A stretch of 64,000 nt of DNA, from positions 128,278,001-128,342,000 of the forward strand of contig OX597819.1 in the NCBI GenBank assembly GCA_951406725.2, in the 5' to 3' direction. Under the pieces are notes generated by a model. It did not search any database and was not told where the DNA came from. It saw only the letters and a list, made by a program, of their open reading frames with translations. The stretch's first letter is position 1; the number at the start of each line of letters is the position of its first letter. This document shows positions 1-64,000 of the stretch, one piece after another. The position numbers were made by a program, and so were the translations under genes. The stretch is from Octopus vulgaris. Lineage: Eukaryota.

Positions 1-45
<45 letters not shown>

Positions 46-63
46 GTAATAATAATAATAATG

Positions 64-162
<99 letters not shown>

Positions 163-172
163 GTAATAATAA
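1..172. repeat. (AAT)n microsatellite
   Basis: Near-pure ATA/AAT triplet run; explains the poly-Ile ORF 61..255. Confidence 0.97.
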
Positions 173-325
173 TTCTGAACTCATCTGTAGACAAACTACG
201 GAATATTTGTAATTTTGTGGCCGTAGAAGATATGTACGTCATTAGATTAATGTAGACGTGTCCTATACTCATAAATATTAAATTTTGTGGAGCTGAGTGA
301 AACTGTTCTTAAATATACATAAGTA

Positions 326-697
326 TCTCTCTATATTTAAACGGCAAAATGTCTGTCTGTGTGTGTGCGTGTCCTTTATACAAATCCACAATTTTTCAGT
401 AAGAGGGCTCGCACTTTCTGTGGTCATTCAAAACCGTCCAAGGGTGGTCGCGCACATCTTTAAATTACCCCAATCACCCCGCAAAGCCATTAAAAAATCA
501 ATAGAAGTGACTTTTTTGTGAATTTTCAATCCAAAACCCCATCAAAATACCCGAAACTTGATACGTCAATTGAATGCCAGCTAGCTGTATGTGAGTGGTC
601 GGAGATTTGGACAGTACTCGCGTGTATGTGCGCATGCACGCAGCTGTATATGCATGCACTAGCACTATGACCCGGCAACACCGGGTCATAGTGCTAG
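326..697 (+). mobile_element. Non-autonomous Helitron
   Basis: Starts TC after host A (TCTCTCTATATTTAAACGGCA, same 5' end as 32631) and ends CTAG before host T. Subterminal hairpin at 657-699; no TSD. Confidence 0.75.
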
Positions 698-750
698 TGT
701 ACGTATATATATGTGTATATATATTGATGAATGTATGTATGTATGTATGT

Positions 751-842
<92 letters not shown>

Positions 843-1058
843 AATTAATTTTGTCAGTTTGCGGTTGTGGATTGGTGGAATTGTTAGATCCTGGATAAAA
901 AGCGTTGTGGTATTTGCTCCGGCTCTTACCTTTTTGAGTTGCTGGTGTACAAGTGGGAGATATGCTGCATGCGCAAATGCATAAAAATCTACCGCACGCT
1001 TCATCTCACGTGGAACTTCCAACCGTAGATGGCAATCAGCCCTGACCGACGACAGCCA

Positions 1059-1125
<67 letters not shown>

Positions 1126-1674
1126 TCTTATACTTGTATGTATGCTTGTGTATGTGTGTATATGTCTTTCCCAGCTGTATATCGACAAAGGACATAAACA
1201 TCCGTGAGAAAGCGTCTCGCCGTTGGAGATGCAATGAACCAGTGACTCGGCTGTTGCAAATCTCTAACCAACGACGCCGTGGTTCACTAACTGCGATATA
1301 AAATTCTAATAATAATAATAATAACAAAACTAGGGTATCAGATTCTTCACCTAATGACTAAAGTATGTTCTGCTGGTGGAATATTTGAGATGACTGAGGG
1401 CGAGGGGAAAATCTAACTAGTATAGTGACTAAAATATAATTTTTTAATAACTTAGCACAAAATTGAAAGATAGGAGTAAATAAAAGCAAACAGTTTTAAG
1501 GTTGTTCAACAAAACTCAGACCATCAACATTAAATGTCACGTGTGAAGAACAAAAGATCTAGAAATGGTATCCTGCTTCATATACTTTGGCACGATATAT
1601 ATGTGTGTGTGGATAATGGTATATGTATATGTATATATATATATACGAGAAAGAAGCAACAAGAATGGATTAGT

Positions 1675-1765
1675 TTTTAGTACAATTGTTTCATACAAAG
1701 ACAGGCTTTATTAAAAGTTGCAAAAATTGCAGCAGATAAAAGTGTCTCGTACTCATCAGCTAAAA
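1675..1765 (-). ncRNA. Type I hammerhead ribozyme (inverted copy)
   Basis: Reverse complement of the 2234-2323 motif with intact CUGAUGA and GAAA cores. Confidence 0.75.
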
Positions 1766-2233
1766 TACATATGAGTTCTCCAAACATCTTAGTGGGTGAG
1801 GCTATACTCATGAAGTATTGGAGATAATTTCATTAAAAGCAGATTTAGGTTGTAAACAGATTTCCGAAGTTCCTTAATGATGATGCACAGTCTTATCACA
1901 GGTTTTTTAAAAAAGCTTATTAGCTTCACAGAAAAGGTGAATTAATCCGTAGTGTAGATGTAAATTTCCAGAGATATGAGGAGGAATTTCATACTCACAG
2001 ACGATGAATTTATCCATGGTTAATCCGCAAGGAGGTGGGTATCATTTCCGGATTAATTCACCTTCTCTGTGAAGCTAATAAGCTTTTTTTAAAAAACCTG
2101 TGATAAGACTGTGCATCATCATTAAGGAACTTCGGAAATCTGTTTACAACCTAAATCTGCTTTTAATGAAATTATCTCCAATACTTCATGAGTATAGCCT
2201 CACCCACTAAGATGTTTGGAGAACTCATATGTA

Positions 2234-2323
2234 TTTTAGCTGATGAGTACGGGACACTTTTATCTGCTGCAATTTTGAAACTTTTAATAAAGCCTGTCTT
2301 TGTATGAAACAATTGTACTAAAA
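2234..2323 (+). ncRNA. Type I hammerhead ribozyme with long stem II
   Basis: ttttag-CTGATGA-gtac...gtat-GAAA-caattg-TA-ctaaaa: 6-bp stem I, canonical core, palindromic stem III, GUA cleavage triplet (cut after 2317). Confidence 0.8.
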
Positions 2324-2468
2324 ACTAATCCATTCTTGTTGCTTCTTTCTCGTTTATAATCACCCCACATCACTGTATGGTTAACACCATATAGTTTTCT
2401 GGTGCATCTAAGTTAAGTACCACATTCAAGTAAATTCATTGGAATTGACTTGAATCTTAATTGCTTTT

Positions 2469-2752
<284 letters not shown>

Positions 2753-2896
2753 TTATTTATATAAGGCCTTATTTTTCAAATACGCCAGCTGAATTCAATT
2801 CGTCTGAGGCGAAAGTCCCTGTTGTTATGTCCTATTGTAATTATTATCATTATTGTTTTTTGTATTTATATTCGTATTATTTTGTGGAACTTGCTC

Positions 2897-2963
<67 letters not shown>

Positions 2964-3374
2964 TTTATTTATACACGCACTTTTACATATACGCGTACAG
3001 CATGTTTAAAATGGTTGGAACAACGTCATGATATTCTACAAGACGGAACTGAAGTTTAAAATGATTTTAAAAATTGGTTAAAAACGGGAAATAATTAATA
3101 TTAAACTTCACGAAAATCAGCGAACAAGCAAACAGTGGATCCAAACATGTTCCTGTATGATAGGCTCGGATCAGCTCTGCTCACTGCGGATATTTTCAGA
3201 CAGGAAAATATTTTACAAATGGAATAAAACTTTACGAATAGTTTGAATAGAGAGAAATTTGAAGAATTTCCCATTTAGTTAGAAAATGAAAATAATTAGT
3301 AGTAATTTTTAGCCACCGTAAAAGAAAATGAAGATAATGCTTCCCATTCACAGAATATAAAAGAAATTGCAGTT

Positions 3375-3515
3375 ATATATATGTTTGTATGTGTGTGTGT
3401 GTATATGTGTGTGTGTGTATGTATGCATGTGTGTATGTGTGTGTGTATATATATGTTTGTATGTATGTATGTATGTATGTATGTATGTATTAATGTGTGT
3501 GCATGTATGTATGTG

Positions 3516-3556
<41 letters not shown>

Positions 3557-4055
3557 GTATATATGTATGCATGTATGTATGTATACATGCATGTAGGTAT
3601 GCAAGTATGTATGTGTGCATGCATGTATGTATGTATGTATGTATGTATGTATGCATGCATGTATGTATGTATGTATGTATGTTTGTATGTATGTATGTAT
3701 GTGTGTATGTATGTATGTATGCATGTATGTATGTATGTATTAATGTGTGCATGTATGTATGTGTGTATGTATGCATGTATGTATGTATGTAAGTATGTAT
3801 GCATGTATGTAAGTATGCATGCATGTATGTGTGCATGTATGTATGTATGTATGTGTGCATGTATTTATGTGTATATGTATGTATACATGTGTGCATGTAT
3901 GTATATATATATGTATGCATGTATGCATGTATGTATGTATGTGTGTGTATGTATGTATGCATGCATGTATGTCCCTTGTATGTATGTATGTATGTATGTA
4001 TACATGTATGTATGTGTGTTTGTATGTGTGTGTGTATGTATGTATGTATGTATAC
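3375..4055. repeat. Compound (TATG)n/(TG)n microsatellite
   Basis: Visible tandem tetramers. Confidence 0.95.
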
Positions 4056-4472
4056 GTCATTCAGTCCTTGAGCCTTTAACTTTTTTACCTGTTGGCCCAT
4101 TTAAATTACTTCTCATTGATCATTAATTTTTTTTTTAATTATGTAAACCGCTGCCGATTTAAACTTATTGTAACTCATTTCCTTTACAAGAATGAACTGG
4201 CACACTACTCAAATAAAACTAAAACCTATTCATATATGTTCTTTGGCCAGTAAAGTAAAGCATGCGTTGGTCCCTCAGCATGCAAGTTTAAGGTTCGAAT
4301 TACCGATTCACGGCCATAAATTTACATGATGTGTGAACATAAAAGAAAATGCAATGCAATATTTGTTTCTACAACGCCACCGAGGTAAGTTTTTGTCTAT
4401 CATCCTATTGTGTTCAATAAAAATAGTATTTTTTCAGGCCAGTAGATTGCTGGAATTGTATTGACGTCGAAA

Positions 4473-5019
4473 GGCGGCGAGCTGGCAGAAACGTTAGCAC
4501 GCCAGCCGAAATGCCTAGCAGTATTTCGTCTGTCGTTACGTTCTGAATTCAAATTCCGCCGAGGTCGACTTTGCCTTTCATCCTTTCGGATGAATCGACT
4601 TAATACCTATGTCTGTCCTTGTTTGTCTCCTCTATGTTTAGCCTCTTGTGGGTAATAAAGAAATAGGTATTTCGTCTGCGGTTACGTTCTGAGTTCAACT
4701 TTGCCTTTCATCCTTTAGGGGTCGATACAATTAAGTACCAGTTACGCAGTGGGGTCGATGTAATAGACTTAATCCGTTTGTCTGCCCTTGTTTGTCCCCT
4801 CTGTGTTTAGCCCCTTGTGGGTAATAAAGAAATAGGTATTTCGTCTGCATTTACGTTCTGAGTTCAAATTCCGCCGAGGTCGACTTTGCCTTTCATCCTT
4901 TCGGGATCGATTAAATGAGTACCAGTAAATCGCTGGGGTCGATATAATCGACTTAATCCCCTTGTCTGTCCTTGTTTGTCCCCTCTATGTTTAGCCCCCT
5001 GTGGGCAATAAAGAAATAA
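4473..5019 (+). mobile_element. SINE family B, one head plus three tandem bodies
   Basis: Head ggcggcgagctggcagaaacgttagc, B-box-like gagttcaaattcc; body gtatttcgtctg...taaagaaata repeated three times; many copies elsewhere in window. Confidence 0.85.
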
Positions 5020-5453
5020 ATTGTATGGGTGTCGAACTGGGTTCTGTGCAGTATTTATTTCAGCGCTTTACGTTCCGTGTTCAAATCCTGTGGTGGCTTG
5101 CCTGGATGTAGGATTAATCTGTTACCCGGTAAAACACTACCACCTAACACCTTGAATGCCTTTTGCCGAGTCCAGTTAATTTCAAGCATTTGGCTATGCA
5201 TCCAGTTTGGGGATAACTTTTCTTTCTCTCTCCTATTAATCTTAGAGACATTACGAAGGACCATGGGCGTTACATTCCTTCATGATTAAGGGATGAAAGA
5301 ATTGTATTGTAAAATTTAATCTAAATTTCTTGCAATTATCTCAGCTTCCATTCGAGAGACGATAACTCTTAAAGTGGCTTTTAAGAGAGAAGTCTCAATA
5401 AACTTGAATATTCCAAATATCACCAGTTGTAATGAATTATCATAATCTATGTC

Positions 5454-5499
<46 letters not shown>

Positions 5500-5613
5500 C
5501 GTGCGTTTTTGCAAGCTTATGTATATGTGTGTATGCTATGTACGTATGTATGTGCATGTACGTCTGTATGGATCTATGTATATGCAATTAAACAGATAGA
5601 TAGATAAATAGAT

Positions 5614-5695
<82 letters not shown>

Positions 5696-5707
5696 GGATA
5701 GATTTAT

Positions 5708-6095
5708 AAGTTTCTTTATTGGCCACACAGGGCTGCACACAGATGCGACAAGTTACAAGGTAGAGCTTTTCTTTTGGGGGATGAAAAAACAAAAAAACAA
5801 AAGAAACAAAAAAAAAGGTGGCGTAGGTTTTCGATCAAAAGGGATCGTAAAAGGGAAAAAAAGAACAAAAAATAAAAGAAAAGAAAAAAAGAAAAAAATA
5901 GGAAAAGGAAGAAAGGAAAAGAGAAATGAAAAAAAGAAGAAAAAGGGGAAAAAAGGGTAAGAGGGAAAAAAACGATCAATAGGGATCGTGTATCACAGTG
6001 TTATGATGTATGGTGTAAAGGAGAAAGCAAGTAAGGTTTATCCGTGGGAAGAAAAGCCTACGAAAAAGACCACGGTAACCTTGGTCAATATTGTT
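5708..6095 (-). mobile_element. Probable 3' end of a non-LTR retroelement
   Basis: Ends AATAAAGAAA on minus strand; the same terminal segment (gccacacagggctgcacacagat...acaaggtagagcttttctttt) recurs at ~47690-47780. Confidence 0.5.
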
Positions 6096-6708
6096 ATATA
6101 GACAGATAGATAGATAGATAGATAGATAGGTAGGTAGGTAGGTAGGTAGGTAGGTAGGTAGATAGGTAGGTAGGTAGGTAGGTAGGTAGGTAGACAGATA
6201 GATACTGGTAAACTCCGATTCCATAATTCTATATAAGCTATACAACATTGTAATAACTGTCAGTATGATATATTAAACAAGACTATGATAAGAATAAATA
6301 ATATTTACGAAATACAAATGATTAAATATTAAATAATATAACGTAATAAAATATGTCAATATGAATCGTGTTAGGTTTTCGTGTAAGAAAGATGCGGAAA
6401 CAATGACAACCAATATGATTCATCGAACAGATTAACTATTAATATCTGCTGTAATATTTACACACACACGCATACACATTAGCAAACAAATATGAATATA
6501 CGTATAGAGTTTATTTAAGGCGAATTGTTTGCTGAGAAGATTAGGCGGCGAGTTTCCCCCTTTTTTTTCCACAATTGTGAGAAGATCCTGTCTGACGTCA
6601 GAGAAGAAGAGATGGCAGGTTTCGACAGGTTATTCAGCTCATTCAATACACTTTACACCTGTATTGAATACTTCTCTGGATCATCTCCCAGCACACGTTG
6701 ATACACAT

Positions 6709-6935
6709 GCGAGCTGGCAGAAACGTTAGCACGCCGGACGACCTGCGTAGCCGTATTTCGTCTGTCGTTACGTTCCGAGTTCAAATTCCGCCGAGGTCGA
6801 CTTTACCTTTCATCCTTTCGGGGTCGATAAATTAAGTACCAGTTACGCACTGGGGTCGATGTAATCGACTTAATCCCTTTGTCTGTCCTTGTTTGTCCCC
6901 TCTGTGTTTAGCCCCTTGTGGGTAGTAAAGAAATA
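6709..6935 (+). mobile_element. SINE family B
   Basis: Full match to the family B sequence seen at 4473, 52881 and 60030. Confidence 0.85.
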
Positions 6936-6951
6936 AATATTTATATATACG

Positions 6952-7165
6952 CTTTTACTCTTTTACTTGTTTCAGCCATTTGACTGCGGCCATGCTGGGG
7001 CACCGCCTTTAGTCGAGCAAATCGACCCTCAGGACTTATTCTTTGTAAGCCCAGTACTTATTCTATCGGTCTCTTTGCCGAACCGCTAAGTTACGGGAAC
7101 GTAAACACACCAGCATCGGCTGTCAAGCGATGTTGGGGGGACAGGCACAGACACATAGACAGACA

Positions 7166-7239
<74 letters not shown>

Positions 7240-7400
7240 CATATATACATATATACGACGGGCTTCTTTCAGTTTCCGTCTACCAAATCCACTAACAAGG
7301 CTTTGGTCCGCTCGGGGCTATAGTAGAAGACACTTGCCCAAGGTGCCACAGAGTGGGACTGAACTCGGAACCATGTGGCTGGTAAGCAAACTACTTACCA
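6952..7400 (-). mobile_element. SINE family A (tRNA head, internal microsatellite)
   Basis: Reverse complement of 9879-10280. Confidence 0.85.
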
Positions 7401-7620
7401 ATATTTGGGGATGGTCATTTTTTTGCCAAATAAACACACGCACTGTATATATTTATTCTTCACTCTTTTATTACTGTTTTTTGTTTTATACTATTTTTAT
7501 TTTATAATGTCCATCGTCCGGAAAACTTTTGTCCCACACCCGTGATCACTTCAGTAACACTGTCCGTCCACGTGTGACTCCTGCTCCGCTTAATCCAATC
7601 TGTCCTTATTGGCGCATGCA
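7401..7620 (-). mobile_element. PLE pLTR fragment with decayed hammerhead
   Basis: Homologous to 34190-34330 and 56585-56760; core decayed to CTGAAGT...AAAA. Confidence 0.55.
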
Positions 7621-7646
7621 GCTGTATCTGTAACTCTGCGTGTGTG

Positions 7647-7685
<39 letters not shown>

Positions 7686-7756
7686 TGAGTGTGCGTGTGG
7701 CTGGGTGTATTGGTGTGAGTGGTCGTACGCGTGTCCATGTGTTTCGCATGTGTGTT

Positions 7757-7790
<34 letters not shown>

Positions 7791-7819
7791 GATAGATAGA
7801 TAGATAGATAAAGAGAATG

Positions 7820-7855
<36 letters not shown>

Positions 7856-7876
7856 TATACACACACACACACACAC

Positions 7877-7920
<44 letters not shown>

Positions 7921-8191
7921 GTGTGTGTGTGTGTGTGTATGTAAGCATGTGTGTGTGCATGTATGCATATATGTATGTATAAATGCATACATACATACAT
8001 TTATCTATCACTGAGATTTGTCCAAATATATATATATATGTCCAAATATATATATAATATAAATATATGCATATATACATACATATCACTTAACTTCGAG
8101 CTGCAGGAAATATACCGGACTGGCTTGGTACCTCAGTTTAAGTACCTAATTCAACTGAAACTTATTGCATATATATATATATATATATGTA

Positions 8192-8435
8192 TATATAATT
8201 CATAAATAAGGGCAAACCAAAAAATTTCTAATGCAAAATATGCCGAAAAATTGGACATATTGTCCATTAACCATATAATATGACCAATTTTTCGGCATAT
8301 TCGGCATTAGAAATTTTTTCGTTTGCCCTTATTTATGAATTATATAAATTTAACATTTAAAGGTATTTTTTAATATGCTGCCTATTGATAAAATTTTTGT
8401 TTTCGAAAAAAAAAAAAATTTTATCCTACTTTAGA

Positions 8436-8436
<1 letters not shown>
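8192..8436 (+). mobile_element. Fold-back element with tail in (TA)n
   Basis: Inverted repeat 8192-8261 / 8277-8346; tail (tttaaaggtattttttaatatgctg...atccta) shared with 23011-23091. Confidence 0.7.
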
Positions 8437-8488
<52 letters not shown>

Positions 8489-8586
8489 TATCTCTATATT
8501 TATTTATATATACATACATATATATGTGTGTATGTATATATATTTATTTATTTATATAAATATATATTTATATATACATATATATA

Positions 8587-8640
<54 letters not shown>

Positions 8641-8664
8641 TATACATATATATATATGTATGTG

Positions 8665-8715
<51 letters not shown>

Positions 8716-9356
8716 TTGTGTGTGTGTCTATGTTTGTCCCCACATCATCGCTTGATAACCGACGTTGGTGGGTTTGCGTCCCTGTAAGTTAGGGGTTCGC
8801 GAAAAAGACCGATAGAATAAGTGCTGGGGTCGATTTGTTCGACTAAAAGCTGTGCACCAGCATGGCTGCAATCAAATGACTGAAACAAATAAAAGAATAA
8901 AAGAATATATATATTATATATGTATATATGTATATTATACTTATGTATAAATGTATATATGCATACACACACACACACACACCCTGACATTTATATATAT
9001 ATATATACGTGTGCGTTGTGTGTATGTATATGTGTGTGTGTGTGTGCACGCACGCACTGTATACTTATATATATATATATATACATGCATGTATAGGAAT
9101 AAGTACGCAGAAATATATACATATATATAAGTCAATATTTACATATAGCTATATATGTACATCTATAAATTCATAGACACGTGTGTATATACATATATAC
9201 ACACATAGAGTTAAGCATATGATCATTATATCTTGTGTGTTTGTGTGAGTTTGTACACACACCTATGTATATATACACATTGACATATACATATGCACGT
9301 ATGAATGACTGGTATGTGCGTATGTGCGTGTATACACACACACACAGACATGTATA

Positions 9357-9387
<31 letters not shown>

Positions 9388-9845
9388 CTAATACAGAGAA
9401 TTTAAATGTTACATATTAATTAATTACATAATATGTATTAAATCCTGTAAATATCTAATGCGATCTGTTTGTTTAGTAAATTCATATATGCATATCAAAC
9501 AAATTGTAATTCTTGTGTATCATATGTTTAAAAGTAAATCGCCACTACATTCTTGCGGGAATGTTTGTTTCTATGCGTATATATATATATATATATTCAA
9601 TATGTATATATATATACATATGTATATGTATATATATACACACACACATATAAATTTATATATATATAATGGGTGTGCGTGTATAAATACATACACATAT
9701 ATGTACATATATATGTGTATAAATACATATATAAATGTATATATGTATATATATACATACGTACATTCATATATATATTTTTGCATTTATATTTGTATGT
9801 ATATATATATATATATGTATGTATATATATATATATATGTATATA

Positions 9846-9878
<33 letters not shown>

Positions 9879-9881
<3 letters not shown>

Positions 9882-10280
9882 TGGCTGTGTGGTAAGTAGC
9901 TTGCTAACCAACCACATGGTTCCGGGTTCAGTCCCACTGCGTGGCATCTTGGGCAAGTGTCTTCTGCTATAGCCCTGGGCCGACCAATGCCTTGTGAGTG
10001 GATTTGGTAGACGGAAACTGAAAGAAGCCTGTCGTATATATGTATATATATATATGTGTTTGTTTGTGTGTCTGTGTTTGTTCCCCTAGCATTGCTTGAC
10101 AACCGATGCTGGTGTGTTTACGTCCCCGTCACTTAGCGGTTCGGCAAAAAAGAGACCGATAGAATAAGTACTGGGCTTACAAAGAATAAGTCCCGGGGTC
10201 GAGTTGCTCGATTAAAGGCGGTGCTCCAGCATGGCCGCAGTCAAATGACTGAAACAAGTAAAAGAGAAAGAGAAAGAGAA
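9879..10280 (+). mobile_element. SINE family A
   Basis: A-box-like gtggctgtgtggtaag, B-box-like gggttcagtccc, central TA/TG tract, 3' end tgactgaaacaagtaaaagag. Confidence 0.88.
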
Positions 10281-10703
10281 TATATATATATATATATACA
10301 CATATATATATATAAATCCATATATATTTATATATACACATATGCATACATATATTGATGGATAGATAGATAGATGATAGATAGAGAGGTAGGTAAGTAC
10401 ATAAATACATATTTATGAAAATATATATGTAGCTGTACATATATTCATACTCAAACATGTATTAATGCGTGTGAGAGCGTCTTAATGTATGGGTGTGGAT
10501 ATGTGTGTGCGTGGGGGGGGGGGTTGCGTGAGTTTAATTGTTTTCTGTTTTGTATCATTGATGCAAATTCGTACAGGTAAATCTTGCTTTGTCTATCGAG
10601 TGCACTTGTAAACAACTTTATATCGTAATCTTTCGAAAGTTGTAGATTCAGAAACACAAATATATATGCATAGTTTTTAATATTCATTAATATAACATAT
10701 ATA

Positions 10704-10759
<56 letters not shown>

Positions 10760-10762
<3 letters not shown>

Positions 10763-10994
10763 TATATAAGGGTAGACATTGATATTAATCGATTAAAACC
10801 AGTGGTCTAGTATATTTTTTTTAAAAACGAAGATTAAAATTTTTTTTACATACAAAATCTAGAGGACTGACCACTAAAAGTGGACAGCCTCTATGCTAGA
10901 TATAGATGTCAAAATATATTCTCCGTGGAAAATGGCGATTTTGACGTCTATATCTAGCATACAGGCTGTCCACGTTTAGTGGTCAATCCTCTAA

Positions 10995-10998
<4 letters not shown>
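10760..10998 (-). mobile_element. Fold-back element in (TA)n
   Basis: Inverted repeat 10860-10915 / 10938-10993; related to 22855-23091 (gtggaca...tatgctaga; ctagaccactgg). Confidence 0.65.
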
Positions 10999-11084
<86 letters not shown>

Positions 11085-11089
<5 letters not shown>

Positions 11090-11295
11090 ATATTAGGGAA
11101 TAAATCCAAATTTACAGGGAAAAAATCAGATTTAGGATTAAATCCAATTTTATAGTAAAATATTATATAATATTATTAGAGACAAAACCACTATTTTGCA
11201 AAACAAACAAGGAAAGACTTAATCAATACATAAAATTTTATGTATTGATTAAGTCTTTCCTTGTTTGTTTTGCAAAATAGTGGTTTTGTCTCTAA

Positions 11296-11307
<12 letters not shown>
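11085..11307 (-). mobile_element. PLE-derived element with a perfect 144-bp palindrome plus tail
   Basis: 11164-11307 is a spacerless palindrome centred at 11235/11236; same family at 16497, 51704 and 55358. Confidence 0.8.
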
Positions 11308-11359
<52 letters not shown>

Positions 11360-11833
11360 CATACATGCATACATCTACATACATGCGTGTGCACGCGTGT
11401 GTGTATATATATATGTATACATACGCACACACCATGACATATATATTTACATATATGTGTATGTATGTAATGTATATATGTATCTATGCACTGCTATGCA
11501 CAAAGATGCATGAACCTTTGCTGATATACGTGTGTTTGCACGTGTAGATGCATCTGCATGCACTTGCGGTTGCATATGTGCAGGCGGGTGTCGAAACAGA
11601 CATGTCCACACGTGCATAGGTGTTTAGTCATACAGTAAGTATCTATTTAGGATTTATATGCAAAAATGCATTATGTATGTAGACATCTTTTTATGTACAC
11701 ACCCACACACAAAACCCATACACCCACACTCGTATACGTTGGTATGCATATATGTATATATTTAAGTGTGTATTTGTATGTATGTATGTACATATGTATG
11801 TATGCATGTATCTATATATATATGTATAAATGC

Positions 11834-11888
<55 letters not shown>

Positions 11889-12001
11889 TAAATAGACAGA
11901 CAGATGGACGGGCGCACGGGCGCACTTACAGACAGATAGATAGATATAGACAGATATATCTTATATCAATATATATATGTATACACAAATACACATATGC
12001 A

Positions 12002-12049
<48 letters not shown>

Positions 12050-12076
12050 TATATACATACCTATATATACACATAC

Positions 12077-12113
<37 letters not shown>

Positions 12114-12946
12114 CCTGTATATACACATACATATATATATATATATATACATATATGTCTGTGTGTATGTGTGTGCGCATGTGAATGTTGTGGGTGTGTG
12201 TTGTGGGTGGGTGTTGTGTGTGAGTATGTGTAAGCACATAGTTGCAGAGACGTTTTGGTGTATGATTTTACGTGCACGTAAAAATATATGTTATAGATTA
12301 CATTGATAACACGCGAGATATTTGAACTTCATAATCAAATAGGCATTCACGCTCGCTTACAGGTAAACTCACCTGGATACGCGTGCATACATAGTGGCAT
12401 GTACGTTCATACACTAGCATAACTATGATCGTCTACCAATGGAAATACACATGCAATCACATACACACATAAATATACAGGGAATAAATAAGTGCGTTAA
12501 CGTTATACATACACACATGTACGATATACATAGTCAATAGGGTACATATAGAGAGCGAGCATCGAGGAGTAAATAAGTTGTGCCTAAAGGAAAATAGCGA
12601 TACATTGATATAGAATTTGAGAGCGGCAATCATGGCTCCCAAACGCAATATTATATAATGTGCATTCGTTTCAAATCTTCAGCACATGCACGCACTTCCT
12701 TACGCACAAACAGCCACACACACACATGCATGCATATATATATATATGCATGTATGTATACATATATATGCATATATATATGTGTGTATACATATATACA
12801 TATATATATTTAATTTTATTTGTTAGGGAATAAAAACTCCGGCATTACAGGGGTTCAAATTATTCTCAATGAAGAAATATATATTTTCATTTAGAGATAT
12901 TTTCATCTCACCATATAAAAAAGAACATATATATTAAATACCTACT

Positions 12947-13044
<98 letters not shown>

Positions 13045-13072
13045 CATACATATATATATGCATAGATATATG

Positions 13073-13107
<35 letters not shown>

Positions 13108-13376
13108 ATATACATAGACATATGTATACACACATATATAAGTTCATATATGTTTGCGTCTGGGTGTATAAATCTCTAGATAGATCTTTAAATTTATAAA
13201 TACATGTGCATCTAAATATTCGAATACTAAATACCGATGCATGCATAAATATCATACAAATATAAATATATATATATATATGTATGAATATATATTTGTT
13301 TGTGTATGTATACATATATTGGAAGGTCATATATATAAGTACTTGTATTCTTATCTTAAATGTGTTGAATTTTATA

Positions 13377-13432
<56 letters not shown>

Positions 13433-13525
13433 GTTATTATGGTTGTAGTTTTGTTAATTAAATAAGACAACATTTTAATATCCTGAAGCTGATAAACCAA
13501 CTAATGGGTTTCTCCATTTTGTTAT

Positions 13526-13558
<33 letters not shown>

Positions 13559-13685
13559 TTGTGTACGTATATTTGTATTTCTATATACAGGAGGTTAGAG
13601 GATAACAGGTTTAAATAGTAGATCATATATAATAGCAGATTTCTGCAGGTCTCTCCAGTGCTTGAATATACACTAGTGTAGGATA

Positions 13686-13726
<41 letters not shown>

Positions 13727-13879
13727 TGTATCGGAGAGTGTGTGATGCATATATGTACATATTTGTTTGAATTTATATATAGATATGTATATGTAAATGT
13801 ATATGTGCGTGTGTGTACAAATAGATATAAAAGTATGTGTATATATATGTGAGTGTATGTGTGTACATATGCATGCATG

Positions 13880-13930
<51 letters not shown>

Positions 13931-14105
13931 ATGTATGTGTATATATATATCAAGATTTCGCTTGGGCGTAGCGATTATGATAATGTTTAGTAAGGTTTAC
14001 ATACATTTAAGAATAGAGTTAGGCGAGTACAGAGCTCCATATAAAACTAAATAAATTACAAAGGAAGAGGAAACATGTAATCAAATTTAATTCCAGCCAT
14101 TTGTC

Positions 14106-14153
<48 letters not shown>

Positions 14154-14267
14154 GCCCATACATGAGCCTAAGTGCATAAATATGTATGTACATATATGCG
14201 TATAATATAAGTACATTATATATATATATGTATATATATATATACATGCATGTATATATATATGTAA

Positions 14268-14308
<41 letters not shown>

Positions 14309-14593
14309 TGTATATATATATATATATGTATGTTTGCATATATGTATGTATATATGTATATATATTTGTATATATGCATGTATATCTCTATGTAGACTCT
14401 GACACACACTAGCGCGCGCTAAGTCAGTTTCTATTTTATACGTAAATGCATATATATTCATGTACATTTATGGAAACGTTCAATGACACATACGGATATA
14501 TATATACATATATGCATGTATATATACATATGTGCATACATATATATATATAAATATATACATGTTTATGTATAAATATATATATATATATAA

Positions 14594-14650
<57 letters not shown>

Positions 14651-14812
14651 GTGAATGTACGTATACATTTTTATTCATTTTATCACTTCAGGTATGCGGT
14701 TACGTTTCACCTGGAGCATCAACTTGAATAAATATACCATACAAATAAAATACATATGAAAATATGTGTGTGTGCATGTATATATTGTCTATGTCAATGT
14801 ATTTGTGTGAGA

Positions 14813-14886
<74 letters not shown>

Positions 14887-15193
14887 ATAGAGAGAGAGAG
14901 AGAGAAATTTGTTAGTTAGTGTGCATCTGCTTGTCTTTGCATCCATGTTTTTCGCACATGCCCAATTTTACATATATTATATTTTTCATCACTTATATAG
15001 AAATGTTTATTATAAGCAGATATATATATGTATAATGAACAATATACCAAGCTTAATATATGCATGTAATATAAATATCTAAACATGTGTATATATGTAT
15101 GCTTGTACGCATGTATGTGTGTGAGGTGTGTGACTGTGTGTGTAAACATATATATATATATATAGATATATATATATATAGATAGATAGATAT

Positions 15194-15232
<39 letters not shown>

Positions 15233-15233
15233 T

Positions 15234-15303
<70 letters not shown>

Positions 15304-15372
15304 GAACCGCGTGTGTATCGTTGGCGATTTTTTTCCTCCGTCTTCCCTTCCTTGGATCGTTCCTTTCCCTAT

Positions 15373-15407
15373 GTTTCTGACGAAGAACTCCGCTCGAAAC
15401 GTTAAAT
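15373..15407 (+). ncRNA. Minimal type I hammerhead ribozyme
   Basis: gttt-CTGACGA-a-gaac tcc gctc-GAAA-cg-TT-aaat; palindromic AACGTT stem III; one mismatch in stem II. Confidence 0.6.
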
Positions 15408-15532
15408 CCTCCTTCTTTCTTTCCTTTCCTAAGCGTCCAATAAGACTATACTTGTTCCACGTCCTCGCGTTGTTGTGTTTTCTCTTTGGGTTTTTATGTT
15501 TGTATTAGCTACATATATATATATATATGTGT

Positions 15533-15920
15533 GTGTGGAAAGAAGCTTTATTCCCTGCGTCATGGTTCTGAGTTGAGTACCCTTGCAACGCACCTTGGGC
15601 AAATATTTTCTAGTATAGCCTAGGGCCGACCAAAACCTTGTGAATGTATTTGGTAGACGGAAACTGAAAGAAGCACGTCGTATGTATAGGTATATACATT
15701 CATGTGTGTTAGTTTTTTTGTGTCTGTATTTGCACCCCACCCCATTTCCACTTGACAACCGGTGTTGGTGTGTTTACGTCCCCGTAAATTAACGATTCGG
15801 CAAAACAGTCCAATAGAAAACGTACCAAGATTAAAACACAACTTCCGGGGTCGATTCATTCGACTAAGATTTCGAGGTATATGCCCTAGCATGACCGCAG
15901 TCTAAAGACTAAAACAGAGG
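15533..15920 (+). mobile_element. SINE family A (diverged)
   Basis: ccttgggcaa...ggtagacggaaactgaaagaagc...ggggtcgattcattcgactaa. Confidence 0.8.
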
Positions 15921-15991
15921 GAAAATAAATTATAAAATATAGTTGTGTGTGCGTGTCTGCGTGTCTGTGTGCGCGTGTGTGTTTGTGTACG

Positions 15992-16028
<37 letters not shown>

Positions 16029-16148
16029 CCTCAAAAACGAATACGAATGGCTTTTCTGATTTTTCCACTTAGATTATTATAAATCATTTATCGTTTCTAA
16101 TCATTGAAGTAATAAAAATCGTCAGAAAATCAGTCTTTTTCTCGCGCG

Positions 16149-16201
<53 letters not shown>

Positions 16202-16454
16202 ACATGAATACCGTTTCACCCATCGTTTACCCTTTACTTGTTTTAGCCATAGGGCTGCGGGCAAGCCGAGGGACCGCTCTGAAAAGTTTCGGTGTTTAAA
16301 TATATATACCCCGTATATATTTATTAGGTTGGTCAGTTGTGCTGAACCTCTGGGTTATAAAGACGTAAATAAACCAACTTCAGTTGTCAAGGTGCAGCCG
16401 GTGACAAATACAAAGGCACACACCTACACACACGCAAACACACACACGCACATG

Positions 16455-16499
<45 letters not shown>

Positions 16500-16594
16500 A
16501 ATTAGAGACAAAACCACTATTATGCAAATCAAACAAAGAAAGACTTAAGCCAATACATAAATAATTTATATGAATTAAAATTTAACAAATGAAT

Positions 16595-16646
16595 AACCAC
16601 TACGATCGTTTCGTGTCAGCACATCTTAGACATTCTTCAGGTGGTT
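16595..16646 (-). ncRNA. Type I hammerhead ribozyme
   Basis: Minus strand: aaccac-CTGAAGA-atgtc...gacac-GAAA-cgatcg-TA-gtggtt; 6-bp stem I, palindromic stem III; lies upstream of the pLTR segment shared with the 11164 palindrome. Confidence 0.75.
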
Positions 16647-17163
16647 TCTAAACCTTCTTAGCGAGTTTTAAACTATATGATATGTATGTATATACATATA
16701 TATACATATATTATGATATGTAAAAAAATACAAACTGTGACAAGAACGCATAACACTTAGAAGACGATACAACAAACACAGACAGGACATTCGAAGCCCT
16801 CAGTCTTCAGTCAAGAACCGCATCATCGTAGTAATTTCGACATATATATATATATATATATATACATACATATATATATATATTGTTATCGCCATATTAA
16901 TATGGCATTCTTATAGATATAAGAATAATCGCTGCCGCTGGTCAGCTCCATGAGGCCACCGCCATCAAGATAGCTATTGATACACGATCTGTATCCATTA
17001 TAACCTTCGAACAAGATACCACCATGCTGAAAATAGCAGCCATGATACCCTAATTTATAATTTTAATAATTATTACCTTTGAAGGTTATTTTTTCCTTGC
17101 TGGCCACTTGATAAAATCGTTATTTTACTTTTAAAATAAAGATCTTATCCTTATTTATATAAA

Positions 17164-17200
<37 letters not shown>

Positions 17201-17204
<4 letters not shown>

Positions 17205-17830
17205 CATTTCGGCTTACATATGTACTGCTCCCTAGTTAGTAGGGATCGATGTAATGGAATCGAATGCACTCCATAGTTCAGAAGAAACCTGCTCAGACCA
17301 CACAAAGTGCTTCAGTGTTATAGGATGCACATTTCGCTGATATGTGTGGCAACATCATCCTATAACACTCAACCACTTTATGTGGCCTGAGGATGTTTCT
17401 TCTGCACTATGGGTTTCATTCGATTCCATTACATCGGTCCCTACCCACAAGGGTGGCAGTGCAGAGGTAAGTCGAAACGATCGTTTTCCCTAGATATAGC
17501 TTCCAGTACACCCTGTCTTCTGTTTTAATCATTTAGAATACATTTAACGTGCACCGAGGAATTCCCTACGTACATCCAGCAACGGAAGTGCACTACTCCG
17601 GATGACGCCTGGTAGCCGCAAACAGTGAACGTAATCTGCGGGCACTGCACTATGGGTTTCATTCGATTCCATTACATCGGTCCCTACCCACAAGGGTGGT
17701 AGATGACGCCTGGTAGCCGCAAACAGTGAACGTAATCTGCGGGCACATTACAAAGAGACATTCCTCTAACAAGGTTTGGACTCTACACCTTAGAGTCTTC
17801 TACCTAAACTTTAATTTTAAATATAACTTT
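17201..17830 (+). mobile_element. Diverged fold-back element with hammerhead-like motif and internal duplications
   Basis: Inverted repeat ~17201-17326 / 17367-17483; CTGAGGA (17387) ... GAAAcgatcgTT (17474-17485); segments re-copied at 17645-17746. Confidence 0.55.
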
Positions 17831-17935
17831 TTTATATATATATAGGGAGAGTTTACGAAAAAAAACAAAAGACGAAGACAGGTGGTGTACAAAACAAACA
17901 GATTTATTAGTATAACGCTCAGGAATAGAAAAAGT

Positions 17936-17971
17936 CTTTTACGTTTCGAGCCCACGCTCTTCTACAGAAAG
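17936..17971 (-). ncRNA. Minimal hammerhead-like motif (CUGUAGA core) in PLE pLTR 17844-18100
   Basis: cttt-CTGTAGA-a-gagc gtgg gctc-GAAA-cg-TA-aaag; four copies in window. Confidence 0.55.
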
Positions 17972-18109
17972 GGACACAGAAAAAACAAGGAGAGAAAAAA
18001 ATGTGTGTAGTGGCTAACGATCTATCATGGCGACTGACTCGGACAGAAGGGTCAAGGAAAGACCAGAAAATACAGGAAAGTTTAGAAAGTAAAATTTTAA
18101 ATATAACTG

Positions 18110-18167
<58 letters not shown>

Positions 18168-18995
18168 TTGTGTGTGTGTGTATTTGTGTGTGTATGTATG
18201 TATCTATGTATCTGTGTGTGTGTCTGCGTGTGTGAGTATGCGTAAGTATATTTGTTTTTCCAGTCAATGAAGTATGACTCTGCTTGGGCAGCACCAAGAA
18301 GTGTTTACTTACATATATCGACCCGGTACTTATTGGAAGTCTGGTGCTTATTCTCTTTCTGCCAAAAAGTTAAGCTACCATGTCCTAAACAAACCAACGC
18401 TGGTTTTTCACAGAGTCTGAACACAAGCATAAGCACAGGCACGCGCTCACGAGTGTCTATAAACACACAAACAGACACGCACACGTACACACACACACGT
18501 ACACATATACATATATATATATAGAGAGAGAGATTAACAAATATAGATAGACACACACATATACGTATATGTATAGATAAATAAATCGATAGATATAAAC
18601 ACACACACGGACACACATTCACACACGGTCACACACACACACATACGCACACGCATCGCACACGCACACACAGACACACACACAAATACGACAAGCTTTC
18701 ATATAAGGCACCGATCGACTCGTAGTTGAACTGACCTTGGAACCATATGTTTGAGAACCAAAATTCGTAACCGAACGGCCATGTCTGCGCCATGCATACG
18801 TTGAAAATTTCATTCAAAAATAGTTCTCTTATCATAAACCAAGAGAATGCATACTTTCAAAATCCCACGATTACTTCCTTCTTATATAGTAACTATGATG
18901 TCGTCACAATTCTCCGCTTTGGAAGTAGGGAATTCTTTTTACTGCTTTTTTTTTTTCCTTTTCATAATTTTTTTTTATTTATATATATTACCTAT

Positions 18996-19397
18996 ATATA
19001 AGGGGCCAAACACAAAGGGCACAAACAAGGACAGACAAACGGATTAAATCGATTACATCGACCCCAGTGCGTAACTGGTACTTAATTTATCGACCCCGAA
19101 AGGATGAAAGGCAAAGTTGACCTCGGCGGAATTTGAACTCAGAACGTAGCGGCAGATGAAATACCTATTTCTTTACTACCCACAAGGGGCTAAACACAGA
19201 GAGGACAAACAAGGACAGACAAACGGATTCAGTCGATTACATCGACCCCAGTGCGTGACTGGTACTTAATTTATCGACCCCGAAAGGATGAAAGGCAAAG
19301 TCGACCTCGGCGGAATTTGAACTCAGAACGTAATGGTAGACGAAATACGGCTACGCATTTCGCCCGGCGTGCTAACGTTTCTGCCAGCTCGCCGCCC
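18996..19397 (-). mobile_element. SINE family B, one head plus two tandem bodies
   Basis: Reverse complement of family B; body repeated twice. Confidence 0.85.
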
Positions 19398-19415
19398 TTA
19401 TATTTTTTACATATA

Positions 19416-19832
19416 GGCGCAGGAGTGGTTGTGCAGTTATAATTTGCTTATCAACCACATGGTTCTAGGTACAGTCCCACTGCATGGCACCTTGTAGTGT
19501 CTGCTACTATAGCAACGGGCCGATCAAAGACTTGTGCGTTGATCTGGTCGACAGAAACTGAAAGAAACCGGTCGTATATATGTATGGGTGTGTGCGTGTA
19601 TCTATGTGTGTTTGTATTTGTGCCAGTGTTTGTCCTCTACTATTGCTTCACAACCGATGTTGGTGGGTTTATGTTCCCGTAACACAGCGGATCAACAAAA
19701 GAGATCGAAGGAATAAGTACCAGGCTTAAAAAGAAAAATATGTACTGGGGTCGATTCATTCGACCAAAAATCTTTCATGGTGGTGCCCCAGCATGGCCGC
19801 ACTCTAATGACTGAAACAAGTAAAAGATAAAG
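19416..19832 (+). mobile_element. SINE family A
   Basis: Starts ggcgcaggagtgg, ends tgactgaaacaagtaaaag. Confidence 0.83.
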
Positions 19833-19953
19833 AAAAATAAAGTATGAAACCTGTGTGGTTTGGCGTTAGCAAATCTAGGAGCGTACAAAGCGTTCGATAA
19901 TCATGAAGGAAGTTCTTCATGATGCTCTTATTGTCGTTGCTGCTGCTGCTGTT

Positions 19954-20287
19954 GAGCTCGCAAGATGGGAGAAGTCCGAAACGTGGTCCTTTGCTATTCG
20001 TAAGACCCACAGAAGAGAAAGCAGGTCAACACCCGACATCGAGAGCATCGACGGATGGATGAATGCGCATCCAGGCTCAGCGGTTGCGTAGGAAGTCGGG
20101 GACAAGAAACAGGAAGAAAGAGTGAGAGAAAGTTGGGGCGAAAGAGTACAACAGGGGTCGCCACCATCCCCTGCCGGAGACTCGTGGAGCTTTAGGTGCT
20201 TTCGCTCAATAAACACACTCAACGCCCGGTCTGAGAATCGAAACCGCGAGTCCGCTGCCCTAACCATTGGGCCATTGCGCCTCCACT
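19954..20287 (-). mobile_element. SINE family C (tRNA-Arg-like head)
   Basis: Reverse complement of 23746-24115. Confidence 0.85.
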
Positions 20288-20699
20288 TGCTGCTGCTGCT
20301 GCTGCGGTTGCTGCTCTTGCTCATCCCCACCTAACCCTGATCAAGCAGACCTTATAGGAGCTTTTTTTTTTTTGGTATACTTTCAGATTTTCTATTTAAG
20401 CAGTCAAGGCTTCCAAAGTCCACACAACATACAGTGATATGTTGTGAGGGAGATTTGACAGCTATTTCTGACAGGTTGAGAGAGTACATTGAGTTTTTTG
20501 TTGGTACGTTGAAGAGGTAAATTACATGAAGTGGATTCAACTGTAAAACGAAACCGTATACGTATGCTTTATGTGCCGCTTGTTTAACCCTGGCTGCTGC
20601 AGTGTTCACTGGAGTAGATTAACATGTGGTAAGTCCACGTTTTATAAATGTTGTTATATTCATGCATAAATTTATAGATCTGCATAACGAGTTTTATTA

Positions 20700-21920
20700 T
20701 GTTAAAGATTCTGATTATGTCTTCAATTTCCTTCTACACTTTGCGGTGGTTGAAAGGATAACATTTCACAGTTATGGCTGCTGAAATCAGAACATCTCAT
20801 TTTGTATATGTTGAAAAATTCGATTATATCTTCGAGTTCGTTAATTTGGAAAGCTTGCTGAAAGCCTGTCTCTCGAACATGCTTCAATATGTTAAAAATT
20901 TAGATTTTTTTTTTATTTCCTCCATAGTTGAGGTTGCTTAAAGCGTAACACTCAAACTTGTTTCATTAAGTTGTAAATTTTCTTCCATAGTTTGCAGTAG
21001 TAGCAACCGTAGCGCTCGAACTTTTTGACATTACTTTGAAGATCTCAACTATATCTTTGGTTTTCTTCCATTGATAAGGCTTTTTTAATTATTATATTTT
21101 GTAGTTAGGGTTGCTGAAAGCGTAACACTTCATTTTGTTGAGTATGTTAAAAATTTCGAAGTTCGCTTTGATCTCGCTGCGTGGTACCTTAGGCAAGTGT
21201 CTTCTATTATAGCACCAGGCCGACTAATGCCCTTTGAATGAATCTGGTAGAAGCCCATCGTATGTGTGTATGTGTGTACATGCGTAAGAATGTATATATT
21301 ATTTTATGTCAACACACCATCCGAGGCTCTGAATAAATTTGTCAATTTTTTGTTGTATTCGTAATTTAATGCATTTTCTTCCCGATATGCTTACATTTTC
21401 CGTTGTGTCACTTCAACATTCTGTTTATCTATGGTTGCAAAGACTCAACTTTTGGAGAGCAACTTAGTTTAACATATTTTGGGAAGGAGAAGCCCACGAA
21501 TTACATTTGTTATTTCGGCACAATAAGGTGGTGAGCCGGGAAAATTGTTAGCACGCTGGCAAAATTGTTTAGCAGGATTTTGTCTGTCTTTACATGTATT
21601 CGAGTTTATTTCGCCAACAACACCAACTACTGTTGATTTGTATACATCACCGGAAATAAACTTCAGCAAAAGAGACGCGAGAATGAATAAGTGTTGTGGT
21701 TAATTTATTCGACTAACCCTGTAAGACAGTACTCCACCATGGCCTCACTTAAATGACTGGAAAAAGTAAACAAGTAAAAGAGCCACGTCTCTGAGTTCGT
21801 TCCGTAGCAATGCTTGTTGAAAGCGTGACACTCGAACACGCTTCATTACATTAAAAATTTAGATTGTATCTTAGATTTCGCCCTGACGTTAAGTCCGTTG
21901 AAAGCATAATGCTCAAACAT
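20700..21920. repeat. Degenerate ~77-81-bp minisatellite interrupted by SINE fragments
   Basis: Motif (g)ttgctgaaagcgtaacactcgaac...atgttaaaaatttagatt recurs near 20781, 20858, 20937, 21114, 21817 and 21898. Confidence 0.6.
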
Positions 21921-22138
21921 AGACTGTGGCAAGCAGATTCATATTACACATTCTTAAGAATAGGATGTTATGATCAATTGTAGACTGGAAATTGTAAAAT
22001 AGATAAATATTCAGAATTATATATAACTTATGTTAACTGTATTTCCATTTTATTGTGCGGATGAGAGCGTAGATTTCCCACACTCTGGATGTGATTTTGT
22101 CCATCATATATAGCATTCTTCACTGTACAATGTAACCT

Positions 22139-22370
22139 ATTTCTTTACTACCCACAAGGGGCTACACACAGAGAGGACAAACAAGCACAGACAAACGGAT
22201 TAAGTCGATTACATCGACCCCAGTGACGCACTGGTACTTAATTTATCGACCGCGAAAGGATGAAAGGCAAAGTCGACCTCGGCGGAATTTGAACTCAGAA
22301 CGTAGCGGCGGACGAAATACCCCTAAGCAGTTCGCCCGGCGTGCTAACGTTTCTGCCAGCTCGCCGCCTT
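22139..22370 (-). mobile_element. SINE family B with TSD
   Basis: Flanked by direct repeat cactgtacaatgtaacc (~22122 and ~22378). Confidence 0.88.
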
Positions 22371-22801
22371 AAATGTACACTGTACAATGTAACCGTTACT
22401 GTATCGCATCTAGCATTATAATTCAGTGAAATGTCAGTCCGCTCCCCCCCTCCACCCCGAGTTTTGAGTTTTCCTTGCTTTGAATAAACAAGACAATCGA
22501 GCCAACTAGAAAGCATCGACTGGTGTCCTAGAAATAATAGTCAAATCTCCCTCAAAGTAAAACCTGCCGTCTTAGAAAGTGACAAGTTCGTTAATGTGCA
22601 ACTTAGTTCACTACACATAGAAAAAGGGGTATGACGGTCACGGCTGGATTACTTGAGATTATTGGGATGACCGATCAGAAGTGACCACGCTCTAAATATT
22701 ATCATCAACAAGAACATGTCAGCCAATGAGCTCAACTTGCTACAAATAATAGTCAAGTACCATTTAAATTCAACCCCACCTCACCCCACTTACATACACA
22801 C

Positions 22802-22858
<57 letters not shown>

Positions 22859-23197
22859 GAGGGAAACTACTATGTGGACACCCTTATGCTAGAAATAGAT
22901 CCGCTATGGTCTTTCTCTCTAATATGTATATAATACAAATTTACTGAACCTTCAGTTTTTTAATATGCTAGACCACTGGTGTGAAATCAGCCCTGACTTA
23001 TAAATTGTTTATAAATTTAACCTTTAAAGGTATTTTTTAATATGCTGGCCATTGATATAATTTTTTTCGAAAAATTCCATCCTATATTAGATATATATAT
23101 ATATACTGTATATTGTACATATATGCAAAAGCCTATCTTGTATCCTACCTAAAGTATATACACCATTGACAGGTATGATGCTGCAAATATAAGCATA

Positions 23198-23518
23198 AGG
23201 GGAGCACTCCGTCGGTTACGACGAGGGTCCCAGCTGATATGATTAACGGAACAGCTTGCTCGTAAAATTAACGTGCAAGTGGCTGAGCACTCCACAGACA
23301 CGTGTACCCTTAACGTAGTTCGCAAGGAGATTCGGCGTGACACAGAGTGTGACAAGGCCGGCCCTTTGAAATACAGGTACTACACATTTTTGCCTGCTGA
23401 GTGGATTGGAGCAACGGGAAATAAAGTGTCTTGCTAAAGGACACAACGCGTCGCCGTGAATCGAACTCACAAACTTACGATCATGAGCCGAATGCCCTAA
23501 CCACGAGGCCATGTGCCC
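23198..23518 (-). mobile_element. SINE family D (tRNA head)
   Basis: Minus strand: ggcacatggcctcgtggttaggg...gagttcgattc (A/B boxes) followed by gtgtcctttagcaagacactttatttc. Confidence 0.7.
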
Positions 23519-23547
23519 TCACATACATATAAGCATATATATGTAAG

Positions 23548-23702
<155 letters not shown>

Positions 23703-23745
23703 CAGCGACGGCAGCCATATCACCATCGGCAATAGCAGCAGCAAG

Positions 23746-24115
23746 TGAAGGTGCAATGGCCCAATGGTTAGGGCAGCGGACTCGCGGTCGGAGGATCGTG
23801 GTTTCGATTCCCTGACCGAGCATTGTGTGTGTTTATTGAGCGAAAACACCTAAAGTTCCACCAGGCTCCGGGAGGGGGTGGTGGCGCCCCCTGTTGTACT
23901 CTTTCGCACCAACTTTCTCTCACTCTTTCTTCCTGTTTCTTGTCCCCGACTTCCTCCGCAACCGCTGAGTCTGGATGCGCATTCATCCATCCGTCGATGC
24001 TCTCGGTGTCGGGGGTTGACCTGCTTTCTCTTCAGCGGGTCTTACGAATAGCAAAGGACCACGTTTCGGACTTCTCCCATCTTGCGAGCTCTGGCACGAA
24101 GACCGTTCGCTCAAG
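23746..24115 (+). mobile_element. SINE family C (tRNA-Arg-like head)
   Basis: tggcccaatggttagggcagcggactcgcggtc...ggtttcgattccc A/B boxes; multiple copies in window. Confidence 0.85.
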
Positions 24116-24282
24116 AAGGCGGCAGTGATGGCAGCCATATCACCATCGGCAACAGCAGCAGCAACTACGGCGGGGATGACAACTGCAAGGGCATCAACTA
24201 CAGCGATATCGCCAGAACCACGTCCCGTAAAACAACACTGATGACAGCTCCAACGGCGACAACTTCAGGCCCATAGTCAACA

Positions 24283-24650
24283 CAAGATATACAAGAGGCG
24301 TGAACATAACCGGCACCAAAGTTCGGAGATACGACGGGTTGACCGGGACTGTCTATAATCGGCGCCTGTACATCCTCCTTTATTATTCCGGAAAGACGTT
24401 ATCTCAAGTCCCTGGCCAGCCACGTGTGGGGCCTCGAGGATGAGGAAAATCCATACGAAATTAAATGGAAGATCATAGAGCAACCGCAGTCCTATATAAA
24501 CGTGAGCAGAAGATACAAAAGCGGGCAAGGATCCTTAAAGACTCGCTGGAACCGGATCCTCTCTTAAACTCAAAACATGAGATCAGTTGCCTTTGCCTCC
24601 ATTCCAGACACTACCTACTGCAGGTGTGGGATTCCCGGTTCATCGATTAG
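24283..24650 (+). pseudogene. Decayed GIY-YIG endonuclease of a Naiad-type PLE
   Basis: Frameshifted peptides KIY...RRYDGLT, SLASHVWGLEDEENPYEIKWKII..SY and LLNSKHEISCLCLHSRHYLL parallel the 35262-35624 endonuclease. Confidence 0.65.
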
Positions 24651-24883
24651 AGCTGGGAAAAGTTTTTGCACACTGGAAACAGCATATGAGCGTAGGTTCC
24701 TTGATCGCTAGGTGATTTATGGATGAGAAATCATTGGTGGTTTAGGTAGTATGTGAATGATGATCATTGTGTTACGACCGGACATATTTCAATGCTTGTA
24801 AATTCATTACTGTTCAATTCTTTAGACTGTGCTTCATTTTTGAACACATGATCCACTGACGATATATATATACATACATAAAT

Positions 24884-24950
<67 letters not shown>

Positions 24951-25000
24951 CACATACATACAAACAATTGCATATACATACATTCATTTTATATATATAT

Positions 25001-25087
<87 letters not shown>

Positions 25088-25121
25088 CACATACATACAA
25101 ACAATTGCATATACATACATT

Positions 25122-25233
<112 letters not shown>

Positions 25234-25336
25234 GAAAAGAAATGGAGCCACAATTAACAATTAGAAGTTGGTCATTGATATTAAAAGATCATAGATTAAT
25301 TGTAGTTCAAGAACATTTACAGCTGAAAGAAATAAA

Positions 25337-25526
25337 GAAAAAAGGATAAATTTCGTTAAGTCTTAAGGCTTACATTTTTGTACCCTTTTTGAGTTCCACG
25401 TGTGTGTACGTTTCTTTCCCCACTTATTGCTCCATTCATCTAATTGAAGAAACGCACAATCACGTGGAACCCAAAAAGGGCATAAAAATGTAAGCCTAAA
25501 GACTTAACAAACTTTTTCCTTTTTTC
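25337..25526. repeat. Diverged inverted repeat
   Basis: 25337-25416 / 25447-25526. Confidence 0.7.
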
Positions 25527-25619
25527 GTTTTTCTTTTCATTTCCCTTTTTCTCCTATCTATATTCTTCTAATAAACTCCAAATCATTCCGACGATATTTG
25601 TTAAATCGAACGAGATAAA

Positions 25620-26585
25620 TGCATACATATATAGTTAAAGTAGGCAGCGGTATGTAACGCTCGGGAAGGGAAAAAGTCTTTAACGTTTCGAGCCTACGCT
25701 GTTCTACAGAAAGGAACACAGAAAGAAAGGAAAGAAAATAAAGAATGTGTAGTGGTTAGCGATCTATCGTGGCGAAGGCCGGACAGAAGGGTCACGCAGG
25801 AGAGCTAGGGAGAAGGGGAGATAACAGAGTGATGGTGATCCCAAAACGAAGGTGCGCATGCGCGTTTATAAGAGTGTCTGTATGAATCGATTATCTTTAT
25901 CTTTAAGGTCCCAAATATATTTACTTAATCTAGTCGAGTTAATCTTTCTGTTTCGGAAAGAGTGTTGGTGTGCGGCTAGTCTTCGTTTCATTACATTTTT
26001 GGTAGTTCCTATGTATATCTTTTTACTAAACTGTGTTGTGATTGTGGACAGGTAAATTGCATCTTTTCTTTTATAACTATTTCCAAGGGAGCAATTATCT
26101 TTATTTCTATAGTCACATAGGTTGTGCTGGGTGGGGGAGGGAGAATTACTTACTAGTAAGTTGGCGCTAGGCGTATTAAGATTGATAGGGTTATTATGGT
26201 TCTGAGTGTTATCGTTACTAAGTTTCGGGTGGTTATTATTTTTCTTACTATTACTGTTATTATTGTTATTGTTACTTCTATCTAAATAGAAAATTACTAG
26301 TGTTTTTAGGGAGGAAATTATGCTAGCTAAGTTATACGTGAGACTATAACCTATCTTTATTACTTAACTATTAATAATTTCCGAATACTTGGTATTCTTA
26401 TCAGAGCACTTATTTATAATTTTAAATATTGATTTAGCTAAGTCCGTTTTAATTTGCATAGCATATGGGAGTATAAGCCAATTAATGTATTTTGCTCTTT
26501 CGGTTATCTTGCCGAACGACACATTTTATCGCTCCTAGAGTGATGCATGTGGTGTATATATTTATAAAACTAATCTTATTATCTA
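25620..26585 (-). mobile_element. Naiad-type PLE relic: RT thumb, Cys linker, GIY-YIG, pLTR with hammerhead
   Basis: Minus-strand peptides WLILPYAMQIKTDLAKSIFKII...IKIGYSLTYNLASIISS (~26480-26305), LCDYRNKDNCSL, and AIYLSTITTQFSKKIYIGTTKNVMKRRLAAHQHSFRN..STRLSKYIWDLKDK (26060-25878); hammerhead-like motif at 25678-25713. Confidence 0.8.
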
Positions 26586-26685
26586 AGCTATATGTATATG
26601 TGTGTGTATGCATATATATATGTATAAATGTGTATATACATGTATATGTATATATGTATATGTATTTATATATACATATATATCA

Positions 26686-26720
<35 letters not shown>

Positions 26721-26725
<5 letters not shown>

Positions 26726-26849
26726 CAAAAGCAGCAGAAAATTCAACAAAACCTGTTACTCTGAGTTTCACTTCCCGTTCGTAGTTTTTGCTAGAACGTG
26801 AAACTCAGAGTAACAGGTTTTGTTGAATTTTCTGCTGCTTTTGAATAAA

Positions 26850-26852
<3 letters not shown>
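26721..26852 (+). mobile_element. Short fold-back element with 3' half of a hammerhead
   Basis: Perfect inverted repeat 26721-26771 / 26798-26848 in (TA)n; GAAActcagagTA has the same stem III as the 35817 ribozyme. Confidence 0.7.
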
Positions 26853-26915
<63 letters not shown>

Positions 26916-26950
26916 ATGTATATGTATGCATATATATATTTATGCATGTA

Positions 26951-27006
<56 letters not shown>

Positions 27007-27039
27007 TATATGCTTGTACGTATGCATATATATATGTGG

Positions 27040-27661
27040 GGTTGCCATCATTCCTCTTTTCTCAAACTTTGTGCGGTCACACCTCGAATACTGCTGCTCG
27101 CTGTGGTCTGCCATACAAAACAAATCATCTCGAAAATCGAATCACCCCAGAGGTCATTAACTAAAAGAATTAAAAGAATAATGACTGATCTCAATTATTG
27201 GAACCACGTTAAAACTTTGAAACTCTAATCTCTCCAGCGCCGCTATGAACGATCCATCATTTGCACGATGAGGAGAATATACCGCCAGCATTGCCCAAAC
27301 GACCTCAACATTAGCTTTAAAATTCATCCAGGGCTAGGACCACGGATCATACGTCCCCAACCTAATTCAGGATCACAACATATAAATACACTGCAACACA
27401 ATTTCTTTTCCTTAACAGGCCCTGCCCTATTTAACATTGTCCCGAAACAGATCAAAGAGGAAAAGGATCCCATTACCTTTAAATGGAATCTGGACAAATT
27501 TCTTCGACTCACTCAACAAGCACTCCCTGCTCGAATGGACCATGGTACCACAAAACTTGACTTTAAAAGTATTTAGCTAATCCTATCAGATGATGCTATT
27601 AGATATAGCCTGGACCGGTCTTTGGTCGAAGCATATCTAAGTTATCTACTTTATCTAAGTT
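27040..27661 (+). mobile_element. 5'-truncated CR1-group LINE (RT C-terminus, pseudogenised)
   Basis: [30 protein letters not shown]....LKL*SLQRR, FFSLTGPALFNIVPKQIK...FKWNLDKFL; short tandem 3' tail (atctaagtt). Confidence 0.8.
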
Positions 27662-27730
27662 TTATATATATACATATATACATATATTTCTTTTTCTCTC
27701 CTTGTTTCTCTCCTTGTTTTTTCTGTGTCC

Positions 27731-27766
27731 CTTTCTGTAGAAGAGCGTAGGCTCGAAACGTAAAAG
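27731..27766 (+). ncRNA. Minimal hammerhead-like motif (CUGUAGA core) in PLE pLTR 27688-27862
   Basis: cttt-CTGTAGA-a-gagc gtag gctc-GAAA-cg-TA-aaag. Confidence 0.55.
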
Positions 27767-27881
27767 ACTTTTTCTATTCCTGAGCGTTATACTAATACAT
27801 CTGTTTGTTTTGTACACCACCTGTCTTCGTCTTTTGTTTGTTTTTTTTCGTAAACTTTCCCTATATATATACATACATACA

Positions 27882-27965
<84 letters not shown>

Positions 27966-28057
27966 TATTTGTGTATGAGGTTATGTCTTATGTCTGTCCC
28001 CCAACCGCTTCTCGACCAGTGTGTTGATTTCTTTGTCGCCATAGCCTAGCGGTTCAG

Positions 28058-28101
<44 letters not shown>

Positions 28102-28413
28102 AGAATAAGTACCATACTTTAAAAAAATAAGTACTGGGGTCGAATTGTTCTTCGAGGTTAGCCTTCAAGATGGTGCCCAAATATGGCCACGGCCCAAGGA
28201 CCGAAACAAATAAAAGAATAAAAGAATAGTTAAATAAGGATTACAATATGCAATATATTATTTCGTATGACAGCAGAGTTTTATTTGAGAAATATTTGGC
28301 TGTTAATGCCAGCGGGGTCACTAACCACGTTGAGTGGTTGTTGTCAGCCTTGAAGGAGCAGACCTGTGATGAAAACACATACCTGTTCAGTGGTATCTAG
28401 ATTTATATTATAT

Positions 28414-28617
28414 ATTTCTTTACTACCCACAAGAGGCCAAACATAGAGGGGACAAACAAGGACAGACAAACGGATTAAGTTGATTACATCGACCCCAGTG
28501 CATAACTGGTACATAATTTATCGACCCCGAAAGGATGAAAGGCAAAGTCGACCTCGGCGGAATTTGAACTCAGAACGTAACGGCAGACGAAATACCGCAA
28601 AGCATTTCGCCCGGCGT
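28414..28617 (-). mobile_element. SINE family B, 5'-truncated, with TSD
   Basis: Flanked by ctagattt(t)atattata direct repeats. Confidence 0.85.
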
Positions 28618-28679
28618 GACCTAGATTTATATTATATAATACGATTATTCCATTTTTGTGAAGCATCTTTTATTTTTTA

Positions 28680-29085
28680 TCTGTTACTTGTTTCGATCAT
28701 TGGACTACGGCCATGCTGGAGGAGAGTGAAGGGTTTAGTCGAACGAATCGTTTCCAGTAATTATTTTTTATACTCGTTCTTTATTCAACACTTTTTCTAT
28801 GCTGAAGCGCTAAACTACGGATACATAGACAAGCCAACACCAGTTACTAAGCGGTGGTGGGGAGGGGGACAAACACAAGGACACATGCACACGTATGTGT
28901 CTGTCTCTGTGAGTGTGTGTCGGTGTGTGCGAGTGTGTATGTATCTGTGTCTGTGTGTACACGACAGGCTTCTTTCAGTTTCCGTCCACCAAATCTACTT
29001 ACAAAGCTTTGGTCGGCCCGGAGCTATAGTAAGACACTTGACCGAGGTGCCACGCAATGGGAATGATTACGAAATCATATGGGGG
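28680..29085 (-). mobile_element. SINE family A (diverged)
   Basis: ggcttctttcagtttccgtc...aggtgccacgca. Confidence 0.75.
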
Positions 29086-29234
29086 AGTTATTTTAGGAAG
29101 ATTTTGCCACTAGGCCTAACTCGTTCAGTGACCATCATATATATATTGAGAAATAGACAGACAGACAGATAGATAGGTAGATACATACATACATACATAC
29201 ATACATACATACATACATACATACATACATCACA

Positions 29235-29268
<34 letters not shown>

Positions 29269-29356
29269 CATACAGTCACATACATACATACATACATACA
29301 TACATACATACATACATACATACATACATACATACATACATACATACTTACATAGT

Positions 29357-29676
29357 GGCTGCCCCCTCGTTATCGAGTATGGCCATTGCATGAATCTTAC
29401 TCCCAATGGTTTAACCGCGCGATCTGGTGTTCAGTCCGACTATTTCTATGTCCCCGCGCATGATACAGCCTTAAGACATTTATTGGATGGCCGTTAACTC
29501 TCAAGAGTTCCTCCGCCCTTTGACGGGTTTTGTTTTTCATCCTGCAGGGTGTCCAATAAACACCCTCCTCACCAAGCAAGCTTGGTGGGGGTTGCCGGTT
29601 TAGTCGCCGACGACCCGACCATGCAACAGGTTGTACTGCGTTACATGTTACTAGTAGCACTCGAAAGTGACCTGAC
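29357..29676 (-). mobile_element. Probable RTE-related non-autonomous retroelement
   Basis: GC-richer island inside (CATA)n with motif ccggtttagtcgccg, which I recall from RTE-clade UTRs; no ORF. Confidence 0.35.
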
Positions 29677-29701
29677 ATAACATACATACATACATACATA
29701 T

Positions 29702-29761
<60 letters not shown>

Positions 29762-29799
29762 GCGTGTGCGTGTATGTGTACATACATTCATACATCACT

Positions 29800-30221
29800 T
29801 CTATCTCCTTCACTTTTTGTTGATGATATGTATAACGATTTGCTTGTTTGCACGCAACGAGCATCATCACATGACTGATGGTCTTCCGTAAATCAACCAT
29901 CTTTTCTCAATGTCTTCAAAATCCATAATAGCACTTTCTTCGTTGTTTCGATCTTGTTCAGTTTTCGAATGTCGTTCATATACTTCTTTGCTGTTAGTAG
30001 ACAGGGCATACAGACAGGCATTAATCTGCCTGAATGTGGGTTCATTACATTGCTGTAAATATTCCTCTCCAATTTCGTTAACAACTCTCAATGCCGTATC
30101 TGGTGGTTTTTTTATTTACTTTGGTAGAGAATACTCTCTCCCTGAGAGAGTACTTCAAAGTCAAATTTATTTTTTCCCGAAATATTTCAGTAAGGGCACA
30201 TTTCACCAAATTATTATCTTA

Positions 30222-30274
<53 letters not shown>

Positions 30275-30470
30275 TACTACTACTACTATCACCTTTACTA
30301 CTACTACTACGACTACTACTATAACTACAACTACTACTACTATTATCACCTTTACTACTACTATGACTACAACTACGACTACTACTACTACTACTACTAC
30401 TAATACTACTACTATTACTACTAATACTACTACTACTACTACGACGACGACTACTACTATTACTACTACT

Positions 30471-30550
<80 letters not shown>

Positions 30551-31015
30551 GACTACTACTACAACTACTACAAGTACTACTACTACTACCACTACCACTA
30601 CTACTACTATCACCTTTACTACTACTACTACTACTACTACTACTACAATAATTGTTGTGGTTGTGCCTGCAATTTACCATAGTCGTAGTGGGGGGACAGT
30701 GATCGTTTACTTTAGCTAGTAATGCAGTTTGACTTGGCAGGCAGTATAGAACCTTTTGGGATGTCGCTAACTGCGAAACCCTGTGATGTTCTCACGCGGT
30801 TCATGTTTTCGTTGTCGTTAATAGTGTTAGGGAGAAGGTTAATTTCAGATCTATTTTTTTAATAAAGTTACATTCACTAACTTTCTTCCTATGTTCCACA
30901 AATGTTGCTTGTTGCTGTAATTATTTTGCTGCAAAATGATTCAGTTCTGGATGCAGATCGTCCCAATATGATCTCAGTCGATTCATATCTCCTTTTTTAT
31001 AAATGTTAAATAAAT
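29800..31015 (-). mobile_element. R4/Dong-like LINE N-terminal relic split by an (ACT)n expansion
   Basis: KKGDMNRLRSYWDDLHPELNHFAAK*LQQA and YSLPK...VVNEIGEEYL...FRQINACLYA resemble the N-terminus of R4-clade ORFs (recognition from memory). Confidence 0.5.
30222..30645. repeat. (ACT)n triplet microsatellite
   Basis: Explains the poly-T/V/S ORFs. Confidence 0.95.
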
Positions 31016-31204
31016 CAGTATTCAATTTATGATTTTGCCTTTCATATTTTCGGGGTCGATAGATTAAGTACCAGTCAAGTACGAGGTCGATGCGATCGAC
31101 GATCCCCCTTTCCACAAATTCCAGGCCTTCTGTCGATAGTAGAAAGGATTACTGTTATTATAAGTACGCTCAAACCTACCTGTAAATAACCAACAAAGAC
31201 TACA

Positions 31205-31432
<228 letters not shown>

Positions 31433-31937
31433 CTTCCAATCAGGACTCACGCCATTAGCCACAAAGAATAATCTCTAATTCGAGCCTACTCTAAGCTACT
31501 AAGAATGCATGTGGCAACTTGAAGATCCACCCACCACACGCGATAGACTGGCGGTTGAACGGGTACGAATGGTACGTTGTTATCCTCATTCCGTAAACGG
31601 TGGCTTTTAACGGGTGGAGAGCTGAACGATCCTGGGGTACAGAGGATTCGCAATCTAGACTAGGGTCTGAAAGTTTACCACACCATAGTGTGTTACACAG
31701 TAGTTCCTCTGTTTTGTGGTAGAAGTAAGAAGAAAAGAGTGAGAGAAAGTTGTGGGGAAAGAGTAAGGCGGGGTCCACACACCGCCACCGCCGGAGCCTC
31801 GTGGAGGTTCGGTGTTTTTACTCAATAAACACTCAAAATGCCCGGTCTGGGAATCGAAACCGCGTTCTTACGACCACTGGGCCATTGCACCTCCGCTGCT
31901 GCTACTACTGCTGCTATTGCTGTTACTCTTGCTGTTG

Positions 31938-32301
31938 AGCGAACGGTCTTCGTCCCGGAGCTTGCAAGAAGAAGTCCGAAACGTGGTCCTTTGCTATTCG
32001 TAAGACCCGCAGAAGAGAAAGCAGGTCAACCCCCGACACCGAGAGCATCGACGGATGGATGAATGCGCATCCAGGCTCAGCGTTTGCGTAGGAAGTCGGG
32101 GACAAGAAACAGGAAGAAAGAGTGAGAGAAAGTTGGAGCGAAAGAGTACAACAGGGGTCGCCACCCACCTCCTGCCGGAGCCTCGTGGAGTTTTAGGTGT
32201 TTTCGCTCACTAAACACACACAACGCCCGGTCTGGGAATCGAAACCGCGATCCTCCGACCGCGAGTCCGCTGCTCTAACCACTGGGCCATTGCGCTTCCA
32301 C
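31938..32301 (-). mobile_element. SINE family C
   Basis: Reverse complement of 23746-24115; a second head lies at 31720-31895. Confidence 0.85.
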
Positions 32302-32630
32302 TTGCTGTTCCTGCTGCGACTACTATTACTATTACTATTTCATACGTAGACACAAGGCCATGAATTCAGTGAGACGAAATACTTTACGAGTTAACTTATA
32401 CTTTTTTCCTTAACCCTGGGAATATCGGTTTCAAGGCCAGTAAGTTGGGTGCGGAGCAGGACGATTACGTAACCCCACCCGTGTTCAACTGGATCGTATT
32501 ATATCGACCCCGAAAGAATGAATGGCAAAGTCGACCGCCAAAACGTAAAGACATGCGATTTTGCCCGTTTCTCCACTGTTGATAATCGTACTAAAACCAC
32601 TGTTGATAATACTTGCACAACAACTTGATA

Positions 32631-33016
32631 TCTCTCTATATATAAACGGCAGTTTGTCTCTGTGTGTTTCTGTGTGTCTGTTTGCTTGTACCCTCACTCT
32701 GACCACGGCTTTCAACCGATTCTGATGAAACTTGACACACACATAGCCCAATGTCATAATTCAAAACTAACGCAGCGAAAATTTTGAAAAGTTCCCCCGG
32801 TTCTGAAAAAGATCGATAAATTCGACATGGGGTCGACAGTCAGAAACACAAACCACAGATGGTCTAGGGGACGCAACTCGACCTTTTTAACTATCAAAAA
32901 AAAATTTACCATCATTTTTTTCCCCATTTTTTTGCTATTTTTTGGCTATAACTCTCTAAAAATGCTTTATAGTTATTTCCCTTACAAACCCAAGCAACGC
33001 CGGGCGATACTGCTAG
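32631..33016 (+). mobile_element. Non-autonomous Helitron
   Basis: A|TCTCTCTATATATAAACGGCAG ... cccaagcaacgccgggcgatactgCTAG|T; subterminal hairpin; no TSD. Confidence 0.8.
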
Positions 33017-33125
33017 TAAGCGATAAAGGACAAAACTGACCCTGACTTTTACGATTGTAAAGTTCTGTAACTAACGTTTCTACAAATCCATCACCTTATC
33101 AATTCCTAATATTGGTTTCAATATA

Positions 33126-33130
<5 letters not shown>

Positions 33131-33198
<68 letters not shown>

Positions 33199-33455
33199 AG
33201 GCGCAATGGCCCAGTGGTTAGGGCAGCGGACTTGCGGTCGGAGGATCGCGGTTTCGATTCCCAGACCGGCGGGCGTTGTGTGTGTTTATTGAGCGAAAAC
33301 ACCTAAAAGCTCCACGAGGCTCCGACAGGGGTGGAGGGTAACCCCTGTTGTACTCTTTCGGCACAATTTTCTCTCACTCTCTCTTCCTGTTTCTTGAGTA
33401 ACGCTGCGATGGACTGTATTGATCTGAAGGGTAACTCTATACTTTATACAGTACA

Positions 33456-33520
<65 letters not shown>

Positions 33521-33673
33521 TACACACATACATACATACATACATACATACATACATACATACATACATACATACATACATACATGCATACATACATACA
33601 TACATACATACATACATACATACATACATACATACATACAGGTATATACATACAGGTATATACATATATTACT

Positions 33674-33741
<68 letters not shown>

Positions 33742-34183
33742 AGGCGCAATGGCCCAGTGGTTAGGGCGTGCGGACTTGCGGTCGGAGGATCGCGGTTTCG
33801 ATTCCCAGACCGGGCGTTGTGTGTGTTTATTGAGCGAAAACACCTAAAGCTCCACGAGGCTCCGGCAGGGGGTGGTGGCGACCCCTGTTGTACTCTTTCG
33901 GCACAATTTTCTCTCACTCTCTCTTCCTGTTTCTTGAGTAACGCTGCGATGGACTGTATTGATCTGAAGGGTAACTCTATACTTTATACAGTACAATACA
34001 CACACACACACACAAACACACATACATACATACACACACATACACATACACACACACACATACATACATACATACATACATACATACATACATACATACA
34101 TACATGCATACATACATACATACATACATACATACATACATACATACAGGTATATACATACTGGTATATACATATATTACTTC
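33131..34183 (+). repeat. Tandem duplication (~540 bp) of (TG)n + SINE C + (CATA)n
   Basis: 33131-33675 is nearly identical to 33676-34183; SINE heads at 33194 and 33738. Confidence 0.9.
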
Positions 34184-34286
34184 GGATGATCATTTGGGGG
34201 TGGGGCAAATAAACACACGCATTATATATTTTTCTTCACTCGTTTATTACTATTTTATTATTTTATTGTTTAACTCATGTCCATTG

Positions 34287-34328
34287 TCCGGAAATCTTTC
34301 GTCACACATTAGTGACCTCTTCAGCGAA
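34287..34328 (-). ncRNA. Type I hammerhead ribozyme
   Basis: ttcg-CTGAAGA-g-gtcac taatgt gtgac-GAAA-gatt-TC-cgga; canonical core, 5-bp stem II. Confidence 0.7.
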
Positions 34329-34361
34329 TTGATAAACTTATTTGCATATACCTATATATAT

Positions 34362-34535
<174 letters not shown>

Positions 34536-35261
34536 CTACGGGCGTGTATGTAGATAGATAGAAAGACATACATATCAGTGCAGATATATATATACATATA
34601 TATATATGCACTGACGCCAACATAAATACATATAGAGAATGTGTCTGTGTGTACATGTTTGTGTGTGTATATCGATATGCATGCATGGCCTAACCGCTTT
34701 TAGTCACTCCATTATCGCTATGGATGAATATGATCAGGATTTTCAATCGTCACAGTCGCCCTAATACTTATTTCGGTCTAATTCTTCTTTTACCGTTCTC
34801 GATATAAACGATTACCTAACTTACCATATTGACTGAACGTCATCAGACTTTTGTCCAAATTGCAATCTTGAGTCAAACATAGTCATACACGCGTGCGCAG
34901 GAGAATACATGCACGCACACACATGTACAAATGTACACTCACTCGATATAAATCATGAGTACGCTTCTGTGTCTATACGTGTGCGTATAAATGTACTCAT
35001 GCGTGTATACATGTATACAAGCAGTCATACATGTACATGGGTACAAGCGTACATGCAAATATATGAGTGTGCTTATGAATAAGTATACACGTATATGCAA
35101 ATACATATATATATATATATATATATATACAATAATATATATATACAATATATATATACAATAATATGTTACTTTACTCGGTAGTCAAGATAAAACTCTG
35201 AGTTTCAGATGCCGAAGTGGAAATCCCCAACACCATCTCTTCGGTTATCTGGCTATTTAAA

Positions 35262-35624
35262 GACACCGTTTCGACGACGAAATACGTGGGCCTTACAGAG
35301 GGTAATTTCAAGGCCAGGTTCAATAACCACACTTTGAGCTTTAGGCACTGGAACAAAAGAAAAGCGACACAATTATCTAATCATATTTGGTCTTTAAGAG
35401 ATAAAGGTGTTGATTATAACATACAATGGAAGATTTTGGCCAGATGTAAGCCCTATACCAACGGCAGCGGAAGGTGCGGTCTATGCGACATGGAGAGATG
35501 GCTTATCTGGAAAAGCAGCTTAGACCCTACTACATGTCTAAATACAAGGACAGAACTTTTCGGATCATGGCCACATGTGACTAAATTTCTGTTACGTTTT
35601 TGGTCCCCTAAAGAAAACAGATAG
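35262..35624 (+). pseudogene. GIY-YIG endonuclease C-terminal fragment (PLE)
   Basis: YVGLTEGNFKARFNNHTLSF, TQLSNHIWSL, IQWKIL, CGLC..E, LNTRTEL, PHVTKFLL. Open frame but the first GIY motif is missing; the predicted start at 35217 lies inside the inverted pLTR. Confidence 0.85.
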
Positions 35625-35816
35625 AACATGCTTTCTATGTTATGTCCCAAGAATATTTTATATATTTTTATATATTTTTATATATTTTTTATGTATTTTT
35701 ATATAATTTTTATGACGAAAAATGCGAGCGATGTATAAGTACGCAGGCAAGCAGAGTTATAACACAGTAATTTCCCTTTATTTAACGGTATTTTTTCATA
35801 GCGTTTTCAAATAGTC

Positions 35817-35879
35817 AGATAACCGAAGAGATGGTGTTGTGGATTTCCACTTCGGCATCTGAAACTCAGAGTTTTATCT
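35817..35879 (+). ncRNA. Type I hammerhead-like ribozyme (CCGAAGA core); inverted copy at 35188-35250
   Basis: agataa-CCGAAGA-gatg...catc-t-GAAA-ctcagag-TT-ttatct; 6-bp stem I. Confidence 0.65.
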
Positions 35880-35978
35880 TGACTACCGAGTAAAGTAACA
35901 TATTATTGTATAGATAAATTTCCTCTATTTACATAATATTGAGGTCTCTTTCTTTCTTTTGTTATCTTACCGTTTTAT

Positions 35979-36018
<40 letters not shown>

Positions 36019-36062
36019 TATACTATATTAGTATATGTGTGTGTGTATTATATATGTCTATA

Positions 36063-37233
36063 TGTTGGGTAAATTGTCGCCATTGTATATAATTTCGCGC
36101 ATAGCTTATTTTTGATTTTCTGGATTACGCAGTATAATAGGGCCAGTTGGGCACCGTCTGTGAAAAAAAACAGCACCATGACGCAATTCGCTCAGCCAGA
36201 AATTTGGAAACATATTGTGCTGCTTAGTATTCGCGCCGGAAGCTCCTAGTACGAACATTTCAAAGTGTTTGGATGTCAATCTGAGGACAGTTGGATGAGT
36301 CTAATGGTGATTACGAATATACGGCAGCTAGGAAAGCTCACTCTGTTCTGACTCCTCAATTTGTTGGTGAGATCCAGATCATGTTTGACAACGATCCCGC
36401 CAAATCAATCAGGTCCCTCGCCGGGGAGATAGGGTGTGTGAGTTTCTTATCAGGCAGGTAGTGCATGGTGACATTAGGTACTCCTCATACAAGAAGAGAA
36501 TTCTTATCCCTAGTCATCAAAGAGAATAGGAAAGACCGCGCTACGAAACTTTTGAACAAACTCAAGCATCCACTCCAATCGAATATGGTTTGGTTCTTCT
36601 CAGACGGGAAAAGTTTTTGGCAGGATCAGAACAACCGTTGGCGTGCCGTCTCCAAAACATGTACAGAGAGTGATGAAAATCAAAGATCCACTCAACAACA
36701 TGGTGTTGGAGTGATCACTAGTGATGGTGACGTTATGCCTCCATTCATCTTACTACACGGCCTCAGACTCAACACGGAGGCCTACATCAAATGCCTGGAA
36801 GACGTAACGTTGCCCTGAGTCAAGAGAGTGGCTGCTGGAAGACCCTATTTTTAGCAACAGGACTCTGCACCATGCCACATAAGCAGGAGAACCCAGTCAT
36901 GGCTGTCAGACAATTTCTGAGTTCACTTCCCCCAAAATATCTGGCCACCTAACTCCCAAGGTTGCTACCTCCTTGATTATTATGTGTGATGCGCAGTTGA
37001 GCGAGTGACCAACAAAATTCCTTGTAACACCAAAGTTGAACTGAAGGCAGGGATTATGGCAACATTCACCAACGTAAACAAGGAGGCCGTCCAGAAGAAC
37101 TGCAGGAGACCCAAAGTCGTCTGGAGGATGTAAATTTAGTAAACTTATGTAATTTTGGTAAATATATCTGCTCAAATGAGATGTCAGTGCTATCTTCTTT
37201 TTGCGTAATTTAGACAATTTATTCACCGCAACG
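36063..37233 (+). mobile_element. Tc1/mariner-superfamily transposon relic, DD37D (maT)
   Basis: WFFSDGKSF, GVITSDGDVMPPF, QQDSAPCH...[14 protein letters not shown] with 37 residues between the 2nd and 3rd Asp; stops and frameshifts; degenerate TIRs (taaattgtc / gacaattta). Confidence 0.85.
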
Positions 37234-37255
37234 TGTGTGTGTATATATATATATA

Positions 37256-37367
<112 letters not shown>

Positions 37368-37677
37368 CACACATGTATACATATATGTGTGAATATATAT
37401 GTATACATATATTCACACACACATGTATATATGTATATATATAAAGAGAGAGAGAGAGAAATATATATATTCACTCACTTGTTTCAGTCACTGGACTGTG
37501 GCCTTTGTGAGATTTAGTCAAGCAAAGGGACACTGGTATTTAAAAATTAGCCAGGAACTTATTTTATCGGTCTTTTGCCGAAGCGTAAAGTTGTATGTAG
37601 GCTTGTAGCTATGTATGTAAGGATTCTATGTATTAGTATCTGTGTATAATATAAATATATATGTAGGTATTAGTGTG

Positions 37678-37722
<45 letters not shown>

Positions 37723-37905
37723 AAATATATAGTATGCATGTATTAGTATATATCTATATATGTATGTATATATATGTATATATAATTATATGCTAATTTA
37801 TTCGTATATCGTGTACTATACTATATTATATATTTTATGCATGCATGTATGTATGTATATATGTACATATATATATATATATATATACATGTATATATAT
37901 ATACA

Positions 37906-37955
<50 letters not shown>

Positions 37956-38536
37956 GTGTATATATGTATATATACATATGTCTATGTGTACAAACAGGTA
38001 TAAATTTTGTTTCACTTTTTATTTTATTCCACGAACAGAAATTTTATTTTCCTTTACATTCTTTTATTCATTATATTAACTTACCTTTATATAATTTGAC
38101 CCAAAATTTATCATTATTACTATTAGTTACTGAATTGAAATATACATATATATATATACATCTCCGGCATACAGAGGACAAAATATTAACACACACACAC
38201 ACATAAAATAAAAGAAATAATTTTCATACACCCGCATAGTAAACATGTTTATATATATTCTGAAAATATTCTAACATAATCCTTATTGCCCTCTGAAAAC
38301 CCTTACGATTTTCCTCATAAGGTATCCAAAATGCAAAACTTATTTTTTTTACATATGTTTTGTAACTTTAGTCTTATTAGACAAATGAAACAATTGTTGT
38401 TTAATATGTTGATTACTTAATAAATTAATTTGTATTCATTAGATCTCTCTTCTAACTCAATAAATATATATGTATATATATTTATATACATATATACAGT
38501 CATATATATTTATGTATATATATGCATATATACATA

Positions 38537-38598
<62 letters not shown>

Positions 38599-38991
38599 TA
38601 CATATATTTATATATATGCATATATATATATGTATATATATAGATATACGTATATATATTTATATATATGTTTGTATATATATATATATGTGTGTGTGTG
38701 TGTATATATATATATGTATGTATATATGTATATATATATATATGTATGTATGTATGTATGTATACTGTTACATATAAAAGTGATTATTAACATGTGTATT
38801 TTTTTACAATCTACACAAGCAGTAGTGTGTGTAAATATATATATATGTATGTGTGTGTGTATGTATCTATGTATGGATGTATGTTTGTATATATATATAT
38901 ATATATAGTCATTGATTGATTGATATTTATGCTAGTATGTTTGTGTGTATATATATATATGTGTGTGCATATAAGTATTAAAATTTCTATT

Positions 38992-39054
<63 letters not shown>

Positions 39055-39056
39055 GT

Positions 39057-39300
39057 ATAATGTAAAGTATAGAAGCCATCTTATCATGGCTAACCACACT
39101 GGGGAGGGGGTTGTTACTGTAGGTTTATAGCCCCAAGAGATCTTCGTCTCTAGCTGGCTCTAAACACAATACCTGTGTCTTTGGAGTGTTTGCAAAGGGA
39201 GGCCATCCCTTCCTCGCAAGCCTGAGTGATACGCTCGAACTAGTTTCGGGATGTTTGTCCCTTCGTCAACGGGCGGGAACCACCAGGTAAAGCGATGAAA
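39057..39300 (-). mobile_element. Hammerhead-bearing ~360-bp monomer, part 1 (continues at 42668)
   Basis: Near-identical to 42785-43027; hammerhead motif at 39233-39274 on minus strand. Confidence 0.8.
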
Positions 39301-42300
39301 TTTTCTTTTATTATGATCAATAGATCTAACATAGAATGGGTACATTACAGGACAAAACAATTACAAAAATGCTATGCGAGTTCGAGTGAAATTATAAAAT
39401 TTACAAAATTAAAATTTTATGTAACTTGTACGAAAACTTGGCTTACTTTGCCTTGAAACGAAACCTTGGCTTACTTTTGCCTTTATCACGAGAACTTTTA
39501 GTGCGTATGTTTTCTTTTCTTTTCTTTTTTTATTATTAATTCTTTATTTTAAACAGTTATGTACAGTGAAAGGTAATGGGAGTGTACCAGTTTCAATTTT
39601 GAACCCGGCAGCCTATAAATCCCAGCAGCTGAATTTTCCCTTTCCTCGATGACGTTTGGGTTACTCTCACCCACCTTTCTCATCACATCCTTCCAACGTT
39701 CCATATACTCTTTTCTTGTGGCAGGCTCCTCTTCTCCAACCCCATCTTGCTCTTCAGATGATATCCGAAGTATTTTAACAAACCGGGCGCCAGAGATAAA
39801 GGACCCTTTCACTCAGACCTTCCACTCTAGTTCTCCATACACACTCTTTCAATACTGCCACCGTACAGTAAAACAAGCCCTTACCTTCCTTTGAGAGTCC
39901 AGTTGGCGGTATCATCTTAATCATAGGATCCAGCCGACAGCTGTACTCGTCCCAGATGCGACAACACGTAATTCCACGTAACTTATCAAGTTCGACAGCT
40001 CCCGACATTGTACAAAAGCGTGTTGAACGGTTTCCATCGTCCAACCCACATCTTGGACACGTCGGTGGCACTGACATTCTGTGCCTGACAACTTCTCGCG
40101 AACAGGTAATGCATTCCTATAGCACTTGCCAGGTCAGGGATTTTTGGTAATTATCCAAATACCCCGGCCTGAAAGTCTTCTTAAACAGGTTGGAGAAAGT
40201 TGATCCTTCATCGAACCCTACAGAGCCCTTCCTAGGACGTCGTCATTTTTTCCTCCTACCAGCCCTTTATAGAACACCGAGGTGGTATTCCCCGCTGCCG
40301 GCCTTACCCATCTTGTGGATCAGCCAGAGTGCCTGCCGGCACCCTTCTGCCATGAAGTCAGTTTACGTCCTTTAATGAGACCGGGTGCGTAAATCCCTTC
40401 CATAGAGGCCGGTCGCGGGAAGAATTCCTCTGCCAGCGAACTCCACACCCTTATCATCCTCCAGGTAACACCAGAGATGTCTCAACTCCTCAACGCATGC
40501 TTGCGCATCATTAGCCAAGGCATCCCCCAGTCCACCCTTTAGCGGTTCCTGGCAACACACGGAGCGTCTCACAAGTGGCTTTCCTCCTTTCCACAAAAAG
40601 CGGAAAATGAGTCGTTCCAACTTGTTTAACCACGAATCGGGGCAAGGCACGACGGTCAGCGCGGTAGGTGACGACAGAGGCTATAAACATCTGTGCCATC
40701 TCCGCCCTCACTTTCAAGGAAAGATGCCTTCCGGACCACTTCCGTACTATGGCATCCACCTTGCTCATTACCTCGCCCCAATTCTTTCTCCGTCTGGGAG
40801 TCTGGACCACACCAGACTCCGAGCAATTTAACAGGACCATCCGTCCAGTGTCCAACAACACTGGACGGTATCGGCTTGTTCCCTCCAGGTGCCGAGGCGC
40901 AAACCGATGGACTTGTCCCTGTTAACTTTTGCCCCTGCCACCGTTAACTTGTCCTCATAACTTTTGCTCCTGCCGGGCCAACGTACTTTCTCTCGGTTGT
41001 CACCTCCTGGGTGACATCCTTAATGAAGCCGGCTTTGCTGGCTTTGTCTTTCCATCCTTCTTCTTCGCCGACTTCTTCCATATCGCCACTCCGCTTCCTT
41101 CTCGGTCGCTTTGTAGCACCTGATCAGCGTACTTGCTTTCACCCATGTCTCTACTCTCACGTTCTTTGTGGTGTATGGCGTAATAATTTTTTCGTTGGGT
41201 TGTGAAGTCCTTCTTACAGTTGGGGGTGGGGTTTGTTAAAGTGCTGGCCTATAAGTGTAGTACTGCCGGGGTGGGGATTGGAGAATATTTTTAATTTGTT
41301 CGTCTGCGTTGTTTTTTTTTTTTGATACGGGTGGGGAGTCAGGGGTGATGGATTTTTTCCTTTTGTTGGACACGTTCGTAAATTCCATGTCTTCTTGTAT
41401 ATTTGTTTTTGTTGTCTTAATTTCCTCCTCCTTTCCTTTCTCATTTTGCATTTCGTTCTTTATTCTTCCTCCTTTTTGGAGTTCGACCTGTTTATTTTTT
41501 CCTCCTTGCTTTCGCCAGCCGTTACTTTTTTCTCCACTTTTGCTGCTTTCTGCGTTCTTCACAGCGTTTTTTTGGGGGGGGTATTACCCGCATTATTTTT
41601 TTTTTTGTGCAAACGGAGCGAACGTGGCCCTTTTGCTCGCACTTAAAACATCTGGGCCTGCGTCCTTCCACCGAAACTCGTATGGAGTGCCCCCTCCCCC
41701 ACGAAGACTCTGTCTGGTAGGCCGGGATTATCCGCCGGGATTATCATCTCCAGCTGCTGGCCTCTCCAATGTTTTGCAATTTTCCTCTCTTACATACTCA
41801 AAATTGTCAATTTCCGATTCAACATCAAAAATGACCGCTGTTGCCGCCCACATCACGTCGTAGCCCGCTGGTATATCTTCTAGGGTCGCCTTTGCGGTTA
41901 TTCTGCATCCTCAAATATATGGGTAGCAGTATTATACTCTCGTTTTTCAACGTTTGTGTCGAAATTTGCCTTGCTACTTCCGCCGTCTCAAAATGCGCCT
42001 CCAATGTAGCGCTTCTTGCACCTCGGTTGACATGACTAACTTTACTCCATATTGGAGCCATACACTTTTCGACCATTTCGTTTTTTACGTCGGTCATTCG
42101 TTTTTTCTTTAATATTGCACACCTTGTAGGTGACCATTTTTTCCTTTTTATTGCCCGTATAGTTTCGGGGGCGGGTACCAATCGTGTTTCTTCACCACTT
42201 TTTTTGCACCAGTGGTTCTGAATCCCAATAGTTTTTCCATTGACACCCTCCATTTCTTCGACTTCGCTGTCTACGGCGTCTGAAAAACTGGGTTTTGCCT

Positions 42301-42649
42301 GTGTTTCCTTTTGTTTAACAGTTGTTATACTTTCTCCCATCTCGGGACAGTCTTTTGAACTTAAGTCTAATTCCATACATTAGACAACACAAACTTGTCA
42401 CAAATGACAAGAGAAATTTTTTTTTTTTTTCAAAAAAATAACCTATACAGGTTAAGAGTTCACACAAAAAAACAATTGGTGAAATTTTCTACCCCGAAGG
42501 GCGAAAAATTACCGGGTCAAAAACAGTTCAACAATGTAGAGTTATTACGTGTAACACGACAAAGTAGACAAACGGAAACGAACTCAACACGCAACGATTT
42601 GCAGCAACAGAAAAATATTGGTATACGCCGAGGAAAAATCTCAAAAAAA
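39301..42649 (-). mobile_element. Tx1/L1-clade LINE, internally deleted, with TSD
   Basis: TSD caccaggta(aa)gcgatgaaa at 39281-39300 and 42650-42667; A-rich 3' end. ORF1 relic with CCHC knuckle CFKCEQKGHVRSVC (41650-41609). ORF2 C-terminus GAKVNRDKS, VKLLGVW, WSGRHLSLKVR, LIFRFLWKG, KGGLG, CPRC. Confidence 0.9.
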
Positions 42650-42667
42650 CACCAGGTAGCGATGAAA

Positions 42668-43282
42668 GTGAAGGATCCTTTGCAAACAAATATAAGTTTT
42701 TTCTAATGGCGTCTGCCACTGATGTCGAAAACGAACAGTAGGTATAATTAAATCTCAGAATGAGATTGAAACAGTAATCGCTCGATAATGTAAAGTATAG
42801 AAGCCATCTTGATCGAGGGCTAACCACATTGGGGAGGGGGTTGTTACTGTAGCTTTATAGCCCCAAGAGATCTTCGTCTCTAGCTGGCTCTAAACACAAT
42901 ATCTGTGTTCTTGGAGTGTTTGCAAAGGGAGGCCATCACTTCCTCGCAAGCCTGAGTGATACGCTCGAACTAGTTTCGGGATGTTTGTCCCTCGTCAACG
43001 GGCGGCAACCACCAGGTAGCGATGAAAATGAAGGCTCTGGTGCAAACAGATATAAGTTTTTCTAATGGCGTTCTGCCACTGATGTCGAAAAACGAGGGGA
43101 CAATCATCCCGAAACTAGTTCGAGCAGTACTACACTACAGGCTTGCGAGGAAGGGATGGCCTTCCTTTGCAAACACTCCAAAGACACAGATATTGTGTTT
43201 AGAGCCAGCTAGAGACGAAGATCTCTAAGGGCGTTAGTAAAGCTACAGTAACAACCCCCTCCCCAATGTGGTTAGCCATGAT
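42668..43282 (-). mobile_element. Remainder of monomer 1, monomer 2 and an inverted partial copy
   Basis: Direct repeat of the 39057 unit starts at 42785; 42818-42995 is inverted at 43092-43277. Confidence 0.8.
42963..43003 (-). ncRNA. Type I hammerhead-like ribozyme (UUGACGA core)
   Basis: gcccg-TTGACGA-ggga caaaca tccc-GAAA-ctag-TT-cgagc; palindromic AACTAGTT stem III; C3U in both monomers. Confidence 0.65.
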
Positions 43283-43757
43283 GTGTCTACGTGTGTGTAC
43301 GTACGCATATGTGTATTCCGATTTAATATTAATTGAAATTCATACAAAAACGTATAAATAGACGTAAGGCAAATCAAACTAGAAATATATAAATATTTGT
43401 TCCTCATAAATTTTTGTAGACAAGCACTCGCGCGATATATTTATACATACAGAAACACAAAACACATATATATGCATGTATGCGTGTATATATATATATA
43501 TAAACACAAAGACATGTATGCGTATATAAATGCGCACACATATATGTGTGTGTGTATAATAACGATATATTATTATTTATAGGTTTCTGAATATATATAC
43601 ATATATAAATAAAAAATTACAAGTATAAAACCCCCGCCGCACACACATCTTTGTGTGAGTGTGTGTGTGTGTGTTTGTGTGTGTCTTTGTGTGTGTGTGC
43701 TTGTGTGTGTGTGTGTCTTTGTGTGTGTGAGTATGTGTTTATGTGTGTGTGTGTGTT

Positions 43758-43799
<42 letters not shown>

Positions 43800-43990
43800 C
43801 CGATAAACATACGTACATAATTTTAAGTATTGGAAGTGTGTCTATGTATATGTGAGAAAAGTGTGTGTTTGAGTGTGCGCGCTTTTCTGGGGTTTTTTGT
43901 GTATATTTTACTTACTTTGTATATTTTTGGTATATTTAATTTATTTTGTATATCTTTTTTATATTTTGAAACCAAGAAATAATAATTTTT

Positions 43991-44027
<37 letters not shown>

Positions 44028-44095
44028 GTTTATGAGTATGTATATGTAATTGTATATGTTTATATATACATATGCATATTTAGAAATAAATGTAT

Positions 44096-44173
<78 letters not shown>

Positions 44174-44473
44174 TTATATGCTTATATATTTATACATATC
44201 TACACATTCATATATATATACATACTTATATATATAAGTACAGTTAAGGGTAAGCTGCATTAAGGTCTTATAGTTATTATCATTAATTTAATCATTCTTT
44301 AAATTATGGTTGAATTGGAAATGATGTGTTAATCAGCGCCTGTGTTAGTGAGTGTGTATGTACATTCACTTACACACATACTTCGCACGCACACGAACAC
44401 GAACACACACACACACAAGCACTAGAGTGTTAATTGCCTTTGTATAAATGAGACGGTGTGTCTGTGTGTGTAA

Positions 44474-44504
<31 letters not shown>

Positions 44505-45339
44505 CATATATATATATATATATACATACATATATATATATATATATATATTTGACTAATATGTCGCTTTCTGTTTCAATAGCAGCAAACTCACGAACAC
44601 ACACGTTTGCTGAATCTACGAAGTCGATATGTCTGTCTGTGTGCGTGCATCATTCTGTATTTTACGAATAACGAAATTTATTCAGCTACACACACATTAA
44701 CGAACTTTATTCGGCAATACACGCATTTACGAACTTTATTCAAATATAATAACTTTATTCAATAACGAACTTTATTCAAATATACACACATTTGCATATA
44801 CACAGCCACTTATATACAGCCTCACAGAGATTCATGTGAACAAGCGTATTTCCGTATACACGATCATATATGCATGTATACACATACATATATACGTATA
44901 TACATACATATATACACAGAAAAATATGTACATAATCAAATATACATGTACATGTGTACATCTACAAATGTATGCTGATATTTCCGAACATGCAATGCCT
45001 TTCATCAAATAGTTTATTAAATGCATATTTAAATTCATCCAAACACATCGAATGAGCAAACACAGTGCGTGCACGGATGTTTTCGAATATTCCGTATATA
45101 ACATGTATGTGTGTGCGTTTGTGTATGTACGTGTGTGAACGTGTGTAAGTACGTATGCATATATATATATATATATATATAACATATTAAGTACATAATA
45201 TAAATATATGTATATATATTATATGATATATATAGTTATATAATTATTCAAATATGTAGGTGGATGGATGTGCATATCTATAGATACATATCTACGTGTA
45301 ACCTTATATACATCATATGTATAAGAATACATAGATAGT

Positions 45340-45387
<48 letters not shown>

Positions 45388-45418
45388 ATTATATAAAAAA
45401 ATGACCGACATGATATTT

Positions 45419-45469
<51 letters not shown>

Positions 45470-45664
45470 CATATACATATATATATATATGAGTAGATAT
45501 ATTTATATATCTACATATATGTAGAGACATATATACATATATGTAGAGACATATATACATATATTTGTACTCATAAAACTCATAAATGTATATAGGCATA
45601 TATATATTCATGTATGTATATATGTAAATATATATGTATATACATATATATATGCATATATACG

Positions 45665-45695
<31 letters not shown>

Positions 45696-46154
45696 ATACA
45701 CACACACACATATACATATATGTATTACCATGCACAAACACAAGCCTATACATATATAAATATATATATGCATATATTGGTACGTATTTATATAAAAAAA
45801 TATGCATATCAGTGTATATAAGATATAACTATGATATACATATACATAATATATATTTATATACAAAATATTTATGGATATATATATATATGTAAGCCTG
45901 TGTATGTTTAAATACATATATATTTATATGTATATGTGTATGCGTATTTGTATACATGTATATGCATGTATATACATATATATATATATGTATGTATATA
46001 TATATATGTGTGTGTATGTGTATGCTTTTGTGTGTTTCATACACACACATACACATATATATATACATATATCGACATATACATAGATCTACGTATATAA
46101 TATGAAATATTCATACGTGTATGTGTAGGTTTATGTGTGTGTGTGTGTGTGTGT

Positions 46155-46227
<73 letters not shown>

Positions 46228-46869
46228 TTTGCGCGCGCTTATATTCGACCGTTTCTATATGTGTGCATGCACTTGTTCACATGTGTGTTATGCATGTCAC
46301 AGAAAGGAACTGTAAAGCAGTCAGATACATGCTCTTATTTCTAAGCACATTAAAATAAATCAACCATAAGTAATTTCTTTAATACGAAATCAAAACTGAA
46401 CAACGGAATCAATTGGCCGGACATTTAACTTCCAATTCTTCAGCGATAAAAAAACTTAGTAGATATGTAGTTGGAAGATACGTACGAATATATCAAATTT
46501 ACTTATATACGCTCGTAAAATTTAACAAAGACACACATACACACACATGTATATACACAGACACGCACTAATACACATAGACACATACACTTACATATAT
46601 ATATATATGAGTAGATATATTTATATATCTACATATATGTATAGACATATATACATATATTTGTACTCATAAAACTCATAAATGTATAGTGCATATAGGA
46701 CTATATTCATGTATGTATATATGTAAATATATATGTATATACATATATATATGCATATATACGTATATACAAATATCTTTGTCTCTGTGTGGCTACAAGT
46801 CCTCCATACAGACAGTGTGTATAATAAGTAGTCACATGTGTATGTACATGTATGTAATACATTTGCATA

Positions 46870-48583
<1,714 letters not shown>

Positions 48584-48595
48584 GAATGATGGATG

Positions 48596-48679
<84 letters not shown>

Positions 48680-48767
48680 TATAGATAGATAGATAGATGG
48701 CTGCATGGATGGAGGGACGGATGTACATAAACTTAATGTCATATGACAATGCAAGAATGCTTATATG

Positions 48768-48948
48768 CAGGGATGCTGCAAAGTTTCTGACGTTGGGTAG
48801 AAGGAAATAGGGGAGGATCAGTTAATTATGATTTTAGTCAACATATTCCCCCCTCAGATTCACACACTGATTGCAGCGGTCCATCAGTGGGCCTCCAACC
48901 AGGCCTTTCGCGTAACCCCTTAAAACCAGGAACCTTTCAGCAACCCTG
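48768..48948. mobile_element. Mariner-like MITE
   Basis: Imperfect TIRs cagggatgctgcaaagtttctg / caggaacctttcagcaaccctg; TA TSD not preserved. Confidence 0.55.
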
Positions 48949-48969
48949 TGTGTGTATATATATATATAG

Positions 48970-49078
<109 letters not shown>

Positions 49079-49964
49079 TGTGTGTGTGTGTGTTTATATA
49101 TATATGTATATATATATATAGAGAGAGAGAGGAGTGTGTGTATGTGTGTGTTTATATATATATATATGTATATATATGCATATATACATGTATATATATG
49201 CATATATCTATATATGTATATATATATATATGCATATACGTATGTAAGTATATGTGTGTGTATGTGTGTGTATGTGTGTGTGTGTGTGCGTGTGTGTACA
49301 TATATTAATGTATATTCACACACATATTTTTCCTCTCGTGATATACTTTCTTAATGTTTTGACTGTTAATTTCTCATCATGCAAATATGTGTGTGCGTGT
49401 GTGTGAGACAGAGAGAGAGATAGTGCGCGCGCGTGTGTGTTTCTGTCTGTGTCAGTGTCCGTGTGTGTGTGTGTGGTGTGTGTTTATTAACCACTTGCTC
49501 AATGATTTAAATTAGAGCTAAATTAATATCGTTAATACCGAAGCAATACACGTGACGGAGTATGATCGGTTCTATTAATATTAATTTTTACTTCCTAATT
49601 GTTTTGTTTGTTAGATTACATAATATATACGCATACATATACCAATCAATGCATATATACATAGATACACACACACAGATATATGCATGTGTGTTTATCT
49701 ATATATTTATGTATACATATATATACGCGCACACATATACATACATATATAGAGACACAGACATGTGTGTGCGTTTATAAATATGTGTTTGAAAGTTCAG
49801 CGCTCGTGTTGCTGTTGCATGTTGCCAAAAGTGTTGTTCGTGCACATGCACGAACAACAGTATGTAAGTATAACAGTATGTGTGTATATATGCGTGTGTG
49901 TGTGCGCGTACGTATATATATATATAAAAGCATAAATATTTATAAATACGTAAATATTTATATT

Positions 49965-50020
<56 letters not shown>

Positions 50021-50092
50021 TACTTGGAAATAGATGCGTGTTTTCGTATTTCATGTTGTTTAATGTTGGTGATGTCCTGTACCCATAAATGC

Positions 50093-50128
<36 letters not shown>

Positions 50129-50230
50129 TATATTATTAAATATATGAATAAATATATATATATATATATATATAACTAAATAAATATATATATATAAAAA
50201 AATATTTATATATACATAGATATTTATATG

Positions 50231-50278
<48 letters not shown>

Positions 50279-50560
50279 ACAGAGTCAAAGACTATTTAAA
50301 AGATTGCAAGACGCAACGAAAATATTAGAAAAATTTTTTTAAATAAGTGGAGATTTTACGGTGTGTGTGTTAAATTATAAGGTACCAAAAGAGAATGACT
50401 CTCCCCAGACACAACAGTATATGTATGTATGTATATATAACTTAAAACTATTTTATTCTGTTTCTGTGTCACAAACCGAATGAAACTGTTGTAAATAATA
50501 TATGTAACTCCTACTAAATGGGTTGAGTGTCCTTTTTATTTCGTTTGTCCACTCACTCAT

Positions 50561-50613
<53 letters not shown>

Positions 50614-50730
50614 TGTATGTGTGAGTGTATGTATGTATAGGTATATACACACATTCAAAAGTACATATGTATATGTGTGTGTATACATATTCGGATTCAA
50701 ATCCTATCGCTGCCGTGAACAACTTTATTA

Positions 50731-50905
50731 GGCGCAGGTGTGGCCGTGGGGTAATAAGCTTGTTTCCCAACCACATGGCTCCAAGTTCAGTCCCACTCTG
50801 TGGCGCCTTCAGTAAGTGTCTACTACTATAGTCTTGGGCCGACCAAAGCCTTTTGAGAGGATTTGGTAGACGAAAACTGAAAGAAACCCGTCGTATATAA
50901 CTATG

Positions 50906-50972
<67 letters not shown>

Positions 50973-51153
50973 ATATGTTTGTGTGTTTGTGTTGGTCTGT
51001 TTACGTCCCCGTAACGTAGCGGTACGGCTAAAGACCGATAGAATAAGTACTAGGCTTACAAAGAATAAGTCCTTGCGTCGATTTGTTCGCCTAAAGACGG
51101 TGCTCCGCCATGACCGCAGTCAAATGACTGAAACAAATGAAAGAATAAAAGAA
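50731..51153 (+). mobile_element. SINE family A
   Basis: Full-length match to family A. Confidence 0.83.
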
Positions 51154-51303
51154 TATATTTTTAGTTATATTTCGGAATAGTCATTTTTTTTTTGTCTTTT
51201 TCTGGCAAAAAAAATGACCACCCGAAATACAGCAGTATGTGTTCCAACACACGATTTCCCATCAGGAATCTTGCAACAGAAATTGATTAACGTCTATATA
51301 TAG

Positions 51304-51388
<85 letters not shown>

Positions 51389-51403
51389 TAGATATACATA
51401 TAC

Positions 51404-51457
<54 letters not shown>

Positions 51458-51528
51458 GCCTTGATAGATCGTTAGCCACAACACATATTTTTTTTCTCTC
51501 CTTGTTTCTCTCCTTGTTTTCTGTGTCC

Positions 51529-51564
51529 CTTTCTGTAGAAGAACGTAGATTCGAAACGTAAAAA
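51529..51564 (+). ncRNA. Minimal hammerhead-like motif (CUGUAGA core) in pLTR 51456-51661
   Basis: Fourth copy of the family; stem II is gaa/ttc here versus gag/ctc in the others. Confidence 0.5.
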
Positions 51565-51662
51565 CTTTTTTCTATTCCTGAGCGTTATACTAGTACATTT
51601 GTTTGTTTTGTACACCACCTGTCTTCGTCTTTTGTTGTTGTTTTTTTCGTAAACTCTCCCTA

Positions 51663-51703
<41 letters not shown>

Positions 51704-51714
<11 letters not shown>

Positions 51715-51977
51715 TATTAGAGACAAAACCACTATTTTGCAAAACAAACAAGGAAAGACTTAATCAATACATAAAATTTTAATAAATAGTCAAAAATAGT
51801 GGCGGTTTTTTTGACTATTTATTAAAATTTTATGTATTGATTAAGTCTTTCCTTGTTTGTTTTGCAAAATAGTGGTTTTGTCTCTAATAATATTTTATAA
51901 TATTTTACTATAAAATTGGATTTAATCCTAAATCTGATTTTTTTCCTGTAAATTTGGATTTATTCCCTAATATTTAT

Positions 51978-51982
<5 letters not shown>
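51704..51982 (+). mobile_element. Fold-back element with tail in (TA)n
   Basis: Inverted repeat 51704-51796 / 51808-51899; same family as 11085-11307. Confidence 0.8.
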
Positions 51983-52033
<51 letters not shown>

Positions 52034-52035
52034 TG

Positions 52036-52248
52036 TTGTGTCTGGGGAGAGTCATTTTCTTTTTGTGCATTATAATGTAACACACTCACCGGTAAAATTT
52101 CCACTTATTTTAAAAATAAGAAATAAGTGGAAATTTTACCGGTGAGTGTGTTACATTATAAGGCACCAAAAGAGAATGACTCTCCCCAGACACAAGAGAA
52201 TATGCTTCAACACAAGAACTCATATAAAGAATCTTGCAAACCTAATCC

Positions 52249-52249
<1 letters not shown>
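52036..52249 (+). mobile_element. Fold-back element with tail in (TA)n
   Basis: Inverted repeat 52036-52110 / 52121-52195; relatives at 50278-50420 and 62583-62780. Confidence 0.8.
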
Positions 52250-52278
<29 letters not shown>

Positions 52279-52280
<2 letters not shown>

Positions 52281-52561
52281 TCCCTCTTCACGAATAACCA
52301 CGGGACTGCACCTAGAAATTTCCCCTCCGAGGGACAAGTGCAGGCAAAGTGGTTTGTTAAAAACAGTCTCTCCTCTCCAAGCCACTGATGTCCAAAAGCC
52401 GATACAGTGTGCCATACAATTCATTTCTACAGCTGAGTGAACTGGGGCGGCGTGAAATAAAGTTCATGTTTATTAACACAACACACAGCCCGGTCCGGGA
52501 ATAGAACTCACAGTATCCCGATTGAAAGTCCGACACTCTAACCACTGAGCCATGCGCCTTC
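52279..52561 (-). mobile_element. SINE family E (tRNA head)
   Basis: Minus strand: ggcgcatggctcagtggttagagtgtcggact...gagttctattccc. Confidence 0.7.
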
Positions 52562-52880
52562 ACACACATGCATATATGCATGTGTGTGTGTGTGCGCGCG
52601 TCTGCGTAGTGTGTGTGTGTGAGAACATATATAGAAGAATTCTATGCACGTCAGACCGTTTATCTGGTCATTAGTCTATTGTCTGTTTGTCACTGTTTTC
52701 GTGCATATATTTTACTCTGCATTATCTGATATAGATAGAAGACAGTAAGAGACACAGAGAAATAGAATGTGGGCAGATAAACGGTCTAACATACATGGTA
52801 TTCTTCGGTAGTGTAGGTACTTAACTTATGTGTGCGTGGGTTTGTCACGTAGCAACAACCCACATATATGTGGATGTGTA

Positions 52881-53111
52881 AGGCGACGAGCTTGCAGAAA
52901 CGTTAGCACGCCGGGCGAAATGCGTAGCCGTATTTCGTCTGCCGTTACGTTCCGAGTTCAAATTCCGCCGAGGTCGACTTTGCCTTTCATCCTTTCGGGG
53001 TCGATAAATTAAGTACCAGTTACGCACTGGGATCGATGTAATCGACTTAATCCTTTTGTCTGTCCTTGTTTGTCCTTTCTGTGTTTAGCCTCTTGTGGGT
53101 AGTAAAGAAAT
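52881..53111 (+). mobile_element. SINE family B with TSD
   Basis: Flanked by atatatgtggatgtgt direct repeats. Confidence 0.9.
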
Positions 53112-53834
53112 ATATATGTGGATGTGTCCGACGACAACATCTCCACGCACACATATACAACAAAATATCTTATCACTGTGTGATAAATTCACAATTGTGC
53201 GGGAACACGTTCTGCAAGAAATGGCTCAGAAATTCCTTCAAATCACAACTAATTCTCTTAAAATAAAGAAGAAAAACAGCGTAATTTGTGATATACAAGA
53301 TGCCTTTAATGATTCGATCTGAGATTAAACAACATTTCTATGCAAACAGCCTGACATTTGTATATACACTCACAAATATAGAATATGCTAAGAGAGCTCC
53401 GCTTGTACCTGTGCATCTGCATGCATAAATGCACATATACATAGATTCATACATACCTAAATAAATACATATATAAAAGCATTTATAAAGACAATCATAA
53501 TTGATATTGATGTCTAATGTAAGTGTAGTGTTTCTAGGCTATTAATTAGCCTTTTCTCCATTGGGAAGAAACTCCAAACCCTAGCAAAAGAATATATCTG
53601 TATGCATGTTGGACAATATATCAATTTGATGGAGATCTATTAAGTACATGGAGGCTGATCAAAGGTGAGGCACACCGGGTATGATAGCTAGACAGAATGA
53701 CACAAATCAACAGGTAAAATAATCCACTAAGGCGGTAATTTGAAATGGCATATCATATTCTACTCCGTTGAATTATAGTATTTTCGGCAATTTGAGGGTT
53801 TATATGTAATGTATTGCATAATATTTTGTGTATA

Positions 53835-53885
<51 letters not shown>

Positions 53886-53888
53886 ATA

Positions 53889-53935
<47 letters not shown>

Positions 53936-53994
53936 ATACATATCCATTAGAATAAATGTATAAGTGTGACTATGAGTATGTATCTATCTCTCGC

Positions 53995-54066
<72 letters not shown>

Positions 54067-54109
54067 TACATAGAGAGAGAGAGAGATACATTCAGTATTA
54101 TATATTTGT

Positions 54110-54214
54110 AAAAGTGAATAGAATGGGCTTTTCTGATAATTTTTCCACTTTAATAATTAGATATCTATTTATTAAAGTGGAAAAATTACCAGAAAAACCT
54201 TTTCTATTCATTTT
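54110..54214. repeat. Short fold-back element
   Basis: 54110-54156 / 54169-54214; a related arm lies at ~16035-16065. Confidence 0.7.
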
Positions 54215-54243
54215 TTATATATGTACATATATATATATACATA

Positions 54244-54640
54244 GGCGCAGGAATCGTTGTGCGGTAAGTAGCTTGCTTACCAACCACATGGTTCCGGATT
54301 CAGTCCCATTGAGTGGCGCCTTGGGCAAGTGTCTTGTACTATACCCTCGGTGTCTTCTACTAAAGCCTTGTGAGTGGATTTGGTAGACGGAAACTGAAAG
54401 AAGCCTGTCGTGTATATGTATATATATGTATGTGTGTGTGTTTTTGCATGTGTGTCTCCCACCCCCAACATCGCTTGACGACCGATAGTGGTGTGTTTAG
54501 TCCCCGTAACTTAGCGGTTCGGCAAAGAGCCCAATGGAATAAGTACTAGGCTTACAAAGAATAAGTCCTGGGGTCGATTTGCTCGACTAAAGGCGGTGCT
54601 CCGGTATGGCCACAGTCAAATGACAGAAACAAGTAAAAGA

Positions 54641-54641
<1 letters not shown>
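54244..54641 (+). mobile_element. SINE family A
   Basis: Full-length match to family A. Confidence 0.88.
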
Positions 54642-54719
<78 letters not shown>

Positions 54720-54992
54720 TATACATTAGCAGACGCACGCACACACCTTTACACTCAACTAAATTTGCGCACGCACACACTTGCCCTTTTCTCCCTTATT
54801 GACTACCCCATAGGACCTCATTCCCAATCCCAGCTTCGTTTTTTTTTTCTCTCACTGACCATTTCTCTTTCTCACTGTCCCCTAATGCCTGTTCTTTCTT
54901 CTAATGGAGAACTAACTTCCAACACATTATCGTTTAGATGTGTGTCTGTGTATATATATGTGTGAATGTATGTATGTGTATAAATATATATG

Positions 54993-55096
<104 letters not shown>

Positions 55097-55332
55097 TATA
55101 TATAGTAGAAATATGTTACAAAAAGAAAATATAAAATACACGTGGAAATGTAAGGGGAAATATGAAAAATCAACGAAAATACACATTGTAAATTTAAAAA
55201 AGGCTTTTTATGAAAGGTAACGACAAATACATACATTTAGATGTACTGAGGTAGTAATAAAAGTCATAAAAATTATTATTAACAGATGATTATAAAGTCA
55301 GAAAGCAAAGCATACTATGGTTTCCGCAAAGT

Positions 55333-55357
<25 letters not shown>

Positions 55358-55364
<7 letters not shown>

Positions 55365-55590
55365 TAAATTAGAGACAAAACCACTATTATGCAAATCAGA
55401 CAAAGAAAGACTTAAGCCAATACATAAATTAATTTATATTATTTAGAAATGTAACAATTATTAATAATTGCATAATAGTGGTTTTGTCTCTAATTTAATA
55501 TAATATAATATTTTACTATAAAATTGGATTCAATCCTAAATCTGATTTTTCCCTGTAAGTTTGGATTTATTCCCTAATTTTTATTATTAT
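55358..55590 (+). mobile_element. Fold-back element with tail in (TA)n
   Basis: Inverted repeat 55358-55394 / 55468-55504; same family as 16497 and 51704. Confidence 0.75.
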
Positions 55591-55794
55591 ATATATATAT
55601 TTATAATATTAGGGAGTATAACTCTAAACTTACAGGGAAAAATTCAATTTAGTATTACTTATTATATTATATTTATCATTCATTTTATACTTTTTGAAAA
55701 AAAATTAATTATTATATATATTACTTGTTATTTATATATTGGTTGATGTCTATCACTGTTTGAGTTGCATAATAGTGGTTTAATCTCAAATTTA

Positions 55795-55857
<63 letters not shown>

Positions 55858-56256
55858 AGATACATTCATATACTGAGTAACATCTCCAGCCAGTGCATTT
55901 TACTATGGCCTCGGCTGGAGCCAAGATTCGTGAGTGAAATTGGTGTAAAATGACTGTCGAAAATACCAGACGGACGGAACCTGTAATTCAATAAGCACTT
56001 TTTGATGCACCGTGTCGTGTTGAGTCGGTCTAGTAAATGCGCAGAAAGTAGAGATATCTCTGGAATTTTCAGCTACTTCCTCGATAATGAAATGGAAATT
56101 CATTTAATCGCTGAAACCGACGGAGAACTCATTAGAATATTTCTATGCCAGTATGTGTTCATGTGTGTTTTGTAGAATCATAAAGATATATTTACACACG
56201 CACATATGTGTGTGTATACATGCATAAACACACGCACAGATATATATATATATATA

Positions 56257-56302
<46 letters not shown>

Positions 56303-56584
56303 TATATGTATGTATGTATGAAACCAATGGTAGCTTGCTAACCCACAAATAAAGAATATTTATACCGCAATGCGATGTTGAACACTCATTCTCACCGTTC
56401 GATATTAGCGCGCGCGCGTGTGTGTGTGTGTGTGTGTATGTGTGTGTGAATGAGTGAGTGAGTGAGTGATTGAGTGAGTATGTGTGCGTGTGTACGCGAG
56501 CCTATATCCGTGTGTATACACACACACACACATACACCCATACACACATACACACACACACACACACATATATTTTCATTATTA

Positions 56585-57028
56585 TATTTCGGGTTGGTCA
56601 TTTTTCTTTTTCGCAAATAAACGCACACAATATATATTCGTTCTTCACTCATTTATTACTGTTCTTATTTTAACTCATGTCCATTGTCCGGAAAACTCTC
56701 GTCACGCATCTGTGACCTCTTCAGTGACACTTTCCATCCGCGTGTGTTTTCCTGCTCCGTTTAGTCCATTCCGTTCTTCTACGATGTGTATCCTTATATA
56801 AGGAGCAGAAACGAGGACGTAAAGTGCCGCTGAAGAGGTCACAGATGCGTGACTAAAGATTTCCGATCAATGGACATTAGTTAAAATAAGAACAGTAATA
56901 AACAAGTGAAGAACAAATATATAGTGTGTGCGTATATTTGGGGAAAAAACTGACCATCCTGAAATACGGCAATATTTGCTTCACCACATGGTTTCACACG
57001 AGGAATCTTGTAACACAAATCCATAAAC

Positions 57029-57030
<2 letters not shown>
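56585..57030 (+). mobile_element. Fold-back PLE derivative with two decayed hammerheads
   Basis: Inverted repeat 56585-56758 / 56802-56966; CTGAAGA-g-gtcac..gtgac followed by GAGA (56687-56728, minus) or TAAA (56826-56867, plus); tail to 57030. Confidence 0.75.
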
Positions 57031-57087
<57 letters not shown>

Positions 57088-57195
57088 GTTTCGTATTAAC
57101 ACGAGCCTGTTCGCTAACATAAGGATTTCTAGCAAACTGTTTCAAATGAATATGTCTCTTCAATTGCCACAATAACATTAGTATACATTGGCTAG

Positions 57196-57226
<31 letters not shown>

Positions 57227-57237
57227 CAGCACGGAGT

Positions 57238-57288
57238 TTTGTCAGTGAACAGGTCGCGGTCTCAAAGCGACGAAAATATTTTGACAAA
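57238..57288 (+). ncRNA. Type I hammerhead ribozyme with G3-C8 core swap
   Basis: tttgtca-GTGAACA-g-gtcgc ggtctcaaa gcgac-GAAA-atat-TT-tgacaaa; 7-bp stem I, 5-bp stem II, palindromic stem III. Confidence 0.72.
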
Positions 57289-57410
57289 TTAAATTTAATT
57301 ATTGACGTGAATCTAACGGTTTTTGTGTGTTTCTTAAATGGTTTATAAACACCTTCCACGCTGCAATTGTTATCGTTCCAGCACACGATGCAAGTACATC
57401 TCTCTCTCTC

Positions 57411-57460
<50 letters not shown>

Positions 57461-57534
57461 CATGTATATATATGTATATATATATGTATATGTATATATA
57501 TACCTATGCATATATATATACATATATATACATG

Positions 57535-57619
<85 letters not shown>

Positions 57620-57754
57620 ATATATATGTATATATATGTATATATATGTATATGTATATATATGTATATATATATATATATATACATATACATGTATATG
57701 TATATATATATATACATATACATGTATATGTATATATATATATATACATATACA

Positions 57755-57812
<58 letters not shown>

Positions 57813-57874
57813 CATGTATATATATGTATATATATATATGTATAGGTATACATATACATATATATATAGACCTT

Positions 57875-58232
57875 GGTGTGGCTGTGTGCTTAAGATGCTT
57901 GCTTCCTAACCACACGATCTTGGGTTCAGTCCCGTTCCGCGCTACTTTGAGCTTCTACTATAGACACAGTCCAGCTAAAGACTTGCACGTGAATTTGATA
58001 GAAGAAAACTGGAAGAAGTCTATCGTGTGTGTGTGTGTGCTTGTTTGTGTGAGCGTGCATGCTTTTGTCCCTCACTACCGCTTGACAATCAGTATTGGTT
58101 TGTTTACATCCCGGTAACTTTACGGTTCAGTAAATGACCGATCAAATAAGTCCCAGGCTAATTTTGTAAATGCTAGGGTCGATTTTCTCGACTAAGACCC
58201 ATGATGGCCACAGTCCAGTGACTGAAATAAGT
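57875..58232 (+). mobile_element. SINE family A (diverged)
   Basis: gtggctgtgtg...gggttcagtccc...tgactgaaa. Confidence 0.75.
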
Positions 58233-58465
58233 GAGTTAATATATATATGTATATATATTATGTGTACAGACAGACAGAGAGACAGATTGATTGATTGACA
58301 GATTGATTGATTCATTGATTGATTCATTGATTGACTGACTGACTGACTGATTGATTGATACGCATACATACACACAAATCCCGTTACATATACAGCCACA
58401 TCACGCACATTCTCATATCACAAACACACGTACACATACACACCCAAGCATATGCATGGACTCGC

Positions 58466-58529
<64 letters not shown>

Positions 58530-59201
58530 ACACACTCACACACACTCACACACACACACACACACACGTGCCCGCGCACACTCACATCCACGCGATTCAA
58601 AAGACATATCAAGAGGTGCAAAATAACGAAAGACGGAGAACGATTGAAACATAACTCAAGAAGCAGATCATATTTTTGTAGCCGTTTCTTTTCTCGTCCG
58701 TCACTTATCTGCCTTAATCTAAAGTGGTATGAGGGAATATGTTTAGAGGTTTTTTGCTTGAATATTAAAACGACCATTAGAACTATACGCTCCGCTTGTT
58801 CTATACAGATACTATTGAGATAGTGCGTGATTAACACACGTCACTCAAATCTCTGTCCCACCCCCCCCCCCATCCCCGCACACCCACCCACCCGCTTCAT
58901 ATCGCCGAGTGATAAACATCAAAAAGGAGGAAACGAGGAAAAGTAGTGAGGAAGAACTGAAGGAAGGAAGGGAAGAAGGGAAGAAGAAAGGAAGGAATGA
59001 AGGAGGGAAAGAAGGAAAAAAAGGGAAGGAAGGAACCAAGCAAGCAAGGAAGCAGGGAATGAAAGAAGGAAGGAAGGAGGGAAGGAGGGAGAGAAAGAAG
59101 GAAGGTGAAAATTATGAACATATATATCCAATGAATAATTCATTTTCTTAACAACAGATCTGTTAACGAATGTACAAATATCTACATACATATGTACATA
59201 C

Positions 59202-59269
<68 letters not shown>

Positions 59270-59281
59270 GCACATATATAT

Positions 59282-59313
<32 letters not shown>

Positions 59314-59505
59314 GTATGTTATATATATGTATATATACATATATGTATGTATATATATGAATGTATCTTTTTATACGCTCATGATATAGCAAGCTTATAA
59401 ATACATTCTTACAAATATTTGTTTTCATATATAAAAAAAATGATCATAGATGTAAATCTGTGTATATATGTATTGCTGCATGTATTTACAGATATACAAG
59501 CATAC

Positions 59506-59573
<68 letters not shown>

Positions 59574-59628
59574 CATACATATATACATACATATATACAT
59601 ACATATATACATATATACATATATATAC

Positions 59629-59693
<65 letters not shown>

Positions 59694-60029
59694 CCATCTC
59701 GTGAGTTAAATGAGAATGTAAACATTTTCTTTCTATACTATTGATGGGCTGGAAAATGAGAGAGGATATCTACTGACGGCCCATTTCACGGCCCAATGAC
59801 TGCACCACAAATGAGACATGCCTCAGTTTCTTTCCCTGAACGAGCTGCTTAGAGAGCAGTTTTAAATTAGGCTGATAGAGTTTCAATAGCTAATTTGCAT
59901 ATGTCAGCTTTTGACGGCAGGTTATAACTTAAACAACATTTATGTTTGCACCTTTCTGCATAAAACTGAAGATCTGTAAAACCTTTAAACACTATAAAAC
60001 TTTCTTGTAGGTTATATAAGGTTGTGAAG

Positions 60030-60258
60030 GTCGGCGAGCTGGCAGAAACGTTAGCACGCCGGGCGAAATGCGTAGCCGTATTTCGTCTGCCGTTACGTTT
60101 TGAGTTCAAATTCCACCGAGGTCGACTTTGCCTTTCATCCTTTCGGGGTCGATAAATTAAGTACCAGTTAAGCACTGGGGTCGATGTAATCGACTTAATC
60201 CGTTTGTCTGTCCTTGTTTGTCCCGTCTATGTTTAGCCCCTTGTGGGTAATAAAGAAA
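60030..60258 (+). mobile_element. SINE family B
   Basis: Full-length match to family B. Confidence 0.88.
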
Positions 60259-60319
60259 CATATATAGCGTTGTGATCACTTCATTTTACGTTATCGTGGC
60301 CGAGAAAAAGACAAAAACA

Positions 60320-60560
60320 CACACACGTATATGTATGGTTTGGTCACGCCTGCTGGATGAGCACCGGAAAACTACCACACCAACTTTTGTGACTTCAGCG
60401 ACCCACAACTGGAGAATCCAGCGCAGTGCTCCAAATAAGACATTGGCAAAACTAATTGACGAAGATCTTAAGTCACAGTGCATTGACCTGAAGCATGCTA
60501 AGGCCAGCACCATGGATTGGAAAGCGTGTATAATATCATCACTGCAGCGGGCTAGTTGAG
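60320..60560 (+). mobile_element. RTE-clade LINE 3' relic
   Basis: tggtttggtcac (WFGH) then ...APNKTLAKLIDEDLKS...AKASTMDWK, similar to the RTE C-terminal pattern. Confidence 0.45.
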
Positions 60561-60598
60561 AGTACAGCCTCTCGCTCCAGTCTCCAGCTACGCTTACA

Positions 60599-60642
<44 letters not shown>

Positions 60643-60940
60643 AGTTCAGCAAAATTTAGATTCAGATGAATATGGTACTTAAGTTAAAGGCACGAGAATT
60701 TGGTATGGTATTATCCATATAAATCAAATGGGGTGATTGTAATCAAAATAAGCAACAAGGATATCCAAGGTAGTGTAGTACAATTGTTTCATGCTACTTC
60801 ATTTTATTAAACCCTGAAAGTATTACAGTATTGCTCGACATTTTAAAACTCATGTAATACTTACAGTGTTTAATAAAATGAAGTAGCATGAAACGATTGT
60901 ACTGCACTACCTTGGATATCCTTGTTGCTTATTTTGATTA
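60643..60940 (-). mobile_element. Fold-back element with hammerhead 3' half and tail
   Basis: Inverted repeat 60740-60812 / 60868-60940 with GAAAcaattgTA; aagcaacaag and ttaagtacca motifs shared with 1646-2472. Confidence 0.75.
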
Positions 60941-61177
60941 TATATATATGTGCATGTATGTTTGCATATATGTATGAACAAGTGCCGGATAAAATGACCG
61001 TCCTTTTACTGTAGTGATTGTGTGAATGTATGAATGTGTGCGTGTGAGTATGAGTATGTGTAAGACGCAATTTTAAACCAACAAGTAAGTCTAGCCTTTT
61101 GATATGATACTGTATTTGGAATATTGTGTAAGATTCTTTGGAATAATAATTCCGGCCCTAAAGCAGTTTATCATTTA

Positions 61178-61574
61178 CTAGCAGTATCGCCCGGCGTTGC
61201 TCGGGTTTGTAAGGGAAATAACTATATAAGCATTTTTAGAGATGTAAAGTATAATAGCCATCTCAATATGGCTAACCACAAAGGTGGGGTGGTTACTGTA
61301 GCTTTTTACGTTCTGAGATTTAATAATAAATTTTTAGAGAGTTACTTCCCTTATATATGCCAAAAATGCATTAAAAATGGGAAAAATTGATGGTAAATTT
61401 TTTTTTAAATCGTAGACTCATCGTAGACGAGCGCTAGTACCCAGAAGGGCTCGATATGAATCACGACTATAAGATACCCGGTTTTGGTTAAACTGCACCG
61501 CAAAATGTGGGAATAGTTAGGAATCTAAATCGTAGGAGACAGACAGCACACAACCTCACTTTTATATATAAAGA
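61178..61574 (-). mobile_element. Non-autonomous Helitron with a nested 87-bp insert
   Basis: 3' end matches 32960-33016 (cccgagcaacgccgggcgatactgCTAG); 5' end TCTTTATATATAAAAG. Confidence 0.75.
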
Positions 61575-62728
61575 CTTCTCAGAACATTTGAAACAAAATG
61601 ATAAGACTGGAATCAGAGTTCCATTAACACCTCGAGATTTTGGTCCTTATCTTAATTTTAGATTTGCATTTCTTCCTCTTATACATCACGTGTTACTAGG
61701 TACCTCCCTTACAGACATTAATTTGTTTCAAATCCTCTGTTTATTAGAAAAAATATTTTTTCCTTGGTTTAAAATAACAACTATCAGGTTAAACATTAAG
61801 AAATTAATCAGAAAACAGCTTTGATTTCAACAAAACATCCCTTGAGGAACCGTATGATTTTTTTTGTTTATAATCTAACCAAAGTGAAACTAAATTAATG
61901 TATGTTTTATTTATTTATTTCAGTATTGTGAGAAATTAACGAGTCTATGTGTGTTAGACTGAAGTGAACTCATTGTGTGTATGTATGTGTGTGGGTGCGC
62001 GCGTGTATGTGTGTGTATTTGTATGTATGTTTTTTCTCTGTGCGTGTATGTTTGTGTGTGTATACATATATAATAAGAAAAAGAAACGCTATAGAGTAAA
62101 TAAAATAATTCAACATTTCGTTAATCAATCGGAATTAATTGACCGACATGGATCTATATTAACTTCTTAGAGGTGGTGGGTAAAAAGAGTAAGCACATAT
62201 ATATATATACATATATATATGTGTGAGTGCGCATACGTATTCATGTATTTGCGCATGTATATGTATATATACTTATATACGAGTATGCGCGGTTTGTGTG
62301 TACGTGTGGAAGTATGTATATGTGTGGGTATATGGACGTACGGATACATATATGTGTATATATATGTATTCGTACGTGTATATATATGGACGTACGGATA
62401 CATATATGTATGTGTGTATGTATATGGATGTACGGATACATATATGTATGTGTGTATATATATGGACTTACGGATACATATATGTATGTGTGTATATGTA
62501 TACGTGTGTACTTGCATATATACAAATTTTCATAACTTTATTCATACATTATAAAGGAATATTCTTTTTTTTTTTTTCATTTTTGGATTTGGTTTGCAAG
62601 ATTCTTTATATGAGTTCGTGTGTTGAAGCATATTCTGTTGTGTCTGGGGAGAGTCATTTTCTTTTTGTGCCTTATTATGTAATACACTCACCGGTAAAAT
62701 TTCTACTTTTTTTCTTACTTTTATTGTC

Positions 62729-62764
62729 CTAAAGTTTTCGTTGCGTCTTGCAACCTTTCAATAG
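62729..62764 (-). ncRNA. Possible hammerhead variant (UUGAAAG core)
   Basis: cta-TTGAAAG-gttgc aagac gcaac-GAAA-ac-TT-tag; second copy at 50292-50328; stem I only 3 bp. Confidence 0.35.
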
Positions 62765-63034
62765 TTTTGACTCTATTCTTTTATTAACTATAAACTTAAC
62801 TTATTTATATCTCTCTCAACTCTATTTAATTTATTCATTTATTGTTCTAATTCGATTCACTTAGTCTATCTCATCTCCAATCATCCAGTAATCACTTCGC
62901 CCGAACATATAACGATACAAACCATAAACCGTATCTTTCAGTCTACTATAACGAATCCATAAACACACATAAAACATCCAAGGGTATACTTTTGCCCTCT
63001 GAAGATATGATGCAGAGGCAGACAGACAGATAGG

Positions 63035-63112
<78 letters not shown>

Positions 63113-63552
63113 CGTATGTCATGCGAATAACTGTGTTAAATATAGTTAAAGTAACAATGCAAGTGCATATCTTTATGAGTAACTAAAATTCAATTCGTAT
63201 TCCTTGCCTGAGCTGCATTTTGTAGCTGATTCTCCAGTATACGTATATTTTCGTTTAGTTTAATTTTTCTTCGGGTAATAATAATCTTTTACTGATATAA
63301 TCCTATGAAAATCATGGCGGAAATGTGCCTTGATATAAAATAAATAGATTTACCATTAAGATATCCCGAGATAACGGAAACATTTACAATCTGGTGACCG
63401 AATTGTCTCTCGTCGCATTTTATGGGTAATATAATATTATTATTGCTGTTATTTTATTGATATCATTTGTCAATATTTTGAGCGTATGTCGGTACTTTTT
63501 TACTTTTTACTCTATTTGTGTTTGCGAGTAGTATGATATAACACGCATACAT

Positions 63553-63606
<54 letters not shown>

Positions 63607-64000
63607 TCTTATAATAAAAACCACAAACTTTGTAAATACTGCTACCCAGGGTTTCTTGGTTGAAATCTGCCATCTAGCAAGCTGAGAACAAGATCGTTTG
63701 CCAGCTGTCTTTTGAACTGATAACGTTTAAACAAGAGACTCTGGTAAAGAAGAAGACAAGAAAATCACAAGGGAGATAAGCAACGTTACAATAATTCAAT
63801 ATCAAGCAGACGTAAACAATATGTTAATGGTTTACTAAATGCTCGGTGGCCTACTTTTAAATTTAGGTAAGATGTATTTCTTGAAATGCGGACATACAGA
63901 AAAACTCTCGTTCTTGGAATTTATCCATTCGCTGGAGGTTTTTTAGAGATACAATTTTTTGAGAGAATATACTGAATATTTTTTTAACTTATTAATAAAG

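Follow-up and report, generated by a model that had tools for sequence, protein, structure and literature searches.

The 4.2-kb insertion at positions 39057-43282 of the window, the 64,000-nucleotide stretch of Octopus vulgaris DNA analysed here, is most likely an animal non-LTR retrozyme that was copied by Penelope-like enzymes and split by a LINE; the predicted start of its RNA lies 25 nt upstream of the hammerhead core, and this RNA is expected to cleave itself. Among animals, retrozymes are known in corals, mussels, amphibians and other vertebrates; their transcription and the enzyme that copies them are still argued from indirect evidence. No cephalopod retrozyme in print was found in the literature searched, and we read the octopus unit family, judging from its sequence, as new among animal non-LTR retrozymes. 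The first-pass annotation had proposed a cephalopod retrozyme family. That proposal fits in that the units are dispersed, lack an ORF, carry a type I hammerhead and are inserted with Penelope-type anatomy; it fits less well in that no arrays turned up in the copies sampled and the hammerhead core has U at position 3 (U3).

Layout of the insertion and its family

Both the sequence itself and a repeat finder resolve positions 39057-43282 into one insertion, made of a full unit, a 5'-truncated unit joined to it head-to-tail and an inverted arm. This is the layout of two monomers and an inverted partial copy that the first-pass annotation had drawn after removing the LINE. The sense strand of the hammerhead repeat is the minus strand. 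Unit 1 (39057-39300 plus 42668-42784; 244 + 117 = 361 bp) is interrupted by a LINE of 3,349 bp that has a target duplication of 18 bp. The unit's 3' part (39057..39300, unit positions about 118-361) terminates at the family's fixed 3' end ...ACAUUAU, adjoining (TA)n, and its 5' part (42668..42784, unit positions 1-117) carries the U2-promoter-like motif ACATCAGTGG at 42716-42725. Unit 2 (about 42785..43091, minus strand; 306 bp, unit positions about 56-361) lies upstream of unit 1 and is 97% identical to it over 175 nt, with its ACATCAGTGG motif at 43076-43085 and its predicted start base at 43024. The locus holds 1.85 units. The inverted copy (43092..43282, plus strand) is the unit reversed, over family coordinates q96-q273; its 95-nt arms are 94-96% complementary, it carries a truncated hammerhead, and it is joined to unit 2 via ACGA microhomology at 43092-43096. 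Its outer end is shorter than in the paralog, a second composite copy that is discussed with the LINE.

A search of the octopus genome with the unit gave 1402 first-look candidates, 40 of which were scored, and full-length copies were 93-97% identical. The unit has a GC content of 44% and, as first proposed, no ORF (longest ATG frame 24 aa); 78 kb elsewhere on the same contig showed no similarity to the 361-bp unit. Insertion anatomy was studied in 30 loci (L001-L030), picked by score from about 1400 candidates and taken with 1.5-kb flanks. All 30 hold fewer than two units (1.0-1.6). Their sense arms stop at one of two places, ...ACATTAT or 41-46 nt beyond, in 26/30 loci, and the 41-46-nt tail is present in about 13 of the 30. 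An inverted arm occurs in 15 loci, and its outer end falls at the same two places in 12 of them. (TA)n adjoins the copy in 10/30 loci, and clear target duplications of 7-11 bp were found in six (L006, L011, L016, L019, L021 and L027). Copies of the entire 361-nt unit, with both ends and target duplications, are found repeatedly; the family is young, with clean ends.

Head-to-tail arrays had been expected as the form of this family, and longer ones were proposed as something to look for. None appeared in the 30 loci, nor did a genome pattern for exact hammerhead pairs find any: of 56 exact motifs in the genome, no two stood one unit apart. Given the lack of arrays in the sampled copies, nothing requires a rolling circle. 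The only other locus seen with two same-strand hammerheads (358 bp apart) is L125, which also has the longest sense arm (573 nt); it begins at q79, and the idea that sense arms never extend upstream of the cut site was dropped. Contigs on the units came from 4 of 14 runs that may be of RNA (1, 18, 13 and 17 contigs). They show neither ends nor circles, and some continue into unique flanks or into the LINE 3' end at its target site. A joint in one contig that seemed to go back 342 was the unit simply read onward.

The hammerhead motif and the case for a linear transcript

The first-pass annotation placed a hammerhead in each monomer, and units 1 and 2 each have one; the motif of the inverted copy is truncated. 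In both units it is of type I, built on a UUGACGA core (U3 replacing C3), with a helix II of 4 bp and AACUAGUU as its palindrome. In unit 2 (42946..43016, minus strand; predicted cut 42968/42967) it reads GGUGGU-UGC-CGCCCG / UUGACGA / GGGA-CAAACA-UCCC / GAAAC-UA-GUU^C / GAGCG-U-AUCACU. In unit 1 (about 39217..39287, minus strand; UUGACGA-A-GGGA...UCCC-GAAAC-UA-GUU^C; predicted cut 39238/39237) there is one additional A after A9. The inverted arm keeps no more than the 3' two thirds of this motif, from ACGA on, and is without U3-G5 and the helix I 5' strand. The consensus hammerhead core is C3-U4-G5-A6-N7-G8-A9 ... G12-A13-A14, A15.1-U16.1, H17. The octopus core departs from it at position 3, which is U in 28/28 exact copies of units A and B, while the remaining core positions conform, and the cleavage triplet is GUU. 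Family C has a CUGAUGA core, that is, the canonical C3. Core variants are described, in the part of the source used here, as slowing the rate (PMC7151607).

The descriptor TGACGA-N12-16-GAAAC-N2-6-GTH finds two sites in the 64-kb window versus 0.01 expected (100 shuffles). Rfam gave no match at gathering score over the whole window, and at E<=10 on 4.5 kb it returned no hammerhead, only microsatellite-driven chance matches. When 101 nt were searched alone, Hammerhead_HH9 (RF02275) aligned over its full length (positions 1-77) with a score of 26.8 bits, where the gathering score is 52, and an E value of 2.9e-5 that belongs to a small search. Helix lengths in this alignment are the same, and loops 1 and 2 are similar (UUGC/UA in octopus vs UUAC/UAC in HH9, and CAAACA vs CAAAAA); the octopus motif differs in its U3, its lower score and a helix III that is 5 nt shorter. 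The thermodynamic fold of the 71-nt motif was no more stable than shuffles (z -0.33). Two motif copies co-folded 6 kcal/mol better than two monomers, yet the helix III duplex was absent.

Across 18 sequences from three unit families, 95.4% of cells pair, compared to 18-48% when the 3' partners are slid, and 6/18 pairs are altered on both sides. The covariation score was 0.304 vs 0.168, and 0/500 shuffles scored as high. Helix III is palindromic in all three families (ACUAGU, ACUAUAGU and ACUGCAGU). These compensatory changes, which include both parts of helix I, argue for selection on the ribozyme, and the predicted type I fold is conserved through them in the three related families.

Copies that break at the predicted cut site offer a fossil hint of hammerhead cutting. 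Among about 29 exact unit-B motifs, copies that break exactly after GUC/GUU into foreign sequence are L065, L123 and a five-locus chimera family (including L120-L122); in unit A, one copy (L126) among about 60 exact motifs breaks exactly at the predicted cut. Breaks one base past the cut site also occur (2/20). Another candidate (L124), one of nine matches to GUC plus a non-C base, has a 17-nt seed only and is likely a chance match.

These observations also bear on a different mode of spread, which we consider possible but the less probable course. The units would behave like SINEs and form no circle, spreading only as a linear transcript from an internal snRNA-type promoter and from rare multi-unit master copies, with a U3 hammerhead that is weak or only trims the 5' leader. 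The sub-dimeric length of all 30 sampled copies, the lack of exact tandem hammerhead pairs, and the U3 core with its GUU triplet would suit such a life cycle. So would the 5' ends of the sense arms, which fall at q150-q364 in the 30 loci and at q79 in L125; sense arms reach upstream of the predicted start (q67) only in this window and its paralog. Against it, the hammerhead fold is maintained by compensatory changes in three families, some junctions fall exactly on the predicted cut site, and the sample of 30 out of about 1400 candidates was picked by score.

Penelope-like anatomy and known retrozymes

In the 30 loci, the insertions show Penelope-type anatomy, with partial tandems, inverted arms, a tail and (TA)n. 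Penelope-like insertions, in the sections of the published account drawn on here, combine partial tandems with an inverted copy truncated at its 5' end, a tail of 30-40 bp and (TA)n as target (Craig et al., 2021, PMC8557442), and the octopus copies resemble them in their partial head-to-tail copies, inverted 5'-truncated copy, end tail and (TA)n targets. Hammerheads, according to the excerpt used, are also a typical feature of pLTRs (PMC4209133; Cervera and de la Pena, 2014), and the octopus motif likewise lies within the repeat.

This likeness in anatomy and in hammerhead (PMC8557442; PMC4209133) would be accounted for if the units were ordinary pLTRs, meaning ends, whether solo or partial, that belong to an autonomous Penelope-like element, but we hold that to be very improbable. 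The first-pass annotation had allowed for a monomer that is always attached to a PLE ORF, and the sampled loci speak against this: no RT or GIY-YIG ORF was found within 1.5 kb of the unit in any of the 30 loci (0/30). Unlike in Penelope-like elements, no RT-GIY-YIG ORF stands between or beside the repeats, and the sole long insert seen in the 30 loci is an APE-type LINE. In form the hammerhead is a canonical type I (helix I of 6 bp, helix II of 4 bp, HH9-like loops), not the minimal Penelope one, and the complete 361-nt unit is recurrent with both ends and target duplications. Candidate Penelope enzymes are available in the O. vulgaris genome, where 148/150 scored GIY-YIG matches, of 6136 first-look candidates, lie above the Pfam cut-off, and at least 16 matches are in open frames of exactly 781 aa. 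In 12 sampled Penelope loci with 1.5-kb flanks, blastn gave no similarity to the unit; no hammerhead pattern and no Penelope element with ends related to the unit was found among these 12.

Metazoan non-LTR retrozymes, as described in the portions of two papers considered here, are head-to-tail repeats of about 150-450 bp, dimers to multimers, with a self-cleaving hammerhead and RNA of unit length in both linear and circular form (Cervera and de la Pena, 2020, PMC7229834; Li, Clavereau and Pollet, 2026, 10.64898/2026.07.22.740005). Set against those descriptions, the octopus family has the expected few-hundred-bp unit (361 bp) with no ORF, LTR, PBS or PPT, a GC content below 50%, target duplications, a link to Penelope-like elements, and a type I hammerhead whose helix III is short and palindromic, implying that it acts as a dimer (PMC7229834; 10.64898/2026.07.22.740005). 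It differs from them in copies of 1.0-1.6 units instead of arrays, in U3 for C3, in the GUU triplet and in the U2-promoter-like motif inside the unit; its cleavage is a prediction from the sequence, and circles are hypothetical.

A homing LINE and the candidate start site

The LINE had at first been treated as an incidental insertion. It is instead target-specific and homes to this exact site. The insert (39301..42649, minus strand; 3' end ...ATAATAAAAGAAAA at 39301) is bordered by CACCAGGTA(A)AGCGATGAAA (39281-39300) and CACCAGGTAGCGATGAAA (42650-42667). These are the two copies of the target duplication; the left one, CACCAGGTAAAGCGATGAAA, has two additional A compared to the 18-nt right copy, and the right one includes the predicted start base of unit 1 (A of AUCGCU, 42663). 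This LINE is a dead APE+RT copy. It has kept an ORF1 remnant with a CCHC knuckle, and a deletion of ~2.2 kb near 40943-40970 has removed the endonuclease and most of the RT. A fuller copy (L037) matches Exo_endo_phos (1.4e-13), RVT_1 (8e-32) and zf-RVT (5.5e-10). We call the element Tx1/Keno-like, a name taken from its predicted domains and target behaviour.

Of the 30 LINE 3' junctions sampled, 19 share one site in hammerhead units, that of this window, and 5 fall on base 1 of U2 snRNA genes. Recurrent insertion at one sequence in >20% of copies is given as the criterion for target specificity in the part of the source used (PMC4494074), and the 30 junctions lie above that level. The LINE is also found at the homologous site of two other unit families, and, with no unit present, in U2 genes (L037, L038, L052-L055 and L064). 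In LINE copies that occupy U2 genes, the U2 duplication and the LINE body are separated by exactly ATCGCTACGTGGTG, as expected from LINE RNA begun at the A of a unit.

Least credible of all is that the hammerhead repeats are the LINE's own terminal repeats and the whole 4.2 kb one composite element: a second example of the composite does exist at C6:79.93 Mb (95.7% over 4.3 kb; the internal deletion and the inverted-arm junction are shared by the two) between flanks that differ apart from (TA)n, but the duplication that borders the LINE is 18 bp of unit sequence, the LINE resides in U2 genes without a unit and in two other unit families, units without the LINE are far more numerous, and the deletion junction is common to only 2/40 scored matches. 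A segmental duplication was considered as the source of the second composite and set aside, the flanks of the two having only (TA)n in common.

Target-specific LINEs of the Tx1 clade, in the sections of Kojima's account used here, include Keno in U2 snRNA genes, Tx1L in Tx1D and Tx1-Mar in Mariner-N4_AMi (Kojima, 2015, PMC4494074). The octopus LINE shares with them, as they are described there, the combination of APE, RT and zinc finger, one exact site with a 16-18-bp duplication, U2 genes plus another mobile element as targets, and short target-derived 5' heads (PMC4494074). It differs from those described in its main target, which here is a hammerhead retrozyme, entered at the base matching U2 position 1. 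Among the literature records searched for Tx1, hammerhead and retrotransposon together, no related paper was found, nor was a published account of an octopus homing LINE.

Both targets have the U2-promoter-like hexamer ATCAGT about 59 nt upstream of the LINE site. In 28/30 U2 genes it is placed at -61 to -57, and 24/28 unit-A sites have it at -59 or -60. The LINE landing spot is likely the start of the retrozyme RNA, as far as this shared spacing can indicate.

Under the retrozyme reading that we favour, the snRNA-type promoter within the unit would drive transcription from the A of AUCGCU, and where a copy spans more than one unit, as this locus did before the LINE arrived, its RNA would contain two hammerheads. 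The two would pair by way of the ACUAGU palindrome, with cleavage at GUU^C. As template, the RNA might be a linear molecule exceeding unit length or a ligated circle of 361 nt. A Penelope-like RT-endonuclease could then reverse-transcribe it at staggered (TA)n breaks, and copying from both DNA ends would yield direct and inverted arms. The LINE would later have landed on the start site of unit 1, where it would acquire the unit's promoter. Several observations weigh against this reading: the U3 core, the GUU triplet, an HH9 score about half the gathering score and a fold without advantage over shuffles; the lack of arrays and of a Penelope element with related ends among 12 sampled loci; and cut-site breaks that are few and accompanied by breaks one base further.

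A bolder version, which we put forward tentatively and with more doubt than confidence, takes the unit as a complete small-RNA gene. Its internal U2-type promoter would start the RNA exactly 25 nt upstream of a U3 hammerhead that cuts in vivo. The Keno-like LINE would have switched from U2 genes to the start base, stealing the promoter, and the hammerhead 71 nt downstream of the LINE 3' end would leave the LINE with a trimmed 3' end still bearing target sequence.

If true, this would be a parasitism in three layers, of a LINE on a retrozyme on Penelope enzymes. The family provides several handles on such a system: a promoter-like motif at a fixed distance from the candidate start base, shared with U2 genes; insertion arms that end at two fixed places, in Penelope fashion; and a U3 core found in nature next to a sister family with the canonical C3. 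The homing LINE is an independent marker of the candidate retrozyme start site, and hammerhead-bearing units are a new target class for target-specific LINEs.

Organization and copies of the unit

Inspection of both strands of 38700-43700, together with a repeat finder, bore out the layout proposed in the first-pass annotation, with a split monomer 1, a monomer 2 and an inverted partial copy. Unit 1 is full (39057-39300 plus 42668-42784, 361 bp, minus strand) and its halves are separated by a LINE insert of 3,349 bp (39301-42649). Bounding this insert are two copies of an 18-bp target duplication of unit sequence, at 39281-39300 (with two extra A) and 42650-42667. Unit 2 (42785-43091, minus strand) is 5'-truncated and head-to-tail with unit 1, and the inverted copy (43092-43282, opposite to the units) was found both by the repeat finder and in the sequence. 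An ACGA microhomology at 43092-43096 joins the two arms. The minus strand is the sense strand of the element, since it is the one that carries the hammerhead. Read in this direction, the insertion starts with the inverted arm and the truncated unit 2; the 5' part of unit 1 comes next, then the LINE, and the 3' part of unit 1 leads into (TA)n. The insertion is bordered on either side (38700-39056 and 43283-43700) by long microsatellites of (TA)n, (GT)n and (TATG)n, which account for chance Rfam matches to miRNA models.

A search of the octopus genome with the 306-bp unit 2 gave 1402 first-look candidates; the 40 that were scored yielded 72 matched pieces, among which full-length copies were 93-97% identical. 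Anatomy was examined in 30 fetched loci, including the window itself and its paralog, and none held two full units in one copy. Sense arms were 297-557 nt long, with 5' ends scattered from position q150 of the family coordinates onward. Their 3' ends fell at two places, ...ACATTAT (about 14 loci) or, 41-46 nt further, ...AATTAT or ...ATGCCTA (about 12 loci). Half of the loci (15/30) carried an inverted arm, whose outward end lay at the same two places in 12 of 15. The insertion adjoined (TA)n in 10/30, and target duplications of 7-11 bp were present in 6 loci outside microsatellites. This anatomy is that given for Penelope-like elements in the relevant passages of Craig et al. (PMC8557442). 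The short copies fit a linear template longer than one unit as well as they fit a circle.

The first-pass annotation had considered that the monomer might always be attached to a Penelope ORF. The sampled copies argue against this: no RT or GIY-YIG ORF was found within 1.5 kb of a unit copy at any of the 30 loci. Penelope enzymes abound elsewhere in the genome. Of the 150 GIY-YIG matches that were scored (from 6136 first-look candidates), 148 exceeded the Pfam cut-off, and at least 16 lie within open frames of exactly 781 aa, which suggests a young, possibly active Penelope-like family. The 12 Penelope loci sampled had no sequence in common with the unit. In two loci with the 781-aa frame (L114 and L119), tandem-length units of about 70 bp that contain the motif TGATGACGTC are repeated some 140 nt past the start of the GIY-YIG match.

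The hammerhead and its conservation

In the unit 2 hammerhead (43016-42946, minus strand), an internal loop with UGC in its 5' strand and U in its 3' strand separates the outer stem (GGUGGU/AUCACU) from a 6-bp helix I, CGCCCG/CGAGCG, with a single C-A mismatch. The core UUGACGA is followed by helix II (GGGA/UCCC, loop CAAACA), GAAA and helix III (AC-UA-GU), with a predicted site GUU^C. The palindrome reported earlier is real: AACUAGUU is an 8-nt palindrome within the motif. Helix III alone has 2 bp, and therefore two hammerhead copies would need to pair to form it. Such a dimer mode has been described for amphibian and Penelope hammerheads (PMC4209133, PMC7229834).

A simple descriptor recovered both hammerhead sites in the window against 0.01 expected by chance. 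Rfam missed the motif when run on the whole window; on 101 nt it aligned Hammerhead_HH9 end to end with 26.8 bits, half the gathering score. Stability of the motif was not above that of shuffled sequence. The core differs from the consensus at position C3, which is U in the octopus unit. Since U3 is found in 28/28 exact-pattern genome copies, it is a state of the unit family and not a local mutation.

LINE junctions yielded two more unit families, B and C, 70-79% similar to that of the window (family A). The alignment comprised 18 hammerhead regions, of which 4 came from family A, 8 from family B or B-like units and 6 from family C. In the written structure 95.4% of cells pair, versus 18-48% with the 3' partners slid by 1-3 columns, and the observed covariation score was reached by 0/500 shuffles, figures to be read with the structure having been built from the same sequences and the 18 regions representing three lineages, thus few independent events. 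Both-sided changes occur in 6/18 pairs, for instance in helix II (GGGA/UCCC to GAGG/CCUC) and helix I (CGCCCG/CGAGCG to CAUGCG/CGUAUG). Helix III is palindromic in all three families with a different sequence in each. Families A and B have the UUGACGA core in common; in family C the core is the canonical CUGAUGA, together with GUC. Directly 3' of the hammerhead, the block CGAGG(G)AGGATGRCCTCCCTTTGCAAA is near-invariant in the three families (alignment columns 93-119; window minus strand about 42945-42915) and could form a G-rich hairpin.

Breaks at the predicted cut site were also found. Nine exact family-B motifs have GUC followed by a base other than C; one is a point change and another (L124) was set aside as a probable chance match. 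The remaining 7 have their break precisely at the predicted cut and continue into foreign sequence; they are L065 (where another LINE follows), L123 and the 5 places of a small chimera family. Where the expected C follows GUC (20 motifs), 18 continue normally and 2 break one base later; family-B breaks one base before the predicted cut are at chance level. Of the four non-C cases in family A, one (L126) has its break precisely after GUU. These small numbers are suggestive only, a possible fossil hint of ribozyme cutting.

The chimera family (L120 at two places, L121, and L122 as an inverted pair) consists of a predicted family-B hammerhead 5' cleavage fragment, ending exactly at GUC, plus about 110 nt of unrelated tail sequence (AAAAGAACTTTCACC...), in insertions within (TA)n and with inverted arms. 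The mini-insertion L126 (C15:30.116 Mb) lies in (TA)n; it combines 46 nt from unit A (q78-q123, with GUU as the last bases) with an 18-nt tail, GAAGCTCCTTCTATAAAA, and has an inverted partner arm.

The LINE and its target site

The LINE is a second, separate story within the same coordinates as the retrozyme. Taken alone, the window insert gave a weak CCHC match as its sole domain match. Many diverged copies share the junction between the unit and the 5' end of the insert. In the more complete copies L031-L038, about 5.5 kb long, ORF1 has a CCHC knuckle and ORF2 contains APE, RT and zf-RVT domains. The window copy is without about 2.2 kb, corresponding to the endonuclease and most of the RT. 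A composite with the same deletion was found once more, at C6:79.93 Mb, with flanks unrelated except for (TA)n; there the inverted arm extends to the normal outer end, and the arm in the window is therefore a shortened version.

Nineteen of 30 LINE 3' junctions lie in hammerhead units at a homologous site (TTTCATCGCTACCTGGTG in family A, TTCATCGAARACCGGTG in families B and C). Another five, with duplication TTATCGCTTCTCGGCC, coincide with the first bases of a U2 snRNA gene or belong to tandem LINE arrays at such genes, and 6 are at other places. Tx1-clade target-specific LINEs such as Keno home to sites in the same manner (PMC4494074), a likeness in targeting behaviour.

U2 gene arrays occur at L037 (C3:20.82 Mb), L038 and L078-L085 (C23:43.31 Mb, repeat of about 1.75 kb on C23), and full-length LINE copies occupy U2 base 1 in them. 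On C3 these copies are head-to-tail, 5,525 bp apart and separated only by the duplicated U2 start. In the 3' flanks of L058, L063, L069 and L059, a short target-like remnant precedes a T-run with different 5' sequence. This resembles the head of a related LINE family, perhaps in tandem LINE-LINE arrangement. A head-to-head pair of LINE-in-unit-B composites, with 354 bp between them, is present at L035 (C4:124.13 Mb) and reflects either separate LINE insertions in both arms of one retrozyme or one inverted duplication.

The LINE target site looks like a transcription start. The motif ATCAGT is located at -61 to -57 from U2 base 1 in 28/30 U2 genes, with no other occurrence in the upstream 120 nt. 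Of 28 family-A sites, 24 have it at -59 or -60 relative to the A of ATCGCT. A longer match, ACATCAGTGG, is common to the unit and one U2 promoter type. The predicted starts are 43024 in unit 2 (minus strand, 25 nt before the core) and 42663 in unit 1 (minus strand, within the right-hand duplication at the LINE 5' junction). Where a LINE copy occupies a U2 gene, its body is separated from the U2 duplication by exactly ATCGCTACGTGGTG, which would be the expected remnant of a full-length cDNA from LINE RNA begun at the A of the unit. A sense-strand T4-T5 run, GTTCGTTTT(T)CGAC, lies just upstream of the promoter-like motif (42731-42735 and 43088-43092); it would act as a stop if RNA polymerase III transcribes the unit. 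L022, L029, L030 and window unit 2 start at or beside this run.

Tandem hammerheads and retrozyme identity

A search for longer arrays, proposed in the first-pass annotation, returned no exact hammerhead pairs at unit spacing in the genome. The exact hammerhead 17-mer occurs 56 times; the only same-strand pairs are those of the window and its paralog, both with the LINE between the hammerheads, and 7 pairs are inverted. At one further locus, L125, a 573-nt arm beginning at q79 carries two hammerheads at a distance of 358 bp. Tandem hammerheads are thus rare in this unit family.

A retrozyme in the strict sense is defined by unit-length circular RNA and ribozyme activity, and in that sense the octopus unit is a candidate. 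Our literature search found no published retrozyme of cephalopods. The earlier proposal of a cephalopod retrozyme family is partly supported: the covarying fold and the insertion anatomy speak for it, and copies of two or more units were absent from the 30 loci. Judged by its sequence, the octopus unit is a genuine member of the hammerhead-bearing, non-coding retroelements of Penelope style known as animal non-LTR retrozymes.

Follow-up and report, generated by a model that had tools for sequence, protein, structure and literature searches.

NeSL is a LINE of spliced-leader genes. R2 is co-transcribed with 28S rRNA (PMC4494074). For the Tx1 clade, passages of PMC4494074 report the insertion of Tx1L into Tx1D, of Tx1-Mar into Mariner-N4 and of Tx1-9_AMi into Harbinger; the legend of its Fig. 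3 also names a 'satellite' target, which may or may not be a hammerhead repeat. A LINE is regarded there as target-specific if more than 20% of its flanks are of one sequence type. Keno, a Tx1-clade element, and Utopia are specific for U2 genes and insert before nucleotide 39, according to passages of PMC4640811. Among hammerhead repeats, non-LTR retrozymes are the subject of PMC7229834 and of the preprint bioRxiv 10.64898/2026.07.22.740005, the hammerhead of the newt satellite is described in PMC6155905, and transcription of newt satellite 2 is reported to depend on Pol II and an snRNA promoter (PMC2220036, citing Coats 1994); the passages of these sources on non-LTR retrozymes and newt satellite 2 mention no dedicated LINE parasite. 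Excerpts of PMC6155905 attribute a short helix III with a palindromic tip to dimer-cleaving hammerheads, and excerpts of PMC8557442 assign partial tandems, inverted pieces and (TA)n ends to the architecture of Penelope-like elements. Literature searches listed no LINE described as having hammerhead retrozymes or U2 +1 as its target; figures, supplements and Repbase may hold the 'satellite' target. The words 'hammerhead' and 'ribozyme' are absent from the text of the 2026 octopus repeat paper PMC13282606, as is the term 'Tx1' from the text of the 2026 retrozyme preprint cited above.

The window, i.e. the whole 64,000-nucleotide stretch of DNA analysed here, contains a LINE inside a 360-bp hammerhead repeat, with the following features:

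39057-39300, minus strand: downstream part of a family-A retrozyme (-4 to about +240 from ATCG), matching 42785-43027 at 94.7% and ending at a (TA)n tract
39232-39275, minus strand: type I hammerhead 1 (core TTGACGA, GAAAC, GUU triplet), predicted cut between 39238 and 39237
39281-39300, minus strand: 3' copy of the target-site duplication, 20 nt (2-nt insertion), ATCG +1 at 39296
39301-42649, minus strand: L1/Tx1-type LINE, internally deleted (full length about 5.5 kb), without poly(A) tail, AATAAA at 39307-39312
39660-40943, minus strand: C-terminal ORF2 remnant, from about residue 712 of 1134, zf-RVT region, frameshifted
40943-40975, minus strand: junction of the deletion of about 2.25 kb, common to locus L031
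40975-42376, minus strand: ORF1 region, frameshifted, reaching the deletion; CCHC knuckle in intact copies
42650-42667, minus strand: 5' copy of the duplication, with the putative transcription start (ATCG +1) at 42663
42668-43027, minus strand: whole 360-bp retrozyme monomer
42718-42723, minus strand: ATCAGT, PSE-like motif 60 bp upstream of +1, now before the LINE
42962-43004, minus strand: type I hammerhead 2, predicted cut between 42968 and 42967
43010-43027, minus strand: empty target site, +1 at 43023, PSE-like motif at 43078-43083
43028-43091, minus strand: partial monomer, candidate promoter part
43092-43282, plus strand: inverted, truncated retrozyme piece (Penelope-type inverted end)

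The 18-mer CACCAGGTAGCGATGAAA occupies 42650-42667 and is found again at 43010-43027, while the opposite junction of the LINE carries the same sequence with two extra bases. The first-pass annotation had described this duplication, an empty site in the second monomer and a common orientation of the LINE and the ribozyme, and each is borne out, the LINE and both hammerheads all lying on the minus strand. The distance of about 7 bp that it gave between duplication and ribozyme needs correction, as the gap is 5 nt before core helix I; the last 7 nt of the duplication constitute the extended arm of this helix. The surrounding repeat is a partial tandem of the 360-bp unit with an inverted piece.

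The window copy is an internally deleted form of the 5.5-kb element, lacking about 2.25 kb that include the endonuclease and the YADD motif of the reverse transcriptase (RT). Locus L031 lies at a distance of 48 Mb and matches the window copy in its deletion, inversion junction and private flank variants, with no substitutions in 241 bp of downstream flank and unrelated outer flanks, and the two were counted as one insertion copied as a unit. It is likely that the window copy is a non-autonomous deletion derivative that was copied together with its retrozyme flanks. The two LINE sequences differ by 40 substitutions and 72 gaps, an indel rate of about 2% over 39301-42649, as against 5-16 gaps over 5.5 kb in other close LINE pairs; this difference suggests consensus errors in the window sequence, and the frameshifts at 39301-42649 may be assembly errors. 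Elsewhere in the window, a 70-bp fragment at 61242-61308 is 80% like the retrozyme, and a 184-bp unit is present in two copies at 19000-19348, which we take to resemble a common cephalopod SINE-like repeat.

The hammerhead named in the first-pass annotation is upheld by its core motif and by covariation but not by Rfam detection or folding energy. No hammerhead was returned by an Rfam scan of 39060-43320, only miRNA-type matches on microsatellites occur among the 150 matches listed for the whole window, and the folding energies of the two hammerheads are not separated from those of shuffles (z -0.39 and -0.24). The assignment is based on the core motif and on a comparison of 23 sequences drawn from four families, in which 94% of the cells of helices I-III are paired and 9 of 13 pairs show a compensatory change. 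The covariation score of 0.578 was reached by 0 of 500 shuffles, a result to be taken as support and not as a probability since the 23 sequences are related; when the partners were shifted, the highest score was 0.158. Taken by itself, the number of changed pairs is not significant, as 106 of the 500 shuffles reached it. The cores in 67 flanks include CTGATGA (10), TTGACGA (14), TTGATAA (11), TTGACAA (6) and CCGATGA (10). An exchange of C3-G8 and U3-A8 is known in hammerheads, and the variation CUGAUGA/UUGACGA/UUGAYAA matches it. Hammerhead 1 of the window copy has one additional A before helix II. Helix III is short with a palindromic tip.

A tandem unit of 150-450 bp with a type I hammerhead, together with self-cleavage and circular RNA, characterises non-LTR retrozymes, and the octopus repeat combines a 360-bp unit with covarying helices I-III and predicted self-cleavage. 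Thirty family-A loci contain partial tandems and variable inverted, 5'-truncated pieces, and end with a bias at AT-rich or (TA)n DNA, features of Penelope-like non-autonomous elements, which have a pseudo-LTR in common with an autonomous partner; family-A copies usually end near 243 or 284-289. A first look yielded 1557 candidates for family A and 2428 for family D.

Full-length members of the LINE family are about 5.5 kb long and encode a CCHC-containing ORF1 and a 1134-aa ORF2 with an APE endonuclease, an RT and a C-terminal zinc motif, the two-ORF layout of Tx1-type elements, intact in L036, L054 and L041. The closest named relative of the LINE protein is found in Argonauta hians (65% over the RT region). 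The RT matches a catfish protein named 'transposon TX1 149 kDa' by NCBI with 298 bits (BLASTP) and human L1 with 216 bits (phmmer), two scores that are not comparable. No curated Tx1 reference occurs among the matches of the protein searches; in a tree of 29 rows, built without an L1 row or curated Tx1L, the LINE joins a vertebrate group including the catfish TX1 protein (92/90, not starred). The LINE likely belongs to the Tx1 clade, the label given in the first-pass annotation. An A run longer than 5 is absent at all 97 LINE ends examined. The main family is low-copy. A second lineage (lineage 3) is about 83% identical to it, and a non-autonomous relative of 1.6 kb carrying ORF1 only, with 281 candidates (L127:143-1750; L204-L244), uses the main-family target in several retrozyme families.

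Flanks were surveyed across the 2.8-Gb genome by scoring the best 40 of 329 candidates of the main family, the best 40 of 281 of the ORF1-only relative and the best 40 of 494 of the remaining lineage; older LINE copies are under-sampled because only the best 40 candidates per search were scored. In the main family the 3' flanks comprise 27 retrozymes (A 4, B 8, C 8 and D 7), 4 cases of U2 +1, 5 tandem cases, 3 others and 1 locus without a 3' end. In the tandem cases the LINE 3' end abuts the 5' end of another LINE-type element bearing a target-like leader; traced onward, three lead to a retrozyme site and one to U2, the fifth being L059. An exact 22-nt 3'-end pattern has 27 matches genome-wide, all already within the 40-locus set. 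Of the 25 intact 5' ends examined, 17 lie behind the upstream region of a retrozyme, 3 behind a U2 promoter and 5 behind the 3' end of another element. The 30 lineage-3 loci fetched of the 40 best matches comprise 29 retrozyme cases and 1 tandem, and the best 40 of the ORF1-only relative comprise 28 retrozyme cases, including a fifth family E, 4 tandems and 8 others; three ORF1-only and two lineage-3 loci were first met as tandem partners. Pooled over the three lineages, 84 retrozyme, 4 U2 and 10 tandem ends are on target among 110, and 12 of the 110 are off target or unclassified.

With 100,000 sites and a tolerance of 7 bases, a hit by chance is estimated at about 1e-4 per insertion. The shares of retrozyme flanks (27/40, 29/30 and 28/40) exceed the 20% required of a target-specific LINE and are not due to hitchhiking. 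When 491 bases spanning the 3' junction were compared with sequencing runs, contigs from X3 and X10 (organisms B and D) were found to join LINE ends to flanks of families B and C; a contig of run X12, guessed to be RNA (depth 4.6) and possibly DNA, bridges the LINE/retrozyme junction and spans the predicted cut. The insertion is repeated, oriented and base-precise in three related lineages and five retrozyme families, and we regard the targeting as real and genome-wide with near certainty. The proposal of the first-pass annotation that this LINE family targets a ribozyme retroelement is thus supported at 27 of 40 loci, which end at the same retrozyme site, and unrelated flanks, which would speak against it, were found at only 3 of the 40 3' ends. 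As a single-target proposal it was narrower than the facts, U2 +1 and related lineages being involved as well; the annotation also overlooked the PSE-like motif of snRNA-type promoters and the internal deletion.

Two loci of unusual structure may be mentioned. At L040 (G000:C10:101.157 Mb, ambiguous and therefore counted as 'other'), a 5'-truncated LINE is capped by an inverted retrozyme piece and followed on its 3' side by 9 nt of target and a fragment resembling, by eye, a Penelope RT/GIY-YIG ORF. At L055:3479-6502, about eight 364-bp family-E retrozyme units form an array behind the LINE 3' end.

The hexamer ATCAGT begins 57-61 bp ahead of +1 in every one of 20 U1 genes; among 28 U2 genes that have no LINE in front of them, 27 show it at this distance. 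In the retrozymes it starts 57-60 bp before ATC at 17 of 30 sites of family A, where many of the misses have truncated or inverted upstream parts, and at 7/8, 3/3 and 5/13 sites of families B, C and D, respectively, against a background rate of 0.0017; family E has the variant ACAAGTG in its place. An element of this kind, about 60 bp upstream and common to U1 and U2, would correspond to the proximal element of an snRNA-type Pol II promoter, a promoter type whose start at +1 depends on SNAPc. Because of this spacing, the same as in U1 and U2 genes, the LINE likely inserts where an snRNA-type (U1/U2-like) promoter starts transcription. A run of T near +290 and AT-rich DNA at -30 led us to consider a Pol III promoter of the U6 type, which was rejected, since ATCAGT is absent from five of five tandem U6 genes and the LINE begins with a run of T6-7. 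No LINE was found within 1.5 kb on either side of 20 U1 loci, although the same motif is present there; therefore, the promoter alone is insufficient for targeting. The U1 genes (L165-L184) begin ATACTTACCTGG, which is similar to ATCGCTACCTGG of retrozyme A, possibly by chance. Dispersed U6 copies (L145, L150, L159-L161 and L164) are directly followed by a common GGCGGTGCCCCAGC-like sequence and are probably U6-retroposon chimeras.

The four full-length U2 insertions read share one order: U2 promoter, 17-bp U2 duplication, ATCGCTACGTGGTG and LINE. The leader ATCGCTACGTGGTG equals positions +1 to +14 of retrozyme A with one change and, followed by TTT, occurs four times in the genome, always on U2-inserted LINEs. 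The simplest reading of this leader is that the source RNA of the U2 insertions began at retrozyme +1; where the leader starts is uncertain by 1 nt, and the four copies that bear it derive from a single recent source. No leader is seen on L216, a full-length ORF1-only copy that lies off target. The U2 duplication extends from about -3 to +14, so that an intact U2 coding sequence remains behind the LINE but is separated from its promoter. These insertions would mark an ongoing switch in which a common start-site sequence takes the LINE from a parasitic target to an essential gene of the host. Weak ORF1 matches (tblastn, 28-41%) recur in tandem-U2 spacers (L138-L140, U2 cluster G000:C3:20.78-20.81 Mb) and were rejected as +1 insertions on inspection of the loci.

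Site-specific insertion at an snRNA-type start, combined with capture of the promoter by the LINE, is the model that we consider probable. Insertion duplicates 14-18 bp of target immediately before the hammerhead fold or, in U2 genes, at base +1; it would begin with a nick by the APE endonuclease near +1 (-4 to +1, depending on lineage and target), followed by a second nick at about +14 to +17. The captured promoter of the target may then give rise to a LINE RNA beginning with 14 nt of target, which could read through into the downstream target copy, pair with the nicked strand and prime reverse transcription at the LINE end; such pairing would account for the lack of poly(A) tails. A weak sign that some bases were templated by RNA comes from L307 and L318, whose 3' copy has ATCG where their 5' copy has GTCG or ACCG. 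Read-through transcripts may be trimmed by the hammerhead downstream, whose predicted cut lies 63 nt past the LINE end. The geometry fits such cleavage, but the LINE has its own AATAAA and the X12 contig, guessed to be RNA, spans the predicted cut. More doubtful is an extended version, in which the LINE would be steered to active snRNA-type starts partly by the promoter complex, the retrozyme would serve as an expression cassette (5' promoter, 3' hammerhead) and the RNA between hammerheads would be a LINE-carrying retrozyme movable as a single unit by Penelope machinery. If true, it would constitute a three-level parasite loop that spilled onto host U2 genes.

Copying of the LINE as a passenger, i.e. 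the amplification of one or a few chance insertions by the retrozyme through Penelope-driven or segmental copying, occurs in single pairs, namely in the window copy and L031 with their shared deletion, inversion junction and flank variants, and in L062 and L063, which are duplicates. As the origin of the whole family it is contradicted, and extremely improbable, in view of near-identical LINEs in retrozyme flanks about 71% alike and in U2, of truncated copies with exact duplications, and of the three lineages and five retrozyme families involved. Between L032 (family A) and L036 (family B) there are 28 differences in the 5.5-kb LINE and 54 in about 240 bp of retrozyme flank, while L041, inserted in U2, differs from L036 at 22 positions of the LINE. 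Exact-site duplications flank the 5'-truncated copies L056, L307, L319 and L323, several with private variants on both sides, and L061 has an exact 5' junction. Since near-identical LINEs lie in unlike targets and 5'-truncated copies have exact duplications, the insertions are independent; the comparison of truncated and full-length flanks is of the same kind as the hitchhiking control found in the passages of PMC4494074. When 20 lineage-3 loci were extended upstream, 14 proved full length, all 14 behind the putative retrozyme promoter region with a duplication; the other six comprise three truncated exact cases, two that fall short of the site in the upstream monomer and one with an unrelated 5' flank. 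That the 5' duplication is merely a LINE leader was rejected, as private target variants are duplicated (L050, L056, L319 and L320). A 12-kb palindrome (L037/L038, G000:C4:124.124-124.138 Mb) has one full LINE per arm, with 1 substitution between the LINEs and 8 in 236 of retrozyme flank, a pattern suggesting that one source inserted twice into a palindrome of retrozymes.

The remaining explanations concern what sets the target. Sequence preference of the endonuclease could suffice if the LINE had an internal promoter and its overlap with start sites were incidental. TT(C/T)ATCG is common to families A-C and U2, the U1 genes with their PSE-like motif but another start sequence have 0/20 insertions, the single family-D site of lineage 3 reads ATCG at the 3' junction, and passages of PMC4494074 state that target choice is set mainly by the endonuclease. 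However, targets D and E are little like A in sequence and yet are struck at the equivalent position, and the leader on U2 insertions starts at the equivalent of U2 +1, 59 bp from the same motif, which makes this account unlikely. U2 or another snRNA gene might also have been the ancestral target, as for Keno, which passages of PMC4494074 list as a U2-specific Tx1 element, with the retrozymes acting as decoys similar to it. Per site U2 is often struck, 2 of the top 30 U2 genes being preceded by the LINE compared with a few dozen insertions among thousands of retrozymes. This history is nevertheless very unlikely, since the U2 insertions are restricted to the youngest LINE subgroup and bear a leader of retrozyme origin, none of the 70 ends from the two other lineages has a U2 flank, and the site of Keno and Utopia lies before nucleotide 39 (passages of PMC4640811). 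Insertion at the start site with promoter capture is thus retained as the preferred model.

Ribozyme retroelements thereby join the list of LINE targets with genome-wide support, and the leader, together with the common motif, predicts the promoter and start of invertebrate retrozymes. The intact ORF2 copies of an APE LINE with precise but varied targets may be useful in distinguishing between sequence, RNA pairing and promoter tethering in target choice.

Like the Tx1 elements of mobile-element targets, the octopus LINE is an APE-RT LINE with a fixed site in a multicopy mobile element, a long duplication and tandem re-insertion, and for those elements too transcription from the flanking target has been suggested; unlike them, it has as its target a hammerhead retrozyme at a likely transcription start, common to a host snRNA gene. 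It shares U2 insertion and tandem copies with Keno and Utopia, but U2 is a minor target and starts at +1 right behind the LINE, unlike the arrangement in Keno. The inferred dependence on the target promoter and the target-derived sequence at the RNA ends are reminiscent of R2 and NeSL, which use a restriction-like endonuclease and host genes, whereas the octopus LINE has an APE endonuclease and would use the promoter of a parasite. The repeat itself resembles non-LTR retrozymes and newt satellite 2 in its tandem unit of about 360 bp, type I hammerhead and Penelope-type architecture, and differs from these in its mollusc-type host, its variant cores that are missed by Rfam, and its dedicated LINE parasite.
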